Shown here one piece after another: positions 1-64,000 of a stretch of DNA of 64,000 nucleotides (positions within the stretch are counted from its first letter, which is position 1; each line of letters opens with the position of its first letter). The stretch is from Minisyncoccota bacterium (lineage in GTDB: Bacteria > Patescibacteriota > Minisyncoccia > Phycocordibacterales > Phycocordibacteraceae): contig JAGORR010000001.1 of NCBI GenBank assembly GCA_018062765.1, positions 356,930-420,929 on the forward strand, in the 5' to 3' direction. Both the position numbers and the translations under genes were made by a program. The notes below the pieces were generated by a model. That model saw only the letters and a list, made by a program, of their open reading frames with translations. It made no database searches and was not told where the DNA came from.

Positions 1-44
1 TCCGTGCTAAATATACCGCCTGATTCCGATAGGTACATAGAGAA

Positions 45-75
45 GGCCTCGGTCGTCCGAAGACGAGCCGAGGCC
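45..75. other. strong GC stem-loop in unassigned non-coding region
   Basis: GGCCTCGGTCGTC / CGAA loop / GACGAGCCGAGGCC (one bulged G), read directly. Region 187-572 has no ORF >=60 aa in any frame. Confidence 0.5.
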
Positions 76-396
76 CCGAAGTCTCTGCTATGTTTTCCCT
101 TTGCCGCGCGAAACTCACGCGCGACTCACAACAACTTAGATTGCGCTTTCGAGCCCAGCCTATGGTTCTCGTATGCGAGTTCCTAGCGTCTGGGTGAATC
201 GTCAGCCACCTCCTTTCTAGTTTGGGATCAGGCGATCAGATCATGGCGCCGGCCGATTTCTAACGGACGGACAAGCTGCGGTGCCAGGTCATGGTGACCT
301 CCCTTTTGGTGGAACACATCGTGGGGCGTCGCGCCCCGAGAACAGCCGAGACCTGTGCGTTGGGACGTATCCCGCCGCGCGTCTGGCGGTAGGAAG

Positions 397-424
397 ACTA
401 TACACGAAGCCTAAAAAATGTCAA
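397..424 (-). promoter_or_regulatory. sigma70-like promoter firing leftwards (TTGACA-16 nt-TATAGT)
   Basis: Minus-strand reading is cTTGACAttttttaggcttcgtgTATAGTc, with -35 at 419-424 and -10 at 397-402. Confidence 0.45.
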
Positions 425-783
425 GCACCCAAGAACGTGTCGAAATAACACGCCGCCGGCAAGCCTTTCCCAAGAACGCAGGGAAGTGCTCGCCGACGGC
501 GCTGGCTGAAATCAAATCAGCCTGGAAGGCGGTCGGTGCCGCGGGTCACTATTCGAGCGTACGTCGCTCTCGGTGATCGCGGTAGGCGGCATTCGTCGGA
601 AGCCCTGTCCCGAAGAAAGCCATCCCATCCAAAGATCTAGCCATATCGCCCTCGATGTTGCTATCGAAACGCAGGTCCCAGAGAAGGAGCTCAGGTCACT
701 CGGTACTCGTCAGATGCTCTCGTCTGGTCCTGCAGTCGTATCTACGCACGTAGAGGGAGCGTATGCAAGCTGCTGCTGTGTAC

Positions 784-817
784 GAAAAAGATAGGGCCCT
801 GCACTGAGGCAGGGCCC
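784..817 (-). terminator. intrinsic-terminator-like hairpin in minus orientation with no obvious gene
   Basis: On the minus strand, GGGCCCTGC-ctcagt-GCAGGGCCC is followed by tatCTTTTT. The only minus ORF upstream (710..1063) overlaps the plus-strand hydrolase gene and looks spurious. Confidence 0.4.
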
Positions 818-914
818 GGAGTTGGCTGCGCCGATACTAAGGGGTTCGGGCTGGGTGGCGCAGCTATAGGAAGCTATCACCAGGCCTTCATTTTTGCTAT
901 ACTTCCTATACACA

Positions 915-1556
915 ATGGTCATTACGCACCACGGCGGGCAGTGCTTCAAGGTCACGTTCGGGGACCTGACGCTTGCCTTCGACCCCATCTCAAAGTCAGG
1001 TACGCTGCCGCCGGTCAAATTCGGTGCGGATCTCGCGATCATCTCCCGCAACCACCCTGACATGAATGGCGCCGCGGAGGTGACCTATGGCGAGCGCGAA
1101 CCGTTTTTGATAAACGGTCCCGGCGAGTACGAACGCGCCGGAGTCGCGGTGCGCGGCTTTTTGACCAAGAGCCAGTACGGGCTTCCGAAGGGTCAGGCGG
1201 ATGCGATAAACACGATGTATTCGGTCGAGCTCGAGGATATGAATCTCGTCTTTCTAGGAGCGCTCTCCTCCACCGAGCTTCCTGCTGAGGCGCGCGAGGC
1301 GATAGATGAGATCGACATCCTATTCGTGCCGGTCGGCGGCGATGGGGTGTTGACGCCGGTCGAGGCGAACAAGCTCGCGGTCTCCCTAGAGCCCCACATC
1401 ATCATTCCTATGCACTGGAGCGGGATGGGAGAAACTAAGGCGCTCGATGCCTTCCTCAAGGAAGAGGGTGGAGAAGCTGAGAAGGTCGAGAAGCTCACCG
1501 TGCGCAAGAAGGACGTCGCCGGAAAGGACGGTGCTATCATCGTCATAACCCCGTAG
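915..1556 (+). CDS. metallo-beta-lactamase-fold hydrolase (UPF0173-like)
   Basis: ORF track 894..1556, with the start moved to ATG 915 (MVITHHGGQCFKV...). Length and pattern (DILFVPVGGDG, IIIPMHW) fit small MBL-fold hydrolases. Function is inferred from family resemblance only. Confidence 0.6.
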   Translation: MVITHHGGQCFKVTFGDLTLAFDPISKSGTLPPVKFGADLAIISRNHPDMNGAAEVTYGEREPFLINGPGEYERAGVAVRGFLTKSQYGLPKGQADAINTMYSVELEDMNLVFLGALSSTELPAEAREAIDEIDILFVPVGGDGVLTPVEANKLAVSLEPHIIIPMHWSGMGETKALDAFLKEEGGEAEKVEKLTVRKKDVAGKDGAIIVITP

Positions 1557-1558
1557 GT

Positions 1559-1879
1559 ATGAAGGAATACCTGGACTCACTTAGAAAGAAGCCGAAGGCG
1601 GTGCGCGAGCGCATCGCGATAGGCGCGTCGCTCGGCACTTCCGGCGTCATCGCCTTGGGCTGGCTTATGGTCATGATTTTCGTAACACCCTATGGGGGTG
1701 CTCCCGCTCCGTCCGAGGAGTTCAATGCATCTCTTTCTGAAACGCGCTCTTCTTTTACGGACGTGCTTGCTGGCGCGGGCGCTGCAGGCGCGACGACGAC
1801 GCGCGCAAGCGGCGTCGAGATCGTCGACACGACGCCGAATAAGCCCGCGGACGCGACGCCGTCCGCTATCGCGTTCTAG
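1559..1879 (+). CDS. hypothetical small membrane protein
   Basis: 106-aa ORF starting 3 nt after the previous stop. One TM helix (GVIALGWLMVMIFV). No family recognised. Confidence 0.5.
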   Translation: MKEYLDSLRKKPKAVRERIAIGASLGTSGVIALGWLMVMIFVTPYGGAPAPSEEFNASLSETRSSFTDVLAGAGAAGATTTRASGVEIVDTTPNKPADATPSAIAF

Positions 1880-1888
1880 ATCCTGACT

Positions 1889-4360
1889 ATGGCAAAAGCT
1901 AAGGAGCCTGAAGCAGGAGGGGAAGCCGCGCCGGTACAGCGCGTCATACAGCAGTCGATTACGGGCGAGATGCGCACGTCGTATCTCGACTACGCGATGT
2001 CCGTCATTACCTCGCGCGCCCTGCCTGATGTGCGTGATGGCCTCAAGCCGGTGCATCGCCGCATCCTCTTTACGATGCGCGAAGCAGGCCTCACGCCGTC
2101 CGCAAAGTTCCGTAAGTCAGCGACGGTGGTCGGAGACGTGCTCGGTAAGTATCACCCTCATGGCGACGTCGCCGTCTACGACTCCATGGCTAAGATGGCG
2201 CAGGATTTCTCATACCGGTATCCGCTTGTCATGGGTCAGGGAAACTTCGGATCCATCGATGGCGATTCTCCTGCTGCCTACCGTTATACGGAGGCGAAGA
2301 TGTCGCGCCTTTCCGACGAGCTTCTCGCAGACCTCGAGAAGGACACGGTGACCTGGGGCGCCAACTACGACAACACCCGACAGGAACCGAAGGTGCTTCC
2401 GGCGGCGCTCCCGAATCTTCTTTTGAACGGAACGTTGGGCATCGCTGTTGGTATGGCGACCAACATCCCGCCGCATAACCTGAAGGAGGTGGTAGATGCG
2501 ACCGTGCACCTTATCGATGAGCCGGAGGCGACAACCGATGACCTCCTGGGAATCGTGAAGGGTCCTGACTTCCCTTTGGGCGGCATCGCATTCAATCAGG
2601 CAGACATCAAGCACGCGTACGCTAACGGCAAGGGCGGCGTTGTCGTGCGCGGCGAGGCAGAGATTGTCGAGGACAAGAAGGGAAGCCACATCGTGATCAC
2701 TTCTATTCCGTATCGCGTTAACAAGGCAGAACTCATCACGCGCATCGCGGAGTTGGTGCAGGAGAAGAAGCTCGAGGGCGTCCGCGACCTTCGCGATGAG
2801 TCAGCGGCAGACATTCGCGTCGTTGTCGAGCTTAAGGGCACTGCACACCCGCAGGCGGTATTAAACGCTCTCTATAAGCACACGGAATTGGAGTCCACCT
2901 TCCACTACAACATGCTGGCGCTCGTCGACGGTGTGCCGCAGACGCTGTCCTTGAAGGGTATGCTCGAGCACTTCATCGAGCACCGCAGGGAGGTGGTGAA
3001 GCGTCGCACGGAGTACGACCTCCGGAAGGCCGAGGAGCGCGAGCATATCCTCTTGGGACTCTCGAAAGCGCTCGATCATATCGACGAGGTCATCGCCATA
3101 ATCAAGAAATCAGCGGACGTTGCTGCGGCTTCCTTGGCGCTCCAGAAGAAGTTCGCGTTCTCGCAGATACAGGCGGCAGCGATTCTCGAGATGCGCCTTT
3201 CGAAGCTTGCAGGCCTCGAGCGCAAGAAGATTGAGGATGAGCTTGCGGAGGTCCAGGCGCTCATCAAGAAGCTCAAAGAGATTCTCTCCTCCGCGAAGAA
3301 GATTCTCGCGGTGGTGAAGGCCGAGCTCGTCGCTATCGGCGAGAAGTACGGAGATGATCGCCGTACGAAGATCGTGAAGGGCGGAGTGAAGAACATCTCG
3401 GTCGAGGACATGGTTCCCGACGAGGAGAGCGTCTTGGTCATCACCGCAGGCGGCTATGTGAAGCGCACTAACCCATCAGAGTACAAGGCGCAGAAGCGCG
3501 GTGGCGTTGGTGTTATCGATATGTCTACCAAAGAAGAGGATGTGGTGACCCACTTCCTTTCTACTTCGGCGCACTCCGACCTTCTCTTCTTCACGAATCT
3601 CGGCAAGGCGTACCAGACCAAGATGTACGACATCCCAGAAGGAAGGCGCGCAACGAAGGGGAAGTCCATCATGAACTTCCTGCCTTTTGCAGCCGAGGAG
3701 AAGGCGACATCAGTGCTTGCGGTTCCAAAGGGCGCCGAGCGGGATGCCTTGTCTGTGTTCTTCGTGACCGAGCAGGGCGTCGTGAAGAAAGTTGCTGCCA
3801 AGTCATTCGCTGACGTGCGCAAGTCCGGCATCATCGCGATAAACCTCAAGGGCGGAGATAAGCTCGTCTCCGCGCACTTGGCCTCCGAGGGGGATACCAT
3901 TTCCATAGTGACCGCGAAGGGGCAATCGATACGGTTTGCGGCAGACGACGTGCGCGAGATGGGGCGCACGGCGGCGGGTGTGCGCGGCATGTCTGTGAAG
4001 AAGGGAGACTCGGTAGTTTCCGCAGAAGTCATTCCAGCTGCGGACGAGAAGCACGCAGCGCTCCTCGTCGTCATGGCCAAAGGGTATGGCAAACACACAT
4101 CTATCGATGAGTACAAAATTCAGGGACGCGGTGGATCGGGTATTAAGACCGCAGAGGTGACCGGCAAGACTGGTGAGATTATCGGCGCGAAGGTTCTCAC
4201 GGGTGAATTTAAGGAGGATGAAATCGTCGTCATCTCGAAGAAAGGCCAGGTCATCCGCACGAAGGTGGGGGAGATTTCGAGCCTTGGACGCGCGACGCAG
4301 GGGGTACGCATTATGAAGTTGCGAGAGGGAGATGCCATCGCCTCCATGGTGGCGTTGTAA
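1889..4360 (+). CDS. gyrA: DNA gyrase subunit A
   Basis: 823 aa. Hallmarks are [41 protein letters not shown] (catalytic Tyr region) and C-terminal beta-pinwheel repeats. Confidence 0.97.
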
Positions 4361-4581
4361 ACCGCGGATAAGGGTCATCTGCGTCGTTTCTCATTCCGGT
4401 GCTCGCTCACCGTATTTCAATACGGCTCGCTTCGCTCCTCATTCGTGCCTCGCATCTGAACCCTTCTTCACGGTTTATTGAGTGACTTAGTATCTGCTTC
4501 CAATTTTCGCCAAAATTCCTGTGGCGTTGCGCTTTATAGGTGTCGGGCTACACTCGAGAACGGAAAGAAAGGAGGGCCCCA

Positions 4582-5238
4582 ATGGACCTCGATGCACTTA
4601 AGGAACGTTTCTTCAGGCTCTGGCATTTCTCAGACGCCAAGCAGGTCATCTGGAACGATGTGATCGCTCGTTATGGTGAGAAGCATCGCTTCTACCACAC
4701 GCTCGAACATATCGGCCACTGTCTCACGGAGTTCGATATCGCCCGCAAGTATCTCACGCTTCCGCGCGCGACCGACTGGGCGGCTATCGAGCACGCGCTC
4801 TGGTTCCACGACATCGTCTACAGCACGACGTCGTCCGGTAACGAGGAGAAGAGCGCGGAGTACGCCTATCGCGAGCTTCGCGGCATGGACATGCCGGTGC
4901 TGTTCTGTGATCAGGTGAAGCGGCTCATTCTCGTGACGAAGCTGCATCTGCCGCAGGCTCCCGACGAAGAGGTGATGTGCGACATCGACCTCGCCATCCT
5001 CGGGCAGCCTCGGCTGCGTTTCTCGCAGTACGAGGAATACATCAAGTTCGAATACGGAGTCGAGCCGCACGTTTTTTCCGCCGGCCGCGCGAAATTCCTC
5101 GTCGGTATGCTGAAGCGGCGACCCATCTTCTCGACGAGCCTCTTCCAACATGCGTACGAGCTCCATGCGCGCGCGAACATGGCTCTCTCCCTGCATCAGT
5201 GCGAGATAGATGTCGACATGCATGAGAATGCCGCCTGA
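4582..5238 (+). CDS. HD-domain metal-dependent phosphohydrolase-like protein
   Basis: ORF track 4540..5238. ATG 4582 is preceded by AAAGGAGGG. FYHTLEHIGH ... LWFHDIVY gives the H...HD pattern. Confidence 0.6.
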   Translation: MDLDALKERFFRLWHFSDAKQVIWNDVIARYGEKHRFYHTLEHIGHCLTEFDIARKYLTLPRATDWAAIEHALWFHDIVYSTTSSGNEEKSAEYAYRELRGMDMPVLFCDQVKRLILVTKLHLPQAPDEEVMCDIDLAILGQPRLRFSQYEEYIKFEYGVEPHVFSAGRAKFLVGMLKRRPIFSTSLFQHAYELHARANMALSLHQCEIDVDMHENAA

Positions 5239-5260
5239 CAACGAGTGTGACGACTGTAAG

Positions 5261-5284
5261 CGGGACGCTTAGGCGTCCCGTTTT
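5261..5284. terminator. bidirectional intrinsic terminator between convergent genes
   Basis: CGGGACGC-ttag-GCGTCCCG followed by TTTT. It lies between the stop at 5238 (+) and the stop at 5285 (-). Confidence 0.65.
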
Positions 5285-5935
5285 CTATTTGCTACGGAGC
5301 GCAAGCAAGGAGAGGATGCCGGAGAACGCACCAGCGGACAGTAGTCCGTGCCACAGGAAGTGAGTGCCCATTGTTATGTACTCGCATGCCCACAAATCGA
5401 TAGACCGGAACAGGAGCGCGGATAGGGCGAGCACGAGTGCAAGGATGCCAAGGAGAGCGGCGCGTCCGGATACTCGATAGCTCCTCCACGTGAGTAAAAG
5501 CCCAAGGAGGACAACCGGAATTGCGACGCCTGCGAAAAAAGGTAGTTCAGGGAAGGTGGCATCGACCAGGAGTGCCGAGAGGTATTGGAGCGCGAGAAAT
5601 GCGACAAACATGAGGCCGGCGCCGAGCCATCCGTAGAACGTGCGAGCCCAAAAATATACGAAGAACAGTAGGAATAGAAGTCCTGGTGTCGTGTCGAAGG
5701 CAAGTGCCCACGGGGTGCGCAGTCCGTGCCATAGTAGGCTCCCAACGCCGTTCGTGACTAAGAGAATGCCAAGTACCCAGAGATCGTACGCGCGCGGTGC
5801 GCGGCGGTACACAAGGTAGAGTGCGAGGAGTCCGAACGCGACAATGATGAGGTTGGACCATGTATTCCATGTTTCCGCAGGGAACGCGGTTAACACATCT
5901 GGCGTCTCACAATACTGCGGACCGAAAGGGTACAT
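5285..5935 (-). CDS. polytopic membrane protein (about 7 TM, ceramidase/hemolysin-III-like topology)
   Basis: 216-aa ORF of consecutive hydrophobic helices (WNTWSNLIIVAFGLLALY...HFLWHGL). The family call is tentative. Confidence 0.6.
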   Translation of the reverse strand: MYPFGPQYCETPDVLTAFPAETWNTWSNLIIVAFGLLALYLVYRRAPRAYDLWVLGILLVTNGVGSLLWHGLRTPWALAFDTTPGLLFLLFFVYFWARTFYGWLGAGLMFVAFLALQYLSALLVDATFPELPFFAGVAIPVVLLGLLLTWRSYRVSGRAALLGILALVLALSALLFRSIDLWACEYITMGTHFLWHGLLSAGAFSGILSLLALRSK

Positions 5936-5986
5936 GCGCCTAGTTTAGCAAATCGCTATTCCTCGACCTCCTTGCTCTCTCCTAGT

Positions 5987-6026
5987 TTGCTCCATCTCGG
6001 TGCCTATAGGCACCGAGATGGAGCAA
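5987..6026. repeat. perfect 40-nt palindrome, copy 1 (TTGCTCCATCTCGGTGCCTA|TAGGCACCGAGATGGAGCAA)
   Basis: Read directly. A second copy at 62402-62441 differs only by a compensatory T..A to C..G pair. Confidence 0.9.
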
Positions 6027-6175
6027 AGAAGTTCACGGCATATCACGTTGTTACATGTACTAGCTCGCGTTTGCGCGCAAAAGCTCGCGCGCACCCAATA
6101 GTACTCACATCCTGTTCCTACTCTCCCCAAAAACCGACGACCCAAGGCAGATGCGTGCTATTTTTATACATATAT

Positions 6176-6712
6176 ATGTCATTCGCGGACCCGCGAGAGA
6201 ATGTTCTGCAGATAGGCCTTCATGACGGCATGAAGGTGGGAGACTTGGGCGCTGGATCGGGTCACTACGCGCTTGCTGCAGCTGGCGCCGTCGGAGACAC
6301 CGGTCGCGTGTACGCGATCGATGTCCAGGAGGAAGTCGTCATGCATATAAGGGACGCGGCACATCGCGCAGGGCTCAAGAATGTCGAGACGATATGGGGA
6401 GACTTCGAACGCCCTGGCGGCACCAAGCTTAAGGACGGAGTCCTCGATGCTGCCATACTCTCGAATGTCATGTTCCAGGTGGAGCATCATACGAGCGCGA
6501 TCTCGGAGGTGAAGCGCATCGTGCATCCTGGCGGAAAGGTGCTTGTCATCGACTGGGCGGGTTCCTACGGGCACTTGGGGCCTCATCCGGACCAGGTCGT
6601 TCCTGAGTCAGAAGCAGAGCGATTGTTTATACAGGCAGGATTCCACAAGGCGAAGAGTTTTCGCGCAGGTCCCCATCACTACGGTATCCTGTTTACGACA
6701 CCCGCCTCATGA
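6176..6712 (+). CDS. class I SAM-dependent methyltransferase
   Basis: ORF track 5972..6712 is over-extended, so the start is taken at ATG 6176 (MSFADPRENV). SAM motif I is VGDLGAGSGHYALAAAG. Confidence 0.8.
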   Translation: MSFADPRENVLQIGLHDGMKVGDLGAGSGHYALAAAGAVGDTGRVYAIDVQEEVVMHIRDAAHRAGLKNVETIWGDFERPGGTKLKDGVLDAAILSNVMFQVEHHTSAISEVKRIVHPGGKVLVIDWAGSYGHLGPHPDQVVPESEAERLFIQAGFHKAKSFRAGPHHYGILFTTPAS

Positions 6713-8007
6713 TGCCGAACCTGAACATTCGTCCGTTCCAACTCATCGTGATCTCCGTCTTCGGAGTACTGGCGCTCGTAGGTGTGTTCGTGTTCGCCAC
6801 CTACGAGCGCAACGCAACAGGAAGCACGAGTGCGGGCAAAGTAGTTATCTGGGGCATTATCCCCGAGCGCGAGATGCAGGGGGCGATGGAGGAGCTGACG
6901 CGAAACAGCGACTATCGCAACGTGTCGTATCTGTACGTGCGGCCCGAAGCATTCGCTTCAGAGCTTGCGAACGCGCTTGCTGAGGGTAATGGCCCCGATC
7001 TGGTACTTATCTCCCAAGAGGAGCTCGCAAGCCAAGAGTCGAAGCTCTCGCTCATCTCTTTCAAGTCCGTTCCGGAAAGGACGTATCGTGATATGTACGC
7101 CACCATATTCGAGATATTCCTTACGAATGAGGGCACATACGGATTCCCGCTCGCGCTCGACCCTATGGTCATGTATTACAATCGACAAACGCTCGCGAAC
7201 GCAGGCATCGCGACGCCGCCCACAACCTGGGCCGGGATACGCGGTCTCGTGGACACGCTTACGAGCCGGCAAGGGGATACTGTCGCGAAGTCGGCAATAC
7301 CCTTCGGGAGCTACGGGAACGTGGATAATGCGCGCGGAATTATCTCGACCCTGTTCTTGCAGGCAGGCTCGCGTCTCTCCGAGCGAGGCACGAGCGGCAT
7401 ACGCGCCACATTCACTAGCGACGCGGGTGGAGGAAGCCCGGTCCAATCCGCTCTTCTCTTTTATGCAGAGTTCGCTGACCCGGTGAAGCCGTTTTATACT
7501 TGGAACAGCGCGCGCGAATCGTCCCGACAAGCGTTTCTTTCTGGAACCTTGGCGTTCTACCCGGGCTACGCGTCGGAGGCGCGTTCCCTAGCCGCAGCAA
7601 ACCCTAATCTCGACTTTGATATGGCGCGCATGCCGCAGCCGGAGGCAGGCGGCACTAAGGCGGTGTACGCGAAAGCATACGCGCTCGCGATAACCAAGGT
7701 ATCGCGCAATTACCACGGGGCATTCTCTGCAGCGCTCGGGCTTACGGAGGCCCGCATAATGTCGCTTGCTGCGCAGAGTGCCGGTCTAGCACCTGCCATG
7801 CGCACCCTGATAGCGAAGCCGCCCGCGGACCTCTACTCACCGGTCTTCTATCCGGATGCGCTCATTGCGCGCGGTTGGCTCTCCCCAGCGCCCTCCGTCA
7901 CGGACGGCATCTTCGCTGGTATGATGCAGAACGTGACTTCAGGACGCTTTACTATCGCGCAAGCAATCAAGTATGCGTCAGATTCCATCGACGCGTCGTT
8001 AAGGTAA
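6709..8007 (+). CDS. membrane-anchored extracellular solute-binding protein (ABC-type, sugar-like family)
   Basis: 432 aa. ATGA overlap with the upstream stop. N-terminal TM anchor. Size and pattern fit periplasmic binding protein family 1. No permease or ATPase gene is adjacent. Confidence 0.6.
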   Translation: MMPNLNIRPFQLIVISVFGVLALVGVFVFATYERNATGSTSAGKVVIWGIIPEREMQGAMEELTRNSDYRNVSYLYVRPEAFASELANALAEGNGPDLVLISQEELASQESKLSLISFKSVPERTYRDMYATIFEIFLTNEGTYGFPLALDPMVMYYNRQTLANAGIATPPTTWAGIRGLVDTLTSRQGDTVAKSAIPFGSYGNVDNARGIISTLFLQAGSRLSERGTSGIRATFTSDAGGGSPVQSALLFYAEFADPVKPFYTWNSARESSRQAFLSGTLAFYPGYASEARSLAAANPNLDFDMARMPQPEAGGTKAVYAKAYALAITKVSRNYHGAFSAALGLTEARIMSLAAQSAGLAPAMRTLIAKPPADLYSPVFYPDALIARGWLSPAPSVTDGIFAGMMQNVTSGRFTIAQAIKYASDSIDASLR

Positions 8008-8011
8008 GGCA

Positions 8012-8464
8012 ATGAAACGCACAGCCATCTTCGTTTCTGCACTCTTGCTGACTCTTTCAGCGATGTCCGCCCCAGTGTACGCGCAGGACATGAATCTTGG
8101 GGGTGGAGCGACCGGTAACGCTAGTACCAATCTCGGCGGAGGTCCGTCAGGTAACGGTACCAATCTGGGGGGAGGCTCTCAGGGGTGCGGATTCCTTTTG
8201 AATCCACTCGACAACGAGTGCAATAGCGACATGACGCTCAATGATCTCCTTAGCAAAATATTGAACGTCATCGTCCAGATAGGTGTAGTCGTGCTCACTA
8301 TGATGCTCGTCTACGTTGGTTTTCTCTTTGTCACTGCCCAAGGGAACCCGGAAAATCTTTCCAAGGCCCGGAGCGCACTCATATGGACGATAATCGGCGG
8401 CTTCCTCGTGCTTGGCGCGAGCGTCATTGCAGAGGCGGTTAAGTCGACGGTTGAAGCGCTCTGA
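8012..8464 (+). CDS. VirB2/TrbC-like two-helix pilin paralogue 1 (signal peptide, NLGGG x3 repeats)
   Basis: Signal peptide ...APVYA/QD. C-terminal TM1-loop-TM2 module VVLTMMLVYVGFLFVTAQGNPENLSKARSALIWTIIGGFLVLGASVI. Confidence 0.7.
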   Translation: MKRTAIFVSALLLTLSAMSAPVYAQDMNLGGGATGNASTNLGGGPSGNGTNLGGGSQGCGFLLNPLDNECNSDMTLNDLLSKILNVIVQIGVVVLTMMLVYVGFLFVTAQGNPENLSKARSALIWTIIGGFLVLGASVIAEAVKSTVEAL

Positions 8465-8465
8465 T

Positions 8466-8738
8466 ATGGACGGCGAGGAGGTTATCGTCGTGGGACAGAA
8501 AGGCACCTTCGCCTCGATGGTGTACAAGTTCACCGGCTTCATTGACTCCAGTATTATCCCGTTATTGTTTGCGGCCGCATTCCTCGCGATGCTGGTGGGC
8601 ATATTTCGCTATTTCATGATTCCGGGCGAGGAGAATTTGCAGAAGGGTCGCCAGTTTTTGCTGTGGGGCGGTATCGCTTTTGTGTTCATGTTCCTTATCT
8701 GGGGGCTCGTAAACCTACTCCTCGATTCGGTATTCTAG
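8466..8738 (+). CDS. VirB2/TrbC-like pilin paralogue 2 (no signal peptide)
   Basis: ORF track 8412..8738, with the start at ATG 8466. Module is FLAMLVGIFRYFMIPGEENLQKGRQFLLWGGIAFVFMFLIWGLVNLLL. Confidence 0.65.
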   Translation: MDGEEVIVVGQKGTFASMVYKFTGFIDSSIIPLLFAAAFLAMLVGIFRYFMIPGEENLQKGRQFLLWGGIAFVFMFLIWGLVNLLLDSVF

Positions 8739-8786
8739 CTGTTTATAAGTACACATAGCCTGGCTCAGTACTGATACGCTAAACGT

Positions 8787-9215
8787 ATGAAAAAGACATT
8801 CTCCGCCCTATTGTTTTCACTAGCGCTCATGTTCACACTTACACCGTCCATTGCCTTTGCGCAGGGCCAGCAGCAGCCGCAACCTGATCAGCAGGGCACG
8901 GGTGAGTCACAGCCGAGCGAGCTCGAGCTTCGTATCGGATGGCTTCTCGACTTCGTCGATGGGTACGTCATTCCGCTCATATTCGGACTCGCATTCGTCG
9001 TATTCATCTGGTTCGTGTTCGTGTACTTCATCCTTGGCGGAGCTGAGGAAGAGCAGCGCGCTAAAGGAAAGCAGTTCCTGTTGTGGAGTCTTATTGGGTT
9101 CGTACTCATGCTCTCCTTGTGGGGTATCGTGAACCTGCTTCAGAACACCATAGGATTCGATAATAACTCCAAGCCGTGTCTGCCGGTGTTCGAACAGGAC
9201 AACGAAGACTGCTAA
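8787..9215 (+). CDS. VirB2/TrbC-like pilin paralogue 3
   Basis: Signal peptide ...SIAFA/QG. Module is FVVFIWFVFVYFILGGAEEEQRAKGKQFLLWSLIGFVLMLSLWGIVNLLQ. Confidence 0.7.
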   Translation: MKKTFSALLFSLALMFTLTPSIAFAQGQQQPQPDQQGTGESQPSELELRIGWLLDFVDGYVIPLIFGLAFVVFIWFVFVYFILGGAEEEQRAKGKQFLLWSLIGFVLMLSLWGIVNLLQNTIGFDNNSKPCLPVFEQDNEDC

Positions 9216-9299
9216 TGCGGTTGTCCCCACAGTGCACCCCATACGATTGACTTCGCGCCAAAGCCGCTTACCCTTAGTACATATCCGCTTACCACTGCT

Positions 9300-9689
9300 A
9301 TGAAGAAAATTCTCTTGCTCGTCGCTCTGTTCACCATCCCGGCCATTGCGTTCGCGCAGTTTGGCGAAGGCGGTAATAATCAGGACCTTGGCGATCTCGG
9401 TCAGGAGTTCACTGACATCATCAATAACATCGCGGTTCCGCTTATCTTCGCGCTCGCGTTCGTCATCTTTATTTGGGGAGTATTCAAGTACTTCATTCTT
9501 GGTGGCGGAGACGAGGAGGCTCGCGAGAAAGGTCGCGACCTCATGATTTGGGGACTTCTGGGATTCTTCTTCATGATTTCAGTCTGGGGACTCGTGAATC
9601 TCGTCGTGAACACCATCGACCTGGAGCAAAGCGGAGCACCGGACGAAAATGACTTGCCGGACGCTCCGGGAGTCAGGGACTCGAACTAA
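9300..9689 (+). CDS. VirB2/TrbC-like pilin paralogue 4
   Basis: Signal peptide ...AIAFA/QF. Module is FVIFIWGVFKYFILGGGDEEAREKGRDLMIWGLLGFFFMISVWGLVNLVV. Confidence 0.7.
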   Translation: MKKILLLVALFTIPAIAFAQFGEGGNNQDLGDLGQEFTDIINNIAVPLIFALAFVIFIWGVFKYFILGGGDEEAREKGRDLMIWGLLGFFFMISVWGLVNLVVNTIDLEQSGAPDENDLPDAPGVRDSN

Positions 9690-9704
9690 CTCATAGTGTA
9701 GGCG

Positions 9705-9729
9705 AAAAGACCCGCTCGGCGGGTCTTTT
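9705..9729 (+). terminator. intrinsic terminator
   Basis: aaaaGACCCGC-tcg-GCGGGTC-TTTT. Confidence 0.7.
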
Positions 9730-9783
9730 GCTATCCCCGATTAGTACGTGCCATAGATGAGTGCGGATATATACTGAACAGTA

Positions 9784-10053
9784 ATGAACGAAAGAGTAGA
9801 GATACCGCTTCTTGAGGGCATCAAAACGCAGATAGTGAATCCCATCATCACGCTTCTAGCGCTTGGAGCATTTGTAATGTTTCTTTGGGGTCTCGTCGTA
9901 TTCATATGGAATGCCGGGGATGCGGAGGCGCAGTCGACGGGGAAGCGCGTCATGCTGTGGGGTGTCATTGGGCTTGTTGTCATATTCGGTGCGTGGAGCA
10001 TTGTGGAGCTTATCGGAAGCACGATAGGGGTAGACCCAAATCAGTACCGGTAA
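9784..10053 (+). CDS. VirB2/TrbC-like pilin paralogue 5
   Basis: 89 aa. Module is GAFVMFLWGLVVFIWNAGDAEAQSTGKRVMLWGVIGLVVIFGAWSIVELIG. Confidence 0.65.
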   Translation: MNERVEIPLLEGIKTQIVNPIITLLALGAFVMFLWGLVVFIWNAGDAEAQSTGKRVMLWGVIGLVVIFGAWSIVELIGSTIGVDPNQYR

Positions 10054-10060
10054 AGAAGAA

Positions 10061-10090
10061 GGCCGCCGTCACCATCAGGTGCGGCGGCCT
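10061..10090. terminator. hairpin between convergent genes
   Basis: GGCCGCCG-tcaccatcaggtg-CGGCGGCC. Confidence 0.5.
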
Positions 10091-10103
10091 CAAGAGGAAA
10101 GAA

Positions 10104-10610
10104 CTAGTTCGGACCTTCTATCCAGTAATGGAAGACGAAGGGTTCTGCTGTAGAGCTTCGGATGCGAAATCCATCAGCAAACTCGCAGCCTTCTGCTGTC
10201 CAGTTGATCCAGGCTTCATGCACGTAGCACTGGGCCTCGTAGCCGCTCGTCTCTAGCACGTGAAGATCAGCGGCAGGGCAGTTTCTCGGCATCCAAAGCT
10301 CGGGAGCATGCGACCAGTCGTCTGGGGACGACTTGGCCGGAGCTATTCGCGCCTGGGGTCTCGTCTCGCCACTTGGCTTGCCGCAGATTGTTGGCACGTT
10401 TAAGCGCTCATCTTGAGACGAACTTCTGTAGCCACGCTCATTTGTAGCCTGCGTCGGATTCGATTCACCCCAAAACTGGAAGTGGTAGCCTAAGAATCCG
10501 AGCACGCTCAGAGCGATCGTAACCCAAAGCGCAATGTCCCACATGAAGGAATTGCCGCTCTTCTTCGCCTCACCAGGCGAGCCTGCTGAGGGTGTAGCGT
10601 GAGATGCCAC
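10104..10610 (-). CDS. hypothetical membrane-anchored protein, second gene of the SPFH operon
   Basis: 168 aa. One TM helix (IALWVTIALSVLGFLGYHF). Cys/Trp-containing C-terminal domain. Starts 12 nt after the upstream gene's stop. No family recognised. Confidence 0.55.
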   Translation of the reverse strand: MASHATPSAGSPGEAKKSGNSFMWDIALWVTIALSVLGFLGYHFQFWGESNPTQATNERGYRSSSQDERLNVPTICGKPSGETRPQARIAPAKSSPDDWSHAPELWMPRNCPAADLHVLETSGYEAQCYVHEAWINWTAEGCEFADGFRIRSSTAEPFVFHYWIEGPN

Positions 10611-10621
10611 AAGTTACTCCT

Positions 10622-11860
10622 TCAGATGTTCTTGGTTGCATTATGGCCGACAGCGGCGTCGAGAAGGCTGTTGCCGCTCGACTGCACGATGACCTTTTTT
10701 GCAGTCCCGCGCCGGGCTTGTACCCGGTCGAGAGCCTCGGTCAAGGTCATGATAGACTCCTTTGTTTTTTCAGAAGACTTTTCGGACGCCGCGACGAGCT
10801 TGAGCGCTTGCTCGAGTTCGGCATCGCTGTCCTTATCCTCGGCACGCTTCTCTGCGTCTTCCGCTGCGGCCTTGTTCTGTGCCAGTAGCATCACAGCATC
10901 TGGAGTGAGACGCGCGACGTTGAATCGCGTGATCTTAACACCAAGCTGCCGTACGTCACCGACACCGTTCGCAACCGCAGTGTTGAGGAAGAACTCAATC
11001 TCCTTCTCAACCTCGCGTTGCGCGGCGCGCTGCTCCTTCGCTTCGAGGCCCGCGCCTGCCTCAAGGAAGTAGGCTACGGGGTCGTCGATCGCTTTAAGCG
11101 TTCCGTCCTGAGTCTTCGCCTCGTAGTTCGTGGCAGTGATACCGAGACGTTTGATCTGCGCTTCGTCGACTTTCCCGCTTGCGTCGCGAGGAAGCTCAGC
11201 CATCTTGGTGTTCGCGATCATCGTGATGAGCTGAACGGATAGTGGAAGCTTGAGGAACAGGAACTGCTCCCAGGTATGGAAGAGTGCTGCACCACGCATG
11301 GCCTCCTTCGTCATGCCTTCAACGATGCTTCGGACGCCGTTCATGAGGCCGCTCTTGATCAACTCCTTCATGCGCTGAGGCCCGATCGGTCTTCCGCTGT
11401 CGTCCTTGGCTTCATGGTCTGGCTCGATCGTAAGATCGACCTTCACATCCACGGAACCGCCCGCGGTCTGTTTGCCCTCCTTGTCGGTCGCCTTGCAGGT
11501 GACCGAGAATGGGGCAAATTCGACATCGAGACGGGTTACGTCAATTGGTATCAGGCCGATTTCAAACGGCAGGTAGTCTGCCGTCATGTAGTCGCCTGGT
11601 CCGACGAGGATGTCCTGCGGTTCGCCATAGCAAGTCACCAAGGCGACATGCTGCGGCTTGGCAGAGACGTTCGTTTTCCAGCCCATCTTCACCATGAGGA
11701 TTCCGAGAGTGGCAAAGCTGACACCCATGAGGTAGTTCCCGTCGACTCGGTAGGCGAGAAACGCACAGAGCGCGCCGACCGCCATAAGTATGACGGCGAT
11801 GCGCCACAACTTCGAACTGAAGTCAGGACCGACTATGTATTGGCTTACAAGGTTCTTCAT
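10622..11860 (-). CDS. SPFH/band-7 (flotillin/prohibitin-like) membrane protein with coiled-coil tail
   Basis: 412 aa. Two N-terminal TM helices. SPFH-like core (HVALVTCYGEPQDILVGPGDYM..LPFEIGLIPIDVTRLDVEF). Ala/Glu/Lys-rich C-terminal coiled coil. Confidence 0.7.
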   Translation of the reverse strand: MKNLVSQYIVGPDFSSKLWRIAVILMAVGALCAFLAYRVDGNYLMGVSFATLGILMVKMGWKTNVSAKPQHVALVTCYGEPQDILVGPGDYMTADYLPFEIGLIPIDVTRLDVEFAPFSVTCKATDKEGKQTAGGSVDVKVDLTIEPDHEAKDDSGRPIGPQRMKELIKSGLMNGVRSIVEGMTKEAMRGAALFHTWEQFLFLKLPLSVQLITMIANTKMAELPRDASGKVDEAQIKRLGITATNYEAKTQDGTLKAIDDPVAYFLEAGAGLEAKEQRAAQREVEKEIEFFLNTAVANGVGDVRQLGVKITRFNVARLTPDAVMLLAQNKAAAEDAEKRAEDKDSDAELEQALKLVAASEKSSEKTKESIMTLTEALDRVQARRGTAKKVIVQSSGNSLLDAAVGHNATKNI

Positions 11861-11898
11861 TCCTATGACCCTCCTGGTCGTTAAGGTTCCCTGTATGT

Positions 11899-11927
11899 AT
11901 TATACACCACAGCCCACACAATGTCAA
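11899..11927 (-). promoter_or_regulatory. consensus sigma70 promoter of the SPFH operon (TTGACA-17 nt-TATAAT)
   Basis: Minus strand reads cTTGACAttgtgtgggctgtggtgTATAATac. RBS AGGAGGG lies before ATG 11860. Confidence 0.7.
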
Positions 11928-11974
11928 GCGTCAAATCAAGAAAAGAGCTCATAGGTACGGGCTCGTTTGTCGAT

Positions 11975-12128
11975 TGCTGGGGGAGGGCTTGGTCAGGCGC
12001 TCATTCGTCGCCGTCGCTCCTCACTCCGCCTGACCACCCTCGCGTGACAGACTTTGCTAAGTCTGTAGACCGCGCTCGGTTTCAAGTCTCCACCCCATGC
12101 CATTGCGGCTGCTTGCGCAGCCTTTATG
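11975..12128 (-). repeat. tRNA-trailer structured element, copy A (distal to tRNA-Leu-TAG)
   Basis: In tRNA orientation the order is:
- hairpin GGCTGC-gcaa-GCAGCC
- GGAGACTTGAA, antisense to the tRNA T-arm
- ACAGACTT-AGCA-AAGTCTGT
- GGTCAGGCG..(GAGTGAGG..GACG loop)..CGCCTGACC
- CAAGCCCTCCCCCAGCA, mimicking the tRNA 3' end. Confidence 0.8.
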
Positions 12129-12282
12129 TGCTGGGGAGGGCTTGGCGAAGCGTCTGCCGATCGTCGTCACTCCCGGCTCCGCTCGGCCCTGCTCGCACGA
12201 CACGGCGTGCTCGCCGCGTAGACCGTGCTTGCGTTCAAGTCTCCACCCATGCCTCTGCGCCAGGCTTGTGTCTGGTTACGTG
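12129..12282 (-). repeat. tRNA-trailer structured element, copy B (adjacent to tRNA-Leu-TAG)
   Basis: Also 154 nt. In tRNA orientation the order is:
- GCCT-ggcgcag-AGGC
- GGAGACTTGAAC
- ACGCGGCG-AGCA-CGCCGTGT
- GCCG-gGAGTGACGACGat-CGGC
- CCAAGCCCTCCCCAGCA. Confidence 0.8.
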
Positions 12283-12364
12283 TGCTGGGGAGGAGACTTG
12301 AACTCCTAACCCGTGAGGGACATGGTCCTAAGCCATGCGCGTATACCAATTCCGCCACCCCAGC
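12283..12364 (-). tRNA. tRNA-Leu (anticodon TAG), class II long variable arm
   Basis: Hand-folded. Acceptor GCTGGGG/CCCCAGC. Anticodon arm CATGG-cTTAGga-CCATG. T arm AGGAG-TTCAAGT-CTCCT. Discriminator A. No encoded CCA. Confidence 0.9.
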
Positions 12365-12416
12365 GTCCTTCACAGAATACTACGATTTGTTATATTGCGT
12401 TCTGTCGCGCCTATAG

Positions 12417-12489
12417 CTCAGTTGGTAGAGCAGATCCCTCTTAAGGATAAGGTCCCTGGTTCGAGCCCAGGTAGGCGCACTAACACGAA
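12417..12489 (+). tRNA. tRNA-Lys (anticodon CTT)
   Basis: Hand-folded. Acceptor GCGCCTA/TAGGCGC. Anticodon loop CTCTTAA. T arm CCTGG-TTCGAGC-CCAGG. Confidence 0.9.
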
Positions 12490-12639
12490 AAAGTCCTGGT
12501 CTGCACCAGGACTTTTCGGTTAGTGCGCGACGGAACCATGTTTTGCGAGCGCGCAAAACCGGTGAGCCAGGGTCGTAGCCTGAAGTGAGTGTCGACGAGC
12601 TTCAGGGCTATGACCACGTGCGAGGCACAGCGATGTTTT
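12490..12639 (+). repeat. tRNA-trailer structured element after tRNA-Lys
   Basis: Order:
- terminator-like H1 AAAAGTCCTGGT-ctgc-ACCAGGACTTTT
- TGCGCgaCGGAACCA (antisense-like to the tRNA 3' end)
- GTTTTGCG-AGCG-CGCAAAAC
- GGTCGTAGCCTGAAG-tgAGTGTCGACGag-CTTCAGGGCTATGACC
- ..GAGGCACA (compare tRNA end TAGGCGCA). Confidence 0.65.
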
Positions 12640-12725
12640 GTCTGCAGATAAAACCACGAGCCGGGATAGCGGAATTTCATGAATAATGACTAATGAAATA
12701 TCCGTGACCACAAATTGCAAAACGT

Positions 12726-13562
12726 TTAGATACCAGCGTACTTTCTGAATCGTCCAATTAGGTCAGTCGTGAGGGTCCCTGGCTTACCGCTGCCTACCTT
12801 ACGGTCATCGATGCGGATGACCGGCACTACGTCCTTGAACGACGAGGTGATAAACACCTCATCAGCGTTCCAAACGTCGTCCATGCTGACTGCGCGCTCT
12901 TCGGTCTTGTAACCGGCTTCAGCCGCAAGCTCTAGGATGACCTTCCTGGTAATGCCATGCAATACGCCCTCCTTCGCCGTGATAACCACTTTGTCCTTCA
13001 CGATGAACGCGTTTGATGTCGAGCACTCGAGCATGTTGCCGTTTGCGTGGTACAGGATTTCGAGTGCGTTCGCGGCTCGTCGCTTAGGCTGTAGCATCAC
13101 CGCATTTATGTAATTGATGGTCTTGTACTCCGGCATCATGCGCTGGTGCTCGCTCGTGATGAGAGAAACGCCATCAGTAAACACTTCGGGCGCAAGCACA
13201 AATGCCGGCTCGCAATTTATGAAGAATGTCTCGCGTCCAGGAACGTGCTCAAGCCCTCCGAGCGCTTCTCCGCCAGTAAGAACGACACGTACGGTTGCGC
13301 GCGTATCTGGTGAGTTGCGCTTGGCGATCTCTATCAGGGCAGCCTCAAACGCGTCGCGCTCGATAGGAATGGTAAGGGAGAGGGCAGCCGCTGACTTCAG
13401 TAACCGCTGCCAGTGGTCTTCGAAGCGAAACGGCTTTCCGCCAATGACCGTAATGCCCTCATAGACACCGTAGGAGCGTAGGACGCCGAGATCGAGGATG
13501 CCCACCTTCGCCTCCTGAAGCGGAAGAAATGCCCCATTAAGAAAGGCGACAGGCTCGTTCAT
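12726..13562 (-). CDS. class IV aminotransferase (branched-chain / D-amino-acid aminotransferase family)
   Basis: ORF track 12726..13700 runs into tRNA-Leu, so the start is taken at ATG 13562 (MNEPVAFLNG). Family pattern includes EYKTINY (PLP lysine region) and FITSSFKDVVPV. Confidence 0.85.
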   Translation of the reverse strand: MNEPVAFLNGAFLPLQEAKVGILDLGVLRSYGVYEGITVIGGKPFRFEDHWQRLLKSAAALSLTIPIERDAFEAALIEIAKRNSPDTRATVRVVLTGGEALGGLEHVPGRETFFINCEPAFVLAPEVFTDGVSLITSEHQRMMPEYKTINYINAVMLQPKRRAANALEILYHANGNMLECSTSNAFIVKDKVVITAKEGVLHGITRKVILELAAEAGYKTEERAVSMDDVWNADEVFITSSFKDVVPVIRIDDRKVGSGKPGTLTTDLIGRFRKYAGI

Positions 13563-13625
13563 CGGAGGATTATAACAGCAGTAATGTGTTATGGGTTTCT
13601 CGATATATGCTAGAACTAGTCGTAC

Positions 13626-13708
13626 GCCAGGGTGATGGAACGGTAGACATAGGGGACTTAAAATCCCCAGCTGTAACAAGCGTGTGGGTTCGACTCCCAC
13701 CCCTGGTA
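13626..13708 (+). tRNA. tRNA-Leu (anticodon TAA)
   Basis: Hand-folded. Acceptor GCCAGGG/CCCTGGT. Anticodon arm GGGGA-cTTAAaa-TCCCC. Long variable arm. T arm GTGGG-TTCGACT-CCCAC. Confidence 0.9.
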
Positions 13709-13738
13709 CTCGGTAGGGCGTGATAGGATTCTGCCATC

Positions 13739-13810
13739 GGCCCGATGGTGAAGTGGTAACACGGGGGACTGCAAATCCTCTATGCGCGGGTTCAATTCCC
13801 GCTCGGGCCT
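13739..13810 (+). tRNA. tRNA-Cys (anticodon GCA)
   Basis: Hand-folded. Acceptor GGCCCGA/TCGGGCC. Anticodon loop CTGCAAA. T arm GCGGG-TTCAATT-CCCGC. Confidence 0.9.
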
Positions 13811-13950
13811 CAAATTGGACGCGCAGCGTCTAATAGCGGGAATTGAAGGCCGTAGCTATATCGTGCGAGCACGCACGATTGCGAGGCGGGGTCACGAATA
13901 AGGTCTGCTCGACGGAGCAGACCTTATTCGTGACCAGTACCGCTCTGTCT
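13811..13950 (+). repeat. tRNA-trailer structured element after tRNA-Cys
   Basis: Order:
- GACG-cgcag-CGTC
- AGCGGGAATTGAA, an exact antisense of the tRNA-Cys segment TTCAATTCCCGCT
- ATCGTGCG-AGCA-CGCACGAT
- 20-bp hairpin GTCACGAATAAGGTCTGCTC-GACG-GAGCAGACCTTATTCGTGAC
- CAGTACCGCTCTGTCT (compare tRNA CAATTCCCGCTCGGGCCT). Confidence 0.75.
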
Positions 13951-14303
13951 TAAATTTGGTTCCCTAACTCATCCATTCGCTGACGGTTCTTCTCCCCAGC
14001 ATCGTGCTCAAACTTTACAGACGGAATGGCGCGCAGACGGGACTTCTGCTTGAGGAAGGTCCGGAATTCATCGCGGTTGCGATTTAAGAAATCTAGCGCG
14101 TAGGGAAGGGCGGTGTCAGGGAACACGGTGACGAACAAGGTGGCGCGGTCACCTCTTGAGGAGAGTACTGCGCGTGTCACCGTTATAAGCGATGTGTTAT
14201 TCGATTCGCGCGCAATAAACTCAGCCGCTAGATGCGCTACCTGCTCCTCGGCGCGCTCGCCGTGATGATTTGCCTTGCCGCCCCCGGTAAATGGAAGGCT
14301 CAT
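13950..14303 (-). CDS. rbfA: ribosome-binding factor A
   Basis: 117 aa. RbfA-like core (AEFIARESNNTSLITVTRAVLSSRGDRATLFVTVFPD). Overlaps the infB stop by 4 nt, matching the conserved infB-rbfA order. Confidence 0.85.
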   Translation of the reverse strand: MSLPFTGGGKANHHGERAEEQVAHLAAEFIARESNNTSLITVTRAVLSSRGDRATLFVTVFPDTALPYALDFLNRNRDEFRTFLKQKSRLRAIPSVKFEHDAGEKNRQRMDELGNQI

Positions 14304-15802
14304 GCTATATCCGTGCGAAAAGCTGCGACAACATCCCCGCCCTGCACCTCCGCCTTTGTCTCTATCTGCATACCAAAATCTCCTTCTACCTTAATCTCCG
14401 AGACATCCGCTCGTGCCTGCTGGAGGTTTACAATCTTTCCACGACCAATTTCTTCGTCCTGACGAAGTATCTTCACGAGCGCATTGAGAGCGAGCGTACC
14501 GGACACATGCTTTGCTCCGACAACCTTTTTCGTAGAGGTTGCACTGAAGACTTTAAGCAGTTTCGCCTCGCCGGTGACAGTCTCAACGTTTATTTTTGGC
14601 GTACGCTCGATTAGAAGTGCTTCTACACGCTCCTTGAGCTCGTAAATAATAGTAAATGTTTCTATGAGAACGCCAGAGCGCTCGGCGACATCGCGCGCAG
14701 CTGCATCGACGCTTACGGAGAACCCAATAACGACGCCTCCTGATGCTTGCGCGGTCTTTACGTCCGCTTCACCCACCGCGCCAATGCCCGTCTGGATGAT
14801 ACGGATAGCCGCACGCTCATGAGTAATCTTCGCGAGCTCGTGCTTGATTGCTTCTATGCTCCCCGTTACATCAGCCTTAATAACGAGTGCGAGGGTAGTG
14901 ATGCTGTCGTTTGTCTCCACATTCGCTGCTTGCTCCTTCTTGGCCTCGGCATTGAACGCCGTGGCAAGCGCCTCTGCGTCTTTGCGGGACTTTGCGGAGG
15001 AAAAGGGCGTGCCTGCAGGCGGAAGGATGGAAAACCCGGATATGCGTGCGGGCGCCGAGGGGAGTGCTGCATCGACGCGCTTTCCGGCGAAGTTCTCAAT
15101 AAATCGCACTGGTGCGTATGCGCCTCCTGCGACTACAAACGAGCCTGACGAGAGCGTGCCATCCTTGACTATCAAGGTCGCGGAAAGTCCCTGCTTAGGG
15201 TCCTGCGTGGATTCGAGAACGAATCCGGAGGCAGGAGCGTCCGCGTCAGCGGAAAGCTCTGCAAGGTCTGCGGTAAGAAGCACGAGATCCAAAAGTTCAG
15301 GCACGCCCACACCAGACTTTGAAGAGACGCCCGCGTATGGAATATCTCCGCCGAGTCCTTCGAGGTAGACACCGTTCTCAAGAAGCGATGACTTTGCGCG
15401 CTCCGCGTCAGCACCATTCTTATCAATCTTCGTGAGCGCGACGACGAACGGTGTCTTCGCCTCCTGAATCGACGCAAGTGCCTCCAGCGTCTGTGGCTTT
15501 ACGCCTTCATCGGCTGCGACGACGAGGATTGCGACATCAGCTACCGCAGCGCCGCGCGCGCGAAGCGCACGGAATGCCTCATGACCTGGGGTGTCGAGAA
15601 AGGTGATTTTGCGCACAGCGCCCTCGTGCTCGTGTAGAGCCTCGTATGCGGACACGTGTTGCGTGATGCCGCCTGCCTCGCCTGCGGTAACGTTCGCCTT
15701 ACGGATGTAGTCAAGCAAGGATGATTTGCCGTGGTCGATGTGACCCATAACAGCAACGATGGGAGGGCGTGGGGAGGCGGCCATATTCGCCGATTTCATC
15801 AC
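14300..15802 (-). CDS. infB: translation initiation factor IF-2 (short form lacking the N-terminal extension)
   Basis: 500 aa. G-domain VAVMGHIDHGKSSLLD, DTPGHEAF, TKID. C-terminal IF-2 domains are present. Confidence 0.95.
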   Translation of the reverse strand: MMKSANMAASPRPPIVAVMGHIDHGKSSLLDYIRKANVTAGEAGGITQHVSAYEALHEHEGAVRKITFLDTPGHEAFRALRARGAAVADVAILVVAADEGVKPQTLEALASIQEAKTPFVVALTKIDKNGADAERAKSSLLENGVYLEGLGGDIPYAGVSSKSGVGVPELLDLVLLTADLAELSADADAPASGFVLESTQDPKQGLSATLIVKDGTLSSGSFVVAGGAYAPVRFIENFAGKRVDAALPSAPARISGFSILPPAGTPFSSAKSRKDAEALATAFNAEAKKEQAANVETNDSITTLALVIKADVTGSIEAIKHELAKITHERAAIRIIQTGIGAVGEADVKTAQASGGVVIGFSVSVDAAARDVAERSGVLIETFTIIYELKERVEALLIERTPKINVETVTGEAKLLKVFSATSTKKVVGAKHVSGTLALNALVKILRQDEEIGRGKIVNLQQARADVSEIKVEGDFGMQIETKAEVQGGDVVAAFRTDIA

Positions 15803-15842
15803 GAAAATCGCCTTTTTGCAATGTTTTTTATATAGTGCGCAT

Positions 15843-17006
15843 ATGTTCAGGAACCTGTTTCAGAAGAAGCGAACGTATCTCGACTACGCAGCGAGCGCAC
15901 CGGCGTCGGTGCGGGCACTGCACGCACATGGAGAGGCGCTGCAGCTTGTCGGGAACCCGTCGTCCCCGCATACGGAAGGCCGTGCCGCAAAATCGCTTCT
16001 TGAGGGTGCGCGTACGCGCGTTGCGCGGGTGCTTTCGGTTAAATCGGACGATGTCATCTTTACCTCAGGTGCGACCGAGGCGAACAATATCGCGATTCAA
16101 GGGAACGTAATGTCCGCAAAAAGGCGAGGCGCCGCAGCGCCGCATGTTCTTTACCTCCCTAGCGCGCACGCTTCGGTCATTGAAACACTCAAATCTCTCT
16201 CACAATGGGGGGTGGTCATGGAACCGCTCGCGATACGAGACGGAGAAATCGATATAGAATATCTGAAGAAGCAGCTACGGCCAGATACCGTGCTCGTCGT
16301 GGTAGATATGGTGTGCGGGGAGACAGGAACGCTTTGGAATACGCGCGAAGTCGCACTTGCGCTTCGTGACACGAGCGCAAAGCTTCTCGTTGACGCGAGT
16401 CAGGCACCTTATACAGAGCAGATGGAGCGCACGCGCATTGCAGGTGACATCATTGTGCTCGATGCACAGAAGATTGGGGGCGTGCGGGGTACAGGTGTCC
16501 TTATTGCGCCGCGTATGCTCGGACTCATCCCGTATGCACATGGCGGCGGGCAGGAACGCGGGCTTTCACCTGGTACTGAGAACGTCGCAGGTGCAGTGGC
16601 TTTTGCGATAGCGCTCGAAGACGCTGAGCGCGAACGGGAGTCGCGGGTCACCGAATGGGAGCGAATGCGCAATGTGGTGATGGACGCCATAGCTGCCATT
16701 CCTGTTATCGAGATAAACGAAGGGAAGAAGCGTTCGCCACGCATACTCAATCTGTCGCTTCGTGGCCGCGATACCGATTATCTTGTCGCGCTTCTGGATG
16801 AAGCAGGATTCGCTGTTTCGACCAAAAGCGCCTGCGAATCCGATTCATCGCAAGGCTCGCGTGCAGTCACTGCTCTAACGCAGGACGAGGCGCGGGCGAC
16901 GTCGACGCTCCGTATCTCCTGGGGACCAGGCGTATCGATGCATGACCTGACACGTTTCGTTATCGCGCTCAAAAAGACCGTCGTATTCCTTGACGCATCC
17001 TTGTAG
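15843..17006 (+). CDS. cysteine desulfurase-like class V aminotransferase
   Basis: ORF track 15759..17006, with the start at ATG 15843 (MFRNLFQKK). Motifs are YLDYAASAP, FTSGATEANN and the PLP-lysine region DAQKIGGVRGTGVL. Confidence 0.8.
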   Translation: MFRNLFQKKRTYLDYAASAPASVRALHAHGEALQLVGNPSSPHTEGRAAKSLLEGARTRVARVLSVKSDDVIFTSGATEANNIAIQGNVMSAKRRGAAAPHVLYLPSAHASVIETLKSLSQWGVVMEPLAIRDGEIDIEYLKKQLRPDTVLVVVDMVCGETGTLWNTREVALALRDTSAKLLVDASQAPYTEQMERTRIAGDIIVLDAQKIGGVRGTGVLIAPRMLGLIPYAHGGGQERGLSPGTENVAGAVAFAIALEDAERERESRVTEWERMRNVVMDAIAAIPVIEINEGKKRSPRILNLSLRGRDTDYLVALLDEAGFAVSTKSACESDSSQGSRAVTALTQDEARATSTLRISWGPGVSMHDLTRFVIALKKTVVFLDASL

Positions 17007-17035
17007 CCATACCAGCCCCGGAGTATCCTAGATGC

Positions 17036-17758
17036 ATGGACATAGACGATCTCTCCAAATCACAGCTCCTGCTCTTGACGCTCCTCGTGAACTTCGTGAT
17101 GTCGATTGCAACCGGAATCGTAACCGTCTCGCTTCTTGATGAGGCACCTCCTGTTATCACGCAGACGGTGAACCGTATCGTCGAACACACGGTCGAGACT
17201 GTGGCTCCCGCTGTTGTCACGCCGGGAAAGCCACAACCGTCGGAGGAGGACCGTCTCGTCTCGGCCGTCGCGGTTGCAAACGCACGGACGGTATTCCTTT
17301 ATGATAAGTCGACAACGACTCCGGCTATCGCGCGCGGCATGTATCTCCCTACCTCGCGTAGCGCGGTATTCGTCACGGACGAGGCGCTTCCGAACGAAGC
17401 TATCGTCGGTTTCGCAAACGGCGCCTCTTCGCCAGTGTCTCTTACGCGCAAGAACGGGTCGCTCATGCTCTATGGATTCTCCGATAACGCGGCACTCCCG
17501 CCCGCAACGGCAGCGAATCCCGTCCCATCGTCATCGCTCAAGCAGGGACAGGCAGTAATAGCGATACGCGCCGACGGAAGCGCGGTGACCGGCATCGTAT
17601 CCAAGGTGGACGCCGGTAGCGTGACGACTACGCTTCCAGAAACCACGCGCGGTAGCGGAGCCGTGGATCTTTCAGGTCGGGTCGTCGGCATCTCAACGGG
17701 TGCGGCGAGCACGTACATCGGTGCAGAGAGCATTACGTCGATACTCGAAGCGCAATAG
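17036..17758 (+). CDS. membrane-anchored trypsin/HtrA-like domain protein, probably non-catalytic
   Basis: 240 aa. N-terminal TM helix. C-terminal GSGAVDLSGRVVGIST sits where serine proteases have GDSGGPL..G.VVGI. Weak call. Confidence 0.4.
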   Translation: MDIDDLSKSQLLLLTLLVNFVMSIATGIVTVSLLDEAPPVITQTVNRIVEHTVETVAPAVVTPGKPQPSEEDRLVSAVAVANARTVFLYDKSTTTPAIARGMYLPTSRSAVFVTDEALPNEAIVGFANGASSPVSLTRKNGSLMLYGFSDNAALPPATAANPVPSSSLKQGQAVIAIRADGSAVTGIVSKVDAGSVTTTLPETTRGSGAVDLSGRVVGISTGAASTYIGAESITSILEAQ

Positions 17759-17847
17759 CACGCTCCGTGCTATACTTTCAGTAACGCGGATGAATCTGGC
17801 ATCCGGGCGGTAAGGATAGCTAGGCGTTCGCGTCTTCTTCTAAAGCC

Positions 17848-20532
17848 ATGCCTCCCTTTAAGAATTTCACGACCAAGGCCAAGGAAGCGATACGCAAGGC
17901 CCATGAACTCGCCATTGAGCGCGGGCAGAATCACGTTTCCCCGCTACATCTTTTGACGGCGCTCATCCATCAGGAAGAGAGTCTTGTCTTTTCTATACTC
18001 GACCGCCTCGACATCGACACGATGCTTCTTGCGGATACTCTTCTTGAAACCTTGGAGGCGCCAGAGACTTCGAGCGTACTTTCGCCTTCCTATCAGCTGT
18101 ATCTCACTCCCGACCTCGCGCAGGCCTTGGAGGCCTCTGGCAAGGTTGCGGCACGCATGAATGATGCGTTCGTGGGCACTGAGCATCTTTTCGTTGCGCT
18201 TCTTGAGCACCCGGGCCCAGCCTCTGATGTGCTTGCACGCTTCAAAATAGACGAAGAGACGGTCGAAAGCGTGCTTAAGGAGTTGAAGAGCATGAAGGAA
18301 GGGCAGGGCGCGGAACCAAAGCGTTTCAAGGCGCTTGCCAAGTACACCAGGAATCTGACGAAGCTCGCCTCTGAGAATGCGCTCGACCCGGTTATTGGAC
18401 GCGATCAGGAAATAAACCGCGTCATCCAGATATTGTCGCGCCGCACGAAGAACAATCCAGTCCTTATCGGCGAAGCGGGGGTCGGAAAGACCGCGCTCGC
18501 GGAAGGACTCGCGTCAAGAATCGCGAGCGGGGACGTGCCGGAATCGCTCCGTAATAAGGAGCTCCTTTCCCTTGACCTCGGGCTTCTTATCGCCGGGACA
18601 AAGTACCGAGGCGAGTTCGAGGAGCGAATGAAGAACGTGATGAAGGAGGTGGAGAAGGCCGACGGAAAAGTCATCCTTTTCGTCGACGAGCTTCATACCT
18701 TGGTCGGAGCTGGCGCCGCTGAAGGTGCGATGGATGCATCGAACATGCTGAAGCCCGCACTGGCGCGTGGAGAGATACGCGTTATTGGCGCAACTACCCT
18801 GAAGGAGTATCAGAAGTACATAGAGAAGGATACGGCACTCACCCGCCGCTTCCAGCCTATTTTCGTACAGGAGCCGAGCCCCGAGGATGCTATCGCGATA
18901 CTGCGTGGCTTACGCGATAAATATGAGCTATTCCATGGCGTGCGCATCACGGACGGCGCGATTGTAAACGCAGTAGAACTCTCCAGCCGCTACATAAGCG
19001 ACCGTTTTCTTCCGGACAAGGCGATAGATCTTATTGATGAGGCCGCCTCGGGTCTCCGTATTGCGCTTGAGAACAAACCGCCTCTTCTTGAGGAGACTGA
19101 CCGTAAGATTCGCCGGCTTGAGATTGAACGCCAAGCGCTTGAAAAGGACGAGGACGGGGATCGTGCGAAAGAAATTAAGGAGCGCATAAAGTCTATCGAT
19201 ACCGAGGTTGCGGACCTGCGTGAGAAGACGGCGGAGCTCGAACTTAAGTGGAAGAACGAGAAAGAGGTACTCGATGGCATTCGAAAGGCTAAGACCGAGC
19301 TTGAGAAGCTTAGGAATCAAGCGGAGAACGCGGAAGCGCTCGCTGACCTTGGCACTGCTGCGGAAATTCGCTACGGCAAGATTCCTGCGTGGGAAAAAGA
19401 TCTTGAGACTAAGATGAAGCGCTTGAAGTCGCTTCAGAAGTCTCGCCGCGTGCTGAACGAAGAGGTAACTGAGCAGGAGATAGCGAGCGTGGTTTCGCGG
19501 TGGACCGGCGTCCCAGTCTCTAAGATGCTTGAGGAAGAGGCAGCAAAACTCGCACGCATGGATGACGCATTGAAGTCCGCGGTTATCGGTCAGGAAAAGG
19601 CAGTGCTTGCGGTGACGGACGCGGTGAAGCGCTCCCGCGTTGGCATCGCTGACCCTAACCGTCCTATCGGCTCGTTCCTCTTCCTTGGCCCAACCGGCGT
19701 CGGTAAGACGGAGCTTTCGCGGCGACTTGCGGAATTTATGTTCAACGACACAGACGCACTGGTGCGCGTTGATATGTCTGAGTTCATGGAGAAACACTCG
19801 ATTGCGAAGCTCATCGGCGCGCCGCCAGGCTACGTGGGTTACGAGGAGTCGGGAAGCCTGACTGAACGCATTCGTCATCGTCCGTATGCGGTCGTACTCT
19901 TTGACGAGGTCGAGAAAGCACATCCGGAGGTGTTCAACATTCTCCTCCAGGTTCTCGACTCGGGGCACCTTACCGATGGCAAAGGACGTAAAGTTAATTT
20001 CAAGAATACGATTATCGTCCTCACCTCGAACATCGGCGCGGAGTTCATGGACCGCATGTCCACGATGGGCTTTGGTGTATCGGGTGCTGACGACGCCGCG
20101 AAATACGAGCAGATAAAGGAGAAGGTGATGGGCGCCTTGAAAGATCATTTCCGTCCGGAGTTCCTCAATCGTCTCGATGATATCGTCATGTTCGATGTGC
20201 TCTCCAAAGCAGCGCTCGCGGACATCGTAGAGAAGCAGGTAGAGGAGGTAATTGCGCGCCTTGGCGGGAAGCGCATCACGCTCGCGCTCTCGCCCGAGAT
20301 TCGCGCATGGCTTGCGGAAAAGGGATACAACCCGCAATACGGCGCACGCCCCCTAAAGCGCCTCATCCAGGACAAAATACTGACGCCTATCGCGACCCTG
20401 ATGGTAGGCCAAGGCATCATGGAAGGCGGGTCTGTCGTCGTGACGCTTAAGAACGGCGAGCCGTCGTTTGAGGTCCGCAAGAACGCGCCGCGTGGCGGGC
20501 ACCGGGCTGCCGCGACCGCTCACGCGGCCTAA
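17848..20532 (+). CDS. clpB: ATP-dependent chaperone ClpB
   Basis: 894 aa. Clp N domain. Two AAA+ modules ([18 protein letters not shown]). Long middle coiled coil typical of ClpB. Confidence 0.96.
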
Positions 20533-20568
20533 ATTGCCGAAAAAAGGCCTTCCTGCTATAGTTTTCGC

Positions 20569-20724
20569 ATGTCACAGGACCACCTCATAAAGCTGAAGTC
20601 CACGAAGTCCGACTACGTGTACTTCACCCGCAAGAACCGCAAGCAGGTTGAGCGGAAGCTTGAATACATCAAATTCGACCCGACGCTTCGCAAGCGGGTC
20701 GCTTTCAAGGAGGCGAAGAAATAG
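20569..20724 (+). CDS. rpmG: 50S ribosomal protein L33
   Basis: 51-aa ORF, too short for the ORF track: MSQDHLIKLKSTKSDYVYFTRKNRKQVERKLEYIKFDPTLRKRVAFKEAKK. This is the typical L33 pattern. A terminator follows. Confidence 0.85.
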   Translation: MSQDHLIKLKSTKSDYVYFTRKNRKQVERKLEYIKFDPTLRKRVAFKEAKK

Positions 20725-20734
20725 ATTCTACCGA

Positions 20735-20756
20735 AACCGCCCGAAAGGGCGGTTTT
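20735..20756 (+). terminator. intrinsic terminator after rpmG
   Basis: AACCGCCC-gaaa-GGGCGGTT-TT. Confidence 0.7.
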
Positions 20757-20859
20757 GCATTACTCAGGCCAGCTTGACGAGGGGTCTTTCATGCAGCAGA
20801 GTGCGCACGGACCAGATACCGGATTCCCCGGTCACATCATCTGGCAGAGAGAGGTTCGA

Positions 20860-21342
20860 ATGAATTTCTGGCAAAAGCTTGGGATCGCGGTCGGTGCGCT
20901 TCTCGTCCTCACGATGCTCGGCTACGGCTTCTTCCGCGCCGGTTTCGTCGGCAAGGTCGAGAACTACGAGATCGGTTACGTCTTCCATCCGCTCTCAGGT
21001 GAAATCGAACGGCTCGATCGGCCCGGCTACCATCTGATGCTGCCGTGGGATAACCTCGGCGTCATCGACAAGCGCCCGATGCAGGTTTGCATCGCCGCGA
21101 ACAAACGCGTCCTCAACTGCAAGTTAGTGCAGTTCAACCCGAGCGAGGAGGGACTCAAGACGTTCCTCAGCTGGCACGGCGTCGACTACGCGAGCGGGAC
21201 AGTCGCCTCGGCCGGCTCGGGATCCCCTCTCGCGGAGATCCTGATGAGCTATGCATACGACGGGTCGGGGAAGACCTATCCCTTCCTCACGGTCATCCGC
21301 GAGATGAAGGGGATAGATGCTGACGCGGCATCCGTGCAATGA
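20860..21342 (+). CDS. hypothetical membrane protein, paralogue A (SPFH-N-terminal-like motif)
   Basis: ORF track 20755..21342. Start at ATG 20860 after AGAGAGAGG. One TM helix, then YEIGYVFHPLSGEIERLDRPGYHLMLPW..NCKLVQFNPSEE. Confidence 0.6.
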   Translation: MNFWQKLGIAVGALLVLTMLGYGFFRAGFVGKVENYEIGYVFHPLSGEIERLDRPGYHLMLPWDNLGVIDKRPMQVCIAANKRVLNCKLVQFNPSEEGLKTFLSWHGVDYASGTVASAGSGSPLAEILMSYAYDGSGKTYPFLTVIREMKGIDADAASVQ

Positions 21343-21791
21343 GGACCGTCGCGTACGCAACCCTCATGGGCCTCGCGATTGCGCTCGCTTCGTTCTATCT
21401 GCTCTGCGTGAACTATCTGGGTGCGAACGAGCGCGGACTTGCCTACGACGTGTTCTCGGGCGAGCTCTTCTTGCAGGAGCAGCCGGGCATCCAAGTGACC
21501 CCGCCGTGGATCTTCACGACGAGAATCGACCTGGAGCCGAATAAGGTGTGCGTCACTTCGACGGCGCATGCCCGGTTCAACTGCAGGCTTGTCCAGTTCA
21601 TACCGGAGGAATACCGTGCGTTCCTCGAGGTCGAAGGGTGGCGCTGGTATTGGTGGAGCAATCGCATCTCCTTCAACTGGGGGTACGACGACGAGTACCG
21701 AGGGTTCCGCGACGTGCTGCGCGGCTATGCACTCTCCGGCCAGGACTACCCGTTCATCCGCGTTCTCGAGGAGTTCGAAGAAGGAGCCTGA
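21339..21791 (+). CDS. hypothetical membrane protein, paralogue B
   Basis: ATGA overlap with paralogue A. Shares the TM helix plus ..SGELFLQEQPGIQVTPPW..NCRLVQFIPEE..YPFIRVLEE. Confidence 0.6.
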   Translation: MRTVAYATLMGLAIALASFYLLCVNYLGANERGLAYDVFSGELFLQEQPGIQVTPPWIFTTRIDLEPNKVCVTSTAHARFNCRLVQFIPEEYRAFLEVEGWRWYWWSNRISFNWGYDDEYRGFRDVLRGYALSGQDYPFIRVLEEFEEGA

Positions 21792-21895
21792 ATACCGACC
21801 CGCCACGCCCTTTGGGCCTGGCGGGTCATTCTTTTGGTGCGAGCACCAAGGCAACGTAGGCGTATACTGAAACAGGACAAGCGAAGGAGGTCCAC

Positions 21896-22096
21896 ATGTC
21901 ACGCACTAAGGGAGTCGACCTGCCGACTCATCTGCAGGAACTCGCTGACCGCATCGACGCGAACGATGACTCGTTCGGGAATCCTATGAAGCTCAAGTTT
22001 GCTTCGGAAGATCGTGTCGATCTACGCCAGCAGATGTTTGAGGCCGGGTACACCGTCGACGAAGTCGATGCGGTAACTGGAAGTAACTGCGATTAA
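21896..22096 (+). CDS. hypothetical small acidic protein
   Basis: 66 aa. RBS GAAGGAGG lies upstream. A terminator hairpin follows. Confidence 0.55.
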   Translation: MSRTKGVDLPTHLQELADRIDANDDSFGNPMKLKFASEDRVDLRQQMFEAGYTVDEVDAVTGSNCD

Positions 22097-22100
22097 CCAC

Positions 22101-22126
22101 CGATAGCCAGCAGCTGCTGGCTATCG
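22101..22126 (+). terminator. terminator hairpin
   Basis: CGATAGCCAGC-agct-GCTGGCTATCG followed by tcTTTaT. Confidence 0.6.
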
Positions 22127-22138
22127 TCTTTATATGGG

Positions 22139-22239
22139 TGCGGCTCCCAGGTGGTCACAAATACTTCCGCGTCGACACTTGGAAGTTTCGCGACCCCGCC
22201 AAAAAGGAAAAACCTGGAGCAGTCCAGGTTTTTCCTTTT
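22139..22239 (-). repeat. tRNA-trailer structured element after tRNA-Trp (short form, no AGCA hairpin)
   Basis: In tRNA orientation the order is:
- GGAAAAACCTGGA-ctgc-TCCAGGTTTTTCC then TTTTT
- TGGCGGGG (antisense to tRNA end GCCCGCCA)
- GGTC..CTTCC-aAGTGTCGACGc-GGAAG..GACC
- ACCTGGGAGCCGCA (compare tRNA CTACTGGGCCCGCCA). Confidence 0.65.
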
Positions 22240-22313
22240 TGGCGGGCCCAGTAGGAATCGGACCTACGCTAACGGTTTTGGAGACCGTTGTACTACCACT
22301 ATACGATGGACCC
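22240..22313 (-). tRNA. tRNA-Trp (anticodon CCA), CCA end encoded
   Basis: Hand-folded. Acceptor GGGTCCA/TGGGCCC. Anticodon arm ACGGT-cTCCAaa-ACCGT. T arm GTAGG-TCCGATT-CCTAC. Confidence 0.88.
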
Positions 22314-22411
22314 GTTGTGCAAATGGCGAGCTACCTCTAGACGATACCAGAGGCGCGTTCGTGGGGAAAGCAGCACGCACTAGCCATTATTGAAGCTACA
22401 ATCAAAGCCAC

Positions 22412-23368
22412 ATGCGCCGCTTGGCACTTTACCTCCTCGCAGCTTCTCTCATACCGCTTGCCGCGGCGGCACAAGGGCTTCCGTCAGGCTCAATCATCCC
22501 GGACCTCGATGAGGGAGATCAGAACCTGCGCACGTGCGCTGCAGGTTGGAAGGCGGTTCTCATAATATCGGGAGGGTTCCTAGAGCTCGCAATTTACATC
22601 GCGATGCTTATCGCCGTTCTCGTTATCGTCTATGCAGGGATTATATTCCTGTTTAATGCGACAAACCCCGAGAACCTGTCGAAAGGGAAAAAGATTCTTG
22701 GAAACGCGGCGATTGGTCTTCTTATTACGCTTTGCGCATGGCTACTTGTGAATACGGTGCTCACAAGCCTGGGCGCAGGAGACATCGCAAGCCGCACAAG
22801 CGTCATAGGTTCAGGCGGCTCGCTCTGTATCACGATACAACCTCCGCAATCTCAAATACCAACCAGTCAGGAAGTAGCTGCCGGTTTGCCACTGGCACCA
22901 CCTCCTCGAGGTACCGGCTCGTGTGACCCGATTGCTGTGCGCGCAGCCGCAGCGGCCGGTGGGTACCAAATCTCGGAGCGAGAGGCGAACACATTTGCCT
23001 GCCTTGCAGGTCCCGAGAGCTCGTGCGGCGCAAATGTCGATGGTGCGACGACGCCTTCTGGGCAGCGTACGAGTGCAGCGGGTCCGTGGCAGAACATTCT
23101 TGGTTTTAAGGATAAGTGCCACTCACTCAACATCCCCGCCTGTGGCAACTTGCAGTGTCACCAGGCATTTTCAGGCGGAGTGGAGAAGTCTGATCCGGCC
23201 TCGAGAGCTCTCGCTGCCAAGTGTCGTCAGGCACTTGCAAACCTTACGTGCGCTGCCGCCGCAGCCGTGTGTCTTAATAACGCGAGCGGAAACGACTTCA
23301 GCGACTGGACTGCGGATTCGCGCAGCTCGAAACAGAAGAAGTGTATTCGCGACCATGCGGGGCTCTAG
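22412..23368 (+). CDS. pilin-like N-domain fused to a Cys-rich lytic-transglycosylase-like (SLT-like) domain
   Basis: 318 aa. Signal peptide. N-module is IAVLVIVYAGIIFLFNATNPENLSKGKKILGNAAIGLLITLCAWLLVNTVL. The C-domain has SLT-like motif order: PESS, GPWQNIL, LNNASGNDFSDW. Confidence 0.6.
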   Translation: MRRLALYLLAASLIPLAAAAQGLPSGSIIPDLDEGDQNLRTCAAGWKAVLIISGGFLELAIYIAMLIAVLVIVYAGIIFLFNATNPENLSKGKKILGNAAIGLLITLCAWLLVNTVLTSLGAGDIASRTSVIGSGGSLCITIQPPQSQIPTSQEVAAGLPLAPPPRGTGSCDPIAVRAAAAAGGYQISEREANTFACLAGPESSCGANVDGATTPSGQRTSAAGPWQNILGFKDKCHSLNIPACGNLQCHQAFSGGVEKSDPASRALAAKCRQALANLTCAAAAAVCLNNASGNDFSDWTADSRSSKQKKCIRDHAGL

Positions 23369-23383
23369 CGCTATACTTTACCT

Positions 23384-23926
23384 ATGAGCCGAACAGCCTT
23401 TTGGATACTCGCACTCGCATCGGTTGGGCTTTTGGCTGCTGGCACACTTTTCTATCTCAATTTGAATCCTGAGCCGGAAGCTCCTCCCATGGTAACTCCT
23501 GACCCATTTGGGAGTACTAACGATGGCGTAATTATTACGGCCGTGGGCGGGGAGGACATACGCGCTCGTGACTTCGTTAACGATGGCGAGACTGAACCTG
23601 ATCCCGGTAATCCCGGAACGTACTTCCTTGCCGGTTATTTCGGCTACTGCGACGGGGACGAGGAGTGTGAACCTATTGCAACAAGCGACTTCAACATTAA
23701 GTACGATAGCAAGATTGATGCCTTCACGATCGGTCTTGCCACCGAGCCGATAGGTGAAGTTAGGAAGCGTGCAGAAGCATTTCTAATGAAGAAGCTCGGG
23801 ATTGGGGAAAATGATATGTGTGCACTCAATTACTATGTCGGCACTTCGTATTGGGTAAATGAAACTTACTCGGGAGGTAATCTTGGGTGGAGTTTCTGTC
23901 CCGGCTCCATAGCACTTCCTGACTAG
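23384..23926 (+). CDS. hypothetical membrane-anchored secreted protein
   Basis: 180 aa. N-terminal TM helix. Acidic, Cys-containing ectodomain. Sits between the two pilin-hydrolase fusion genes. Confidence 0.55.
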   Translation: MSRTAFWILALASVGLLAAGTLFYLNLNPEPEAPPMVTPDPFGSTNDGVIITAVGGEDIRARDFVNDGETEPDPGNPGTYFLAGYFGYCDGDEECEPIATSDFNIKYDSKIDAFTIGLATEPIGEVRKRAEAFLMKKLGIGENDMCALNYYVGTSYWVNETYSGGNLGWSFCPGSIALPD

Positions 23927-23927
23927 T

Positions 23928-24839
23928 ATGCGACGTACTACGACATTGCTCCTGCTTCTCCCGTTGCTACTTACAGCTATGCCCGCGCATGCGCAGTTCA
24001 CCGAGGGCTGGACCATCGTCCCGGCAGCGTGCCATTCGTGCCCTGCGGCTTGGGTTTGCGTACTTGAGATGCTCAACAATCTGGTGACGCTCATCATGAC
24101 CATCGCGGTCTTAATCGTCGTACTCGTCATCACCTACGCCGGCATCCTGCTTGTGTTTACTGCGACGAACCCCGAGAACAAGAGCAAAGCAAAAAGCATG
24201 CTTATTAATGCTGCGGTAGGTCTCGTCATCGCTCTTGGCGCGTGGCTCATCATCGATAAGGTCCTCGAGTCTTTGGGTGCGGGCGGTATAGACGAGACAA
24301 CGCGCGTTATTGGTACCGGTGGCAGCGCATGTGTTGTTGCTCAGGATCCGATCACTGAGCCGCCTGAGGGAACGGATCCATCGCCTATTACTCCCGGTCC
24401 TGGCGGTGGAGGCAGCGGCGCTAATTGCCCGGTCCCGGCGGCGTCCGGGATGGTGGCATTCCCTGCGGAGGCTACAAGCGGTGAAACTGAATACGCAACA
24501 CCGAGTACGGTCGAGAACTTCCTTGCGATGCGCGCCGCAGCGCTTGCCGATGGAATTGACATTAAGGTGACTGACGGATATCGGTCCGAAGCCGAACAGG
24601 TTCAGTTATGGTATCGCTACAATCAGGACACGAGCCAAGTCGCAAGGCCGTGTACGCTAGGTGGCAGCGGTTCAAACCACAACTCAGGTGTCGCTCTGGA
24701 CCTCACCGTCGGCTGTAGAAAGACAGATAGTTCCTGTGATAGCGCCCAATACCGATGGCTTAAAGCAAATGGTTCTCAGTGGGGCTTCAACAACAATTTG
24801 CCTACCGATACGGTGCACTGGTCACCATCGGGTCGCTAG
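23928..24839 (+). CDS. pilin-like N-domain fused to a peptidase M15 (VanY-type D,D-carboxypeptidase) domain
   Basis: 303 aa. Signal peptide. N-module is IAVLIVVLVITYAGILLVFTATNPENKSKAKSMLINAAVGLVIALGAWLIIDKVL. M15 motifs are VTDGYRSEAEQ, SNHNSGVALDL (SxHxxGxAxD) and DTVHW. Confidence 0.75.
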   Translation: MRRTTTLLLLLPLLLTAMPAHAQFTEGWTIVPAACHSCPAAWVCVLEMLNNLVTLIMTIAVLIVVLVITYAGILLVFTATNPENKSKAKSMLINAAVGLVIALGAWLIIDKVLESLGAGGIDETTRVIGTGGSACVVAQDPITEPPEGTDPSPITPGPGGGGSGANCPVPAASGMVAFPAEATSGETEYATPSTVENFLAMRAAALADGIDIKVTDGYRSEAEQVQLWYRYNQDTSQVARPCTLGGSGSNHNSGVALDLTVGCRKTDSSCDSAQYRWLKANGSQWGFNNNLPTDTVHWSPSGR

Positions 24840-25687
24840 ACAAGCGCAGAAAGCTTTCGAAGCCACGCCTTCTGACGGCGCGCATACTGCCATAGCTTCG
24901 CGTTAAGGGAAGGGAGAAGTGATGCTTCCTCGCGCTCACCACGCAGATACTCGCCGACAATGCGGTACTCAAGTCCGAGCTCGTTAAGGCGTGCATCACC
25001 CACGCGCTCGCGTGTTCGCCGTACTTCCTCGATGAGTCCCTTCTCGAGCGCCTCCTCAAGACGCGCCTCTATGCGAGGCTTCAATTCCTCAGCCTCCGGG
25101 TTCAGCACTATCCATTCGACTTCGTACTTCTCGGTCAGTGATTCGCGCTCAGGCACCGAGCCCTTGGCTTCGATGATTTCCAGAGCGCGCAAGAGCCGAC
25201 GGCGATTCTTTGGGTCAAGCTCCACAGCTCGCCGCGGGTCTAGTTTCTGAAGTCTAGCGAAGAGTTCTTCGCTAGAAACATCGGCCAGTTCTGACTGAAG
25301 CGCTGGGTTTGTGGGAACTGCTTCTGGTATGCCGCGCAGAAGCGCGTCGAAATAGAAGTGCGTGCCGCCGGCAAGAATTGGAATCTTCCCTCGCGCGTGG
25401 ATATCTTCAATAAAACGCGTCGCATCATCCCGAAAGTCGCCGGCGCTGTAGGAGTCCTCCGGTTCCCGTATGTCGATGAGGTGATGGGGAACGCCACGCA
25501 TCTCTTCCGGCCGAATCTTTTCCGTGCCGATATCAAGCGTTCGATAGACTTGGCGTGAATCGACGGAAATGATTTCGCCCCCTCTCTTAAGAGCTTCATC
25601 GACTGCGCGCGCGGTCTTGCCGCTTGCGGTCGGACCCGCAACGAGAATAAGCCGTATTTTGGCGCTCATAGGGCGAAATGCTATCAT
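24836..25687 (-). CDS. miaA: tRNA dimethylallyltransferase
   Basis: 283 aa. P-loop VAGPTASGKT. Also ISVDSRQVYRTLDIGTEK and GVPHHLID. Confidence 0.93.
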   Translation of the reverse strand: MIAFRPMSAKIRLILVAGPTASGKTARAVDEALKRGGEIISVDSRQVYRTLDIGTEKIRPEEMRGVPHHLIDIREPEDSYSAGDFRDDATRFIEDIHARGKIPILAGGTHFYFDALLRGIPEAVPTNPALQSELADVSSEELFARLQKLDPRRAVELDPKNRRRLLRALEIIEAKGSVPERESLTEKYEVEWIVLNPEAEELKPRIEARLEEALEKGLIEEVRRTRERVGDARLNELGLEYRIVGEYLRGEREEASLLPSLNAKLWQYARRQKAWLRKLSALV

Positions 25688-25723
25688 GTGCCCACCTATT
25701 TACTAGCTAGCGGCTAATCTACT

Positions 25724-26386
25724 ATGGCAAAAGACACCAAGAGCAATTACTGCGAGCACTGTGGTAACTTCCACGACGAAGCAAAGGAGTATTCGTTGAA
25801 CGTGAAAGTGGGTGAGGCCGTCCCGGACTACGAGTTCGAGGTGTTTCAGAATAACGAAGCAAAGACGATGAGTTTCTCATCGCTTCGCGGAAAGTGGGTG
25901 GTAGTTGCATTCTACCCAGCAGACTTTACGTTCGTCTGCCCGACGGAGCTTGAGGAGCTCGCTGCGCTCTATCCGAAGTTCAAGGAGCTCAATGCGGAGG
26001 TTATTTCTGTCTCCTCCGACACGGTGCACAGCCATAAGGCATGGCACGATACTTCACCTTCCATCAAGAAGATTGAGTATCCGATGGCCGCAGACCCGTC
26101 AGGAAAGCTTGGCTACGCGTTTGGCGTACTCATCGAAGGTGGCGAGGCTGAGTTCACTCCGGATGAAGGGCTCTCAATGCGCGGAACCTTCATCATCGAT
26201 CCTTCCGGCATACTTCGTTCGATGGAAATCAACGACAACAGCATGGGGCGCAAGGGTGCGGAGACGCTCCGCAAACTCCAGATGGCGCAGTATGTCGAGA
26301 CGCATAAGGGGCAGGTATGTCCCGCAAGTTGGGAGCCGGGCGGCGACACCTTAGAGCCCGGCATGGATCTCGTCGGTAAGATATAG
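25724..26386 (+). CDS. 2-Cys peroxiredoxin (AhpC/Prx family)
   Basis: 220 aa. Contains FYPADFTFVCPTELEEL (peroxidatic Cys) and VCPASW (resolving Cys). Confidence 0.93.
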   Translation: MAKDTKSNYCEHCGNFHDEAKEYSLNVKVGEAVPDYEFEVFQNNEAKTMSFSSLRGKWVVVAFYPADFTFVCPTELEELAALYPKFKELNAEVISVSSDTVHSHKAWHDTSPSIKKIEYPMAADPSGKLGYAFGVLIEGGEAEFTPDEGLSMRGTFIIDPSGILRSMEINDNSMGRKGAETLRKLQMAQYVETHKGQVCPASWEPGGDTLEPGMDLVGKI

Positions 26387-26483
26387 CAATCAGCAACCCG
26401 CCATAGTGCGGGTTGCGCATTTACCTGACTCAGCCTAGATTCGGATGGGGGTGCATGCTGCACCCGAACGGCTAGGAGGCCAA

Positions 26484-27245
26484 ATGACCGACAATACCGA
26501 GTACGACCTGCACGGATACGAGCCAGGGCATGACGATACGCCGCTCGTACTTCTAGAGAAAGCAGGAGGATTTTACGAATGTCCGCGCGATGCTGATGGC
26601 AAGCGCATCGGACCGCTTGTTGGCTACGCGGGGAAGTACGGATCCGACGAGCTCCAGTACGTCGGCGATGTCTATGCGAATTTCGGGAAGCTCGAGCGAT
26701 GGCCACATCTGGTCGAATCGATCGTCGATACGACGGACCTGATCGCGCTCTACGAATATCCGATTGACGTGATCTGCGGCGTCCCTGAAGGCGGCCGTAC
26801 GCTCGGTCAAGAAGTGGCTCGTCAGCTGCGCTCTGCGTTCGTCTATCCGGTCAAATCCATCGTGAAGCCCGCGACCGAGACGCACCGACAGGAAGAAGCG
26901 CTGGTCTTCAGTCGCGAAGAGCCGTGGGCCGGTCATCGGGTCTGGATATCGGAAGATGTCGTCAATAACATGACGAACACCGAAGAGACCATCGCCGGCA
27001 TCGAAGCATTCGGTGCAACTGTCGAGGGCATCTGCTGTTTCTTGAATCGTTCGGAAACGAACGATCACGAGTACACCACGAGGTCGGGTCGCACGATACC
27101 TATCGTCTATGCGGTCAGGAAGACCTACTCGCAGTGGCAGCAGGATGACCCTGCGGTCGCCCTCGATATGCAGTCGGGAAATTTCGCCTTGAAGCCGAAG
27201 AAGGAGTGGTCGCGCCTCATGAGCGCCATGAATGCCGCTCGCTAA
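26484..27245 (+). CDS. phosphoribosyltransferase-family protein (orotate PRTase-like)
   Basis: ORF track 26445..27245. ATG 26484 is preceded by AGGAGG. PRPP-binding-like motif VWISEDVVNNMTNTEET. Convergent with pyrF. Confidence 0.6.
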   Translation: MTDNTEYDLHGYEPGHDDTPLVLLEKAGGFYECPRDADGKRIGPLVGYAGKYGSDELQYVGDVYANFGKLERWPHLVESIVDTTDLIALYEYPIDVICGVPEGGRTLGQEVARQLRSAFVYPVKSIVKPATETHRQEEALVFSREEPWAGHRVWISEDVVNNMTNTEETIAGIEAFGATVEGICCFLNRSETNDHEYTTRSGRTIPIVYAVRKTYSQWQQDDPAVALDMQSGNFALKPKKEWSRLMSAMNAAR

Positions 27246-27256
27246 GATAAACGATA

Positions 27257-27284
27257 AAGGCCGCGCGTGTAAACGCGCGGCCTT
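27257..27284. terminator. bidirectional terminator hairpin
   Basis: AAGGCCGCGCG-tgtaaa-CGCGCGGCCTT. Confidence 0.65.
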
Positions 27285-27297
27285 CTACGTTGCAAGC

Positions 27298-28017
27298 CTA
27301 AAGATCGCCAAGGTGCTTGCGATACTCCAGGTACCGTTCTTGAGGGTTCGCATGCGACAGATAGTCGCGGCCGATAATCGTGACTGTCGCGCCGCTCTCG
27401 TAGGCGAACAGAGTTGTCTCGATGTTCTTCTGGTCATGTGCATTGCCGCCCGGAAGACGTGTTCCAGGAACAACAGTCCGAAGGTCGGGGAACTTCTCCG
27501 AGATCTCCCTCACTTCGTTCGCAGCACAGACGACGCCCCAGAGTCCGGATTCGAGTGCGAAACCGGCAAGCTGCAGCACCTTCTCAAGGCGCCGCATGCC
27601 GTACATCTCGACGCACTGCCGGTCGCTGAGCGAAGTCGGCACGGTAACGCCCAGGATGCCGAAGTCGGTACCGCCGTTGTCATCGAAGGCCTTCACTGCC
27701 GCGCGCATCATCTCCCTCCCGCCGGTAGTGTGGACGGTGATGAGAGAAGCGCCCGCTCTCGTGAACTTCGCGACGCTGTTTGCGACCGTGTTAGGTATGT
27801 CGTGCAGCTTTGGGTCTGCGAAGACATGTCCGTACTCTTTCAGAATCTCGATGAGCGTCGTAGCACCTACTTCGCCGATGAGCGCGTCATTTACCTTGAC
27901 GCCGAGGAAACGCTCCTTGTTGTCGGATGCCACCGATATCGCGGTGCCAAGAGACATCCCGTCGAGCGCGAGAAACGCAGACTCATGCAGGCGAAACACA
28001 CGTGTCGATTCGGTCAC
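27298..28017 (-). CDS. pyrF: orotidine 5'-phosphate decarboxylase
   Basis: ORF track 27298..28059 starts at GTG. GTG 28017 is preceded by GGGAGG and is preferred. Motifs are FLALDG, LGVKV and FADPKLHDIPNTV. Confidence 0.88.
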   Translation of the reverse strand: MTESTRVFRLHESAFLALDGMSLGTAISVASDNKERFLGVKVNDALIGEVGATTLIEILKEYGHVFADPKLHDIPNTVANSVAKFTRAGASLITVHTTGGREMMRAAVKAFDDNGGTDFGILGVTVPTSLSDRQCVEMYGMRRLEKVLQLAGFALESGLWGVVCAANEVREISEKFPDLRTVVPGTRLPGGNAHDQKNIETTLFAYESGATVTIIGRDYLSHANPQERYLEYRKHLGDL

Positions 28018-28115
28018 AGTGACCTCCCAAGGCTCAGAATTGAGCCATTCCGGACGCACCCTACCACAGAGACTACATTCTCAAAAACCGAGGAGTGACG
28101 TAGGATGTGAGCTAC

Positions 28116-28196
28116 GCCGGGGTGGCGAAATGGTAAACGCAGAGGATTCAAAACCCTCCGCCGCAAGGCTTGAGAGTTCAAGTCTCTCCCCCGGCA
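28116..28196 (+). tRNA. tRNA-Leu (anticodon CAA)
   Basis: Hand-folded. Acceptor GCCGGGG/CCCCGGC. Anticodon loop TTCAAAA with an A-C mismatch closing the stem. Long variable arm. T arm GAGAG-TTCAAGT-CTCTC. Confidence 0.88.
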
Positions 28197-28362
28197 CAAA
28201 GCGCGAAGCGCGCATGGTCGGGGAGTACCCTGCCTGCGCAGGGTACGTGAGAGACTTGAACGCCGGAGCGATGATTCGTCAGCAGACGAATCCGCGAGGC
28301 AAGGCTATGAAAATTCTCGAGTGACGGCGAGAGAATTATTCCTGGCCAAGCCTTCCCCGGCA
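28197..28362 (+). repeat. tRNA-trailer structured element, copy 1 after tRNA-Leu-CAA
   Basis: Order:
- TACCCTG-cctgcg-CAGGGTA
- GAGAGACTTGAAC, a 13-nt exact antisense of the tRNA T-arm
- GATTCGTC-AGCA-GACGAATC
- AATTCTC-gAGTGACGGCg-GAGAATT
- CCAAGCCTTCCCCGGCA (mimic). Confidence 0.8.
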
Positions 28363-28509
28363 CATGAAGCACGCGCAGCGTGCGAAGGGCTCGTGGGTGG
28401 GACTTGAACGCCGGAGCGATGCTTCATCAGCAGATGAAGCCGTGAGCTGGGGTCGCGGAAAATGCCATGTGACGACATGGCATTTATTCGCGACCAAGCC
28501 ACCCCGGCA
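28363..28509 (+). repeat. tRNA-trailer structured element, copy 2 after tRNA-Leu-CAA
   Basis: Order:
- GCACG-cgcag-CGTGC
- GGGTGGGACTTGAAC
- GCTTCATC-AGCA-GATGAAGC
- GGTCGCG..AAATGCCATGT-GACG-ACATGGCATTT..CGCGACC
- AAGCCACCCCGGCA. Confidence 0.8.
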
Positions 28510-28555
28510 CGTGACAAATATGTTGCGCGCATAAGCGCATGCTAAAATCCTTCAC

Positions 28556-29575
28556 ATGACAGAGCCGATGCGATCAGTAGAGCCGACACGATACGACTCC
28601 GTGTATTGGGTCGATACTGACAAGGTCAAACCGAATCCCTATCAGCCCCGGAAGGAGTTCGACGAAGAGCGTCTGAAGTCGCTTGCAGAAAGTATTCGCC
28701 AGTACGGGATACTGCAGCCCTTGACCGTAACACGCGTCGAGATAGCGCGCATGGATGGAGGACTCGCGACCGAGTACGAGCTCATCGCTGGAGAGCGCCG
28801 GCTCCGTGCCTCGAAGCTTATCGGTCTCAAGCAGGTACCGGTCGTTATTCGTATCGGAGAAGAATCAGGCAAGGTAAAGCTCGAGCTTGCCATCATCGAG
28901 AACCTGCAGCGTGAGGACCTTAACGCAATCGACCGAGCGCAGGCACTGAACCAGCTCGTAAAGGAGTTCGATCTCTCTCATGCGGAAGTGGGTGAAAAGA
29001 TAGGACGCTCGCGTGAGTATGTCTCGAACTCCATCCGTCTGTTGGCGCTCCCGCCGCAAGTGCAGCAGGCTGTCGTCAATCGCGAGCTTTCCGAGGGGCA
29101 TGCCCGGGCACTCCTCATGATCGCCGATAAGCCGGTTGAGATGGAAACTCTGTTCAAGGAAATTGTCCTTAAGAAAACGTCTGTGCGCCACGTCGAGCAG
29201 ATGGTGCGTCGACTTGCACAGGACAAGATTCGCAAGCACGACAAGACACCAGAGATGATGGCGCTCGAGAAGTCGCTTACGGAAACCCTAGGTACGCGCG
29301 TCCTCATCGAGAATCGCCCGCAAGGCGGACGTCTCCTCATCGAGTTTTTCTCGCCAGAGGACCTTTCCAATATAGTCTCTCAGCTTGCGACGAAGGAGGA
29401 TACTTCTTTCGGAGAGCCGGGAGCACCAGAGGTGTCCGCAACTTCCCATATCGAACATGCGAACACGTCTCAGATTACGGATGAGGTAGCAACAACTCCG
29501 CTAGCAGCACCAGCACCAGCATCAACAGCAGCAGAGCAGGATGATCTTGATTCCATCAAGAACTTCAGCGTCTAG
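28556..29575 (+). CDS. parB: ParB/Spo0J chromosome-partitioning protein
   Basis: 339 aa. Contains IRQYGILQPLTV and YELIAGERRLRASKL (ParB box), then an HTH region. No parA gene is adjacent. Confidence 0.92.
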   Translation: MTEPMRSVEPTRYDSVYWVDTDKVKPNPYQPRKEFDEERLKSLAESIRQYGILQPLTVTRVEIARMDGGLATEYELIAGERRLRASKLIGLKQVPVVIRIGEESGKVKLELAIIENLQREDLNAIDRAQALNQLVKEFDLSHAEVGEKIGRSREYVSNSIRLLALPPQVQQAVVNRELSEGHARALLMIADKPVEMETLFKEIVLKKTSVRHVEQMVRRLAQDKIRKHDKTPEMMALEKSLTETLGTRVLIENRPQGGRLLIEFFSPEDLSNIVSQLATKEDTSFGEPGAPEVSATSHIEHANTSQITDEVATTPLAAPAPASTAAEQDDLDSIKNFSV

Positions 29576-29700
29576 CGCGTGCGTCAAAAAAGCCCCGATA
29601 CTTTGTCACGCATCACTCGAAAACGCTCAACGTACAGATGCGTACGCCTCGCATTTTCTCGATCGCGCTCCTTGTCTCAGGGCTTTTTTGACAGCACGCG
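29576..29700. repeat. about 20-bp inverted repeat enclosing about 84 nt between convergent parB and rel
   Basis: Left arm CGCGTGCGTCAAAAAAGCCC (29576-29595). Right arm GGGCTTTTTTGACAGCACGCG (29680-29700). They are complementary apart from one extra base. Confidence 0.7.
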
Positions 29701-29705
29701 AGATC

Positions 29706-31352
29706 CTAACGGCGCGTTTTCGGAAGTATCCGCTTTTTCGCGCGCCTCCTCGGTACTGCCGCTTCCGCGACCTTGTGCTCCTTATCGGCGACTTGTAGCC
29801 GAATGTGGCGCTTCGCGAGAGAGGTCTTCGCATACTCGAGCCACTTTTTCGTTGGATGTGCTGAGTCTCGCGTCATAATTTCAACCTGATCTCCGTTACG
29901 AAGCTTCGTATCAAGAGATACAAGCTTGCCGTTAATCTTTGCGCCATTCATGTGGTTACCGAGGTCCGAATGTATAGCGTACGCAAAATCGACAGGGGTA
30001 GATTCGTACGGAAGGTCGATTGCATCGCCTCTCGGAGTGAATACAAATACGCGGTGTGAGAAGAAGTCCTCTTTGAGTCCTTCGATGAATTCTTCTGAGC
30101 CCTCAATTCCTGCGTGACCATCACGTAAATCTCTAAGCCACTGCGGGGTGTCTTTTATTTCTACTGGCGATGTGCCAGGAGCCGTCGGTTTCTTGGAATA
30201 GCGAAGTAGGGACGGAATGAGTCCGCGTATCCAGGAAAGTGAAAGCCGCTCAAATGCGCTCTTCTGACTTGCCGCGTCTAGTTTCTCGATACCCTTACCG
30301 AGCTGCTTGTAGGAAAGGTGTGAAGCGATACCGAACTGCGCGCGCTGGTGCATCTCCTCTGTGCGTACCTGCATCTCTACGATTCCCGCTTCAGCAGTGA
30401 GTGTCGTCGTATGGAGGGACTGATAACCGTTCGGCTTGGGGAACGCGATGTAGTCCTTGAACTCGCCCGGCAATGGTTTCCATAAGGAGTGGATGACACC
30501 AAGCGCCAAGTAACAGTCATCTACCGTAGGCACGATGACGCGAAGCGCCGCTATGTCGTGAATCTTTGTGATGTCGTCATGCTTTCGCTTCAACTTCTGG
30601 TGCAGACTCCAGAGACCCTTTGTGCGAATCTCGGTCTTGAACTTCGTGACGCCGCGCTTGGCGAGCTCTTTTTGGAGCGCTTTCTGTATACGTGCGAGTC
30701 CCTCCTCGTTCTCTTTGGTCTTGAGCTTCCTTACTTCTACCGCGTGCGCATAGGCGTCCGGGTCCACGTAGGGGAATGCCATATCTTCTAACTGCTTTTT
30801 TATACGTCCCATGCCAAGTCGGTCGGCAATCGGTGCGTATATTTCCAACGTCTCCATCGCGATGCGCTTACGCTTCTCCTCAGGCACATGCTCGATAGTC
30901 GTCATGTTATGGAAACGGTCGAGAAGCTTCACGATGAGTACGCGGATATCAGCAGAAGTAGCGACCAAGAGGCGTCTAAGGCTCTCTGCATGACGCTCGG
31001 CGCCCCGATACTTGTGCTTCCCGAGCTTCGTCACTCCTTCGACAAGAAAAAGGACTTCCTTGCCAAACTCGCGCTCGACTTCTTCGGATGTGGCCTTCGC
31101 GTCTTCGATTGAATCATGTAAAAGACCTGCGGCTATCGCAGGTGCATCCATGCCAAACTCCGCTAAATGCTTCGCGACAGCGGATGGGTGTACGAAATAC
31201 GGCTCACCGGAATAGCGCGCGTGTCCCTCATGCGCTCTCTTTCCAAACTCGTACGCTTTTGTGATAAGGGCGATGTCCTCTGCAGAGGGACTTCGCATGG
31301 CTGCCACAATCTCTTTGGCGCTCGTCACGGCTACAGCATACCAAATCGGCAC
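29706..31352 (-). CDS. rel: RelA/SpoT-family (p)ppGpp synthetase/hydrolase (HD + synthetase + TGS, no ACT domain)
   Basis: 548 aa. HD region is HEGHARYSGEPYFVHPSAVA...LLHDSIED. RelA_SpoT synthetase core is present. TGS region is VFVFTPRGDAIDLPYESTPVDFAYAIH. Confidence 0.93.
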   Translation of the reverse strand: MPIWYAVAVTSAKEIVAAMRSPSAEDIALITKAYEFGKRAHEGHARYSGEPYFVHPSAVAKHLAEFGMDAPAIAAGLLHDSIEDAKATSEEVEREFGKEVLFLVEGVTKLGKHKYRGAERHAESLRRLLVATSADIRVLIVKLLDRFHNMTTIEHVPEEKRKRIAMETLEIYAPIADRLGMGRIKKQLEDMAFPYVDPDAYAHAVEVRKLKTKENEEGLARIQKALQKELAKRGVTKFKTEIRTKGLWSLHQKLKRKHDDITKIHDIAALRVIVPTVDDCYLALGVIHSLWKPLPGEFKDYIAFPKPNGYQSLHTTTLTAEAGIVEMQVRTEEMHQRAQFGIASHLSYKQLGKGIEKLDAASQKSAFERLSLSWIRGLIPSLLRYSKKPTAPGTSPVEIKDTPQWLRDLRDGHAGIEGSEEFIEGLKEDFFSHRVFVFTPRGDAIDLPYESTPVDFAYAIHSDLGNHMNGAKINGKLVSLDTKLRNGDQVEIMTRDSAHPTKKWLEYAKTSLAKRHIRLQVADKEHKVAEAAVPRRRAKKRILPKTRR

Positions 31353-31373
31353 TCTCGACGACAGAATGCGAAG

Positions 31374-33803
31374 TTACTTGAGGTATTCGAGTGCCTCGAC
31401 AACAGAAAGCGAGTGAGGAGAAACGCTTTCGGGAATGTAGATGCGCCGCAGACCCTTCTTAAGGAAATGACCCTGCTTTGACTTATAGAGAATGACTGTC
31501 TTTCCGGTGCGCGGATGCTTACCCAGTTCCTTCATGCTCTCAACGCCGCGTGGCGGCTTCTTCGGCTCCTTGATGAGCGCGAGCGCGTGCTCGAGAGTGA
31601 TTGTATAAGGGTCCAGAGGCGCCTTTAACGAACGAAACTCGCCATCATGGACTACGAACGGGCCGAATCGACCGACTCCCGACGAAATCATCTTCCCGGT
31701 GTCGGGGTTCACGCCAAGTTCTCGCGGAAGCGATAGCCACTTCACCGCGTCGGCAAGGGTGATGGTAGCGAGGTCAGTTCCAGGAGGGACGCTGGCGCGC
31801 TTCGCTTCAATCTTCACCTTCTTAGGTTTTTTGGCTCGCGCCGGTTTCTTCGCTGCTTTTCTCTTCTTGGGTTTCTCTTCTTCCTTGGGCTCCTCAGTCA
31901 GGCTGTCAGCTACCAGCTCTGAGCTAACAGCTTGTTTCAATGGCATCTCCACATACGGGCCGAAGCGTCCGGTTTTGATGTATACGGGCATCCCGGTGTC
32001 CGGGTGCGTGCCGATAGGCTCATCCGGACGTATCTCGGTTCCATCCTCGCCGCGCGCACCTTCGCACTCCGGGTAGCGCTTGCAGCTCATGAATACACCA
32101 CCACGCCCGAGCTTGAATTCCATCGCGCTCTCACAGTCAGGGCAATGGAACTTCTCAGGGACGTCACCCAGCGAAGTCGCTTTCGGCAGATCCTCCTTCG
32201 CATCGACCGCTTTCCTGAACGGCTTATAGAATTCCGCGAGCGTCTTCTCGTACTCGCGTTCGCCGCGCGCTATCTCGTCGAGCTCGTCCTCCATCTCAGC
32301 CGTGAATGAATCGCTGATGTACTCGGCAAAATGCTCCTCGAGCCACCCCGACACCACCATGCCGGTAGCCGTAGGCATCAAGGTACGTCCTTCCTTGAGA
32401 GCATACTCGCGGTCCTGGATTGTCTTCATGATGGACGCGTACGTCGATGGGCGGCCGATGCCGCGCTTCTCAAGCTCCTTCACAAGCCCTGCCTCGGTGT
32501 AGCGGTTGGGCGGCTCCGTCTGCTTCTCGGTCCCTTCGAGAGACTTCAACTCGACGACCTCTCCCTCAGCGAGCTTCGGAAGCTCCACGTCCTCACCGCG
32601 CGCTTTGGTGTCGAGCGCGAGCCATCCAGGGAAGGTAACGCGGGAGCCGTTCGCGGTAAACGCAGGTACACCCGGCGTCGCAACCGATACGCTCGTGCGC
32701 AACACCTTGGCTGCTGCCATCTGGCTCGCAAGCGCACGCGTACGGATGAGCTCATAGAGATTCGCCTCATCGGTCGTCGAGCCGGCTTTCTCGCGCGCAG
32801 GGTCAGTCGGGCGCACTGCCTCGTGCGCTTCCTGAGCATTCTTCGACTTGGTCTTGTATTCCCGACGGTCGACGTACTCCTTGCCGAACTTCCTCTCGAC
32901 GATGCTGAGTATCGCGTTTACGGCATCCTTGCCTAGATTCACGGAGTCCGTGCGCATGTAGGTGATGTGACCGGCTTCATAGAGCTTCTGCGCGGCGCGC
33001 ATGGTGCGTGATGGCGAGAATCCGAGACGCGTAGAAGCAACCTGTTGCAGGGTGGAGGTCGTGAACGGCGGACGGGGATTACGATCCTCCGCACGCTCTA
33101 CGACCTTTGCGACAGACCATGCGCCTGCCTTGCCTGCAGCCAGGAGCTTGTCCGCTTCCTCGCGTGTCTTCGGCTCTTCGGAACAGGTCGCGGAGAATTC
33201 CCCGCTCTTCGCCTTGAAAAGTGCGGAGAGCACGAAATACGTCACCGGAACGAATGCCTGGATCTCGCGCTCGCGCTCGGCGAGTATGCGAAGCGCAGGG
33301 GACTGCACGCGGCCGGCGGAGAGCCCGTAGCGCACTTTCTTCCAGATAAGGCCCGAGAGGTCGTACCCCACGATGCGGTCGAGGACGCGGCGCGCCTCCT
33401 GCGCCTTTCTGAGGTCCTCATCTATATGGCGCGGGTGCGTAAGCGCTTCCTCAATGGCCGCCTTGGTGATCTCATGGAATACGACGCGCTTAGGGTGTTT
33501 CAGTCCAACCGCCTCCTTTATATGCCACGAGATGGCCTCGCCCTCGCGATCGGGGTCGGTCGCAAGGTATATCTCATCCGCCTTCGCAGCAGCCCGTCTG
33601 ATGCGTTCGATAACGTCGAGCTTTCCAGGGGAAATGATGTAGTGAGGACGGAATCCCTTCTCGATATCTATAGCGTTCTTGTCGCTTTTCGGGAGGTCAC
33701 GCACGTGACCCACGGAGGCAAGCACCTCGTATTCCTTACCGAGGTACTGCTGTATGGTGCGCGCTTTCGCGGGCGACTCGACTATGAGCAGCTTCTTCGC
33801 CAT
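31374..33803 (-). CDS. topA: DNA topoisomerase I
   Basis: 809 aa. Toprim start LLIVESPAKARTI. Catalytic region includes GHITYMRTDS. C-terminal zinc-ribbon motifs (CPDCES..C, CKRYPEC). Confidence 0.96.
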   Translation of the reverse strand: MAKKLLIVESPAKARTIQQYLGKEYEVLASVGHVRDLPKSDKNAIDIEKGFRPHYIISPGKLDVIERIRRAAAKADEIYLATDPDREGEAISWHIKEAVGLKHPKRVVFHEITKAAIEEALTHPRHIDEDLRKAQEARRVLDRIVGYDLSGLIWKKVRYGLSAGRVQSPALRILAEREREIQAFVPVTYFVLSALFKAKSGEFSATCSEEPKTREEADKLLAAGKAGAWSVAKVVERAEDRNPRPPFTTSTLQQVASTRLGFSPSRTMRAAQKLYEAGHITYMRTDSVNLGKDAVNAILSIVERKFGKEYVDRREYKTKSKNAQEAHEAVRPTDPAREKAGSTTDEANLYELIRTRALASQMAAAKVLRTSVSVATPGVPAFTANGSRVTFPGWLALDTKARGEDVELPKLAEGEVVELKSLEGTEKQTEPPNRYTEAGLVKELEKRGIGRPSTYASIMKTIQDREYALKEGRTLMPTATGMVVSGWLEEHFAEYISDSFTAEMEDELDEIARGEREYEKTLAEFYKPFRKAVDAKEDLPKATSLGDVPEKFHCPDCESAMEFKLGRGGVFMSCKRYPECEGARGEDGTEIRPDEPIGTHPDTGMPVYIKTGRFGPYVEMPLKQAVSSELVADSLTEEPKEEEKPKKRKAAKKPARAKKPKKVKIEAKRASVPPGTDLATITLADAVKWLSLPRELGVNPDTGKMISSGVGRFGPFVVHDGEFRSLKAPLDPYTITLEHALALIKEPKKPPRGVESMKELGKHPRTGKTVILYKSKQGHFLKKGLRRIYIPESVSPHSLSVVEALEYLK

Positions 33804-33864
33804 TCAGTCAGTCATAACGCGACACTATATATATGGTCAAGCATCGAATATGCGATGAAGGCGA

Positions 33865-34722
33865 CTACACGCGTCTCCACAGGCCGAATTCCTCACGGAC
33901 GAAGCCATTCAATTCGAGTGATGCGAGCGCGGAAAGCGCACGACCGGCTGGAAGGCTCGTAGCACGCAACAGGTCATCGCGGGACAACGGCTCAACTAGG
34001 GCGTCATGCATGACACGCTCATCATCGGACATCGCCTGCGAGGGCGAAGCGAGAGCAGAACGTTCCTGTATGCCGAGAACCTCAAGGATATGGGCAGGCT
34101 CAGAGACGAGTACGGCACCAAGGCGTATGAAAAGGTGCGCCCCAAATCCGCCTGGGTCGCCGATGCGGTAGGGAACGCAGAGCAGGTCGCGGTTATAGTC
34201 GGTCGCGAGCCTTGCGGTAATGAGCGTCCCGGACTTTTCACCGGCTTCGATGATCAGAGTCCCCGCGGACATTCCCGCCATGATGCGGTTACGAGACGGG
34301 AAGAACTCGGGGCGAGCAAGCGTACCTGGTGCGTGCTCCGAAAGAAGTGCTCCTCCCGAGCCCAGTATCCGCTTCGCGAGCGCTTGATTAGTCACGGGCG
34401 CTATCGAATCATCATCTATCGCGGAGCCTGGTATGGCGATCGTATGGAGTCCGGTACGGAGCGCTGCCTCGTGCGCGCAGGCGTCTGCACCCAATGCAAG
34501 ACCCGAGACGATGGATACGGGATAGCCGCGAAGCCCTGTGATCAGTTTCGTGCATGCTTCGCGCCCGTACGAGGAAAGCGCGCGGGAACCGACGACTGCG
34601 AGATATGTCGTACCTTCCGGCGCGAGCGTGCCGCGCAGCCAGAGCGAAGGCGGCGCATCAGGAATCTCCCGGAGCAGCGCCGGATATTCGCTTGCTTCAA
34701 GTTGTCGCAAGCCCTCCGCCAT
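33865..34722 (-). CDS. dprA: DNA processing protein DprA (Smf)
   Basis: 285 aa. Contains AVVGSRALSSYGREA and IVSGLALGADACAHEAAL. The dprA-topA order is conserved. Confidence 0.9.
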   Translation of the reverse strand: MAEGLRQLEASEYPALLREIPDAPPSLWLRGTLAPEGTTYLAVVGSRALSSYGREACTKLITGLRGYPVSIVSGLALGADACAHEAALRTGLHTIAIPGSAIDDDSIAPVTNQALAKRILGSGGALLSEHAPGTLARPEFFPSRNRIMAGMSAGTLIIEAGEKSGTLITARLATDYNRDLLCVPYRIGDPGGFGAHLFIRLGAVLVSEPAHILEVLGIQERSALASPSQAMSDDERVMHDALVEPLSRDDLLRATSLPAGRALSALASLELNGFVREEFGLWRRV

Positions 34723-34742
34723 ACTATGCTGGCTAAGTATAT

Positions 34743-36059
34743 ATGCTGGATATCCACTTCATCCGCGAGAATGCTGACATCGTGAAGATGGCAGCCCAGA
34801 AGAAGAAGGTCGATGTCGATATCGATCGCCTCCTCGTCGTCGACGAAGAACGAAAGGCGATACGACAGCAATTGGACGACAAGCGCGCCGAGCAGAACCG
34901 AGCATCCGGACGAATCTCGCTTGCGGGCGGTGAGGAGCGCTCGAAACTCATAGAGTCCATGCAGCACCTGAAGGAGGGTATGAAGGAGCTCGAGGAGCAG
35001 TTCACTAAGGCGACCGAGGAGTGGACGAAGCTCATGCTCGCGGTCCCTAATCTCCCGTCTCCGGACACTCCGGAGGGCGAGGACGAGGCAGGTAACAAAG
35101 TGGTGCGCGAGTGGGGTAAGCCGACTGCGTTTTCGTTCGCACCCAAGGCGCACTGGGATATCGGTCGCGACCTCGACATCATCGATACCGATACCGCAGG
35201 CGCGGTTTCCGGCGCGCGGTTCTCATACCTTAAGGGTGACCTCGCGATGATGCAGTTCGCGCTCATCCAATTCGCGATGAAGACGCTCACTTCGCGAGAA
35301 ACTTTGGAGAAGATAGCGCAGGAGGCAGGGCTTGAGGTGGACACGCGCCCGTTCGTGCCGGTCATCCCGCCCGTGATGGTGCGCGCAGAGGTCGCCGGCC
35401 GCATGGCACGCCTGCATCCTTTGGACGAGCGCTACTACTTTGAGAAGGACGACATCCTCCTGGTCGGGAGCGCCGAGCATACCCTGGGTCCTATACACAT
35501 GGACCAGATTCTCGAGGACGAGCGGCTGCCGATACGGTATGTCGGCTATTCGACCGCATTCCGGCGCGAAGCCGGTGCTGCCGGGAAGGACACGCGCGGG
35601 ATACTGCGCCAGCATCAGTTCGATAAGATAGAGATGGAGAGCTTCACCAGGCCCGAGGACGGATACAAGGAGCAGGATTTCTTCGTCGCGATACAGGAAT
35701 ACCTCATGCGTTCCCTGGAGCTCCCGCACCAGACGTTGATCGTCTGCACTGGCGATATGGGAAAGCCCGATCAGCGGCAGTTCGATATCAATACGTGGAT
35801 GCCGGGACAGGATACCTATCGCGAGACGCACACTTCCGACTACATGGGAAGCTATCAGGCGCGTCGCCTCAATACGCGCGTCAGGCTCGCGTCCGGCGAT
35901 ACGACGCCGGTGCATATGAACGACGCCACCGCATTCGCCATCGGCCGTACCCTTATAGCGATACTCGAGAACTACCAGCAGGAGGACGGGAGCGTGCGCG
36001 TTCCGACGGTACTCGTTCCTTATGTCGGCAAAGAGATCCTGGGACATAACGCCGGGTAA
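34743..36059 (+). CDS. serS: seryl-tRNA synthetase
   Basis: 438 aa. N-terminal coiled-coil arm. Class II core (FRREAGAAGKDTRGILRQHQF, TAFAIGRTL). Confidence 0.95.
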   Translation: MLDIHFIRENADIVKMAAQKKKVDVDIDRLLVVDEERKAIRQQLDDKRAEQNRASGRISLAGGEERSKLIESMQHLKEGMKELEEQFTKATEEWTKLMLAVPNLPSPDTPEGEDEAGNKVVREWGKPTAFSFAPKAHWDIGRDLDIIDTDTAGAVSGARFSYLKGDLAMMQFALIQFAMKTLTSRETLEKIAQEAGLEVDTRPFVPVIPPVMVRAEVAGRMARLHPLDERYYFEKDDILLVGSAEHTLGPIHMDQILEDERLPIRYVGYSTAFRREAGAAGKDTRGILRQHQFDKIEMESFTRPEDGYKEQDFFVAIQEYLMRSLELPHQTLIVCTGDMGKPDQRQFDINTWMPGQDTYRETHTSDYMGSYQARRLNTRVRLASGDTTPVHMNDATAFAIGRTLIAILENYQQEDGSVRVPTVLVPYVGKEILGHNAG

Positions 36060-36930
36060 GAAGAGCGCGTCCGCTGGCGCGTCTTCACGCAGACCCGCGC
36101 CGAAAGCGGGCAAACGTGTCGATACCTCCGTGCCTTTGCGGGCGCGCAGGAAGCGAGCCCGTAATCGCTCGCTCGTCATAGCGTGCGTCGTCCTCGCGCT
36201 TCTTGCGGGAGGTGCGATCTACGCGCTTAATCATCCGTCGCTACGCATACGGACGATCGAGACGGATGGCGCGCACAAGCTCGAGATGGAAGCGATAGCG
36301 AAAACCGCCATGGGGGGTACGTTCATCGGCGTGATACCGCAGGACTCGATACTCTTTTTCTCACAGCACGAGATACGCTCCTCGATACTCGCGAAGCTTC
36401 CGGATGTTTCCGCGCTCTCCATACAACGCACCGGGCTTTCCTCGATACGCATCTCGGCGGTCGAACGCGCGGAGGCCTTCTCATGGTGCGGAGTTTCAGC
36501 GGCCCTTCCCGCCGCAGGATGCTACGAGGCCGATGGCGAGGGGTTTATCTACCGGCTCCGAGAGAGTGCTACTACATTGCTGCGTATCTATGCGCCCCTT
36601 GCAGACGGCGACACGGAGCCGGTGGGTGCGACCGTGGAAGCCGCGCGACAGGTACCCTTCGCGCTCCAGCTCGTACGCGCTATAGAGTCCTTGGGTGCTG
36701 GCGTCGAGTCTGTGGAGCTGCGGGGAGATGAGGCAGATCTCTATGTATACGGCAGCCGCTCCCGCATCACGTATATCCTCGGGCAGGAGGCCGCGGCAGC
36801 GGCCCTCGCTGCGAGCGTGATGCCGACGATCTCCATGACGGATGGGTCCATCGACTACCTGGATCTCCGCTTCGAGGGGAAGGCATACGTGAGCCGCAGG
36901 CAATCCCCAGTAGACAACGCCGCAGAGTGA
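36022..36930 (+). CDS. FtsQ/DivIB-like cell-division protein (basic tail, TM, POTRA-like)
   Basis: 302 aa. Arg/Lys-rich N-terminus. TM helix LVIACVVLALLAGGAIYAL, then LRIRTIETDG... The start overlaps the serS end by 38 nt and is uncertain. Confidence 0.5.
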   Translation: MSAKRSWDITPGKKSASAGASSRRPAPKAGKRVDTSVPLRARRKRARNRSLVIACVVLALLAGGAIYALNHPSLRIRTIETDGAHKLEMEAIAKTAMGGTFIGVIPQDSILFFSQHEIRSSILAKLPDVSALSIQRTGLSSIRISAVERAEAFSWCGVSAALPAAGCYEADGEGFIYRLRESATTLLRIYAPLADGDTEPVGATVEAARQVPFALQLVRAIESLGAGVESVELRGDEADLYVYGSRSRITYILGQEAAAAALAASVMPTISMTDGSIDYLDLRFEGKAYVSRRQSPVDNAAE

Positions 36931-36945
36931 TATAAGACTTTACGT

Positions 36946-37947
36946 ATGGATTCCTTCTGGAGCCGGCTGCCACGGCCCTTTTTCGTGCTCGCCCCTATGG
37001 CGGACGTGACCGACGCAGCCTTCCGCTCACTCATCGCGGAGAAGGGCGCGCCGCACGTAACCTGGACCGAGTTCGTCTCGGCTGACGGCCTCTATCACAC
37101 GCGCGAGCCGCGCAGCGATGGTTCCGTCGTGTACGCCTCGGACGCTGAGAATCCGCTCATCCGGGACCTCCGCTTCACGGAGGGCGAGCGACCCATCGTC
37201 GCACAGCTCTTCTCCGCAAAGCCGGAAATGATGAGATACGGTGCGAAGCTGTGCGCGGAGCTCGGATTCGATGGTATCGATATCAATATGGGTTGCCCGG
37301 ATAAGACCATCGAGAAGCAGGGCTGCGGCGCGGCGATGATCAAGGACCCGGCACTTGCTGCGAGCGTTCTTGAGGCTGCACGCGAGGGCGCTCGAGAAGG
37401 GAGGGCAGGCGGATTGCCGGTCTCCGTAAAGACCCGTATCGGATACAGCCGCGAAGACATCGACGGCTGGATACGTCATGCCATAACCATGCGTCCTGAT
37501 GCTCTTACGGTGCATCTGCGTACACGCAAAGAGATGTCCTTAGTGCCCGCGCACTGGGAGCTGATGCCGCGTATCGTTGCGCTGCGTGATGAAATAGCGC
37601 CCGGGATGCCAATCATCGGAAACGGGGATGCGGAGGATCTGGATGATGCGCGAAAAAAAGCAGAAGCGTCCGGATGCGATGGCGTCATGCTCGGCCGAGG
37701 TATATTCGGCAATCCATGGCTGTTTTCAGGCAGGAATCTCGCTGATATTCCTCTCGACGAGAGGCTAGCAGCACTCGTCGAGCTCGCCAAGCGCTTCGAG
37801 ACGCTCGCACCCCGAAAATCATTCCACATACTAAAGAAGCACGTAAAAGCGTTCGTAAAGGATTTCGATGGGGCGGCCGAATTGCGCGGCAAGCTCATGC
37901 AAACGGAAACTGCGGCAGAACTCGAGAACGTCGCTGGTACGCTATAA
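36946..37947 (+). CDS. dus: tRNA-dihydrouridine synthase
   Basis: 333 aa. Contains LAPMADVTDAAFR and GFDGIDINMGCP. Confidence 0.9.
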   Translation: MDSFWSRLPRPFFVLAPMADVTDAAFRSLIAEKGAPHVTWTEFVSADGLYHTREPRSDGSVVYASDAENPLIRDLRFTEGERPIVAQLFSAKPEMMRYGAKLCAELGFDGIDINMGCPDKTIEKQGCGAAMIKDPALAASVLEAAREGAREGRAGGLPVSVKTRIGYSREDIDGWIRHAITMRPDALTVHLRTRKEMSLVPAHWELMPRIVALRDEIAPGMPIIGNGDAEDLDDARKKAEASGCDGVMLGRGIFGNPWLFSGRNLADIPLDERLAALVELAKRFETLAPRKSFHILKKHVKAFVKDFDGAAELRGKLMQTETAAELENVAGTL

Positions 37948-37959
37948 TCGGGGCACGCT

Positions 37960-39003
37960 ATGGCAGAACTCTCCTTGTATCGTCGCTACCGTCCGCAGTC
38001 CTTCAAAGAAGTCATGGGGCAGGAGCATATTACGGGGACTCTTGAAAGTCAGGTCGAGGGTAAGACGTTCGCGCACGCGTACCTGTTTGCCGGCTCTAGG
38101 GGTTTGGGAAAGACGTCCATAGCGCGCATTTTCGCTCGCGAACTAGGTGCGGATGAGCGCGACATAAGGGAGATCGACGCAGCAAGCCACAACGGCGTCG
38201 ATCACATCCGCGCGCTTTCAGAAGAGGTGTACACGATGCCGTTCTCCTCGCCCTATAAGGTCTACATACTGGATGAGGCGCACATGCTCTCTAAGAACGC
38301 ATGGAATGCGTTTCTGAAGACTTTGGAGGAGCCGCCCGCGCACGCGGTTTTCATCCTCGCGACGACAGAGCTCGAGAAAGTACCGGAGACCGTAAAATCC
38401 CGGTGCCAGGTGTTCGAGTTCAGGAAGCCATCTAAAGGTGCGCTCGCAAAGCTCGTGGCGTCGGTCGCGAAGAAGGAGGGGTACCAGATAGAGACTGCAG
38501 CAGCAGACCTCGTCGCCATGCTCGCCGACGGTTCGTACCGTGATTCACTCTCGGTACTCGAGCGCGTCCTCGCTTCCGCGAGCGACAGGAGCATCACGCT
38601 TTCAGAGACTGAGAAGGTCACGGGAGCTCCGAAGCGCGAGCTCGTGGCAACGCTTGCCGCAGCGCTCGGCAAAGGGGACGCTGGCGAAGCGCTCGCCACG
38701 CTTAGAAGGGCATCAGAAGGGGACGTAGATATGTCGCTTTACCTCGATCTTCTGCTCGAATACGTGCGCGCAACGCTGCTCGTTCGTTACGCACCGACGC
38801 TCCGCAAGGTGATAGAGGAGGAGCAGGGGGGCGATGCGTACGCGGGAATCCTCGCGCTCGCTGAAGACAAGGACTCGAAGCTGACGCACGACGTCCTGAA
38901 AGCACTCCTTGAAGCAGCCTCCCAGATGCGGTACGCGAGCGTGCCTGCGCTACCCCTGGAGCTTGCGATACTCGGGCTTTTTGCAGGCAGCAGAGAGTTA
39001 TAA
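37960..39003 (+). CDS. dnaX: DNA polymerase III gamma/tau subunit (short form)
   Basis: 347 aa. Contains YRPQSFKEVMGQEH, GSRGLGKTS, ILDEAHML and SRCQVFEF. Confidence 0.9.
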   Translation: MAELSLYRRYRPQSFKEVMGQEHITGTLESQVEGKTFAHAYLFAGSRGLGKTSIARIFARELGADERDIREIDAASHNGVDHIRALSEEVYTMPFSSPYKVYILDEAHMLSKNAWNAFLKTLEEPPAHAVFILATTELEKVPETVKSRCQVFEFRKPSKGALAKLVASVAKKEGYQIETAAADLVAMLADGSYRDSLSVLERVLASASDRSITLSETEKVTGAPKRELVATLAAALGKGDAGEALATLRRASEGDVDMSLYLDLLLEYVRATLLVRYAPTLRKVIEEEQGGDAYAGILALAEDKDSKLTHDVLKALLEAASQMRYASVPALPLELAILGLFAGSREL

Positions 39004-39013
39004 TCAAAACACC

Positions 39014-39328
39014 ATGCAGAAAAGGATACTGCTCATAGAAGTGCTCCTGACGCTTGCGGTTAACTCGTTGCTTCTCATCAACCTGCCATACCTCACTGAT
39101 TCATACCCAGACTTAGCTGCGCTCGCTGGCGCGGTAATCTTGTTTGCTTTCCTTTCGGTGATCAACATAACGATGATCATCCGTTCGTTTGTGAATAAGG
39201 AAGCAAATAACCGCAAGGCGTATGTACTGGCATTGATCGTTACATTCCTGCTCGGCCCAGTATTGATGTATTTCATGCTCGACACGTTCGGTAGCTGGAT
39301 CATGGAGGTGAGCGCGTCCCTCGTTTAA
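39014..39328 (+). CDS. hypothetical membrane protein
   Basis: ORF track 38909..39328, with the start at ATG 39014 (MQKRILLIEV). Three or four TM helices. Lower GC than its neighbours. Confidence 0.5.
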   Translation: MQKRILLIEVLLTLAVNSLLLINLPYLTDSYPDLAALAGAVILFAFLSVINITMIIRSFVNKEANNRKAYVLALIVTFLLGPVLMYFMLDTFGSWIMEVSASLV

Positions 39329-39372
39329 TCAAGTCTTTTCAATTTTCGTAACCGTTGTATCGTTAGAGTCAT

Positions 39373-39443
39373 TGGGGGGTCGTCTAATGGTAGGACAGAG
39401 GCCTTTGAAGCCTTTAATTTTGGTTCGACTCCAAGCCCCCCAG
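39373..39443 (+). tRNA. tRNA-Gln (anticodon TTG)
   Basis: Hand-folded. Acceptor TGGGGGG/CCCCCCA (U1-A72). Anticodon arm GAGGC-cTTTGaa-GCCTT. T arm TTTGG-TTCGACT-CCAAG. Confidence 0.88.
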
Positions 39444-39538
39444 CCAACTTGAGCGAGGTTCTTGCGTCCGAGACGCATTGAACTAAGCCAAGACTCCATT
39501 CAGAAAAGGCATACCGGCTGAGAGTCGCATTCAGAACG

Positions 39539-39562
39539 AAAAACCGCCCTAGGGCGGTTTTT
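39539..39562 (+). terminator. intrinsic terminator
   Basis: AAAAACCGCCC-tag-GGCGGTTTTT. Confidence 0.75.
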
Positions 39563-39585
39563 CGTTTGCGCGTTATAATTGGATT

Positions 39586-40233
39586 ATGAAGGTTACGAAA
39601 TTCGCCCATTCCTGTCTCCTCATCGAAACCGATGAAGTTCGTATCCTTACCGATCTGGGCTCTTGGAATACTGGGGTTCCAGATATATCCGATCTCAATG
39701 CAGTTCTTATAACCCACGAACATGCGGATCATTTCGAGCCAGAGAAGCTCAAGGTTGTTCTAGAGAAGAACCCCGAAGCGAAGGTTATAACTCATGCGGC
39801 TGTAGGCTCGAAGCTCGAGGAAGTGGGAATCGCCTATACCACTATCGAGCCAGGGCAGAACATCGACGTAAACGACGTTTCTATTGAAAGCTACGGAACT
39901 GACCATGCGATTATCTACGGCGATACTTCACCTTGCCGCAACACGGGCTACCTCATTGCCGGAAAGCTATTTATTCCAGGTGATGCGCTTCATGATGTGC
40001 CACCAAAACAGGTTGAGATTCTTGCGCTCCCAACAGGGGGCCCATGGCTGAAGATCTCAGAAGCTATCGACTACGGTAAGGCAATAAAACCGAAGATTAC
40101 ATTTCCAATACACGACGCGATGTATACCGATGCATACAAGCAAACTAGTATTCCTCGCTGGATCGGGACGCAGCTTGAGGCGAACGGAACTAAGTTTATA
40201 AACATGGCGGATAACTCCACTGAAGAATTCTAG
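39586..40233 (+). CDS. MBL-fold metallo-hydrolase
   Basis: 215 aa. Contains LITHEHADH (HxHxDH). Confidence 0.85.
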   Translation: MKVTKFAHSCLLIETDEVRILTDLGSWNTGVPDISDLNAVLITHEHADHFEPEKLKVVLEKNPEAKVITHAAVGSKLEEVGIAYTTIEPGQNIDVNDVSIESYGTDHAIIYGDTSPCRNTGYLIAGKLFIPGDALHDVPPKQVEILALPTGGPWLKISEAIDYGKAIKPKITFPIHDAMYTDAYKQTSIPRWIGTQLEANGTKFINMADNSTEEF

Positions 40234-40235
40234 AC

Positions 40236-40337
40236 ATGAAACTCTTTCTAGCTTCGTCAGCAGATAAGACTCTTTCAGAATTAGAAAAAGTTTGCCCTAA
40301 GATTGGGAAGAGGGTTCTATTCAGGAACCGCCCATAG
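40236..40337 (+). pseudogene. 33-codon fragment resembling the N-terminus of a peptidase S51 (PepE-like) gene
   Basis: MKLFLASSADKTLSELEKVCPKIGKRVLFRNRP then stop. AT-rich relative to flanks. The resemblance is short and unverified. Confidence 0.3.
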
Positions 40338-40384
40338 GGGCCGCGTGTCTGGTACATCGGCGAAGGCTCGCTTAGAATGCACGA

Positions 40385-40783
40385 ATGGCGACAAAAGCGA
40401 CGATTCGTACTCCGGAAACAGAGGCCAGGTACGCGGCAGAGCGGAGCAGACGCCCTGCGGACTACGGGTGTCCTCTCTGTAAGGCAGAGACGGTGAAGGA
40501 TTTCACCCATTGGAGGATCGTGCGCAATGATTTCCCGTACGACCTTATTGCGAAGCAGCACGACATGATCCTCTCCAAGAGGCACGTGACGGAGCATGAG
40601 CTCACGGAGGAAGAGAAAGCAGAGTACGCGACTATCAAGGACGGATATGCCCAGGAGCAGGGATATAACTACATCGCTGAAGCGACGCATGACGCGAAAT
40701 CCGTACCTGCGCACCACCACGTACATCTCATAACGCTGCGGGACGATAACTGGGAGAGGATAGCTTCACCGGCAGTTCATTAA
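40385..40783 (+). CDS. HIT-family (histidine triad) protein
   Basis: 132 aa. C-terminal histidine triad-like PAHHHVHLI. Confidence 0.65.
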   Translation: MATKATIRTPETEARYAAERSRRPADYGCPLCKAETVKDFTHWRIVRNDFPYDLIAKQHDMILSKRHVTEHELTEEEKAEYATIKDGYAQEQGYNYIAEATHDAKSVPAHHHVHLITLRDDNWERIASPAVH

Positions 40784-40884
40784 GCACGCGGTACAAGTAG
40801 CTGCTGAGTCGTGGTGCGTTGCGGCGTCAACCGACGGCGCGCGTAGTACGATTAAGACGCGCCTTATCAGGAATCACTTCACCC

Positions 40885-41037
40885 ATGCTTTACACCATCG
40901 CGACCATCCTGCTGATCCTCTGGATCCTAGGATTCGTGACCGGCTACACCATAGGGAATTTCATCCATATTCTCCTCGTGATTGCCGTGATCATGATCCT
41001 CATCCGTCTCATCCGCGGAGAGAACCCCATCGCCTGA
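40885..41037 (+). CDS. lmo0937-family small membrane protein
   Basis: ORF track 40819..41037, with the start at ATG 40885. MLYTIATILLILWILGFVTGYTIGNFIHILLVIAVIMILIRLIRG matches this family's characteristic sequence. Confidence 0.75.
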   Translation: MLYTIATILLILWILGFVTGYTIGNFIHILLVIAVIMILIRLIRGENPIA

Positions 41038-41067
41038 CCTTTACCCGTACCCACTAGCATTATCCTC

Positions 41068-41250
41068 ATGAACCAAGGCAACAGCACCACCAACGTCATA
41101 CTCGTACTCCTCTTAGTCGCTGTCGTAGGCCTCGGTGTCTGGTACTTCGCGTACCGCACACCTGTTGAAGAGTCGTCAGACGCCGGGATTAACATCGAAC
41201 TTGATGGCGGCGGAAGCGGAGAGTCCGACGGAACTGACACAACCTTCTAG
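41068..41250 (+). CDS. hypothetical small membrane protein
   Basis: 60 aa. One TM helix and an acidic Gly-rich tail. Confidence 0.5.
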   Translation: MNQGNSTTNVILVLLLVAVVGLGVWYFAYRTPVEESSDAGINIELDGGGSGESDGTDTTF

Positions 41251-41271
41251 CGAGCGAGGTGCTCTAAGCGC

Positions 41272-41544
41272 ATGGATGACTTTCTCAAGATGGACGTGTT
41301 CTTCGTTGTCGCGACGGGGAGCATGCTCATCCTCAGCGCGTTCGCCGCAATCATCCTTTGGCGCATCGCGCGTATCCTCAAGGAAGTAGAGCGCGTAACC
41401 CGTGAGGTCGCGGCCGAGAGCGAGCTCATCCGCGCGGATATAGAGGACTTCAGAGGTCGCGTTCGCACTGGGAAGGCGACATTCCGCTCATTCATGCGGC
41501 TTATCGGGAACCTCGGGAAACATGGACGAAGCAAGGACGATTAG
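41272..41544 (+). CDS. hypothetical membrane protein (DUF948-like: TM helix + coiled coil)
   Basis: 90 aa. TM helix, then a charged helical region EVERVTREVAAESELIRADIEDF. Confidence 0.5.
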   Translation: MDDFLKMDVFFVVATGSMLILSAFAAIILWRIARILKEVERVTREVAAESELIRADIEDFRGRVRTGKATFRSFMRLIGNLGKHGRSKDD

Positions 41545-41561
41545 CGGCTAAGCATACGCAC

Positions 41562-41960
41562 ATGGATAAGAAAACCACCCAAGCACTTGAGATCGGCGCA
41601 GGCGTCGCGGCCGCAGCGGCGATAGTCGGTGCCGGTTATTACTTCTACGCGAGTCCGGAAGCGAAGAAGCATCGGCAAGCGGCTTCGAAGTGGGCTACCG
41701 GTCTTAAGCGGTCGGTTATCAAGGAAGCGAAGAAGCTCGGGAAGCTCGACGCTAAATCAATCGCTCGCATCGTCGACGATGCGGCTATGGCATACGAGGA
41801 TGCAAGAAACCTCAAGAAGTCGGACCTCACAGCAGCGATGAAGGAGCTGAAGTCGAACTGGAAGCTGGTTGCGGCAGAGGCTGGGGCCGGTGCTACTGGC
41901 GCAGCAAGGACTGCCGTGAAGCGGGCGGCGCCTAGGAAGTCTGCAAAGAAGAGATCATAG
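41562..41960 (+). CDS. hypothetical membrane protein (YtxH-like architecture)
   Basis: 132 aa. N-terminal Gly/Ala TM helix, then a Lys/Ala-rich helical region. Confidence 0.5.
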   Translation: MDKKTTQALEIGAGVAAAAAIVGAGYYFYASPEAKKHRQAASKWATGLKRSVIKEAKKLGKLDAKSIARIVDDAAMAYEDARNLKKSDLTAAMKELKSNWKLVAAEAGAGATGAARTAVKRAAPRKSAKKRS

Positions 41961-41963
41961 CGC

Positions 41964-42296
41964 ATGAACATACTCATCCGTTGGCTGCTGTTCGCTCTCG
42001 CTATCTACGTATCTGCATATGTCGTGCCGGACGTGGAGACGACCGTGCCCGCCGCCTTCGTGCTCGCGATCGTACTGGGCCTCATCAATGCGTTCCTGAA
42101 GCCGATTCTCGTGCTTCTGACGCTCCCCATAACGATCGTCACGCTCGGTCTCTTCGCGCTCGTCCTCAACGCACTCCTCGTCATGCTCGCGGACGCCATC
42201 GTGCCTGGGTTCGAGACAGCTGGATTCATTTCAGCGCTCCTGTTCTCAATCGTGCTTGCGCTGGTCGGCTATGTACTGAAGCGCTTCGATGATTAA
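41964..42296 (+). CDS. phage-holin-4-like (YvlD/DUF360-type) membrane protein
   Basis: 110 aa, four TM helices. INAFLKPILVLLTLPITIVTLGLFALVLNALLVMLA is typical of this family. Confidence 0.7.
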   Translation: MNILIRWLLFALAIYVSAYVVPDVETTVPAAFVLAIVLGLINAFLKPILVLLTLPITIVTLGLFALVLNALLVMLADAIVPGFETAGFISALLFSIVLALVGYVLKRFDD

Positions 42297-42356
42297 GTGC
42301 TATAGTCCCCGACAGGCTCAGGTTCCTTCCTGAAGCGGACAAGCAAGGGGGTATAG

Positions 42357-42902
42357 ATGGTCACTAAGCCACGTGCCTGGGGTGTAAAAGCACCTGCGGC
42401 AGAGCCAGGCACGGATACGAAACTCAAAGTTCTCATTCTGGTAAAGAAGGGGTGCGACGATCTGGCTCGAGCAGTGAAAATGGAGCTCGAACAGTTCGGC
42501 ATCGCATACGGATGCGTGCCCTTGAAGTCCAGCACCGGGTGCGGTGCTGCCTCGAGCATAGTGCGCACCTGCCCGGAGAGCGGTTACGGCGCGATTATCG
42601 TCATCTCAGGCGACTCCGTCCACGAAGCACACATGCTCACGCGAGCGAGCGTCGTGCCCATGTGCCTGGTGCTCAACACCGGAGGCAGGTCAGCTAAGCA
42701 TTGGTTGCGCTCCATGTCGGACCTGATTGGCGTTGAGGTCGGAAGCGGCATACCGGTCTTTCTCTCGGGTGATCCGCATGATGACCTAACCGCAGCAGGG
42801 AACGCGGCGCTCCACGCCGCGAAGTGCCTCGCGCTCCACGACCAAAAGCTGCGCAAACGCATCTACATGCTCATCGTAGAGGGTTCTCCAGCTTCGATAT
42901 GA
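42357..42902 (+). CDS. degenerate PurE/AIR-carboxylase-fold protein
   Basis: 181 aa, aligned by eye to E. coli PurE. GYGAIIVISGDSVHEAHM matches [18 protein letters not shown]. GIPVF...AGNAALHAAKCLALHDQKLRKRI matches GIPVG...AANAALLAAQILATHDKELHQRL. The SAHR and GGAAHLPG motifs are lost. Confidence 0.6.
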   Translation: MVTKPRAWGVKAPAAEPGTDTKLKVLILVKKGCDDLARAVKMELEQFGIAYGCVPLKSSTGCGAASSIVRTCPESGYGAIIVISGDSVHEAHMLTRASVVPMCLVLNTGGRSAKHWLRSMSDLIGVEVGSGIPVFLSGDPHDDLTAAGNAALHAAKCLALHDQKLRKRIYMLIVEGSPASI

Positions 42903-42989
42903 CATCGCGCGCCGCACGCTCTGTGCGGCGCGTTCCTTTATCCCTCATCGCGAGGCATGGTGCTCTACGCGTAGCCTATACTAGAGCGC

Positions 42990-45731
42990 ATGGAGGGAAC
43001 ACGGCAGCTTACGACTCCCGAGGAGGAGCTTGCCTACTTGCGTGCGCAAGTAGAGGAGAAAGAACGCGAGCTCGCGGGGCGCGCGCAGGAAGCACCGCGC
43101 AACACTCTCGTGCACGAGCGTATCCTTCATCACCGGCGCGAGATGCCAGAGACGGTGCTCGCTCCGTCCTACAAGCTACCTGAAGCTGAAGTGGAAGGCA
43201 TCGCGCTGGATCTCGATCCGGATGATAACGACGCAACGATGGCGGAACTTCAGGGAATCATGGAGGAGAAGGGTATCAAGAATGCGCTCTCGGTCCTTGA
43301 AAAGCTCCGGAATCCGCATCTCGATGACGACTTCCATCGATTCCTGGTGCAGTACGTCGTCGCTGGAATGCAGGTGAAGGGGCTCGGGGAACGGGAACCA
43401 GCATGGAAGGCGCTCCACATGACTCTCTACGAGGTCATCCTTCCGGAGCCCGGCAAGGACTCGGACGCGCGAGAGAAGACCTTGAAGGAACTCATCTCCT
43501 CGATGGAGCAGTTCTATGCAGGCATGCTCTCGGTGGGGGATGCGAGCGCGAGCGAGCCGGGCTATTTCTCGATGGAGCTCGCTGTTCCCGCTAATCGTCC
43601 GGAGCTCCTTTTCTATGTCGCTGTGCCTAACGGCAAGCGCGCGCTCTTTGAGCAGCAGCTCTTGGCAACCTTTCCGAACGCGAACATTCGTCCGCAGCCG
43701 AACGATTACAACATATTCAGCGAGGATGGCGTTGCCGTAGGCGCCTCTGCGACGCTAGCTGACAAAGGCGTGCTTCCTCTCAAGGATTATGCTGATTTCG
43801 ACTACGACCCGTTGAATACGGTTCTGGGTGCCTTCGCGAAGATCGAGAAGGCGAGCGAGGGAGCGGCGCTCCAAGTCATCATCGAGCGCGATACGCACCA
43901 CCTGGAACATTACCGCCGGATACTCGGAGCGCTCCGTCGCGGCGAATCGAAGGATCGTGCGCTCTCGATGCCGGAGACATTCGTGGGCGAGGCCGCGCGC
44001 GAGATCGGGTCAGCGCTCTTCCCGGGCTCACGCAAATGGGAGAACGAAGTTGAGAAGAGAGCCGAAAGGAAAGATGGGAACCAGGCTTTGATTGAGCAGA
44101 TAGAGAAGAAGATCGCAGCTCCCATCGTAAAGACGACGCTCCGTCTCATGGTGTCCTCGCCGACCCACACCCGCGCGGAGTCAGGGCTCGCGGACCTTGA
44201 GGCGGCATTCAATCAGTTCACCAACACCGTAGGCAACAAAATCAACTGGAATCGGTTCTCAGGCACCAAGGTACAGAGCCTTTTCCATGCATTCTCTTAC
44301 CGTTTGCCGGCGAAGGACGCGATACCGCTTTCTCTTCGAGAGGTCACGAGCCTCTACCACTTCCCGCCCGAGGGCATCAGCTCTACGCCGCAACTCCGGC
44401 AGTCGCGCTTCACTGCGGCCGCTGCGCCCTTGGATCTCCCTGACTCGGGGACGTATCTCGGGGATAACGAGTTCCGCGGACGGAAGACTGCGGCATTCCT
44501 GTCGCCGGAGGACCGCATGCGGCACCTCTATGTCGTCGGACAGACGGGAACCGGTAAGTCGGTATTCATGAGGAATCTCGCCATACAGGACATCAAGGCA
44601 GGGAACGGCGTCTGCTTCATCGACCCCCACGGGAACGACATCCTCGATATCCTCGCGGCTGTACCTCCCGAGAGATACGAGGATGTCATCTATTTCGATC
44701 CGGCGAACCTGGCGCGTCCGTTCGGCCTCAACTTGCTTGAATACGATGCGAGCCGCCCAGAGCAGAAAACCTTCATCGTTAATGAGATCCTCGCGATATT
44801 CCGCCGCCTCTACGGGGACGTGCCGGAGTCGATGGGTCCTGCGTTCGAGCAGTACTTCCGCAACTCAACCCTCCTGGTGATGGAGGACCCGGCATCGGGC
44901 TCGACCTTACTCGATATCGCGCGAGTCCTTTCGAACAAGGAGTTCCGCGACCTGAAACTCTCGCGAAGTAATAATCCGGTCATAAACCAGTTCTGGAACG
45001 AGATAGCGACGAAGGCTGAAGGAGAGGCATCGCTTCAAAACATCGTTCCGTACATCACTAACAAGTTCGATGACTTCACCGCGAACGACTTCATGCGGCC
45101 AATCGTCGGGCAGCAGGAATCCTCGTTCAAATTCCGTGAGGTGATGGACAACAAGAAGATACTCCTTGTGAACCTCTCTAAAGGAAGGCTCGGGGAACGA
45201 AACGCCAACCTCCTGGGCCTCATCCTCGTCGGGAAGATATTCATGGCTGCGCTCTCTCGTGCAGATAACCCGAGGGCAGACTACGCGCCGTTCTACCTCT
45301 ATATCGACGAATTCCAGAACATAACTACGGACTCCATACCGGGAATCCTCTCCGAGGCTCGCAAATACCGGCTTTCGCTTACCATGGCGCACCAGTTTCT
45401 GGCGCAGGTGGATGAGAAGGTGCGGGATGCCGTGTTCGGGAACGTCGGCTCCATGGCCGTGTTCCGCGTCGGCGAGGAAGATGGCGAGTACTTCGAGAAG
45501 CAGTTCGCGCCGGTGTTCTCCGCGCTCGATTTCGTGAACATAGAGAATTACAACGCGTACGTCAGACTCCTTGCGCGCGGCGTGCCGCAGAAGCCATTCA
45601 ATATAAAGACGCCGCCACCGGCCGCCACGAACCCTGCGCAGGTGGACGACCTCAGAGAGCTCTCAGCACTCGTCTACGGCCGCGACCGTACACAGGTGGA
45701 AAACCTTATCAGAAGCAGGTACATGTCATAA
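42990..45731 (+). CDS. TraD/VirD4-like FtsK-HerA-superfamily ATPase (type IV coupling-protein-like) with a large soluble N-terminal domain
   Basis: 913 aa. Walker A VVGQTGTGKS. Walker B FYLYIDEFQN. SEARKYRLSLTMAHQFLAQ is typical of the TraD/TraG C-terminal region. I found no N-terminal TM helix. Confidence 0.7.
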   Translation: MEGTRQLTTPEEELAYLRAQVEEKERELAGRAQEAPRNTLVHERILHHRREMPETVLAPSYKLPEAEVEGIALDLDPDDNDATMAELQGIMEEKGIKNALSVLEKLRNPHLDDDFHRFLVQYVVAGMQVKGLGEREPAWKALHMTLYEVILPEPGKDSDAREKTLKELISSMEQFYAGMLSVGDASASEPGYFSMELAVPANRPELLFYVAVPNGKRALFEQQLLATFPNANIRPQPNDYNIFSEDGVAVGASATLADKGVLPLKDYADFDYDPLNTVLGAFAKIEKASEGAALQVIIERDTHHLEHYRRILGALRRGESKDRALSMPETFVGEAAREIGSALFPGSRKWENEVEKRAERKDGNQALIEQIEKKIAAPIVKTTLRLMVSSPTHTRAESGLADLEAAFNQFTNTVGNKINWNRFSGTKVQSLFHAFSYRLPAKDAIPLSLREVTSLYHFPPEGISSTPQLRQSRFTAAAAPLDLPDSGTYLGDNEFRGRKTAAFLSPEDRMRHLYVVGQTGTGKSVFMRNLAIQDIKAGNGVCFIDPHGNDILDILAAVPPERYEDVIYFDPANLARPFGLNLLEYDASRPEQKTFIVNEILAIFRRLYGDVPESMGPAFEQYFRNSTLLVMEDPASGSTLLDIARVLSNKEFRDLKLSRSNNPVINQFWNEIATKAEGEASLQNIVPYITNKFDDFTANDFMRPIVGQQESSFKFREVMDNKKILLVNLSKGRLGERNANLLGLILVGKIFMAALSRADNPRADYAPFYLYIDEFQNITTDSIPGILSEARKYRLSLTMAHQFLAQVDEKVRDAVFGNVGSMAVFRVGEEDGEYFEKQFAPVFSALDFVNIENYNAYVRLLARGVPQKPFNIKTPPPAATNPAQVDDLRELSALVYGRDRTQVENLIRSRYMS

Positions 45732-45743
45732 TCACAGCTATAT

Positions 45744-48700
45744 ATGGCAGGCGAGGGTCCAGGAAACGGTAATGGCAGCAAGCTCGCGGAGCAGCTTGCG
45801 AAACTCGTCGAGCAGAAAGGCCTTCAAGGGATGGCAGTCGCTGATGCTGGTGAGGAACAGGTGCCTGCTCAAGTTGCCACCCCCGCTGTTGTTGAACAGC
45901 ATGAAGTGCCCGTTTCCAGCTACGATGAGGCAGCGGTCTCGAAAGCGCACAAGCGATTCACCGCGCTCATAAGGGGGCTTGAGAAACACCCCGAGATACA
46001 GGTACGTCCTGATGCGCTTGCGAGCCTGAAGACGGCATTCGATGCTATGGGTAAGGCAAAAGGCAGGCTGAAGGCTATGGATGACGCGAATGAAGTGAAT
46101 CACGAACGCCGTAAGAAACAGTTGGATATCATCCAGGCATCGTTTTCCGTGATATTCGGAGAAATCGGAAACGAAGTATCCGAAGGGCTGCGCCCGGTCG
46201 ATGGGACTGCGACAGGAAGGAACGAGGCCACTTCGCGCGACGAAGTGGATACGCGCTACTATCCGCTCGCAGATGAGATTTTCGCAAAGGGGTATAACCC
46301 GAATGAGCTCGAATCGTGGCGAAACATCGCTAAGCGAGTCAAAAGGCCGATTCCAGGAAAGCCTTACAACCCGGGGATATCGCTTACTGATCGCGAGATA
46401 CGCGCGGTTCGCGCCGAACTTGCCAAACTCGAGCAGAAGGACCCGATAGTGCTTCCGACTAAAGCTGCGTCAGAACCAGCACCGCAAGTGCCGCGCGAGC
46501 GGGCACGAAAGCCAAAGCGATCGGAAAAGGATCGCGAGTCACGCGCGATTCGCGATGAACCAAGCATATACGACTCACCTGGCCCGATGCGCCGTACCGA
46601 CATGGACCGCATTGATCCTGCGGTCGTATCAGGGGTAGTTGGAACGTTTGACACGAATGCTCCTGATACGGTTACGGAGCCTTCTGGAGCGGATGCCGCC
46701 TCTGAACTCGACGTCGAGCCTGCTATTCACGACAGCACGCCGAGGCTCCCTGCGGATAAGTTCAAGGATGCGACCCCGAAGAGCGTACGCGAGAGTCTGC
46801 GCCGTTCGATACTGAGTATCAAAGAGCTGCCGCCTACGGAAATGCCAGCCGGGGCTATCGATACCTTGCCGCCTGACCTCGGGTTGAGAACCACTACTCC
46901 CGCAAGAGCGGAAGCGCTGAGGTCCGTAGTCACCCCGCCCGGATCGATAGACACGCTTCCTCCGGTCATCGATACTGCGCCGCAAGCATCTGCAGCCCCA
47001 GAGCCTGTGCTGGTTGCGGAGGTAGATCCGGACGCCGCTGATGCGGCACTTGCGCACGCCGTGTTCCCGAGTGCGTCAACGGAAGGTGTAGCAAATCTTC
47101 CCGCAGTGGTGAATTCGGAAGCTACGCCTACATGGCAGCCGCTCTCGGAGCAAGGTCTCACGCAAGAAGAACTTGTGCATCGGCGTGCTGAGCGCCGTGT
47201 GCAGATTGGCGTCGAGGCTGGCCTTACACAGGAGCTTGGCGACATGTACAACGCACGCGAAGCGTACCTCACTGCGTACCGGGCATTTTATGCGAATAAC
47301 AACCTGGCTGCGCGCGCTGCAGTACAGGCAACGAATTCCACCGAGTGGCAGAACTTGAAGCGACTTGAGGCTGCCTCGGCGACAGCAAGCCTTGCATACC
47401 AGCAAGCACTCGAGCGTTCCGCGACGGAACGGCTAACGGCTAACGCGCCTGAGCGCGAGGCGCTGCTACGTGCAAAGGGAGAGGCCAGGTACCTACTTCT
47501 TGTCGGCGTCGGCTGGAATGCGCCGCGGTACGAAGACGGCCGGCTGATGTCTAAAGAGGACTACGTGAACCAGTACATGACGCAGTACCAGGGCCGCGTA
47601 CTCGATCGCTACATGTCTACTATTGCGTGGCGCGAAGTCACAGCCGGGAACGAGAACGCACGCATCGAGACTCGTGCGGAGGCGCTAGGAGCAAAACAAC
47701 GCAACGTCTTCGATAGGATGCGCTCGTTGGTCCAGGCAACGAACCAGGGACTCGAACGGACGCTTACTCCGACGGGCGCTCGCGCATTCCGTATCGTCGC
47801 AGCTGCGGGCGTCGGTACCGTGCTTGGCGGGTGGGCAGCAGGTGCGATGCGTGGTGCCTCGGTTATCGCAGGTATGCTCACTGGCTCCACCGCGGGTGCG
47901 GCAGCAGGCTCCTTGTTCCAGCGTCTCGTGGGTGCGCGCCGGGCAGCTGCCGTTGATACTGTGCGACACTCGCGTATCACAAGTGCCGCAGACTTAACAG
48001 CGGCAGCTGCTGCGTTCCGCAAGGGTGACGCTGCGCAAATAGCAGCTACGCGAAGGCGTTGGGAGATGGGCGTCGCGCTCGGCGTCGCCTTCCTTACGGC
48101 ACGTTCTATGCCGGGACTAGAGCCCGTCGTTACTAGCTCCCTTAGCGATTTGAGGCGCATCGGCGGAGAGATTATGGGAACAGGCGAGAGCGCCGGCGCG
48201 ACAGCGGCCGTACCCACTGGTGGCGAGTCAGCGTCGCCTTCGTCAGCGGTCACGGGAGGCGCTGGCGGCAGTGAAGGCCAGTCTGCGCCTGTCGCCGGGG
48301 GTGAGAGCGGTACGGGAAGCGGAGCACCAAGAGCAGGCGGTGAAGGCTCCGGGGGCGCAGCTCCGCTCGACTCATCCGTGCCGCCACCTGCGAACAATCC
48401 AGGCCCTGCGGGGAGTCCCTTCGGACGCATTCCGGTACCGACGGATTCCGTTCCGCAGGCGGACGCTATCGGGGGATTCGCTCGTGAGTCGGCGATAATC
48501 TCGGGCGGTAACGGAGGTGACGCCGTGTCGAGTGAAGGACTCGACGATATGCGCGCAGTTGCGGCCGAAGTGCGCGGCACCTCGACAGAATACGTGGCAC
48601 GTTCAGGTGACGGCGGCATTAAGCTCGTCGAAGGTCTCCAGCAGCAGCTTGCGCGCGAGGGCATCACTGAGACGACACCAGGCATTTCAGCTATGACGCG

Positions 48701-49547
48701 TGAGATAGCATCGGCTGATACGAATGCGGAAGCCGAGGCAGTCGCGAAGAAATACGGACTCTACAAGCCAGGGGTCACCGATGAGAGTGCAGCAATCGGT
48801 AAGGAAGCTCGAATCAGGATAGACGGAGAGAAGCTCGTGCTTACGGACGCAAAAGGCGAGGCAGTTTTCATAGACGAGAAGAATCCATATAGCGGAAAGA
48901 TGTTTGATAGCAATCCACCACCTCCTGTTCGTGAGATTCCACCGGAAACAAGGGCTTCCGGTGAACGCGTAGCTCCAAGTGAGGCGCCACCACCTGCTCA
49001 AAGAGAAGTAGTCTCGAGCGCAGGACAAGAGCAGATAGTTCCAAGAGAGGAGCCTCCTCGAGTAGCTGGTCAAACGAAGTCCTATTGGGACATGACAGAA
49101 GTCGAGAAGACGCAGCACCTGAACCGACTCTCGATAGCGGACGCGCGACAGGCACGTCTCGATTGGGAGGACTACGCACGTAAGTATGACGCGTATCTCG
49201 AAGAGGTGGCACGCGAGAGGGGAGTTCCTGCAGCCGCGGTTGTGGGAAGTGCTCCCGTCGCGTCCCCCGCTGCCATCGAACGCGATCTTCAACCGGTACG
49301 TGTAGACGCCTCACCAACGCCTGCGTCAGAACCTGCGCCTTCGGCGGCAAAACCCGCACCAGAGCCAGTTCGTCCTGTACCGTCTCCGGAAGGACCACCG
49401 CGCGATACCATTTCTACCGACGAAGCGATCCGTCAATTCGGCGATCCGCAGGCAGCGGCGTCACGAGGAGCAACGCCGACGCCAGCAGCGAGCGAGTCGA
49501 TAACCACGGACGAGGCTATTAACCAGCTTCGTGCGCAGAAGAAGTAA
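45744..49547 (+). CDS. giant low-complexity Ala/Pro/Gly-rich protein with central TM cluster
   Basis: 1267-aa ORF starting 12 nt after the ATPase stop. Coiled-coil N-terminus. IDTLPP repeats. Hydrophobic Gly/Ala segments (FRIVAAAGVGTVLGGWAAGA...). Pro-rich tail with repeated (S/T)TDEAI(R/N)Q. Confidence 0.7.
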   Translation: MAGEGPGNGNGSKLAEQLAKLVEQKGLQGMAVADAGEEQVPAQVATPAVVEQHEVPVSSYDEAAVSKAHKRFTALIRGLEKHPEIQVRPDALASLKTAFDAMGKAKGRLKAMDDANEVNHERRKKQLDIIQASFSVIFGEIGNEVSEGLRPVDGTATGRNEATSRDEVDTRYYPLADEIFAKGYNPNELESWRNIAKRVKRPIPGKPYNPGISLTDREIRAVRAELAKLEQKDPIVLPTKAASEPAPQVPRERARKPKRSEKDRESRAIRDEPSIYDSPGPMRRTDMDRIDPAVVSGVVGTFDTNAPDTVTEPSGADAASELDVEPAIHDSTPRLPADKFKDATPKSVRESLRRSILSIKELPPTEMPAGAIDTLPPDLGLRTTTPARAEALRSVVTPPGSIDTLPPVIDTAPQASAAPEPVLVAEVDPDAADAALAHAVFPSASTEGVANLPAVVNSEATPTWQPLSEQGLTQEELVHRRAERRVQIGVEAGLTQELGDMYNAREAYLTAYRAFYANNNLAARAAVQATNSTEWQNLKRLEAASATASLAYQQALERSATERLTANAPEREALLRAKGEARYLLLVGVGWNAPRYEDGRLMSKEDYVNQYMTQYQGRVLDRYMSTIAWREVTAGNENARIETRAEALGAKQRNVFDRMRSLVQATNQGLERTLTPTGARAFRIVAAAGVGTVLGGWAAGAMRGASVIAGMLTGSTAGAAAGSLFQRLVGARRAAAVDTVRHSRITSAADLTAAAAAFRKGDAAQIAATRRRWEMGVALGVAFLTARSMPGLEPVVTSSLSDLRRIGGEIMGTGESAGATAAVPTGGESASPSSAVTGGAGGSEGQSAPVAGGESGTGSGAPRAGGEGSGGAAPLDSSVPPPANNPGPAGSPFGRIPVPTDSVPQADAIGGFARESAIISGGNGGDAVSSEGLDDMRAVAAEVRGTSTEYVARSGDGGIKLVEGLQQQLAREGITETTPGISAMTREIASADTNAEAEAVAKKYGLYKPGVTDESAAIGKEARIRIDGEKLVLTDAKGEAVFIDEKNPYSGKMFDSNPPPPVREIPPETRASGERVAPSEAPPPAQREVVSSAGQEQIVPREEPPRVAGQTKSYWDMTEVEKTQHLNRLSIADARQARLDWEDYARKYDAYLEEVARERGVPAAAVVGSAPVASPAAIERDLQPVRVDASPTPASEPAPSAAKPAPEPVRPVPSPEGPPRDTISTDEAIRQFGDPQAAASRGATPTPAASESITTDEAINQLRAQKK

Positions 49548-49574
49548 TAGTTTCGCATTGTAACAACCTGAAGT

Positions 49575-49859
49575 ATGGATACTCACACAAACGGAGCACT
49601 CGATATCGGCTCGCTTCCACCCGATGAGCAGGAGGAGGTTCTCCTTACTGCCGGAGACCTTATCATGAAGGAATCCCTAGTGCGGCTCGCGGAGCAGATG
49701 GATGATGCGACCGCAACCGAATTCGATGCGCTCCTCACTAAGGGCGCGAGCGAAGAAGAGATAGCAGCCTTCATACAGACTCGTGTGCCTGGTGCGGACG
49801 TTGCTATGAAGGGCTCCGTTGACGATGTGCAGGGTGCTATACTCGGGGACAAGCCTTAA
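49575..49859 (+). CDS. hypothetical small acidic protein
   Basis: 94 aa, acidic. Same strand as the giant ORF and close behind it. Confidence 0.5.
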   Translation: MDTHTNGALDIGSLPPDEQEEVLLTAGDLIMKESLVRLAEQMDDATATEFDALLTKGASEEEIAAFIQTRVPGADVAMKGSVDDVQGAILGDKP

Positions 49860-49871
49860 TACACATAGCGT

Positions 49872-50363
49872 ATGAATGTCACTGGTACCGGAGTAGCTGT
49901 CGCCCTCGCGGTCGTCTTTGCTCTCGGATTCCTGTTCTTCGGCCCCGCCATACTTACTCCGTCAGCAGTCATTTCTCCCCCTGTCACTATGAATTCAGAA
50001 GAAAACCTAGCAGCTTACGCAGATGTGCTGCCGACCGAGCTCACCGTAACCGATCTGAGTGTCGGGGAAGGCGCTGAGGCTGCGAGCGGCGACCTTATCT
50101 CCGTGAATTACATAGGAGCGTTCCCGGATAACACGATATTCGATGCGTCCGCAAGCCACGGCGGCCCCTTCACGTTCCGTCTTGGCGTGGATTCAGTCAT
50201 CCAAGGATGGCAGAAGGGACTCGTCGGGATGAAGGAGGGAGGTACGCGTATCCTTATCATTCCACCCCATGAGGGATACGGACCTGACGGATACGGCTCC
50301 ATTCCGCCAAACGCGACGCTCATCTTCAAGGTCGAACTCGTAAAAGTTGAAAAAGCTCAGTAG
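49872..50363 (+). CDS. FKBP-type peptidyl-prolyl cis-trans isomerase (membrane-anchored)
   Basis: 163 aa. FKBP core is VNYIGAF.DNTIFDAS......FRLG...VIQGWQKGLVGMKEGGTRILIIPP..GYG. Confidence 0.9.
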   Translation: MNVTGTGVAVALAVVFALGFLFFGPAILTPSAVISPPVTMNSEENLAAYADVLPTELTVTDLSVGEGAEAASGDLISVNYIGAFPDNTIFDASASHGGPFTFRLGVDSVIQGWQKGLVGMKEGGTRILIIPPHEGYGPDGYGSIPPNATLIFKVELVKVEKAQ

Positions 50364-50386
50364 CTTTCGAACATAGTATAAAAAGT

Positions 50387-50414
50387 AAGCGCCGGAGATT
50401 TCTCTCCGGCGCTT
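50387..50414. terminator. bidirectional terminator hairpin
   Basis: AAGCGCCGGAGA-tttc-TCTCCGGCGCTT. Confidence 0.65.
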
Positions 50415-50446
50415 GTAGTTTCCCACGAAGGGATGGTTGTCTCGGT

Positions 50447-51175
50447 TCAGTCCCGGATGGGATCCTGATACCGCTGTTCGACCTGGACTAGGCGGCCGTT
50501 CGCTTCGACGTAGCCGACGAAGGACGGGCACCATTCTCCCATCGCGTCGAGCCAGATGTCGTTCTGGGCGAACCAGAACCGCGACATGGCGAGCCACATG
50601 CTGTTCTGCATGTCGTACCCATCCAACATCGTGTTGTACATCATCTGGTTGGAGAGCGACGGAATCACACTGCCCAAGAGGTAGGTGGCGCCATAGTCGG
50701 CACCAAACGCACTCCAGGCCTGGATTCCGCCGGCAACCACCGAGCCGATGGTCACGATGTTGCTCGTGTCGCGCTGGGACTTGGCCTTCAGCTGGAAGGC
50801 CTCGATGTGATCCGCCTGACGGCGGAGCTCAGCGAGCCACAGGCGCTGCAACTCGATGCGGCCACAGGCGCGCACCACCTGCGGGATGTGATACCGCAGG
50901 TCGCGTTCGCCGAACTGTTCTATCGCGTAGCGGGTCGACAGGAAGGTCTGACGACCCAAGTCGTCAGTCTTTTCGGTCAGAGGCGCGATGTTCGGGGGCA
51001 GATTGCCCTCGTAGTACATGCCACGACCATCGAGGTTCGCATGGATCGACGCGTTCTGGACGCGCGCTTCGAAGTCAGCCGTCCGTTCCAGTGGTGCGAT
51101 TCCCTGACGGGAAGCGCATGCGCTGAGCGGAACGACGATCGCCATGGCGAGTGCCACGGCACGGAAGATACGCAT
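50447..51175 (-). CDS. hypothetical lipoprotein (long paralogue)
   Basis: 242 aa. Lipobox VVPLSAC. Shares N- and C-terminal blocks with the 51370..51729 gene. Confidence 0.65.
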   Translation of the reverse strand: MRIFRAVALAMAIVVPLSACASRQGIAPLERTADFEARVQNASIHANLDGRGMYYEGNLPPNIAPLTEKTDDLGRQTFLSTRYAIEQFGERDLRYHIPQVVRACGRIELQRLWLAELRRQADHIEAFQLKAKSQRDTSNIVTIGSVVAGGIQAWSAFGADYGATYLLGSVIPSLSNQMMYNTMLDGYDMQNSMWLAMSRFWFAQNDIWLDAMGEWCPSFVGYVEANGRLVQVEQRYQDPIRD

Positions 51176-51266
51176 GTCAGTGCCCTCCTCGGGCGTTTCA
51201 GTTGATTGGTTTCAGTTTCGGAAGGGAATTGGCTCAGATGAGCCTCCTCCGGCACTCCTGCAGTCA

Positions 51267-51294
51267 AATATACATGATTATAGTAGCTTGTCAA
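51267..51294 (-). promoter_or_regulatory. sigma70-like promoter (TTGACA-16 nt-TATATT)
   Basis: Minus strand reads cTTGACAagctactataatcatgTATATTtg, upstream of the lipoprotein gene. Confidence 0.5.
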
Positions 51295-51320
51295 GCTCAT
51301 GATCGTCGCTGGAAAAGTAA

Positions 51321-51349
51321 AAGGCGCCGAGGGGTTTCCTCGGCGCCTT
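51321..51349 (-). terminator. intrinsic terminator after the short lipoprotein paralogue
   Basis: Minus strand reads AAGGCGCCGAGG-aaacc-CCTCGGCGCCTT-TTacTTTT. Confidence 0.65.
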
Positions 51350-51369
51350 GTTTGCGCGGCTGTCGTCGC

Positions 51370-51729
51370 TTATTCGTCGACGATGGCGCCGTGCTTGTCG
51401 ATCCACATGGTGAAGAGCGAGCACCAGGCGGCCATCTCGCCGAGCTGCGTGTGCTGCCTGTCGCCGAACCAGAACCGGTTCAGCTAATGCCAATGCGCGT
51501 TCTGTGCGCATTCCTGCTTCATCGCGGCGACGCGGATGCGGACGGCGTTCTCGCCGAACGTGGCGCTCGCGGCATCGGTTCGGACGAAGAGCAGGCGGCC
51601 GAGGTCATCGGTCTGCACGGTCGCCGGCAGGATGTTCGGCGGCAACGGGCCTTCATAGGTCGGAGCCGCCGAAGAACAGCCGATCAGCATGAGCGCACAG
51701 GCGGCGCTTAACAACAGTTTGCGGGCCAT
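51370..51729 (-). pseudogene. short lipoprotein paralogue interrupted by an in-frame TAG (stop at 51484..51486)
   Basis: ATG 51729 follows GAAGGAGG. Lipobox LMLIGCSS. After ..AQNAHWH the TAG is followed in the same frame by LNRFWFGDRQHTQLGEMAAWCSLF... This aligns without gaps to QNSMWLAMSRFWFAQNDIWLDAMGEWCPSF of the long paralogue. Confidence 0.6.
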
Positions 51730-51880
51730 AAGGCCTCCTTCAGGCTTGGGTTGCCGGGCACTTGTGCCCGTGGTCTTAGAACGTAAAACCGTGAGTGATA
51801 ATGAACTTATTACTGAATATGTCAAGTCTTCATGGCAGTCGCGGCTTGCCGTTTACGCCCGTCGCCCGTAGGCTTTTTAG

Positions 51881-53101
51881 ATGTCAGCCATCTTGTTTTC
51901 CATAGGTTCGCGTTCACCGCGCTCGAAGGCGCGTGCAGGAACGCTCACGACGCCGCATGGTGTCATCGAGACGCCCGCCTTCGTACCGGTAGGAACCAAG
52001 GCGAACGTGAAAGGCATCCTGCCGGAAACGCTAACGGCCATAGGAGCTCAGGTCGTTCTTGCTAATACCTACCACCTGTATCTCACGCCCGGCGAGGCTG
52101 TCGTAGAGCAGGCGGGAGGACTCGGGCAGTTCATGAACTGGAGCGGCCCTACGATGACGGACTCAGGCGGGTTTCAGGTGTTCTCTTTAGGTGTAGCGTT
52201 TGGAAAGACCATATCGAAGTTCGTGAAAGGCGAGGAGCCTGCCGAAGACGGGGTGGCGGTGTACGACGAGGGCGTCGCTTCGCAACACGGCCAGCTTGCG
52301 GTCATCGATGAGGAAGGCGTTACCTTCACCTCGCACTACGACGGTACCTTGCATCGCTTCACGCCGGAACGCTCGGTAGAGATTCAGCAACGACTTGGCG
52401 CAGACATGTTCTTCGCGTTCGATGAGTTCAAATCACCGACCGCGCCCTACGAGGAGCAAAAGGACTCGATGAATAGGACGCACCGCTGGGCGGAGCGCTC
52501 CCTTAAGGCGCATCGGCAGAATATCGCCGCGCGCGAGCGCCAGGCGATATTCGGCATCGTGCAGGGCGGGCGTCACGAAGACCTGCGGAAGGAATCCGCT
52601 AGAGAAATTGCCTCACTCGGATTCGACGGTATCGGCATCGGCGGCTCCTTCAGCAAGGAGGACATGCGAGGAGCGCTTCAAGCCGCGGTAAACGAATTGC
52701 CCGAAGAGCTACCCAAGCACTTCCTCGGGATAGGCGAGCCCGGCGATATCCTGGAGGGTATCGCTAACGGGATGGACCTCTTCGACTGTGTGGCGGCTAC
52801 CCGCATCGGCCGCCATGGCTCCATCTATACGAAGCGCGGGATACTTCACCTCCGGAATGGTTCCTTTAAGAACGACTTCTCGCCGCTTGACCCGGAGACG
52901 GTGATTCCGGGCACGGAAGGCTTCACACGCGCATACGTCTCGCACCTGACGCGAAGCGGGGAGCTACTCGGCTCCATGCTGTGCTCGATGCATAACGTCG
53001 GATTCATCCTTCAGCTCGTGGATGAAGCGCGACGTGCGATACAGGATGGTCGCTTCGAAGCATTTCGTGAGGAGTTTGTACGCAACTACTACAGCAATTG
53101 A
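51881..53101 (+). CDS. tgt: queuine tRNA-ribosyltransferase
   Basis: 406 aa. Contains TPHGVIETPAFVPVGT, LANTYHL, DSGGFQV and a C-terminal zinc-site region. Confidence 0.93.
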   Translation: MSAILFSIGSRSPRSKARAGTLTTPHGVIETPAFVPVGTKANVKGILPETLTAIGAQVVLANTYHLYLTPGEAVVEQAGGLGQFMNWSGPTMTDSGGFQVFSLGVAFGKTISKFVKGEEPAEDGVAVYDEGVASQHGQLAVIDEEGVTFTSHYDGTLHRFTPERSVEIQQRLGADMFFAFDEFKSPTAPYEEQKDSMNRTHRWAERSLKAHRQNIAARERQAIFGIVQGGRHEDLRKESAREIASLGFDGIGIGGSFSKEDMRGALQAAVNELPEELPKHFLGIGEPGDILEGIANGMDLFDCVAATRIGRHGSIYTKRGILHLRNGSFKNDFSPLDPETVIPGTEGFTRAYVSHLTRSGELLGSMLCSMHNVGFILQLVDEARRAIQDGRFEAFREEFVRNYYSN

Positions 53102-53152
53102 CATATGCCTTGATTAGTGGTATACAGTACTCAGTCAGCTAAGGAGGTACAG

Positions 53153-53260
53153 ATGGTTGCGAACGATAATTTTGCGTACGGCAAATGGAAGCGTCGCGTG
53201 TGGTGGGTAGCCGGCATCCTTGCAGCGATCGGAGCGATCGTCTACGCGATGTCGACGTGA
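53153..53260 (+). CDS. hypothetical 35-aa membrane peptide
   Basis: AAGGAGG, 6 nt, then ATG. Sequence is MVANDNFAYGKWKRRVWWVAGILAAIGAIVYAMST. A terminator follows. Too short for the ORF track. Confidence 0.45.
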   Translation: MVANDNFAYGKWKRRVWWVAGILAAIGAIVYAMST

Positions 53261-53280
53261 GCCCGCCGATCAGGCGAAGG

Positions 53281-53307
53281 GCGGCAGTCATTTTGACTGC
53301 CGCTTTT
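53281..53307 (+). terminator. intrinsic terminator
   Basis: GCGGCAGTC-atttt-GACTGCCGC-TTTTT. Confidence 0.75.
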
Positions 53308-53351
53308 TCTACATCCGCGGGCTGGCGCGTAAAGTGCTAGAATGTCCTGTC

Positions 53352-55418
53352 ATGGCGAATTTCAAGCTCCATACGCCCTTTCCGCCGGCTGGCGATCAGC
53401 CTGCGGCTATCAGCGCGCTCACCAAGGGGCTTAAGAACGGTCTCGAACACCAGACCTTGCTCGGCGTAACCGGCTCCGGAAAGACGTTCACCTGCGCAAA
53501 CGTCATCGCGAATTATGATAAGCCGACACTCGTCCTCGCGCACAACAAGACGCTTGCCGCGCAGCTCGCGCAGGAGTACCGCGAATTCTTCCCGGATAAC
53601 GCGGTGCACTTCTTCGTTTCGTACTATGACTACTACCAGCCGGAGGCATACATCGCGCACTCTGATACCTACATAGAGAAGGAGGCGCAGATAAACGCCG
53701 AGATAGATCGCCTAAGGCATGCTGCGACGCAGGCGCTTTTGACACGCAAGGATGTCATCATTGTGGCGTCCGTTTCAGCTATATACGGCCTCGGCTCGCC
53801 GGAAGAGTACGAGAAGGTGCATGTGAAGCTCGAGAAGGGAAAGGAGATAGAGGGCGGCCGGGCGGGACTTATCCGCAAGCTCATACGCATCTATTTCGAG
53901 CGCACGAACGCGGACCTTGAGCCTGGAAAGATCCGCGCCGTAGGGAACGCGGTGGAGTTCATGCCGGTCAACGAACGCTCTATATACCGGGTACGCTTCG
54001 ACGGGGATGTCGTCGCGGAGATCGAATGCCTCGACCCGGTATCCCGCGCGAAGTCGACTTCCGTGGACTCTGCGTTCATATTCCCGGCCAAGCACTTCGT
54101 ATCAGACGAGGAGGACAGAAACCGGGCAATCGAGGACATTAAGCTCGAGCTCGACGAGCACTTGGCGAAGCTGAAGCGCGAGGGCAAGGACCTCGAGGCG
54201 GAGCGCATGAAGCGCCGCACGCTTCATGATCTCGCTCTCATAAAGGAGATCGGCTATACGACGGGCATCGAAAACTACTCGCGTCACTTCGACGGCAGAA
54301 AGCCGGGAGAGCCGCCGCATACGCTGCTCTCCTACTTTCCACACAAGAAGGACGGTTCCGCGGATTTCCTCACGGTGATAGACGAGTCCCACGTAACCGT
54401 CTCGCAGATAGGCGGCATGTTCGCGGGTGACCGAAGTCGCAAAGATAACCTCGTTGAATACGGTTTCCGGCTGCCTTCGGCACGCGACAATCGTCCTTTG
54501 ATGTTCGAGGAATTCGAAAAGCGCATCGGACAAGTCATCTACACGTCTGCAACGCCAGGAAATTATGAACGTGAGCACTCGGTGGCACCTAGCGGCCAGG
54601 TTGTGGAGCAGATCATCCGTCCGACGGGCCTTATCGACCCGGAATTGGTCATACGGCCGGTCACCGAGGAAAAGGATTTCCCGGGGCAGGTGAAGGACTT
54701 TATCGCAGAGTCCGAGATTGTCATCAAGCGCGGCGGGCGTGCGCTTGCGACGACCCTCACCAAGCAGATGGCAGAGGACCTTGCGACGTTCCTGCGCGAG
54801 AAGGGAATCAAAGCCGAGTATCTTCACTCGGACATAAAGACCATCGACCGTATCGAGATACTCACGGCGTTCCGTAAGGGAACGTTCGACATACTGGTCG
54901 GCGTCAATCTCCTTCGAGAGGGGCTCGACCTGCCGGAAGTAGAGCTCGTTGGCATTCTCGACGCCGATAAGGAGGGATTCCTGCGCTCCGAGACCTCCCT
55001 CATCCAGACCATCGGACGCGCAGCGCGTAACGTTCTGGGGCGTGTGATTTTGTATGCGGATCAGATGACAGGGTCGCTTGAGAAGGCGATAGGGGAAACC
55101 AACCGACGTCGCGCGATTCAGGTTGCCTATAACGAGAAGCACGGCATAACGCCGCTTTCCATAAAAAAAGAGATTCGTGATATCGCTGAGTCGATACGCA
55201 CCGAGCATCAGAAGACAGTAGATTCGCTCCTCTCACTCGACGCAATCATGTATCGGGACGACCCAGAGGCGTTCGTGAAGGACAAGCGACAGCAGATGGC
55301 AGAGGCGGTGGAGTCCCTGGACTTCGAGACCGCAGCCCTCATCCGGGACGAGCTCTACGTGCTTGAAGGAAACGGCCCGGTTAAGAAAGCACGACCGAGA
55401 AATCGTCGTGGGCGGTAG
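53352..55418 (+). CDS. uvrB: excinuclease ABC subunit B
   Basis: ORF track 53220..55418, with the start at ATG 53352 (MANFKLHTPF). Contains GDQPAAI, GVTGSGKTF, helicase motifs and a C-terminal UVR domain (LDFETAALIRDEL). Confidence 0.95.
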   Translation: MANFKLHTPFPPAGDQPAAISALTKGLKNGLEHQTLLGVTGSGKTFTCANVIANYDKPTLVLAHNKTLAAQLAQEYREFFPDNAVHFFVSYYDYYQPEAYIAHSDTYIEKEAQINAEIDRLRHAATQALLTRKDVIIVASVSAIYGLGSPEEYEKVHVKLEKGKEIEGGRAGLIRKLIRIYFERTNADLEPGKIRAVGNAVEFMPVNERSIYRVRFDGDVVAEIECLDPVSRAKSTSVDSAFIFPAKHFVSDEEDRNRAIEDIKLELDEHLAKLKREGKDLEAERMKRRTLHDLALIKEIGYTTGIENYSRHFDGRKPGEPPHTLLSYFPHKKDGSADFLTVIDESHVTVSQIGGMFAGDRSRKDNLVEYGFRLPSARDNRPLMFEEFEKRIGQVIYTSATPGNYEREHSVAPSGQVVEQIIRPTGLIDPELVIRPVTEEKDFPGQVKDFIAESEIVIKRGGRALATTLTKQMAEDLATFLREKGIKAEYLHSDIKTIDRIEILTAFRKGTFDILVGVNLLREGLDLPEVELVGILDADKEGFLRSETSLIQTIGRAARNVLGRVILYADQMTGSLEKAIGETNRRRAIQVAYNEKHGITPLSIKKEIRDIAESIRTEHQKTVDSLLSLDAIMYRDDPEAFVKDKRQQMAEAVESLDFETAALIRDELYVLEGNGPVKKARPRNRRGR

Positions 55419-55487
55419 CTATTGACAGATATGTGTTTAGGTGCTATTATGCACATCAGCAATCACGCTAGCGGGTAGGAGATCCCA

Positions 55488-55901
55488 ATGCGGCAGTTCG
55501 TTTCCATGTCACTCGTTCTCGGCACTCTCTGCCTTTGTCTCGGGCTCGTTGCCTGCGGCGGGGCCCCTGGCGAACGCACCGTTCGCCGCGAATACGACGC
55601 ACTCATCGACTCTGTGAAGAACGAGGTCGGCTGGGCGGTCACGAAAGAGTCGCCGCGTCTGGAGAATCACGGAAAGGCGTCGATCGTCGCCGACAACGGC
55701 AACGGGCGCTGGATCGTGAAGACCGACGAGACGATCGCGATCGAGTTCTGGGACAATACGTTCTCAGAGCCGTACGATCAGCTCGAGATTCGCGAGGACG
55801 GCACCTGCGGCGATACACCCCAGGTTTGCATGTTCTTCAAAACCGAAGAGCTCGAGCGCGTCTATCGCACGCTCGACGACATGCTCATACATCGGTCCTG
55901 A
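55488..55901 (+). CDS. hypothetical lipoprotein
   Basis: 137 aa. Lipobox LGLVACGG. Confidence 0.6.
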   Translation: MRQFVSMSLVLGTLCLCLGLVACGGAPGERTVRREYDALIDSVKNEVGWAVTKESPRLENHGKASIVADNGNGRWIVKTDETIAIEFWDNTFSEPYDQLEIREDGTCGDTPQVCMFFKTEELERVYRTLDDMLIHRS

Positions 55902-55922
55902 GGTCCAGTGCCGAACTTCCAA

Positions 55923-55948
55923 CCTCCCCTGCATATCTGGGGAGGTTT
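55923..55948 (+). terminator. intrinsic terminator
   Basis: CCTCCCC-tgcatatc-TGGGGAGG-TTTcgTTT. Confidence 0.7.
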
Positions 55949-55975
55949 CGTTTATATATTGCTATCATTCAGGTA

Positions 55976-57004
55976 ATGCCTCTGGCGCTCTTGTTCTTCG
56001 TGTCTTATGTCATCCTAGCCGCCGTAGCTGCTGGCTCGGTCTGGTACTCGGTCATGGTGCAGGGCCATCCGCTATACGAGGCCGGTTCTACCGCTGTTGC
56101 CGCGGTCATCGTCCTTGCGCCGCTTTTCATATACTTATGGCTCACGATTGCGAAGCCGATGCGCGCTCTGAGAAGGGCGATGGCTGCATTCGCACAGGAC
56201 GGCACGCGACTCCCGTTCACGGTCCCGTCCTCCGCGCCGACAGATGTACGCTCATTGGCGCAATCGCTCTCAGCCTTGATCGAGGGCGTCGAGAAGCTGC
56301 ACAAGCGAGATGCGGAAGTGTCCCGCGTGAAGTCCGATTTCATCTCGACAGCCGCCCATCAGCTCCGGACCCCTTTGACCGGCATCCGCTGGGCGCTTGA
56401 AGCCCTAGAGAAGGACAACATCACGGAGGAACAGCGCTCCCTGGTAAAGAGCGCGACGGATAAGAGTCATGAGCTCGTCGCTATCGTCGGGACCCTGCTC
56501 GACATCTCTTCCATCGAATCAGGGAAGTACAAGTACAAGTTCGAGCTGGTGAATATCGATGCGCTTGCGGCCGAGGTCATCGCGGATCTGAAGCCACTCG
56601 CTGAGATGCGGAGCGTGTCATTGTCCCTGATGCACGCGACCGTCGCTGTGCCGAGCGTGAACGCGGACCGAGAGCGTATGAAGTGGGTCGTAACGAACCT
56701 CATCGAGAACGCAATACGGTACACGCCCTCCGGCGGAAGCGTTACCGCGGCGATGGACGTAGCTCCCGGCCGGGTGTACCTCATGGTGCGCGACACCGGC
56801 ATAGGCATCGCGCCAGAGGACAAGGGGAACATCTTCGAACGCTTCTATCGCGCGCAGAACGCGGTGGCCAAAGAGAATCAGGGCAACGGACTCGGTCTCT
56901 ATATCGCCCGCACCATCGCGACCGACCACGGCGGAGACCTGAATTTCACCCAGAACAAGGAGGGGCCAGGAACGACTTTCACCCTCTCCTTGCCGGCCGC
57001 ATAG
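55976..57004 (+). CDS. sensor histidine kinase (2 TM, HisKA + HATPase_c)
   Basis: ORF track 55535..57004 is over-extended across the terminator, so the start is ATG 55976 (MPLALLFFV). H-box is STAAHQLRTPLTGI. N, G1 and G2 boxes are present (NLIENAIRYT, DTGIGI, GNGLGL). Confidence 0.88.
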   Translation: MPLALLFFVSYVILAAVAAGSVWYSVMVQGHPLYEAGSTAVAAVIVLAPLFIYLWLTIAKPMRALRRAMAAFAQDGTRLPFTVPSSAPTDVRSLAQSLSALIEGVEKLHKRDAEVSRVKSDFISTAAHQLRTPLTGIRWALEALEKDNITEEQRSLVKSATDKSHELVAIVGTLLDISSIESGKYKYKFELVNIDALAAEVIADLKPLAEMRSVSLSLMHATVAVPSVNADRERMKWVVTNLIENAIRYTPSGGSVTAAMDVAPGRVYLMVRDTGIGIAPEDKGNIFERFYRAQNAVAKENQGNGLGLYIARTIATDHGGDLNFTQNKEGPGTTFTLSLPAA

Positions 57005-57023
57005 CCGTGCTATCCTAGCCTCC

Positions 57024-57404
57024 ATGACCGACACCAAATTCCTCCTCGTCGTCGAGGACGACCCCATCCTTAAGAACCTCCTAGGGCATACGTTTGCGGG
57101 GAAGTACCAGACCCTGTACGCATCCGACGGTAACGAGGCTATGTCGCTCTTCGAGCAATACCGGCCTGCTATGGTCCTTCTCGACCTCATGCTCCCAGCG
57201 ATGGACGGATTCGCCGTTCTCGAGACTATCCGCAAGCGACCGGATGAGGCAGGGAAGACGCCTATCATCGTCGTTTCGAATCTCGGACAGGAGAAAGATA
57301 AAGAGCGCGCGAAACAGCTTGGTGCTACCGAGTACCTGGTGAAGGCGGAGAATTCCGTGGAGGAGATAGTCGCACGGATGGAGAAGGTGCTCGGTTCTGC
57401 GTAA
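57024..57404 (+). CDS. single-domain response regulator (CheY-like receiver)
   Basis: 126 aa. Contains LLVVEDDP, VLLDLMLPAMDG and VSNLG..., with no output domain. Confidence 0.88.
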   Translation: MTDTKFLLVVEDDPILKNLLGHTFAGKYQTLYASDGNEAMSLFEQYRPAMVLLDLMLPAMDGFAVLETIRKRPDEAGKTPIIVVSNLGQEKDKERAKQLGATEYLVKAENSVEEIVARMEKVLGSA

Positions 57405-57631
57405 CGGTACTGCAGCAGGTGCATATACGGAGTACACGTCAGCTCCTCCAGCGAGGAGCTGCGACTCTCTCGGCCTAGCAAATCCGCTCGCAGCTGCCCT
57501 ACAGCTCGCGGATTGCCATGCTGCTGCGGCCTGCGACGCCTCCTCCTGTGCACCTGCTTCCGTCACCTTCTATGTCAATCCTCGCTAGGAAAGGGTCGAT
57601 TTGATAGTATGTCTGGTGACCCTGTGCCTCC

Positions 57632-60298
57632 ATGCGCGGGCGCAAATCTATGGCAAGCAAGGCAAAAAAGGACGAGCATCACGCACGGGGAGCTGATTGG
57701 CTCACCGTTAAGGGTGCGCGTACCCATAACCTCAAGAACATATCGGTAAAGATGCCTCGTGGCGCGATGAGCGTCATCACAGGACTCTCCGGCTCCGGAA
57801 AGTCTTCTCTCGCTTTCGATACGATATTCGCCGAAGGGCAGCGTCGCTACGTCGAGTCGCTCTCCGCGTACGCGCGCCAATTCCTCAATCAGATGGGGAA
57901 GCCGGATGTTGACGAGATTACCGGCCTCTCGCCCGCTATTTCCATAGATCAGAAGAGTCGCTCGAATAACCCGCGCTCGACGGTGGCGACCATCACCGAG
58001 ATTTACGACTACCTGCGCGTCCTTTATGCGCGCGCGGGGCAGCCCTACTGCGTGAATCACGACGTACCCATCGTGAAGCTTTCAAAAGAGGAGATGGTGA
58101 AGATCGTCATGATGCGCCTTTCCGCCAGAGGCGAAGCTGGAGGCAAGGAGAAGGTGATGGGAGTTGCGGTCGATGCGCGGCAGGTAGCCGTTATGGCGCC
58201 GGTCGTTGTTGGTCGCAAGGGAGAGTACTACCAGCTTCTCTACGACCTCTTGGGTAAGGGTTACGAAAAAGTCGTAGTCGACGGAAAGACGCAGTCCTTG
58301 CGCGAGAAGATCGTGCTCGATCGGAACAAGCGGCATGACATCGACGCTCTGGTCGATACTATTTACCTTTCGGAATTCGAGAAGAACCCGAGCGCCGCGC
58401 GTGAGCGCCTGTCGGAAGCGCTTGAACTCGCGCTTAAGGAAGCGGACGGTCTGGTAAAGATTCGCCACGCAGACGGTACGACCGAGACCCTATCCTCGAA
58501 ATTCATCTGTCCAGAGGACGGTGCCTCGTTCCCTGAAGTCGAGCCTCGTCTGTTCTCGTTCAATAGTCCGTATGGTGCATGTCCCATATGTAACGGACTC
58601 GGTACCGAGTCTCTTTTCTCAGATGAGGTTTGCTCTACGTGCGAGGGAGCGCGCCTGCGTCCCGAAGCGCTCCGTGTCTTCCTGAAGGGTAAGGTCAAAA
58701 AGGGTGAAAACCCGCTTGGAAAGAACATTGTCGACTTCACGTCGATGTCGATACGCGACGCGAAGGAATTCGTCGACTCCTTGGAGTTCTCGGAACTGAA
58801 GACAGAGATCGCCGCGCCTATCGTCCGCGAAATAGACGGACGCCTGAAGTTCATGCTTGATGTCGGCCTTGATTACCTCTCGCTCTCGCGCACCGCGGCG
58901 ACGTTATCTGGTGGCGAGGCGCAGCGTATCCGTTTGGCGTCACAGCTTGGCACCGGTCTTGTGGGCGCACTCTATGTGCTTGATGAGCCCACTATAGGTC
59001 TTCATCAGCGCGATAACGACCGACTCATAAAGACCTTGGTATCTCTTAAGGAGCTCGGGAACACCATCATCGTCGTTGAGCACGACGAGGACACTATTTA
59101 CGCATCTGATTACCTCATCGATATCGGACCAGGAGCCGGAACCCATGGCGGGCAGGTAGTGGTCTCCGGCTGGCTTGAAGATCTCTTAACCGCAAAGACG
59201 AACGAAAGCGGGTCATCAACGCTTGCGTATCTTCGAGAGGAGAACGAGATTCCGGTTCCGGAGGAACGTCGCACAAGCGAGAAGGGAGCCATTAAGATCC
59301 GCGGCGCGACTCTGCATAACCTCGTGAATCAGAATGTTGATATTCCGCTTGGAAAGCTCGTGGGTATCACCGGCGTATCGGGCTCCGGGAAGTCTACGTT
59401 TCTGTATGACGTGCTTCATAAGAACGTCGCTGCAAAGTACTCAAGGCGTCAGTCTGAGGCGGTGCACGCGGCAAGCATTACCGGCACGGAGTACCTTTCC
59501 CGTGTCGTTCTCATTGACCAGTCCGCGATAGGCCGTACGCCACGCTCTAACCCCGCGACCTATACGGGCGCGTTTACGCACATACGCGATCTGTTCTCGG
59601 CGACGCCCGAGGCACGCGCACGCGGATGGAAGCCAGGCCGGTTCTCGTTCAACGTTCCGGGTGGCCGCTGCGAGGCATGCCAGGGCAACGGCATGGTAGC
59701 GGTGGAGATGCACTTCCTGCCGACCGTCTATGTCGTGTGTGACGTATGCGAGGGAAAGCGATTCATGAAAGAGACCCTAGACGTCACCTTCCGCGGTAAG
59801 AACATCCACGAAGTGCTCGGGCTCACCATCGAGGACGCGGTGGCGTTCTTCAAGGATATTCCGGCAATCGAGGATCGTCTCGCGACCTTGGTATCTACGG
59901 GACTCGGATACCTCACGCTGGGGCAGTCCGCGACAACGCTGTCCGGAGGCGAGGCGCAGCGCGTGAAGATTGCCACGGAGTTCTATCGTCCTATCACGAT
60001 GAAGACGCTTTACTTGCTTGATGAGCCAACGGTGGGGCTTCATTACGATGACGTACGCCGCCTCGTCGAGATCCTCCAGGAATTGGTACGACGCGGAAAC
60101 ACCGTAGTCGTCATCGAGCATAACCTCGACGTCATCAAGTGCGCTGACTACCTCATCGACTTCGGTCCTGAGGGTGGCGCCGGTGGCGGGAAGGTCGTCG
60201 CTAGAGGAACGCCGGAGGAAGTTTCCAATACTGAAGGCTCTCATACCGGCTACTACCTCAAGAAGGTCCTTGCTCGCAAAATAAAGCGGCCCAAGTAA
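57632..60298 (+). CDS. uvrA: excinuclease ABC subunit A
   Basis: 888 aa. The start could instead be ATG 57650. Contains [10 protein letters not shown], two ABC modules ([18 protein letters not shown]; LSGGEAQR twice) and zinc-finger Cys clusters. Confidence 0.96.
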
Positions 60299-60409
60299 TC
60301 GGACAGACTAAGGTGCGAAGTAGAAAACGACTGTTGGTGTTGCGCAAGGCGCTCGGAAGCTGCTAGTCTTAAATCTTCAGAAGCTCTCCATACGAAAAGG
60401 ACCTGTGCG

Positions 60410-60913
60410 ATGAAGGGAACTCGAACGCTAGAAGAACTCCTCGAGCGACACAAGATGCCGAAGCGTCCGCGCTGGGATGCGGAGCGGCCGCTGTACTACG
60501 TGCAACCGACTCCTCCCAAGGATTGCGGGCCGTGGAAGATGAACCGATGGTTCCCCACGGTGAATTCGATATGCGAGCCGTTGCTCGGGCACAGCGTGCG
60601 CGACCGAGCGACAGGGAAGATCGACGGAGTACGCTACCCGCCCATGGCCGCGAAGTACCGGATGTATCGCGAGGCGCTCGAGCTTGTAGCCGTAACCGGC
60701 AACCGTTCGGAACTCCTTACGATAGCCGTCTATCGCCGGAACGTGAGCCTCGGGAATCTCGAGCTCGACAAGCTCCTGGTGGCGCTCGGCGACCGGTTTG
60801 CGGATACGCCCTGGGAACTCATACAGGTGCGTATGCCGCACGGCACGTGGGTGGAGGCCCAGTGCATGCTGCGCGCGAACGAAGCGCGAGCCGTACTCAT
60901 CGCTGCCCAATAG
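60410..60913 (+). CDS. hypothetical protein between uvrA and uvrC
   Basis: 167-aa ORF with G/C-biased third codon positions. No family recognised. The opposite-strand ORF 60428..61000 looks like a shadow. Confidence 0.45.
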   Translation: MKGTRTLEELLERHKMPKRPRWDAERPLYYVQPTPPKDCGPWKMNRWFPTVNSICEPLLGHSVRDRATGKIDGVRYPPMAAKYRMYREALELVAVTGNRSELLTIAVYRRNVSLGNLELDKLLVALGDRFADTPWELIQVRMPHGTWVEAQCMLRANEARAVLIAAQ

Positions 60914-60980
60914 ACCGCGAACCCGACCTAGGTTGGGTTCGCTTCTTTCCAATGACCGATTGAGCGCGTACGATTTACCC

Positions 60981-62279
60981 ATGATTCGCGACGACCTCAA
61001 GAAATTCGACCTTCCGGATGTCCCTGGGGTCTATCTCTTTTCCGCGGGGAAGGGGTCAGCGAAGCGCATTCTCTACGTAGGAAAGGCGACGTCCTTGCGG
61101 GATCGCGTGCGTTCCTATTTCGATGACGACCTTATTGCGACCCGGGGCCCGCGGCTTGTCGATATGGTGACGAAGGCGGACCGGGTGTCGTTTGAAACGA
61201 CGCCCACCGTGCTTGAGGCGCTGGTGCGCGAGGCTGCACTCATACGCGAGTATCTGCCGCCGGCCAATAGCGAGGGCAAGGATGATAAGTCGTTCCTGTA
61301 CGCGGTGGTAACCGATGAGGATGTGCCTCGTGTGCTCCCAGTGCGCGCTACCGCTATTGATATGGCTGCGAAGACGATATCCGAGCCGCAGGAAGTGGGC
61401 GTACGGAGCATTCACGGACCGTTTACCTCCGGGTACCAGCTTCGAACCGGCCTTGGCCTCATACGGAAGATATTTCCGTTTTTTGATACGGCGCAGCCAA
61501 TCATCCTGGTCGATGGACGGACGACGCTCGCGACCACCAATAAGCATCAGAAGGCGAAAGTAGAATTTAACAGGCAGATAGGTCAGTACCCGCGCGAGTT
61601 CGATCGGAAGTCCTACATGCGCTCGATACGGAACATCGAGCTATTTCTCTCCGGCGAGACGAAGGCGCTCCGGCGCAAGCTCGAAAAGTATATGAAGGAA
61701 GCGGCGGACGAGGAGCGCTTCGAGGATGCAGGCGAGGCGCGCCGGCAGCTATTCTCGCTCGACCACATACAGGATGTGTCGCTCATCAAGGCGGAGCGCA
61801 CGGAAGACAAGGCGTCTCCGCGTATAGAGGCATACGACACCGCGCATATCTCTGGTACGAATGCGATAGGCGTTATGACGGTTCTCGACTCAGGGCTCCC
61901 GGTAAAGCGGGACTATCGCACTTTCCGCATACGCGGGAAAGGCGGGAAGTCCCTAAACGATGACATCGCCTCCATGCGCGAGATCCTCGCGCGCCGCTTC
62001 AATCACCCGGAATGGCCGTACCCGCGCGCTATCGTGGTGGATGGCGGAAAGACGCATAGGAAGCAGGCAGAGTCGCTTCTCGCGGAGCTCGGCATAGGTA
62101 TCCCGGTACTCGCAGTCGTAAAGGACGAGCGCCACCGCCCGCGCGAGGTGCTCGGGATGAAGCCGGGATTTGCCGAGCAGGGCATTACTCCGGCGGATGC
62201 GGTGCTCGCAAATAGTGAAGCACATCGCTTCTCCCTGCGGCGCCATCGCGAAGCGCGCTCAAGAAGCCTGCGCAAGTAA
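60981..62279 (+). CDS. uvrC: excinuclease ABC subunit C (short form lacking the C-terminal HhH region)
   Basis: ORF track 60798..62279, with the start at ATG 60981 (MIRDDLKKF). GIY-YIG region is PGVYLF...ILYVGKATSLRDRV. UVR domain is ERFEDAGEARRQL. Endonuclease domain is IEAYDTAHISG. Confidence 0.9.
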   Translation: MIRDDLKKFDLPDVPGVYLFSAGKGSAKRILYVGKATSLRDRVRSYFDDDLIATRGPRLVDMVTKADRVSFETTPTVLEALVREAALIREYLPPANSEGKDDKSFLYAVVTDEDVPRVLPVRATAIDMAAKTISEPQEVGVRSIHGPFTSGYQLRTGLGLIRKIFPFFDTAQPIILVDGRTTLATTNKHQKAKVEFNRQIGQYPREFDRKSYMRSIRNIELFLSGETKALRRKLEKYMKEAADEERFEDAGEARRQLFSLDHIQDVSLIKAERTEDKASPRIEAYDTAHISGTNAIGVMTVLDSGLPVKRDYRTFRIRGKGGKSLNDDIASMREILARRFNHPEWPYPRAIVVDGGKTHRKQAESLLAELGIGIPVLAVVKDERHRPREVLGMKPGFAEQGITPADAVLANSEAHRFSLRRHREARSRSLRK

Positions 62280-62401
62280 AAGAGTATTCCCGTTTGCGTA
62301 TGAGTTGCCTCGGGTGCTAGCTGCCCTGGTTGGTCGTGCGTTGCCCGGCAGCGCGTATCAAGCAGCCCGCTTCAGAACTTCTCTTTCCTCCTTACTTTCA
62401 C

Positions 62402-62441
62402 TTGCTCCATCCCGGTGCCTATAGGCACCGGGATGGAGCAA
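62402..62441. repeat. perfect 40-nt palindrome, copy 2 (TTGCTCCATCCCGGTGCCTA|TAGGCACCGGGATGGAGCAA)
   Basis: Read directly. It differs from copy 1 (5987-6026) only at the symmetric positions T/A to C/G. Confidence 0.9.
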
Positions 62442-62557
62442 TGCATAAATAGGGCATATATGTGCGAGTCATACATACACGAGCGGTACATATGATGCGG
62501 TGGGAGTTGAAATGGTGTGCTGAAACTTGAGTGCAGGAGCTGCGTTATACTTTGCAT

Positions 62558-63526
62558 ATGCAAGGCACGGTAGTAGGAGTTCTGCGCGGCGGCCCGTCTC
62601 GCGAGCATGAGGTATCGCTTAAGTCAGGCGCTGCAATGCTCGCGCATCTGCCCGCTGATCACTACACCGTCCGCGACCTCTATATAGACAAGCGGGGAGT
62701 CTGGCATGACCGCGGGAGGGAAGTAGAGCCCATGAATGCGCTACGTTCCATCGATGTCGCCCTCTTGGGACTTCACGGGGAGTACGGAGAAGACGGACAG
62801 GTGCAGCGCCTTTTGGAGAATGCCGGGGTGCCCTATGCGGGGTCAGACTCCTTCTCTTCGCATGTAGCGATGCACAAGGCGATGACGAAGCACAGAGCGC
62901 GCGAGGCGGGCTTCCAGCTTGCGCGCGACGTGTACATCGAATCGGTAGACGGGGTGGAGGCCGGGGTGCATGACGCGATACGCGCATTTCATCAGCCGGT
63001 CGTGGTAAAGCCTGTGGGCTGGGGCTCGTCGGTGGGTGTTTCCATAGTTGCGGGTTATCAGCCTGTGCACGATGTCGTTGTGACCTTGTTTGAGGAGGGG
63101 GCTTCAGGTGTCCTTATCGAGGAACGCATCGTTGGTACAGAAGCGACTGTAGGAGTGGTCGAGAATCTTCGTGGAGAGGAGTTGTACCTATTGCCCGCAA
63201 TCGAAATCGTGCCACCACCACGCGACTTTTTTTCATACGACGCTAAATACTCGGGTTCTTCAAACGAGGTTTGCCCAGGACGCTTCTCTTCGGACGTGTC
63301 AGCGGAGTTGCGACGTCTCGCAGGCGAGGCGCACCGCATTCTAGGACTACGTCACTACTCGCGGTCTGACTTCATCGTGGCGCCCTCGGGCATTTACTAT
63401 CTTGAGACGAATACGCTCCCCGGCCTGACTTCCGAGTCACTCATGCCAAAGGGTCTTGCTGCCGTCGGCGTGTCGTTCCCTGAGTTCCTCCATCACCTCG
63501 TCGGGCTCGCAAAGCATGCGGTATGA
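62558..63526 (+). CDS. ddl: D-alanine--D-alanine ligase
   Basis: ORF track 62531..63526 starts at GTG, so ATG 62558 is used (MQGTVVGVLRGGPSREHEVSL). ATP-grasp core and LETNTLPG are present. Confidence 0.92.
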   Translation: MQGTVVGVLRGGPSREHEVSLKSGAAMLAHLPADHYTVRDLYIDKRGVWHDRGREVEPMNALRSIDVALLGLHGEYGEDGQVQRLLENAGVPYAGSDSFSSHVAMHKAMTKHRAREAGFQLARDVYIESVDGVEAGVHDAIRAFHQPVVVKPVGWGSSVGVSIVAGYQPVHDVVVTLFEEGASGVLIEERIVGTEATVGVVENLRGEELYLLPAIEIVPPPRDFFSYDAKYSGSSNEVCPGRFSSDVSAELRRLAGEAHRILGLRHYSRSDFIVAPSGIYYLETNTLPGLTSESLMPKGLAAVGVSFPEFLHHLVGLAKHAV

Positions 63527-63852
63527 GCGAGCTCGCTAGGCGCAAGTGCGTTCCGTGCGAGGGGGATTTCCCTGCGCTTACGAAGGCGCAGGCAGGGGAT
63601 TTCCTCCCGCATGTTCCGGGTTGGGAAATGAACGTAGAAGCCAAGGAGATTTCGCGAGACTATACGTTCCCGGACTTTGCCGAAGCGCTCGCATTCGTCG
63701 ACAAGGTCGGTGCGCTTGCAGAGGAGGAAGGTCACCACCCCGATATTGTCTTGTCCTGGGGAAAGGTCGGCATCCGCCTTTCCACCCATGCTGTGAAGGG
63801 CCTCTCCGAGAACGACTTCATTCTCGCAGCCAAAATCGATCTACTCGACTAG
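63523..63852 (+). CDS. pterin-4-alpha-carbinolamine dehydratase
   Basis: 109 aa. Contains EEEGHHPDI and TH...GLSENDFILAAKID. Confidence 0.88.
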   Translation: MSELARRKCVPCEGDFPALTKAQAGDFLPHVPGWEMNVEAKEISRDYTFPDFAEALAFVDKVGALAEEEGHHPDIVLSWGKVGIRLSTHAVKGLSENDFILAAKIDLLD

Positions 63853-63913
63853 TGGTGAAAAGGGGTTGGCGAGAAAACGGCGATAGGGTAAAGTTCTACC
63901 TGTCCCTATATAT

Positions 63914-63986
63914 GGGCCGTTAGCTCAGTTGGTAGAGCACCTCATTTGCAATGAGGGGGTCGCAGGTTCGAATCCTGTACGGTCCA
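63914..63986 (+). tRNA. tRNA-Ala (anticodon TGC)
   Basis: Hand-folded. Acceptor GGGCCGT/ACGGTCC with the G3:U70 identity pair. Anticodon arm CCTCA-tTTGCaa-TGAGG. T arm GCAGG-TTCGAAT-CCTGT. Confidence 0.9.
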
Positions 63987-64000
63987 CAATCAGCCAGGCG

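Follow-up and report, generated by a model that had tools for sequence, protein, structure and literature searches.

A conserved structured module in the tRNA-gene trailers of a Patescibacteria genome, with an architecture resembling that of the RtT repeats of Escherichia coli

The window, that is, the whole 64-kb stretch of a CPR/Patescibacteria genome analysed here, contains eight tRNA genes (detected with ARAGORN), housekeeping genes (GyrA, TopA, IF2, ClpB, ParB, RelA/SpoT, SerRS, UvrABC, DprA, Tgt, MiaA) and runs of T4SS-pilin genes typical of CPR/Patescibacteria. The gene for tRNA-Lys(CTT) is preceded by a promoter-like sequence (Table 1) and terminates in ...GGCGCA-C, corresponding to the discriminator A and C74; CCA is not encoded. 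A gap of 245 nt separates it from a convergently oriented aminotransferase gene. The product of the latter is 100% identical to a protein from an NCBI MAG labelled Ca. Pacebacteria, whereas the label of the nearest species representative (81% identity) is Ca. Saccharibacteria; the genome is hence referred to only as CPR/Patescibacteria.

The end of this tRNA gene forms part of a perfect palindrome (referred to here as the clamp), with the sequence GCGCAC-TAAC-(A)-CGAAAAAGTCCTGGT / CTGC / ACCAGGACTTTTCG-GTTA-GTGCGC. The left arm opens with the last 6 nt of tRNA-Lys, and the right arm closes with GTGCGC (12523-12528), a segment designated X'. The initial annotation, made from the sequence of this trailer, had described three hairpins (H1, H2, and H3), all of which were located where it had placed them; it missed the full 24-bp palindrome around H1, as well as a second unit further downstream. 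The two units of the trailer (units 1 and 2) both comprise a c and a d hairpin and have the 3' terminus GACCAC; the core of unit 1 begins 47 nt past the tRNA, on the same strand. The start of unit 2 (12618-12634) agrees at 15 of 17 bases with the 5' start of the Lys unit of a related locus (L036), as found in Lys-type starts elsewhere (GTGCGAGGCGCAGCKAT). The GTGCG with which such Lys-type units begin is simply the complement of the tRNA-Lys end. When folded, the region 12470-12725 was much more stable than dinucleotide shuffles of it (z = -7.97; none of 200 shuffles was as good), and folds containing either the clamp or the acceptor stem of the tRNA were nearly iso-energetic (-55.5 and -53.3 kcal/mol, respectively).

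Table 1. Features of the tRNA-Lys(CTT) trailer and positions of the other units in the window.
Feature	Position	Strand	Details
Promoter-like TTCACA-16-TATATT	12369-12396		Ahead of tRNA-Lys(CTT)
tRNA-Lys(CTT)	12407-12480	+	ARAGORN; Rfam tRNA, 67.7 bits
Palindrome (clamp), perfect, 24 bp	12475-12528	+	RNAfold: 24 pairs, 0 G.U
H1	12489-12516	+	AAAAGTCCTGGT-CTGC-ACCAGGACTTTT; 12-bp core; CTGC tetraloop at 12501-12504; tip of the 24-bp palindrome
Unit 1, core	12527-12617	+	71.9 bits, E 2.7e-13 (model R1, built without unit 1)
Unit 1, c domain	12529-12568	+	GAC / GGA loop / ACC / H2 / GGU / GA / GCC
H2	12540-12559	+	GTTTTGCG-AGCG-CGCAAAAC; 8 bp; inside the c domain of unit 1
H3 (d hairpin of unit 1)	12571-12615	+	Loop GAGTGTCGACGA at 12587-12598 (R1 alignment)
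Unit 2	12618-12711	+	GTGC plus core (12622-12711); R1, 68.4 bits, E 1.5e-12; not in the seed
Unit 2, c hairpin	12635-12654	+	GTTTTGTC-TGCA-GATAAAAC
Unit 2, d hairpin	12665-12709	+	Degenerate loop GAATAATGACTA
Two tandem units behind tRNA-Leu(TAG) (12282-12364, -)	11989-12234	-	Cores 12142-12234 and 11989-12081; R1, 73.6 and 65 bits
Unit core behind tRNA-Cys (13739-13811)	13847-13937	+	R1, 85.7 bits; antisense AGCGGGAATTGAA at 13835-13847
Reduced unit behind tRNA-Trp	22151-22245	-	R1, 37.8 bits, E 4e-6
Two tandem units behind tRNA-Leu(CAA) (28116-28197)	28260-28497	+	Cores 28260-28349 and 28408-28497; R1, 95.3 and 87.5 bits

As regular-expression searches for further units were too noisy, a covariance model (R1) was used, with a hand-drawn structure and a seed of 12 units from the other trailers of the window and from related loci, the Lys copy being left out. 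With filters off, R1 found eight units in the window, all in tRNA trailers and on the strand of the respective tRNA, behind five of the eight tRNA genes and together taking up ~1.2 kb; the best match outside a trailer scored 13 bits, and antisense echoes of units scored up to 15 bits. The initial annotation had assigned the Lys copy to the same element family as other trailers and had set in advance, as its refutation, a score below noise in a model built from the other copies. With 71.9 bits (E 3e-13), the Lys copy lies well above the noise in the window (15 bits or less) and thus belongs to the family. Both units behind tRNA-Leu(TAG) copy the tRNA 3' end twice, over 16-17 nt in antisense and over 17 nt in sense orientation. 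The tRNA-Trp unit consists of a 26-bp palindrome, which includes CCCGCCA and TGGCGGG, and a d hairpin with the loop AAGTGTCGACGC; it lacks the c hairpin, which is retained in its orthologue at the related locus L093.

A scan of metagenomes with the tRNA-Lys 3' end yielded 71 loci, in which R1 detected 20 more units (in 14 loci); further units were found in L093 and on one IMG/VR contig. The full set comprises 29 units from 16 sources; truncated units also exist (L023, L001 Lys). Among 28 units checked, 27 are preceded either by a tRNA gene of the same strand, at a distance of 36-67 nt, or by a tandem unit that itself follows such a gene, and the tRNAs served are Leu-CAA, Leu-TAG, Leu-TAA, Lys-CTT, Lys-TTT, Cys, Trp, Arg, and Ser. 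In L032, the single exception, the unit lies on the far side of a 600-bp ORF cassette, where a displaced tRNA-Trp 3'-end copy precedes it. Searching the window and five other sets of loci against Rfam, at gathering as well as at permissive thresholds, returned only tRNAs and noise, and no description of tRNA-trailer elements in CPR bacteria was found in the literature searched. The element is real, a conserved tRNA-trailer family for which neither an Rfam model nor a description in the literature was found, and it occurs behind the majority of tRNA genes here and in a clade of relatives.

The family core is built from two domains. The c domain consists of a 3-bp helix, a GGA//GA internal loop, another 3-bp helix, and an 8-bp hairpin with an AGCR tetraloop, the consensus of its 5' strand being GCC-GGA-GCG-AU. 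The d hairpin has a GGUCG...UGACC base with a conserved G.U pair, a 12-nt loop (GAGYGWCGRCGA), and a GACCA ending, a pattern that the d hairpin of unit 1 fits. In the c domain of unit 1, GAC and GCC pair with one mismatch, the GGA//GA internal loop is present, and ACC (12535-37) pairs with GGU (12561-63), which, according to the R1 alignment, is a compensated variant of GCG/CGC. AGCA or AGCG is the tetraloop in 17/29 units; that the AGCG of H2 is a true variant of AGCA, as initially suggested, is borne out by the occurrence of AGCA in 15/29 units and of AGCG in two, including the Lys unit L033. Likewise, the 10-nt sequence AGTGTCGACG is indeed common to the H3 loop and a hairpin of the tRNA-Trp trailer.

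Across the seed, 94% of the helix cells were paired and compensatory changes occurred in 24/30 pairs, which was matched by none of 500 shuffles; slid controls were ~35% paired. When all 29 units were considered, the fraction of paired cells was again 94%, and compensatory changes were present in 29/30 pairs. Judged by this covariation, the structure is maintained by selection. G.U was far more frequent than A.C in c and d (22 versus 3 occurrences in the seed; 48 versus 9 among the 29 units), and one G.U pair in the base of d is kept in 22/29 units. The excess of G.U over A.C indicates that the structure belongs to the tRNA-sense single strand. Furthermore, arrays are found on both strands of one replichore, the GC skew of the window being monotonic, which makes a replication-linked DNA strand less likely than RNA as the form in which the structure is selected. 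None of the known ribozyme and other motifs compared, by eye only (hammerhead, K-turn, box C/D, T-box, and group II 5' GUGYG), fits. Among the 244 tRNAs of the fetched loci, which represent few tRNA species, none has an acceptor stem matching the d base GGUCRCG/YGUGACC.

H1 differs from c and d in several respects. In the window, tRNA trailers (Lys, Leu-CAA, and Trp) are the only places with CTGC-loop hairpins of at least 6 bp. The clamp design, in unrelated sequence, recurs in 11 other Lys, Trp, and Arg trailers, and the resulting 12 palindromes of 17-26 bp all extend over the terminal 4-8 nt of the tRNA in front of them, or of a copy of its 3' end. Summed over the clamps, 273 of the 275 pairs are Watson-Crick and 2 are G.U. 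Unlike c and d, the H1 stems are thus almost devoid of G.U, which points either to a constraint acting on two strands, at the DNA level, or to a demand for a perfect duplex. The clamps complement the genomic trailer (GCGCAC-TAAC in the case of Lys) and not the mature ...ACCA end, so that pairing, if it occurs, would involve the precursor or the DNA.

The initial annotation had considered H1 terminator-like. It does share the A tract, the G+C-rich stem, the tetraloop, and the U tract with intrinsic (bidirectional) terminators. An intrinsic terminator would be expected to combine a G+C-rich hairpin with an immediately adjoining run of U (at least 5 of 8). The stem is present, but a consensus terminator scan made no call at 12489-12516 on either strand; the G+C stem of H1 is followed by only four U, which are paired with the A tract within a 24-bp stem reaching into the tRNA, and the CTGC loop of the family is absent from ordinary terminators nearby. 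The length of the palindrome would suit a substrate of a double-strand RNase better than an ordinary terminator. That H1 resembles a terminator and precedes the Lys and Trp units nevertheless counts against an RNA reading, and the initial annotation had argued that, should H1 terminate transcription, the distal sequence might act at the DNA level or depend on read-through, and that this would speak against a simple co-transcribed RNA. The argument for a DNA-level role is countered by the G.U bias of c and d toward the tRNA-sense strand and by units elsewhere that are situated between the tRNA and a conserved canonical terminator (see below). Read-through or processing is likelier than a DNA-level role for the sequence beyond H1.

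The full design of the family, clearest in Leu, Ser, and Cys units and in the Lys and Trp units of L093, includes copies of the 3' end of the preceding tRNA: the tRNA 3' end itself (X) is followed by a palindromic spacer or H1, the segment X'a, a CTGC-loop hairpin, the segment X'b, hairpin c, hairpin d, and the segment X''. X' is antisense to X (tRNA positions 74 to 54), whereas X'' is a sense copy, running from position 56 in the T loop through C74. X'a is antisense to the 3' strand of the acceptor, discriminator and C74 included, and X'b to the 3' strand of the T stem and to the T loop, always stopping at position 54. In Leu, Cys, and Ser units, the duplex of X' with the upstream tRNA 3' end had z values of -3 to -5.5, whereas a closing helix of X' and X'' was not significant (z ~ -1) in a crude test of duplex energies against shuffles. 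X'' is found in Leu, Cys, and Trp units, as near-perfect copies of 18-19 nt in L066, L014, and L093 and decayed in others. In L070, X' matches Leu-CAA and X'' matches Leu-TAA.

In the Lys copy of the window, little of this remains. Its X' comprises GTGCGC (6 nt) plus 4 nt of the trailer, the T-arm part being absent; both antisense parts are complete in the Lys unit of L093. The segment CGGAACCA had been read as antisense of the tRNA-Lys 3' end with an internal deletion, of which only the complementarity of GTGCGC to GCGCAC stands; the GAACCA part is not distinguished from shuffles (p ~0.09), and the segment aligns instead to the conserved 5' strand of the c helix. X'' is absent after d, as the proposed mimic of the 3' end, GAGGCACA (12622-12629), compares with TAGGCGCA no better than shuffles do (p ~0.6) and represents the first 8 nt of unit 2. 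On these sequence comparisons, the two tRNA-mimic readings of the Lys copy are chance, although antisense and sense copies are real in other members of the family. The Lys copy is best explained as an old, trimmed family member, whose X' would have been reduced to 6 nt and whose X'' would have been lost; unit 2 is a trimmed member as well.

Related loci differ in the number of units. At the orthologous Leu-TAG locus, the tRNA is separated from the same conserved terminator and promoter by no unit (L093), one (L001), or two (the window), and the Trp array of L093 is also followed by a canonical terminator. Thus, the units sit inside tRNA transcription units, and since their number varies between zero and two at a single orthologous locus, a tRNA does not require its unit in order to mature. 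The module is a structure of the single strand that is selected on the tRNA-sense strand, within tRNA transcription units, and in variable copy number. In L093, a unit lies between a tRNA-Trp body lacking CCA and a displaced copy of its 3' end; this copy retains the CCA and the H1 that are found directly on the tRNA-Trp of the window, an arrangement suggestive of an insertion by which the former tRNA-Trp 3' end was pushed aside. Only 1/29 units has its nearest neighbour in the same genome; often, the neighbour lies behind a different tRNA in another genome. Core subtypes are common to different tRNAs across genomes, whereas the flanks stay tRNA-specific. The copy-number differences, the arrangements in L093 and L070, and this neighbour pattern indicate old residents that are gained, lost, and exchanged at repeated tRNA-end segments. 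Three close strains (L090-L092) are identical to the window and reveal no insertion boundaries. Among the scanned ORFs of the 64-kb window, no genes for an integrase, transposase, reverse transcriptase, HUH, or Nop protein were found.

The closest parallel is RtT. In the tyrT locus of E. coli, which was checked, three 178-nt repeats lie behind tyrV and one more lies between tyrT and tyrV. In every RtT unit, GGGGAAGGAT, which is antisense to the 3' strand of the T stem and acceptor, is followed by ~90 nt of hairpins and then by 19 nt that perfectly repeat the 3' end of tRNA-Tyr, in sense orientation, from within the T loop onward. The Rfam model RF00391 pairs the antisense and sense copies as a closing helix, and the annotated RttR RNA ends at the CCA of the mimic. 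Both RtT and the CPR family thus consist of tandem units directly behind a tRNA gene on the same strand, with an antisense copy, ~90 nt of hairpins, and a sense copy from the T loop to the 3' terminus, such that the two tRNA-end copies enclose a multi-hairpin domain (a resemblance that is weak in the Lys copy of the window). A GAGCGA..GCGA-type motif, GTGAGGAGCGA(C)GGCGACGAAT, is also common to both (z 5.8). However, the CPR family follows many tRNAs (three Leu and two Lys species, Cys, Trp, Arg, and Ser), each with cognate copies, and has a defined c/d core with conserved loops, often a perfect 17-26-bp palindrome including the tRNA end, and an extra CTGC-loop hairpin that splits the antisense copy; RtT has neither this palindrome nor this hairpin, and it overlaps a small ORF (tpr).

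RF00391, which scored 133-137 bits on E. coli as a positive control, had no match in the window at its gathering score (45 bits), none at E<=10 over 11600-14100, and none at E<=1 in four other loci, and no homology between the CPR family and RtT was found with covariance models in either direction. The architecture is the same, yet neither model detects the other family; the CPR element may hence be taken to work like RtT without being a member of RF00391. RtT is reported to be excised from the tyrT transcript and to have an unclear role, possibly in the stringent response (Bosl and Kersten 1991; bioRxiv 10.1101/2024.07.17.603846).

The CPR units are best explained, with a probability of about 55% in our estimate, as structured, RtT-like RNAs that are transcribed as trailers of the tRNA, from which a clamp or processing stem sets them off, and whose arrays evolve by recombination. 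The Lys trailer has two parts, the 24-bp palindrome and two tandem two-hairpin (c and d) modules of ~90 nt. The modules would be transcribed together with the tRNA, in the Lys and Trp type by read-through of H1. The long perfect stem may clamp the 3' end of the precursor, serving as a double-strand cleavage site, a leaky terminator, or both, and cleavage or termination at this site would separate the tRNA from the modules. By analogy with RtT, the modules could thus be freed as small stable RNAs, the conserved loops (AGCR and GAGYGWCGRCGA) and the conserved G.U pair being candidate contact points for a factor. Recombination at the repeated tRNA-3'-end segments would account for the gain, loss, and exchange of units. 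An RNA made from a tRNA promoter and freed by tRNA 3' processing, as proposed here for the CPR units, has a likeness in 3'ETS-leuZ of E. coli, a small RNA from the 3' external transcribed spacer of a tRNA operon. That RNA is a single short, unstructured sponge, without tRNA-end copies, repeats, or a conserved hairpin core.

A broader proposal, put forward only tentatively, is that RtT-like units are widespread, old tRNA-linked modules that copy the 3' end of their host tRNA in both inverted and direct orientation. Such copies might act as a switch in cis, where X' would either bind the 3' strand of the tRNA itself, as a clamp, or be paired with X'' as a decoy, thereby coupling tRNA maturation to a factor bound by the c and d loops. 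Alternatively, the copies might serve the units' own duplicative insertion at tRNA T loops.

It is rather unlikely that the units are instead miniature non-autonomous mobile DNA cassettes, which insert between the T loop and the 3' end of tRNA genes with the help of a recombinase acting in trans. In that case, the hairpin of X with X', or of X' with X'', would restore the target as a duplex within a folded single strand, similar to CTXphi attP and integron attC, and c and d would be protein-binding arms. The direct repeats of the tRNA 3' end, which are up to 19 nt long and sharply limited at the T loop and C74 (L066 and L014), would fit such cassettes, as would the unit lodged in L093 between the CCA-less tRNA-Trp body and its displaced 3'-end copy, the 600-bp ORF cassette at the same site in L032, the differences in presence and copy number among relatives, core subtypes shared by different tRNAs with locally matched flanks, and the perfect Watson-Crick pairing of the H1 palindromes. 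The likeness to CTXphi attP(+) and attC extends to imperfect inverted repeats around a ~90-nt loop, which could rebuild a target duplex, and to a strand-specific structure that is kept more than its sequence. However, neither Xer/dif nor R/L boxes were recognised in the CPR units, and neither in the 64 kb nor in the 20-kb L093 locus was a gene for an integrase, transposase, HUH protein, or reverse transcriptase found. The target changes with each tRNA and would have to be read by a structure-reading recombinase, of which none is known; the scarcity of nearest neighbours within a genome argues against a recent burst; arrays lack a bias to one replication strand; and the position in tRNA operons, the conserved G.U pair, and the 5:1 excess of G.U over A.C are typical of RNA. 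Origin from a phage attP likewise gained nothing from pattern scans of IMG/VR, which returned nothing, or 14 chance matches and one real match, which lies on a contig that carries cellular genes; copies on phages or plasmids were not found. A tRNA-targeting integrative element was rejected for the Lys unit, as no integrase or transposase is present among the scanned ORFs and the unit, unlike others, is not flanked by a direct repeat of the tRNA 3' end. For a relation to IS200/IS605 or REP/RAYT elements, no gene for an HUH (Y1) transposase was found within the 64 kb, and the arrays occupy both strands.

Less probable still is that the trailers are a mere stack of stable hairpins, whose role would be to halt transcription, strongly or in both directions, and to provide insulation behind a busy tRNA gene that faces a convergent gene, without any specific RNA product. 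The succession of A tract, G+C stem, and U tract in H1, symmetric as in bidirectional terminators, the convergence of tRNA-Lys and the aminotransferase gene, and the high stability of the whole trailer would all suit such a roadblock. However, a roadblock does not require conserved loops, an internal loop, or G.U pairs, and it leaves the tRNA-specific antisense and sense copies unexplained; Leu and Cys units lack U tracts, and the ordinary terminators of the same genomes have other loops and follow the arrays.

That the RNA of the unit is a guide, with X' and X'' pairing with the two strands of the 3' end of the tRNA gene and directing a recombinase or nuclease in the manner of the IS110 bridge RNA or of TIGR-Tas, is very improbable. 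It would account for antisense and sense segments to the same DNA target on either side of a structured RNA, and the report of TIGR-Tas systems in CPR bacteria was counted in its favour (PMC12045711). However, X' and X'' span identical positions and pair with one another, whereas guides of TIGR and IS110 address adjacent, non-overlapping halves, and X'' is missing altogether from Lys units. TIGR arrays consist of 36-nt units with two non-overlapping spacers of 9-12 nt, CCA and UG boxes, and a Nop-domain Tas protein (PMC12045711). The CPR units, with ~95-150 nt in general and segments of 6-22 nt in units of ~150 nt, are not 36-nt units with 9-nt spacers, and the CCA/UG box pattern is absent around both segments; as X' and X'' overlap fully and the window contains no gene for a Nop-domain protein, a TIGR array was rejected, and no gene for a DEDD recombinase was found in the window either. 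Finally, it is hardly conceivable that the units are non-functional debris, such as decayed att scars or pseudo-tRNA fragments from past integrations, since, in spite of an X'' that is degenerate or missing in several units including the Lys copy, and of truncated units such as those of L023 and L001 Lys, the conserved loops and the compensatory changes in nearly all helix pairs over 29 units contradict this reading unless the alignment is an artefact; debris would lose its structure.

CPR genomes are only ~1 Mb in size, and yet ~1.2 kb of 64 kb are given here to one structured module. The only parallel described, RtT of E. coli, is known only behind tRNA-Tyr and has been without a clear function for 35 years. 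A second family of the same build, but of unrelated sequence, suggests a general, overlooked relationship between tRNA genes and their trailers, and should either version of the broader proposal be true, enterobacterial RtT would be one outlying member of an unrecognised class. R1 can be used to annotate the flanks of CPR tRNA genes, which would otherwise be read as terminators or att scars, and the CPR family, with its many tRNAs and cognate-specific copies, provides a comparative handle on the biology of RtT.

The four tRNA genes between positions 12282 and 13811 of the window are those for Cys, Leu-TAA, Lys and Leu-TAG, and comparison with the loci L001, L007, L014, L028, L032, L033, L036, L042, L056, L066 and L093 revealed that their order is kept across related genomes. 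Within it, single tRNA genes are flipped in place; in L001, for instance, the genes for Lys, Leu-TAA and Cys all have the opposite orientation to those of the window. Each of the eight tRNA genes of the window encodes a C immediately after the discriminator base, and the full CCA is encoded by Trp and Gln only. The sense copies of the tRNA 3′ end that follow the d hairpin of the units terminate at the same C. The trailer of tRNA-Gln (39447-39570) lacks the core of c and d hairpins; it retains a degenerate antisense remnant, behind which lies a canonical palindromic terminator whose loop is CTAG.

The cassette behind tRNA-Trp at locus L032 comprises a TTGACA-like promoter, a 155-aa ORF and a terminator, and the displaced copy of the tRNA 3′ end beyond it is followed by H1 (the palindromic hairpin that separates tRNA and unit in the Lys and Trp types) and a unit. 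The cassette is an insertion, and its site is the tRNA end also used by the units. At locus L093, the copy of the last 16-18 nt of tRNA-Trp is perfect and includes the CCA, and the H1 and unit behind it are those located directly behind tRNA-Trp in the window. This arrangement looks like a duplicative insertion, or like the result of a reciprocal deletion in the window.

Features within and beyond the window, with coordinates in the respective sequence.
Feature	Sequence	Position	Strand	Context
Chimeric unit	L070	2886-3032	minus	
Perfect TTGACA-17-TATAAT promoter	window	11899-11927	minus	directly after Leu-TAG array
412-aa ORF	window	10622-11860	minus	downstream of this promoter
~600-bp cassette	L032	270-925		between tRNA-Trp and displaced, degenerate copy of the tRNA-Trp 3′ end
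tRNA-Trp without CCA, full unit, 3′-end copy, H1 and unit	L093	1883-2250		
GCGAAGC/GCGCAGC motifs	window	28200-28212		
GCGAAGC/GCGCAGC motifs	L056, L033, L070			units
GCGAAGC/GCGCAGC motifs	L094			E. coli RtT
Small T4SS-pilin (PF18895) gene runs and pilin-VanY fusion	window	8012-10053, 22412-24839		
Antisense remnant GGCTGAGAGTCGCA	window	39516-39529		tRNA-Gln trailer
At least three tandem units	L078 (IMG/VR UViG_3300033463_005745)	2850-3319		contig filed as viral

The promoter behind the Leu-TAG array and the terminator preceding it are both conserved in L001 and L093; the 412-aa ORF has no match in Pfam. Pilin gene runs and pilin-VanY fusions of the kind listed are typical for CPR genomes.

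GCGAAGC and GCGCAGC form DNA hairpins of unusual stability. These mini-hairpin motifs recur in spacers, c hairpins and d loops, and are common to the CPR units and the E. coli RtT repeats behind tRNA-Tyr (Rfam RF00391).

The tandem units of L078 are flanked by GTAGGGATTTGAA and AAATCCCTCCCC, antisense and sense, respectively, to an unseen tRNA, and the neighboring genes (epimerase, cytidine deaminase, GDSL lipase) are cellular.

The unit at locus L070 combines elements of different origin. The antisense segment fits the tRNA-Leu(CAA) located upstream of the unit; the sense segment, GCGACCCTTGGTAC, corresponds to the 3′ end of a tRNA-Leu(TAA), and the d hairpin is identical to that of the Leu-TAA unit of L056. 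The chimera implies that units of different tRNAs recombine with each other.

Follow-up and report, generated by a model that had tools for sequence, protein, structure and literature searches.

Elements that integrate into tRNA and tmRNA genes do so at two classic sublocations, the T-loop and the extreme 3′ end, and the classic signs of tyrosine integrases are direct repeats that start in the T-loop, tandem accretion, and restoration of the 3′ end of the gene that was hit. Tandem islands have been described at ssrA (PMC3146451), and group I introns are known from anticodon loops (PMC13011429), where they are distinct from the units considered here. Below, we describe short structured units that lie behind tRNA genes and other conserved genes of Patescibacteria (the candidate phyla radiation, CPR), starting from the one behind tRNA-Cys(gca) in a 64-kb stretch of DNA. 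By "the window" we mean the whole of that stretch. Searches of the full-text literature gave no description of such an element, and it has no Rfam family, so it is apparently undescribed. In our best reading, to which we would give an even chance, the tRNA-Cys trailer is an old copy of a site-specific integrative cassette of about 120 to 150 nt that holds no open reading frame and acts as a folded single strand. The targets of this cassette are the 3′ ends of conserved Patescibacteria genes, mostly tRNA genes at the T-loop.

The tRNA-Cys unit and its relatives

A unit follows a general plan. On the 5′ side, a gene with an intact 3′ end is followed by a short spacer or terminator hairpin and by hairpin H1; on the 3′ side come an antisense block, hairpins H2 and H3, a displaced second copy of the gene's 3′ end, and then the native flank. 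The window holds eight tRNA genes, and the parts at the tRNA-Cys locus are as follows:

13626–13709: tRNA-Leu(taa) (ARAGORN search)
13739–13811, + strand: tRNA-Cys(gca), the target gene (ARAGORN; Rfam tRNA, 66.6 bits)
13791–13811, + strand: 3′ part of tRNA-Cys from the T-loop, the proximal, functional copy of the duplicated segment
13791–13803, + strand: T-loop and 3′ T-stem strand, TTCAATTCCCGCT, partner of the antisense block
13814–13834, + strand: H1 hairpin, AUUGGACGC-GCA-GCGUCUAAU (predicted fold)
13835–13847, + strand: antisense block, AGCGGGAATTGAA, the exact reverse complement of 13791–13803
13849–13887, + strand: H2 domain, with outer pairs GCC/GGC and an inner 8-bp stem (alignment, fold)
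13860–13879, + strand: inner stem-loop of H2, ATCGTGCG-AGCA-CGCACGAT
13890–13935, + strand: H3, a perfect 21-bp hairpin with a GACG loop
13935–13950, + strand: decayed distal copy of the tRNA-Cys 3′ end, CAGTACCGCTCTGTCT (compared with CAATTCCCGCTCGGGCCT)
13950–14303, − strand: rbfA, the convergent neighbour, outside the element (Pfam RBFA)

An earlier note on this DNA had described the trailer block by block, and every block was recovered where the note had placed it; its long hairpin does carry a GACG loop, but has 21 bp rather than 20. H1 has the core GACG-cgcag-CGTC, which the predicted fold lengthens to ATTGGACGC/GCGTCTAAT. The 13-nt antisense match is exact, as had been reported, and lies far beyond chance: with up to one mismatch, the 13-mer AGCGGGAATTGAA/TTCAATTCCCGCT has 2 matches in the 64-kb window and none besides, and in shuffled sequence the antisense 13-mer has a mean of 0.05 matches, with two or more in 0 of 100 shuffles. 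The predicted fold of the unit has an energy of −78.1 kcal/mol (z = −9.2 relative to shuffled sequence).

Two proposals about rbfA fell away. H3 had been thought to abut the rbfA stop codon, and in fact ends 14 nt before it; it is the last base of the distal copy (13950) that coincides with the first base of that codon. Nor does the suggestion hold that H3 doubles as the rbfA terminator, since no intrinsic terminator (a GC-rich hairpin with a T-run) is present at H1–H3 on either strand, and in relatives rbfA lies on the other side of tRNA-Cys, upstream and in the same direction. Because of this arrangement in the relatives, the convergent rbfA of the window is a local rearrangement. The internal tRNA-Leu(taa), which is separated from tRNA-Cys by 29 nt, indeed lacks a unit, but no rule follows from this: in L053, units lie between co-oriented tRNA genes, which rules out the idea that only the last tRNA of a cluster receives one.

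The same order of parts recurs behind tRNA-Leu(caa) (twice) and tRNA-Leu(tag) (twice), bearing out the likeness to the Leu trailers that had been pointed out, and the architecture is also found behind tRNA-Lys and tRNA-Trp. Five of the seven tRNA genes whose 3′ flank lies inside the 64 kb carry units, with seven clear copies:

28222–28515, + strand: two tandem units behind tRNA-Leu(caa) (E = 7e-37 and 9e-30)
11970–12272, − strand: two tandem units behind tRNA-Leu(tag) (covariance model match)
12489–12631, + strand: unit behind tRNA-Lys(ctt), short-repeat form (covariance model match)
12632–12710: weak, degenerate second Lys unit (covariance model match)
22152–22243, − strand: unit behind tRNA-Trp, without H2 (covariance model E = 2e-6)

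Both tRNA-Leu(caa) units comprise an antisense block of Leu type, H2, H3, and a distal copy that has decayed. In the short-repeat form (Lys, Trp) the plan is unchanged and the junction lies within a few bases of the tRNA end; the hairpin of the tRNA-Lys(ctt) unit takes in the last tRNA bases, and in the tRNA-Trp unit a 24-bp hairpin that includes the tRNA 3′ end is followed by H3. A covariance model (R1) was built from six window units, which show compensatory changes at 25 of 32 predicted pairs, and was run on the window with filters off. It returned the six training units, the tRNA-Trp unit (which was outside the training set), and the weak second Lys unit, all of them behind tRNAs, and no match elsewhere in the 64-kb window. 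Searched against Rfam at the gathering score, the window yields tRNAs and no other family, and a permissive scan of positions 13780–13960 gave sub-threshold hairpin look-alikes and no family. The units occupy both strands of the window, over which GC skew rises monotonically; this use of both strands shows no replication-strand bias of the IS200/IS605 type, an observation that counts against a cassette.

To follow the family further, we scanned contigs of species-representative genomes with a pattern consisting of the H2 loop, the linker, and H3. The scan found at least 118 stretches, nearly all in metagenome-assembled genomes of Patescibacteria (CPR), with matches in Paceibacterota and in Kaiser-, Adler-, Nomura-, Wolfe-, Giovannoni-, and Zambryskii-bacteria. 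Two matches labelled Nakamurella (L017, L076) are without an R1 match and were taken as chance, and two loci labelled Elusimicrobia (L061, L063; the taxon is the label of the record) do match R1. Among the at least 118 listed loci, R1 recognizes 137 units: 84 have a tRNA of the same strand directly on their 5′ side, and another 11 stand second in an array. As terminal genes, 18 tRNA isotypes are represented in the listed loci, all of them with units except Phe (0 of 4). Some units stand behind tmRNA (identified by ARAGORN, Rfam, or by eye), the topA 3′ end carries a unit in 12 listed loci, and the other targets are rpsI, rplL, and one site in a 16S–tRNA-Ile spacer. Units are thus not tRNA-specific devices, as one scaffold is also found at the 3′ ends of tmRNA, topA, rpsI, and rplL.

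The orientation of a unit is always that of its host gene, and its position is at the end of a transcription unit; the stretch from the gene to the scaffold often contains a typical intrinsic terminator. The loci also include tandem arrays, incomplete units, and series of fossil copies. H2–H3 can give way to other cargo modules while the remaining plan is kept, and this replaceability is a further point against a cassette. The neighbours that recur in the 118 listed loci are syntenic housekeeping genes (topA, parB, a relA/spoT-like gene, IF2). Clustering of the open reading frames around those loci revealed no recurring recombinase, transposase, or reverse transcriptase gene, and the scaffold pattern had 0 matches in viral contigs; both results likewise speak against a cassette.

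Insertion with duplication of the target's 3′ end

Scanning metagenomes for the exact 3′ end of the window tRNA-Cys yielded an empty site (L128) and a filled site (L129) that are syntenic (rbfA, tRNA-Cys, tRNA-Leu(taa)) and 82% identical over 916 nt. The single difference in their layout is a 141-nt insertion in L129, made up of a 120-nt unit and a 21-nt repeat (CAATTCCCGCTCGGGCCTCAA) that begins at C56 of the T-loop, and the flank that follows the tRNA in L128 is the one that follows the distal copy in L129. A second comparison comes from the window itself, where the Leu(tag) units end in a distal copy followed by ATCGACAAACGAGCCCG; this flank also stands behind the unit-less tRNA-Leu(tag) of the relative L125, after an 11-nt spacer (CTAACTGGACT) that is absent from the window. 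Units thus arise by insertion with duplication. The segment that the earlier note had taken for an evolved terminal mimic of the tRNA is, as the empty and filled pair demonstrates, a direct duplication of the target's 3′ end by insertion, which then decays as a fossil.

Across the family, exact tRNA copies of at least 13 nt (maximum 25 nt) follow H3 in 22 of 59 units, compared with 2 of 3332 cross-pairings with other tRNAs, and direct repeats reach 28 nt among 27 fresh units. The length of the repeat, from about 5 to about 70 nt, is set by the distance to the gene's end, and there is no fixed-length duplication. Distal copies lie mostly 116–190 nt downstream, and among 204 tRNAs none marked a kilobase-scale insert; two distal matches at about 3.5 kb are the 3′ end and the unit repeat of a second tRNA-Ala gene. 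Remnants of a kilobase-scale element were ruled out on these grounds. More broadly, the units might be attL–attR scars, akin to CIMEs, left by integrase-borne islands or prophages, with the hairpins as parts of attP arms. We consider such an origin very unlikely: it would account for the direct repeats from the T-loop, the tandem accretion, and the restored 3′ end, all as in tyrosine-integrase elements, but not for so tight an insert size, for the use of one scaffold with nearly all isotypes and with protein genes inside single genomes, or for stems that covary on one strand. An integrase gene nearby and a viral copy are also missing, and double-stranded attP sites do not have an inverted core copy at a distance of 90 nt.

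The content of the copies bears on the molecule from which they were made. Where the gene encodes no CCA the distal copies have none, and this consistent failure to gain CCA argues for an origin at the level of DNA rather than of mature RNA. A primer-binding site or another derivation from mature tRNA was ruled out, given that the antisense blocks miss CCA as well and that those of short-repeat units pair with trailer bases. A partial tRNA duplicate was also ruled out, since the T-loop part of the trailer is a true reverse complement and not sense sequence.

The tRNA-Cys unit is present in the window and in L053. Its distal copy is a decayed fossil of the insertion duplication and has short runs in common with the tRNA 3′ end, the longest being CCGCTC; CCGCT (13940–13944) is still pairable with AGCGG of the antisense block. 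The decay is largely common to the window and L053 (CCAGTACCGCTC and CCAATACCGCTC, respectively), from which it follows that the insertion predates their split. The unit is absent in three other relatives: an HNH-type gene stands behind tRNA-Cys in its place in L125, a NUDIX gene begins 2 nt past tRNA-Cys in L126, and in L127 the distance from tRNA-Cys to tRNA-Leu is 42 nt. Of 33 metagenome contigs with an identical tRNA-Cys end most are empty, and many tRNA-Leu(caa) genes are without a unit. Units form tandem arrays, decay, and turn over. At the level of the population, six contigs of the window strain are identical where they cover the locus (four over 361 nt, two over about 180 nt); neither polymorphism within the population nor a free or circular form of the element was seen, which again counts against a cassette.

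Insertions into topA extend the picture to a protein gene. In all 11 of the Zn-ribbon topA genes shown, a unit stands behind ...MMEGTKTIPERCS...stop, and past the unit KTIPERCS...stop is found a second time, intact in 8 and decayed in 3; L024, examined separately, has the same insertion. The antisense block here, GGTTTTTGTC, is complementary to GACA|AAAAC at the junction. The duplicated coding 3′ end spans about 70 nt (60–70 nt), and 8–14 of its 19 codons differ between the proximal and distal copies. In seven species, the codon differences are synonymous in 67 cases and non-synonymous in 15, with both copies in frame. A diversity-generating retroelement (DGR) with a template and variable pair was ruled out as the source of these repeats, since the copies show differences of every kind, most of them synonymous. 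L037 and L024 combine an HNPHK-type proximal copy, as found proximally in other species, with a distal copy of HRPDK type; judged from these sequences, a topA cassette may be able to bring a foreign replacement end, but both copies may be under selection.

The scaffold, the antisense block, and how a unit may work

In an alignment of 92 units, 93.8% of the cells are paired, compared with 70.6% in shuffles and at most 42.5% with slid partners, and 31 of the 32 scaffold pairs show a compensatory change. Most family members have GGUC/GACC at the base of H3 and then a G·U pair; one G·U near this base is kept in 127 of 137 units. Elsewhere in the scaffold there are 122 G·T or T·G combinations and 26 A·C or C·A, and beneath the GACG loop G·A pairs lie in tandem. 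The covariation, together with the bias toward G·U on the sense strand, implies that the functional form is a single strand with the sense polarity of the gene, either RNA or single-stranded DNA; a folded single strand is thus probably the active form. A kissing interaction between the H1 and H2 loops was considered and dropped, as the H1 loops are CTGCG or its complement CGCAG.

Comparison with L053, whose RbfA is 83% identical, indicates how the Cys trailer has changed. Up to H2, the two trailers are identical at 35 of 37 nt. H1 matches at 20 of 21 nt, its sole difference being a C in L053 that is T here, so that a sense-strand G-C pair becomes G·U; H2 differs by three double changes, all compensatory, and most of the H3 stem differs. 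In old units generally, decay of the distal copy contrasts with retention of H1, the antisense block, and the H2/H3 structure; this retention points to a function at the site, possibly as RNA, and counts against a cassette.

Directly before H2 comes the antisense block, whose complementarity to the target spans the insertion point. Measured on 27 fresh units, the junction geometry is fixed and nearly constant: the repeat starts from C56, 19 nt before the tRNA end (17 of 27), shares the last base of H3 (19 of 27), and ends at the tRNA end or up to 2 nt beyond it (20 of 27), and the block runs through T54 and T55, two bases upstream of the repeat (15 of 27), ending 1 nt before H2 (18 of 27). In rpsI, the block is complementary to the last 12 nt of the gene. 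Longer forms have a second block before H1 that is antisense to the acceptor 3′ strand, and their predicted fold resembles an acceptor/T-arm minihelix capped by H2 and H3. More generally, predicted folds have the antisense block and the distal copy closing a junction around H2 and H3. The block pairs with 2–3 bases upstream of the repeat that would be absent from a free element. This upstream pairing counts against a cassette, and fits target recognition or pairing in place better than it fits a self-contained folded site.

Each block is matched to its own gene. For tRNAs of the same anticodon whose 3′ regions vary from species to species, the antisense block is a better match to its own tRNA in 121 comparisons, an equal one in 30, and a worse one in 17, and for the distal copy the counts are 100, 41, and 27, respectively; for the block, the contrast is larger against tRNAs of other isotypes. 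The covariation that the earlier note had called for is therefore found, but tracking is imperfect: the L026 block keeps an A where its own tRNA has G, and the L129 block is perfect to an L127-type tRNA-Cys with two mismatches to the resident tRNA. The contention that the parts derived from tRNA belong specifically to the neighbouring tRNA, and that the spread of one fixed repeat cannot explain them, is sustained. Chance resemblance of the antisense and mimic blocks within a generic repeat is a negligible prospect. The weak mimic of the window Cys unit, with its short common runs, is the kind of evidence that such a resemblance would leave, but the exact 13-nt block, the repeats of up to 28 nt, the empty and filled pair, and the fit to the own tRNA refute it.

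In 46 of 48 units the block fits the proximal copy better than the distal one, with a tie in the other 2, and where the distal copy has decayed its complementarity averages 11.5 to the proximal copy and 5.5 to the distal copy (20 of 20). This preference for the functional copy, which outlasts distal decay, is what one would expect if the unit were a host-functional 3′ trailer RNA, transcribed with the gene and acting in cis, in which the block pairs with its own T-arm or 3′ end, H1–H3 form a module for processing, termination, or stability (an RNase III-type stem or an exonuclease block), and the duplication is a by-product of the module's origin. We regard this as the main rival to the cassette, but on the unlikely side. 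In its favour, the structure belongs to the sense strand, where G·U is 4.7 times as frequent as A·C and G·A pairs occur in tandem, units are always gene-oriented and at the ends of transcription units, the Cys trailer has changed little between the window and L053, and the Cys unit has a near-isoenergetic alternative fold in which the T-arm pairs with the antisense block. On the other hand, unit-less orthologous tRNAs are numerous, and the next gene can begin 1–3 nt past the tRNA, so that the unit is not needed for tRNA maturation; intrinsic terminators often precede the scaffold already; and processing leaves the 60–70-nt duplications of topA coding sequence, the tandem arrays, and the fossil copies unexplained. 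A trailer RNA and an origin by insertion are mutually compatible.

The same single-strand features raise the question of an RNA-level mobile element, intron-like or a retroelement, that spreads through RNA and reverse transcription. In an intron-like variant the block would be an internal guide that aligns the end of the 5′ exon with the start of the 3′ exon, in the order of group I P1/P10; in a retron-like variant the block and the distal copy would be the a2/a1 repeats around an msr-like H2 and an msd-like H3. The guide does span the junction, in the order anti-3′-side then anti-5′-side, the scaffold motifs are RNA-like, both topA copies are in frame with mostly synonymous differences, and Patescibacteria are intron-rich (PMC13011429). 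Nevertheless, we think such an element improbable, because the gene is uninterrupted, many tRNA distal copies have decayed so that splicing is not required, Rfam holds no matching intron or ribozyme family, the lack of unencoded CCA in distal copies excludes mature tRNA as their template, a reverse transcriptase gene is not found nearby, and other modules can replace H2–H3.

Returning to the integrative cassette, the events could be pictured as follows. The element would act as a folded single strand, most likely of DNA, as do the attC site of integrons and the attP site of CTX phage. The antisense block would render the target sequence double-stranded beside the H2–H3 scaffold, and a recombinase or nuclease encoded elsewhere would exchange one strand with the matching gene; such an exchange would need identity with the target, and hence each unit would be tuned to its gene. 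Once inserted, the cassette would provide the 3′ flank of the gene, leaving the distal copy dispensable and free to decay, as in the Cys unit. A more specific proposal, which we put forward only tentatively and think somewhat doubtful, is that of a programmable cassette free of protein genes, in which the antisense block of 10–20 nt and the two-hairpin scaffold guide an enzyme encoded in trans. The enzyme would cut and join at a fixed distance in any match (the tRNA T-loop at C56, tmRNA, topA, rpsI), and for that reason dozens of specificities could coexist in one tiny genome. If true, this would be a new class of guide-directed mobile element, with a guide of single-stranded DNA or RNA.

Were the cassette reading correct, streamlined CPR genomes of about 1 Mb would hold many copies of a gene-less mobile element that chooses its target through a short complementary block and keeps the gene that it hits working by a duplicated or supplied 3′ end, and the units would point to a trans-acting enzyme whose choice of site is guide-like and reprogrammable. 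Units may also help to explain rearrangements around tRNA genes in these genomes, and distal copies would serve as dated fossils of past tRNA acceptor stems. For annotation, a caution follows: "tRNA fragments" and duplicated topA ends in these genomes are to be read as scars of insertion.

Comparison with known systems

Mosaics of hairpins and linkers at the 3′ ends of transcription units, present in many copies and tolerated in compact genomes, are also formed by REP and BIME sequences, but REPs lack any tuning to the gene upstream and make no copy of its end. MITEs are a poor match, as the ends of the units are not mutual inverted repeats.

Group I and II introns and the bridge RNA of IS110 share with the units a target-complementary block across the insertion point beside a structured core, and a choice of target that follows this block. 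Unlike introns, units leave the gene uninterrupted, the tRNA being contiguous, and contain no ribozyme core and no match to an intron model or any other in Rfam; unlike IS110, they have no adjacent recombinase gene and no internal-loop guides. The topology is retron-like, but units occur in many copies per genome and no reverse transcriptase is adjacent, which sets them apart from retron ncRNAs.

The PATE and REP derivatives of IS200/IS605 elements are likewise hairpin-based and strand-specific, exist in forms without an open reading frame, and use a short guide 5′ of the hairpin foot that pairs with the target or cleavage site. Their guides are 4–5 nt long, they make no target duplication, and they have a strong bias in replication strand, whereas the units have a guide of 10–20 nt, a repeat of 5–70 nt or more, and representatives on both strands of the window; we therefore do not place the units among IS200/IS605 derivatives.

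With tRNA- and tmRNA-targeting integrative elements and CIMEs, the units have in common insertion at the T-loop or the extreme 3′ end, a restored gene 3′ end, a direct repeat on the far side, and tandem accretion. The flanking repeat of the 3′ end and the native flank past the distal repeat, as expected of an integrase element, are both present (L128/L129; Leu(tag)/L125). Units differ in measuring 120–150 nt rather than kilobases and in having no integrase: that length fits no open reading frame, and no recombinase gene recurs near the 118 listed loci. Further differences are the one scaffold for dozens of att sequences, the target-antisense block, and the covarying single-strand hairpins.

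A comparison can likewise be made with integron attC and CTX-type attP sites. As in those sites, a unit would be recognized by structure rather than by sequence and on one strand, with an internal inverse copy (here the antisense block) that would pair at the boundary of the cassette; variable stems are combined with conserved unpaired or wobble features, and copies have a single orientation and can be stacked in arrays; a single-strand exchange that is resolved by replication may be a further likeness, one that we infer for the units. A check against attC-type folds agrees in topology and in sense-strand bias, with a strand that could be DNA or RNA. Against integrons in particular, the units have neither an intI/attI platform nor the R″/R′ core (RYYYAAC...GTTRRRY), and no integrase as a neighbour. 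Their "core", and with it their boundaries, is target-specific and 10–20 nt long, their cargo is the target's 3′ end plus hairpins, and their targets are tRNA T-loops and gene 3′ ends. On the cassette reading, a target chosen through a short complementary block, combined with a gene kept working by its duplicated or supplied 3′ end, would fit no class that we could name or find.

Gene order at the tRNA-Cys locus

Comparison of the window region 13626-13950 with related contigs (L053, L125, L126, L127 and L128, the last of these the empty member of a syntenic pair at this locus) shows that rbfA, tRNA-Cys, tRNA-Leu(taa) and an aminotransferase gene are all co-directional in the relatives. Relative to this arrangement, the window carries the tRNA pair in inverted orientation and with the two genes exchanged, such that Leu precedes Cys; the orientation of the Lys/Leu(tag) tRNA pair likewise differs between the window and L053. 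Across these comparisons, the breakpoints of rearrangement fall at unit-bearing tRNAs.

The site directly after tRNA-Cys is occupied by an HNH-type endonuclease-like gene in several relatives, and by a hairpin unit or by nothing in others. The gene is free-standing and lies directly 3' of tRNA-Cys in L125 (2960-3480), as well as in L135, L145, L153 and L158.

Duplicated gene ends

The distal copies, which are displaced duplicates of the 3' end of the target gene, serve as a fossil record of acceptor stems that were either older or foreign, as illustrated by two closely related contigs, L030 and L106. The tRNA considered in L030 is as follows:

L030 7357-7429, minus strand: tRNA-Cys

In L030, the acceptor strand reads CTCGGGCC in each of the two distal copies, as opposed to CCCTGGCC in the resident tRNA-Cys. 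The H2-H3 core of L106 is near-identical to that of L030, but its distal copy matches its own resident tRNA.

Duplication of a target end can also be followed in protein-coding sequence, at topA:

L018, L024, L031, L037, L040, L049, L069, L079, L089, L093, L101, L113, topA 3' ends: duplicated C-terminal coding end

Differences between these copies are nearly all synonymous (67 synonymous versus 15 non-synonymous), a pattern that would be unexpected if one copy were simply discarded. Either turnover is fast and supplies replacement ends of foreign origin, or each of the two copies is in use.

Variant cassettes, trailer motif and extent of the family

Cassettes of a variant type were found at the following sites:

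L026 1581-1760: variant cassette
L100 871-1070: variant cassette
L123 1392-1900: variant cassette
L125 4440-4660, minus strand: variant cassette
L028 7380-7572, minus strand: variant cassette, an 88-nt unit lying 3' of tRNA-Pro(tgg) (7573-7644)

All preserve the overall plan (3' copy, antisense blocks, H1 and distal copy), with the core replaced, for example by CCTTGCG...CGCAAGG TGTAC... or by a small hairpin alone. Because the covariance model R1, built from six window units, gives no match to any of these five cassettes, the family is larger than counted. In the window, the tRNA-Gln trailer (39447-39570) is without H2-H3; ahead of an ordinary terminator it includes a GAGCGAGG motif, a small hairpin and fragments of the 3' end of the tRNA in scrambled order, and it may be a degenerate minimal unit.

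Many long-form units, from various isotypes and species, share a GARCRNAGYGAR-type motif, such as GAACGAAGTGAG, conserved 3-8 nt past the tRNA end and resembling the GGAGCGATG strand of H2:

L013, L022, L026, L027, L028, L029, L048, L050, L086, L123: trailers with the GARCRNAGYGAR-form motif

Typical units with perfect repeats of 18-21 nt are also present in L061 and L063, both labelled Elusimicrobia; either the family is not confined to CPR, or the two MAG contigs have been mis-binned.

Other structured sequences

Two near-identical TATA-loop hairpins of 18-19 bp are present in the window:

5986-6027: TTTGCTCCATCTCGGTGCC-TATA-GGCACCGAGATGGAGCAAA
62402-62441: copy of the same hairpin

Their sole difference is one compensatory pair (T-A to C-G), and they are another small structured repeat with no relation to the tRNA units. 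In L068, a segment between the 16S rRNA and a hairpin unit (765-872) matches an Rfam group II intron D1-D4 fragment, barely over threshold (36.4 bits versus 35); the match is of interest because no group II introns are reported in Patescibacteria by PMC13011429.

Follow-up and report, generated by a model that had tools for sequence, protein, structure and literature searches.

What is the folded sequence behind the tRNA-Trp gene at this locus, and how did it come to take in the end of the tRNA itself? The 64,000-nt stretch of DNA analysed here (the window) is a Patescibacteria housekeeping stretch carrying gyrA, infB, clpB, topA, uvrABC, miaA, tgt, dprA and T4SS-type pilins, in which tRNA-Trp (anticodon CCA, CCA end encoded) occupies 22240..22313 on the minus strand (ARAGORN; Rfam RF00005, 62.7 bits). 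Read in the tRNA sense, its trailer runs AAAA GGAAAAACCTGGA ctgc TCCAGGTTTTTCC TTTT TGGCGGG G TCGCGAAACTTCC aagtgtcgacgc GGAAGTATTTGTGACC ACCTGGGAGCCGCA, and the identical Trp sequence is present in two other assemblies. An earlier note on this DNA had described a 13-bp hairpin, H1 (GGAAAAACCTGGA-ctgc-TCCAGGTTTTTCC), followed by TTTTT. The stem and the T-run are there, and the true repeat is longer, at 24 bp: a repeat finder returned an inverted repeat with 24-nt arms, 100% complementary, around a 4-nt loop. The left arm (22223..22246, minus strand; repeat finder, folds) consists of CCCGCCA of the tRNA, AAAA and the H1 5' arm GGAAAAACCTGGA, and the last 7 nt of tRNA-Trp thereby belong to the repeat. 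The CTGC tetraloop of this 5' hairpin lies at 22219..22222 (minus strand) and is recognized from the sequence and as a loop common in the family described below; that it is shared with the trailer of tRNA-Lys, as had been noticed before, we could confirm. The right arm (22195..22218, minus strand; repeat finder) is made of the H1 3' arm TCCAGGTTTTTCC, TTTT and the antisense TGGCGGG, which pairs with CCCGCCA of tRNA-Trp and covers the encoded CCA. The complementarity reported between TGGCGGGG and GCCCGCCA is real, with a single mismatch at the last G.

The inverted repeat is followed by H3, a hairpin with a GTGTCGACG loop, at 22153..22195 on the minus strand (RNAfold, covariance-model alignment, family covariation). 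Its 5' strand GGTCGCGAAACTTCC occupies 22181-22195, its loop AAGTGTCGACGC 22169-22180 and its 3' strand GGAAGTATTTGTGACC 22153-22168, and the predicted fold reproduces the pairing that had been proposed from the sequence. The lower stem, GGUCGCG/UGUGACC, contains G.U pairs and a bulged A. The minimum-energy fold of the Trp trailer (RNAfold) consists of the long CTGC hairpin and H3, reaching -51.7 kcal/mol (z -5.4) for the trailer alone and z -7.5 for tRNA and trailer together. Beyond H3 stand the 14 nt ACCTGGGAGCCGCA (22139..22152, minus strand), and downstream of the trailer a convergent 66-aa ORF, without a Pfam match, has its terminator at 22101-22126.

We built a covariance model, R1, from 11 cores of the window and its relatives with the Trp copy left out (MAFFT alignment, RNAalifold). 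On these seed cores RNAalifold returned two hairpins, P2 and H3, with compensatory changes in 24 of 27 pairs. R1 recovered the Trp copy as a core match at 22150..22226 on the minus strand (33.1 bits, P2 positions missing), beginning 14 nt past tRNA-Trp and on the same strand, with E-values of 3.3e-4 in 1.26 Mb, 1.7e-5 in the window and 7.4e-8 locally. This bears out the proposal that the trailer is a shortened member of a family of trailer elements. The earlier note had chosen structure-aware alignment as the trial of that proposal; H3 aligns fully and P2 is skipped, and since R1 both aligns and scores the copy, the proposal came through. The absence of the AGCA hairpin (P2), likewise reported before, is seen in the covariance-model alignment and in the alignment with the Trp units of relatives.

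With filters off, R1 matched exactly eight sites in the window, all behind tRNAs; the seven others, which are seed or seed-like cores, scored 55-96 bits, the next-best window match 15.8 bits and the opposite strand at the Trp site 9.4 bits. Two cores follow tRNA-Leu(tag) on the minus strand, unit 1 at 12141..12238 (73 bits) and unit 2 at 11988..12085 (65.2 bits). On the plus strand, tRNA-Lys(ctt) is followed by a short-class unit 1 with a CTGC hairpin (12523..12618, 79.6 bits) and by unit 2 (12619..12712, 55.4 bits), tRNA-Cys(gca) by a single core (13843..13938, 88.3 bits), and tRNA-Leu(caa) by unit 1 at 28256..28350 (96.3 bits) and unit 2 at 28404..28498 (91.6 bits). Among window tRNAs with room behind them, all but Gln carry a similar trailer (Leu-tag, Lys, Cys and Leu-caa besides Trp). 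As a separate observation, the arms of Leu(caa) unit 2 fit a Leu(taa)-type T-arm and not the local tRNA.

Could the Trp trailer nevertheless be an ordinary intrinsic terminator with a chance hairpin next to it? H1 has a GC/AT stem and a T-run, and the downstream gene is convergent, as one would expect of a terminator. However, the perfect 24-bp repeat takes in the tRNA end, the covariance-model match has an E-value of 1.7e-5, H3 is common to at least about 100 covarying units, and orthologous Trp units from three relatives (loci L013, L038 and L151) can be aligned to the Trp copy. We regard the R1 match, the family covariation and the orthologous Trp alignment as refuting this reading, whose probability is negligible. 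As to the related suggestion that H1 itself works as an intrinsic terminator, the 13-bp stem and TTTTT are present, but a simple terminator scan passed H1 over, its T-run being paired with the A-run within the longer, 24-bp stem. Judged by comparison across the family, H1 belongs to the element as one of its conserved modules (A-rich arm, CUGC loop, U-rich arm) and is probably no host terminator.

A complete unit consists, in order, of a CUGC-loop hairpin, an arm antisense to the upstream gene's 3' part, the linker GCCGGAGC followed by P2 with its AGCA loop, GCGAGGC followed by H3, and a direct copy of that same 3' part. Across the family, the lower stem of H3 is GGUCGCG/CGUGACC and contains a conserved G.U pair, and the loop of the hairpin is GAGYGACGRCGA; the H3 loop G(A)GYGWCGRCG, which marks R1 membership, is present in the Trp copy according to both the covariance-model alignment and the fold. 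CTGC is the loop of the core-adjacent hairpin in 43 of the ~105 family units listed. In the long class, a small hairpin comes first after the tRNA, and the antisense arm is then split by the CUGC hairpin: rc(66-73+), complementary to acceptor 3' strand and discriminator, stands before it, and rc(54-65), the exact reverse complement of the T-loop and the T-stem 3' strand, behind it. In all long-class units the CUGC hairpin marks the 65|66 boundary (acceptor/T-stem), and over 37 of these units rc(guide) agrees with tRNA positions 54-64 at 97%, mismatches gathering at 65. The direct copy of this class begins exactly at C56 of the T-loop (...GTGAC|C56), and direct copies often run on through the gene's own trailer, giving exact repeats of up to 76 nt. 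Folding a complete unit together with its tRNA gives a minimum-energy structure in which the entire unit is nested in the T-loop.

The Trp copy is assigned to the short class, whose CUGC hairpin stands immediately past the tRNA end. The arms of this hairpin are conserved, one A-rich and one U-rich (about AAAGACAGAAAA ... UUUUCUGCUUU), and behind them come 5-8 nt complementary to the last bases of the tRNA, CCA included where it is encoded. The resulting stems of 22-26 bp take in the last 5-8 nt of the tRNA, and this layout is found behind Lys, Trp, Ala, Arg, Ile and Val genes. Tested against non-cognate tRNA ends, the antisense arm beats 95% of them in 22 of 32 units and the direct copy in 17 of 32. 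Position by position, the arm alone agrees with the tRNA at 90 positions and the copy alone at 32, while arm and copy agree against the tRNA at 2. By these cognate comparisons, both segments are specific for the unit's own tRNA, and the arm is much the more faithful. The direct copy is the least conserved part across the family and the antisense arm and H3 the most, and we therefore define the core as hairpin, antisense arm and H3. A conserved core of antisense block, H3 and 3'-end mimic had been proposed; its first two parts stand, and the mimic drops out.

The Trp copy itself does not support such a mimic. The direct copy expected after its H3, ACCTGGGAGCCGCA, scores 6 against a control mean of 5.6, and 40% of non-cognate tRNA ends do as well; it lies closer to the antisense-plus-linker of a next unit. 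Within it, GGGAGCCGCA is identical to the start of the antisense-plus-linker in the L013 Trp unit and aligns with the start of the second L038 unit (MAFFT), and arrays ending in a 3'-truncated next unit occur elsewhere (L131, L200). Given the cognate test, the match to L013 and L038 and these truncated arrays, we read 22139-22152 as a candidate second-unit stub, more likely representing the first ~11 nt (antisense remnant and linker GGGAGCCGCA) of a truncated second unit.

Nor is the Trp copy a minimal version of the element, as had been thought, but a deletion derivative: the short-class Trp units of L013, L038 and L151 carry the linker GCCGGAGC, P2 and GCGAGGC exactly where the Trp copy, aligned to them, shows a gap of ~41 nt between CTTT and GGCGGG (GTCGCG). 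In the R1 alignment, 13 nt stand in place of 29 model positions. The gap is flanked by a repeated GCGGG/GGGG ((G)CGGG) motif, and since this repeat bounds the gap, P2 of the Trp copy was most likely lost by deletion; P2 is missing from further units too (e.g., 4321-4383 of L003), which favours the same reading of the gap.

We examined whether the fold holds up across the family. Among the 71 metagenome units listed, 96.2% of cells are paired, compared with 74.9% in shuffles and 29-48% in slid-partner controls, and double changes occur in 25 of 27 pairs, counts that lean towards structure because the alignment was fitted to the model; the seed alignment (MAFFT, 11 cores) shows a similar pairing pattern. 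One H3 pair is kept as G.U in 64 of 70 sequences. On these alignments, the predicted family fold is conserved and strand-specific. The strand-specific covariation and the conserved G.U pair lend indirect support to a core that would be transcribed. A conserved G.U (G.T) pair also fits folded single-stranded DNA.

Several further structural ideas were tried and set aside. Kissing of CUGC and AGCA loops shows no covariation, CTGC being found alike with AGCA, AGTA, AGAA and AGCT. Wobble-compatible arm:tRNA mismatches are uninformative for strand assignment (6 vs 5). The antisense arm as a primer-binding site for mature tRNA is rejected, as the arm tracks the genomic trailer where CCA is not encoded (Trp unit of L046). 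A CCA at the end of a direct copy might point to mature tRNA as the template, but it occurs in ~5 of 20 and is not clearly above chance.

The way in which some units fold on their own raises the possibility that they are independent small-RNA genes mimicking the top half of the neighbouring tRNA and serving as a trans decoy, sensor or primer. Arm and direct copy would then form an acceptor/T-stem helix capped at the T stem by the core, the CUGC hairpin would replace the D and anticodon arms, and RNase P together with 3' processing would release the unit. The L171 unit alone folds in exactly this way, with an acceptor/T-stem-like helix (-87 kcal/mol, z -7.4), the CUGC hairpin at the junction and the P2/H3 core capping the helix. 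The position of the hairpin at 65|66 in all long-class units fits as well, as do an orphan unit in L150, whose acceptor-like arms end in GCCA and which has no tRNA upstream, and direct copies with a CCA that the gene lacks, although these CCA cases are not clearly above chance. However, arm and direct copy do not covary independently of the tRNA: the 2 positions in favour stand against the 90 where the arm tracks the tRNA alone, so independent compensatory evolution of arm and copy was rejected, and the duplex-energy test of arm:direct copy is weak (mean z -0.6 vs -2.2 for arm:tRNA). Moreover, the direct copy decays in old units, and short-class units, the Trp copy included, have almost no closing helix. 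We consider this reading distinctly unlikely.

Relatives were represented by infB-region loci of 54 Paceibacteria/Parcubacteria/Kaiserbacteria-type MAGs, in which the gene order infB-rbfA-tRNA-Cys-Leu-Lys-Leu is kept. R1 found 34 units in infB loci, the window included, of which 32 sit 14-217 nt downstream of a same-strand tRNA and the remaining 2 at locus edges; 14 of the 54 relatives' loci had matches, and none was found in 27 loci of non-Patescibacteria phyla. Trailer elements, of one or the other core type, follow about 7 of 25 Trp genes. In the closest relative (L003, 86% IF-2 identity), the numbers of units behind Cys, Lys and Leu-tag differ from those in the window. Relatives vary in the presence or absence of units and in their copy number. 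A metagenome scan with a 19-nt core motif, in which 80 loci were examined among the matches listed, showed most of the 80 to hold true units, with at least 71 R1 units among the matches listed; 54 of the 71 listed lie behind tRNAs (24 anticodon types) and one behind a tmRNA. Beyond the window, R1 accounts for at least ~100 units in Paceibacteria/Parcubacteria-type genomes and metagenomes, with at least 24 anticodon types, and metagenomes from groundwater, soil and sediment commonly contain the family. Every located unit is on the strand of its upstream gene. That gene may encode a protein: the rpsI stop codon is followed by the same architecture in L189 and L207, and in L155 the last ~65 nt of a protein gene are duplicated after the core.

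One alternative is a host-serving tRNA 3'-end cassette, in which the long hairpin would both terminate transcription and be processed in an RNase III-type (or RNase P-assisted) manner, as would be needed with a reduced RNase set, H3 and P2 would bind a processing or chaperone protein, and direct copies would be by-products of tandem duplication. The short class suits this idea, with its 22-26-bp stems, conserved A- and U-rich arms and exact start at a tRNA end with encoded CCA, and so does the finding that arm complementarity to the tRNA is kept far better than direct-copy identity. Special handling of a terminator behind CCA also has a precedent, as in E. coli leuX a terminator directly after CCA is removed by PNPase or RNase P (PMC2811032). 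Nevertheless, most orthologous tRNAs do without such a trailer, which is missing behind ~18 of 25 Trp genes, R1 finding nothing in 40 of 54 loci; protein genes are also followed by units, and tandem or truncated units and exact gene-end duplications are unexpected of a processing signal. In the long class, pairing with T-loop and T-stem would furthermore unfold the tRNA. We find a cassette of this kind rather unlikely.

We favour a different reading. The Trp trailer is a decayed copy of a structured family of elements at gene 3' ends, with fixed orientation and architecture, and of this descriptive part we are highly confident. How the units came about can be proposed more tentatively. They may have arisen by duplicative, probably selfish insertion, each unit rebuilding the 3' end of whatever gene it enters; this would explain why the gene end is found both as an inverted and as a direct copy. 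They would fold as a single strand of tRNA sense, in the simplest form as read-through RNA started at the tRNA promoter. Within the precursor, the long hairpin formed with the tRNA end would be a terminator and a double-strand processing structure, and H3, with or without P2, might be the binding module for a putative trans-acting protein. We hold the mechanism as a whole, selfish duplicative units folding in tRNA sense, to be possible and somewhat doubtful, and the full statement, family description and insertion mechanism together, to fall a little short of an even chance. The short-class hairpin, which precedes the core, resembles a strong intrinsic terminator, and this speaks against efficient co-transcription. 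It may also be observed that the insertion reading gives no route by which a unit would obtain arms matching a new tRNA.

A more specific form of insertion would be a non-autonomous mobile element guided by its own antisense arm, as RNA or as folded single-stranded DNA, in a SINE-like or hairpin-guided manner. By pairing with the 3' part of some highly expressed gene, the arm would fix the point of insertion: long-class units would enter tRNA genes at T55|C56, short-class units at the very 3' end. The interrupted gene end would be rebuilt, and the putative protein would be encoded elsewhere in Patescibacteria genomes. This version we consider unlikely. Against the insertion reading in general, Pfam searches of ~40 window ORFs found no transposase, reverse transcriptase or recombinase, and a linked partner of any of these kinds is rejected for these ORFs. 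Recent intragenomic transposition is rejected likewise: the maximum identity between two cores within a contig is 76%, so there are no near-identical cores and no sign of recent movement.

The direct repeat of tRNA ends also invites comparison with site-specific integration, and the units might be relics of it, built by att-site accretion in a cis-mobilizable-like manner, with the direct copy as the displaced original tRNA end. The tRNA 3' direct repeat starts in the T-loop, a classical sublocation of integrase crossover; Williams is said to have described in 2002 the T-loop as such a sublocation in tRNA genes. The faster decay of the distal copy relative to the rest of the unit and the tandem arrays would fit such relics as well. 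But no integrase lies nearby (Pfam, ~40 window ORFs), the elements measure merely 100-200 nt, and the proximal and distal copies both carry the gene's own trailer, so the proximal copy was templated locally and not brought in. Integration would also leave the inverted copy, with its hairpin at 65|66, and the covarying core unexplained. Finally, an IMG/VR scan with the core pattern gave 47 matches, about the chance level, the sole real unit (L085) being on a contig with housekeeping genes next to it; a viral origin of the family is rejected on the same grounds. As an account of the family, integration relics appear very improbable.

The family appears undescribed. Rfam 15, searched at gathering score or E<=5, found tRNAs only and no intron model in the window trailers, and tRNA, tmRNA and rRNA only in the other family loci; in the literature we found no description that matches. 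Judging from sequence features, for every likened known system that could be tested the family lacks a defining feature. Integrative elements of tRNA genes (attL/attR) resemble it in the tRNA 3' part occurring twice as a direct repeat from the T-loop, in the tRNA staying intact and in tandem accretion. This flanking direct repeat is present in the family and not supported in the Trp copy. The family differs in its 100-200 nt units, in the extra, hairpin-interrupted inverted copy, in the local trailer of both copies, in its conserved, covarying RNA-like core and in having no integrase (no Phage_integrase or other recombinase domain was found by Pfam in ~40 window ORFs). REP/BIME, MITE and PATE-type repeats are similarly short, structured and non-coding, lie just after genes or terminators and vary in copy number, with arrays. 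However, the arms of the present units derive from a particular upstream gene instead of being fixed terminal repeats, no near-identical copies occur per genome, orientation is strict, and no RAYT/TnpA was seen. The signature of a MITE or IS derivative, near-identical copies with fixed TIRs, is accordingly not found, as the maximum core identity is 0.76 and arms vary by tRNA.

Likenesses to systems that use RNA or folded DNA are of a more structural kind. Class C group II introns, whose insertion sites lie behind terminator hairpins, also stand right after a gene-end hairpin and have an internal segment complementary to the upstream sequence, like EBS/IBS, whereas the family has a core of ~95 nt, no domain V/VI, no RT ORF, and a target duplication. 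Retron ncRNA (msr-msd) may be comparable in the complementary, a1/a2-like arms that flank a short and a long hairpin and in the conserved AGC following the 5' arm. The family departs from retrons in having no adjacent RT (no RVT domain among the ~40 window ORFs tested), many copies per genome and arms that equal the neighbouring tRNA end. In CTX-phi attP and integron attC, inverted segments around a structured spacer fold into a target-site duplex, the structure is strand-specific and tolerates G.T, and arrays occur; in the family, by contrast, no Xer/IntI partner was identified, and the arms change per target while the core is conserved. Among tRNA-like RNAs and permuted or two-piece tRNA/tmRNA genes, an acceptor/T-stem-like helix is likewise formed from distant segments, in the order 3' part, loop, 5'-like strand, with a hairpin in place of the tRNA body. 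Here, however, tRNA/tmRNA models detect the real genes alone, and the family unit has no T-loop because the T-loop segment is paired.

Taken as a family, these units explain long "empty" spacers behind tRNA genes in annotation, and the duplicated tRNA ends call for caution before such sites are called prophage att sites. About 1.2 kb of the 64-kb window is spent on the eight folded units, despite the very small genomes of Patescibacteria. The antisense arm, the hairpin at the acceptor/T-stem boundary and the copy from exactly C56 call for a specific mechanism, and R1 together with the junction rules makes the question testable in metatranscriptomes and complete genomes. One candidate is a new route by which bacteria with a reduced RNase set make or control the 3' ends of their tRNAs; the other is a new form of target-guided insertion.

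The element architecture seen behind tRNA genes (CUGC-loop hairpin, antisense arm, P2, H3 and direct copy) was also observed 3' of non-tRNA genes, for example rpsI, a zinc-finger-type protein gene and the tmRNA gene, at four loci from outside the window (L189, 1478-1574; L207, 4435-4560; L155, 5709-5802; L205, 890-967; each locus in its own coordinates). At rpsI, the architecture follows the stop codon, and the final ~65 nt of the zinc-finger-type protein gene are repeated, in diverged form, after the core of the unit. Another unit (L150, 7891-7986) carries acceptor-like arms ending in GCCA, and no tRNA was found upstream of it. We also noticed an array of units on an IMG/VR contig classed as viral (L085, 2850-3319), where it adjoins the housekeeping genes for serine acetyltransferase, galE and cytidine deaminase.

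A second core type, GTTGCGAGC ... CCGCAACGTGTAC ... followed by a small hairpin, occurs in Trp and LeuTAA trailers (L017, L023, L027, L028, L046). At these five loci it is not detected by model R1, the covariance model of the P2 + H3 core, and it is flanked by an antisense arm and a direct copy of the kind found in R1-type units. In the window, the tRNA-Gln trailer (39447-39570) gave no covariance model match; it contains CCGGCTGAGAGTCGCATTC, similar to the reverse complement of the 3' part of tRNA-Gln, followed by an ordinary terminator. This trailer may be a decayed unit. Elsewhere, two loci share a conserved, unannotated sequence (..CCAGAACCG.GAAAG..TTTTAGGCGGTTC.ATG..) that precedes one unit each (L161, about 4700-4800; L193, about 2180-2280) and may represent a non-coding RNA gene missed by Rfam.

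Other repeats in the window include a 40-nt perfect palindrome, TTGCTCCATCTCGGTGCCTATAGGCACCGAGATGGAGCAA, present in two copies that are 95% identical and lie 56 kb apart (5987-6026 and 62402-62441). A 23-mer within the miaA ORF (25066-25088) shows 91% identity to the tRNA-Cys T-arm, a likeness that is probably due to chance.

Comparison of window positions 12282-13811 with L003-L055 revealed in-place orientation flips of tRNA genes among relatives, with the order infB-rbfA-Cys-LeuTAA-Lys-LeuTAG retained. Cys and LeuTAA are inverted in the window relative to more than 40 relatives, and the strand of Lys varies by genome, both orientations being seen.

At the tRNA ends, a long palindrome takes in the last 10 nt of the L050 tRNA-Tyr (at 3898, minus strand), and no core follows it; this locus represents either a possible precursor or a remnant state. 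Direct copies of the tRNA end are in some cases continued by CCA where the tRNA gene itself has no encoded CCA (Cys in L017 and L023, LeuTAG in L175, LeuTAA in L154, Ser in L203), although at about 5 of 20 cases this is not clearly above chance. Behind tRNA-Leu(caa), the arms of the second unit (window 28404-28498) correspond to the T-arm of a Leu(taa)-type tRNA, such as that in L004, and not to the local tRNA; units can therefore occur downstream of a tRNA that is related to their own but not cognate.
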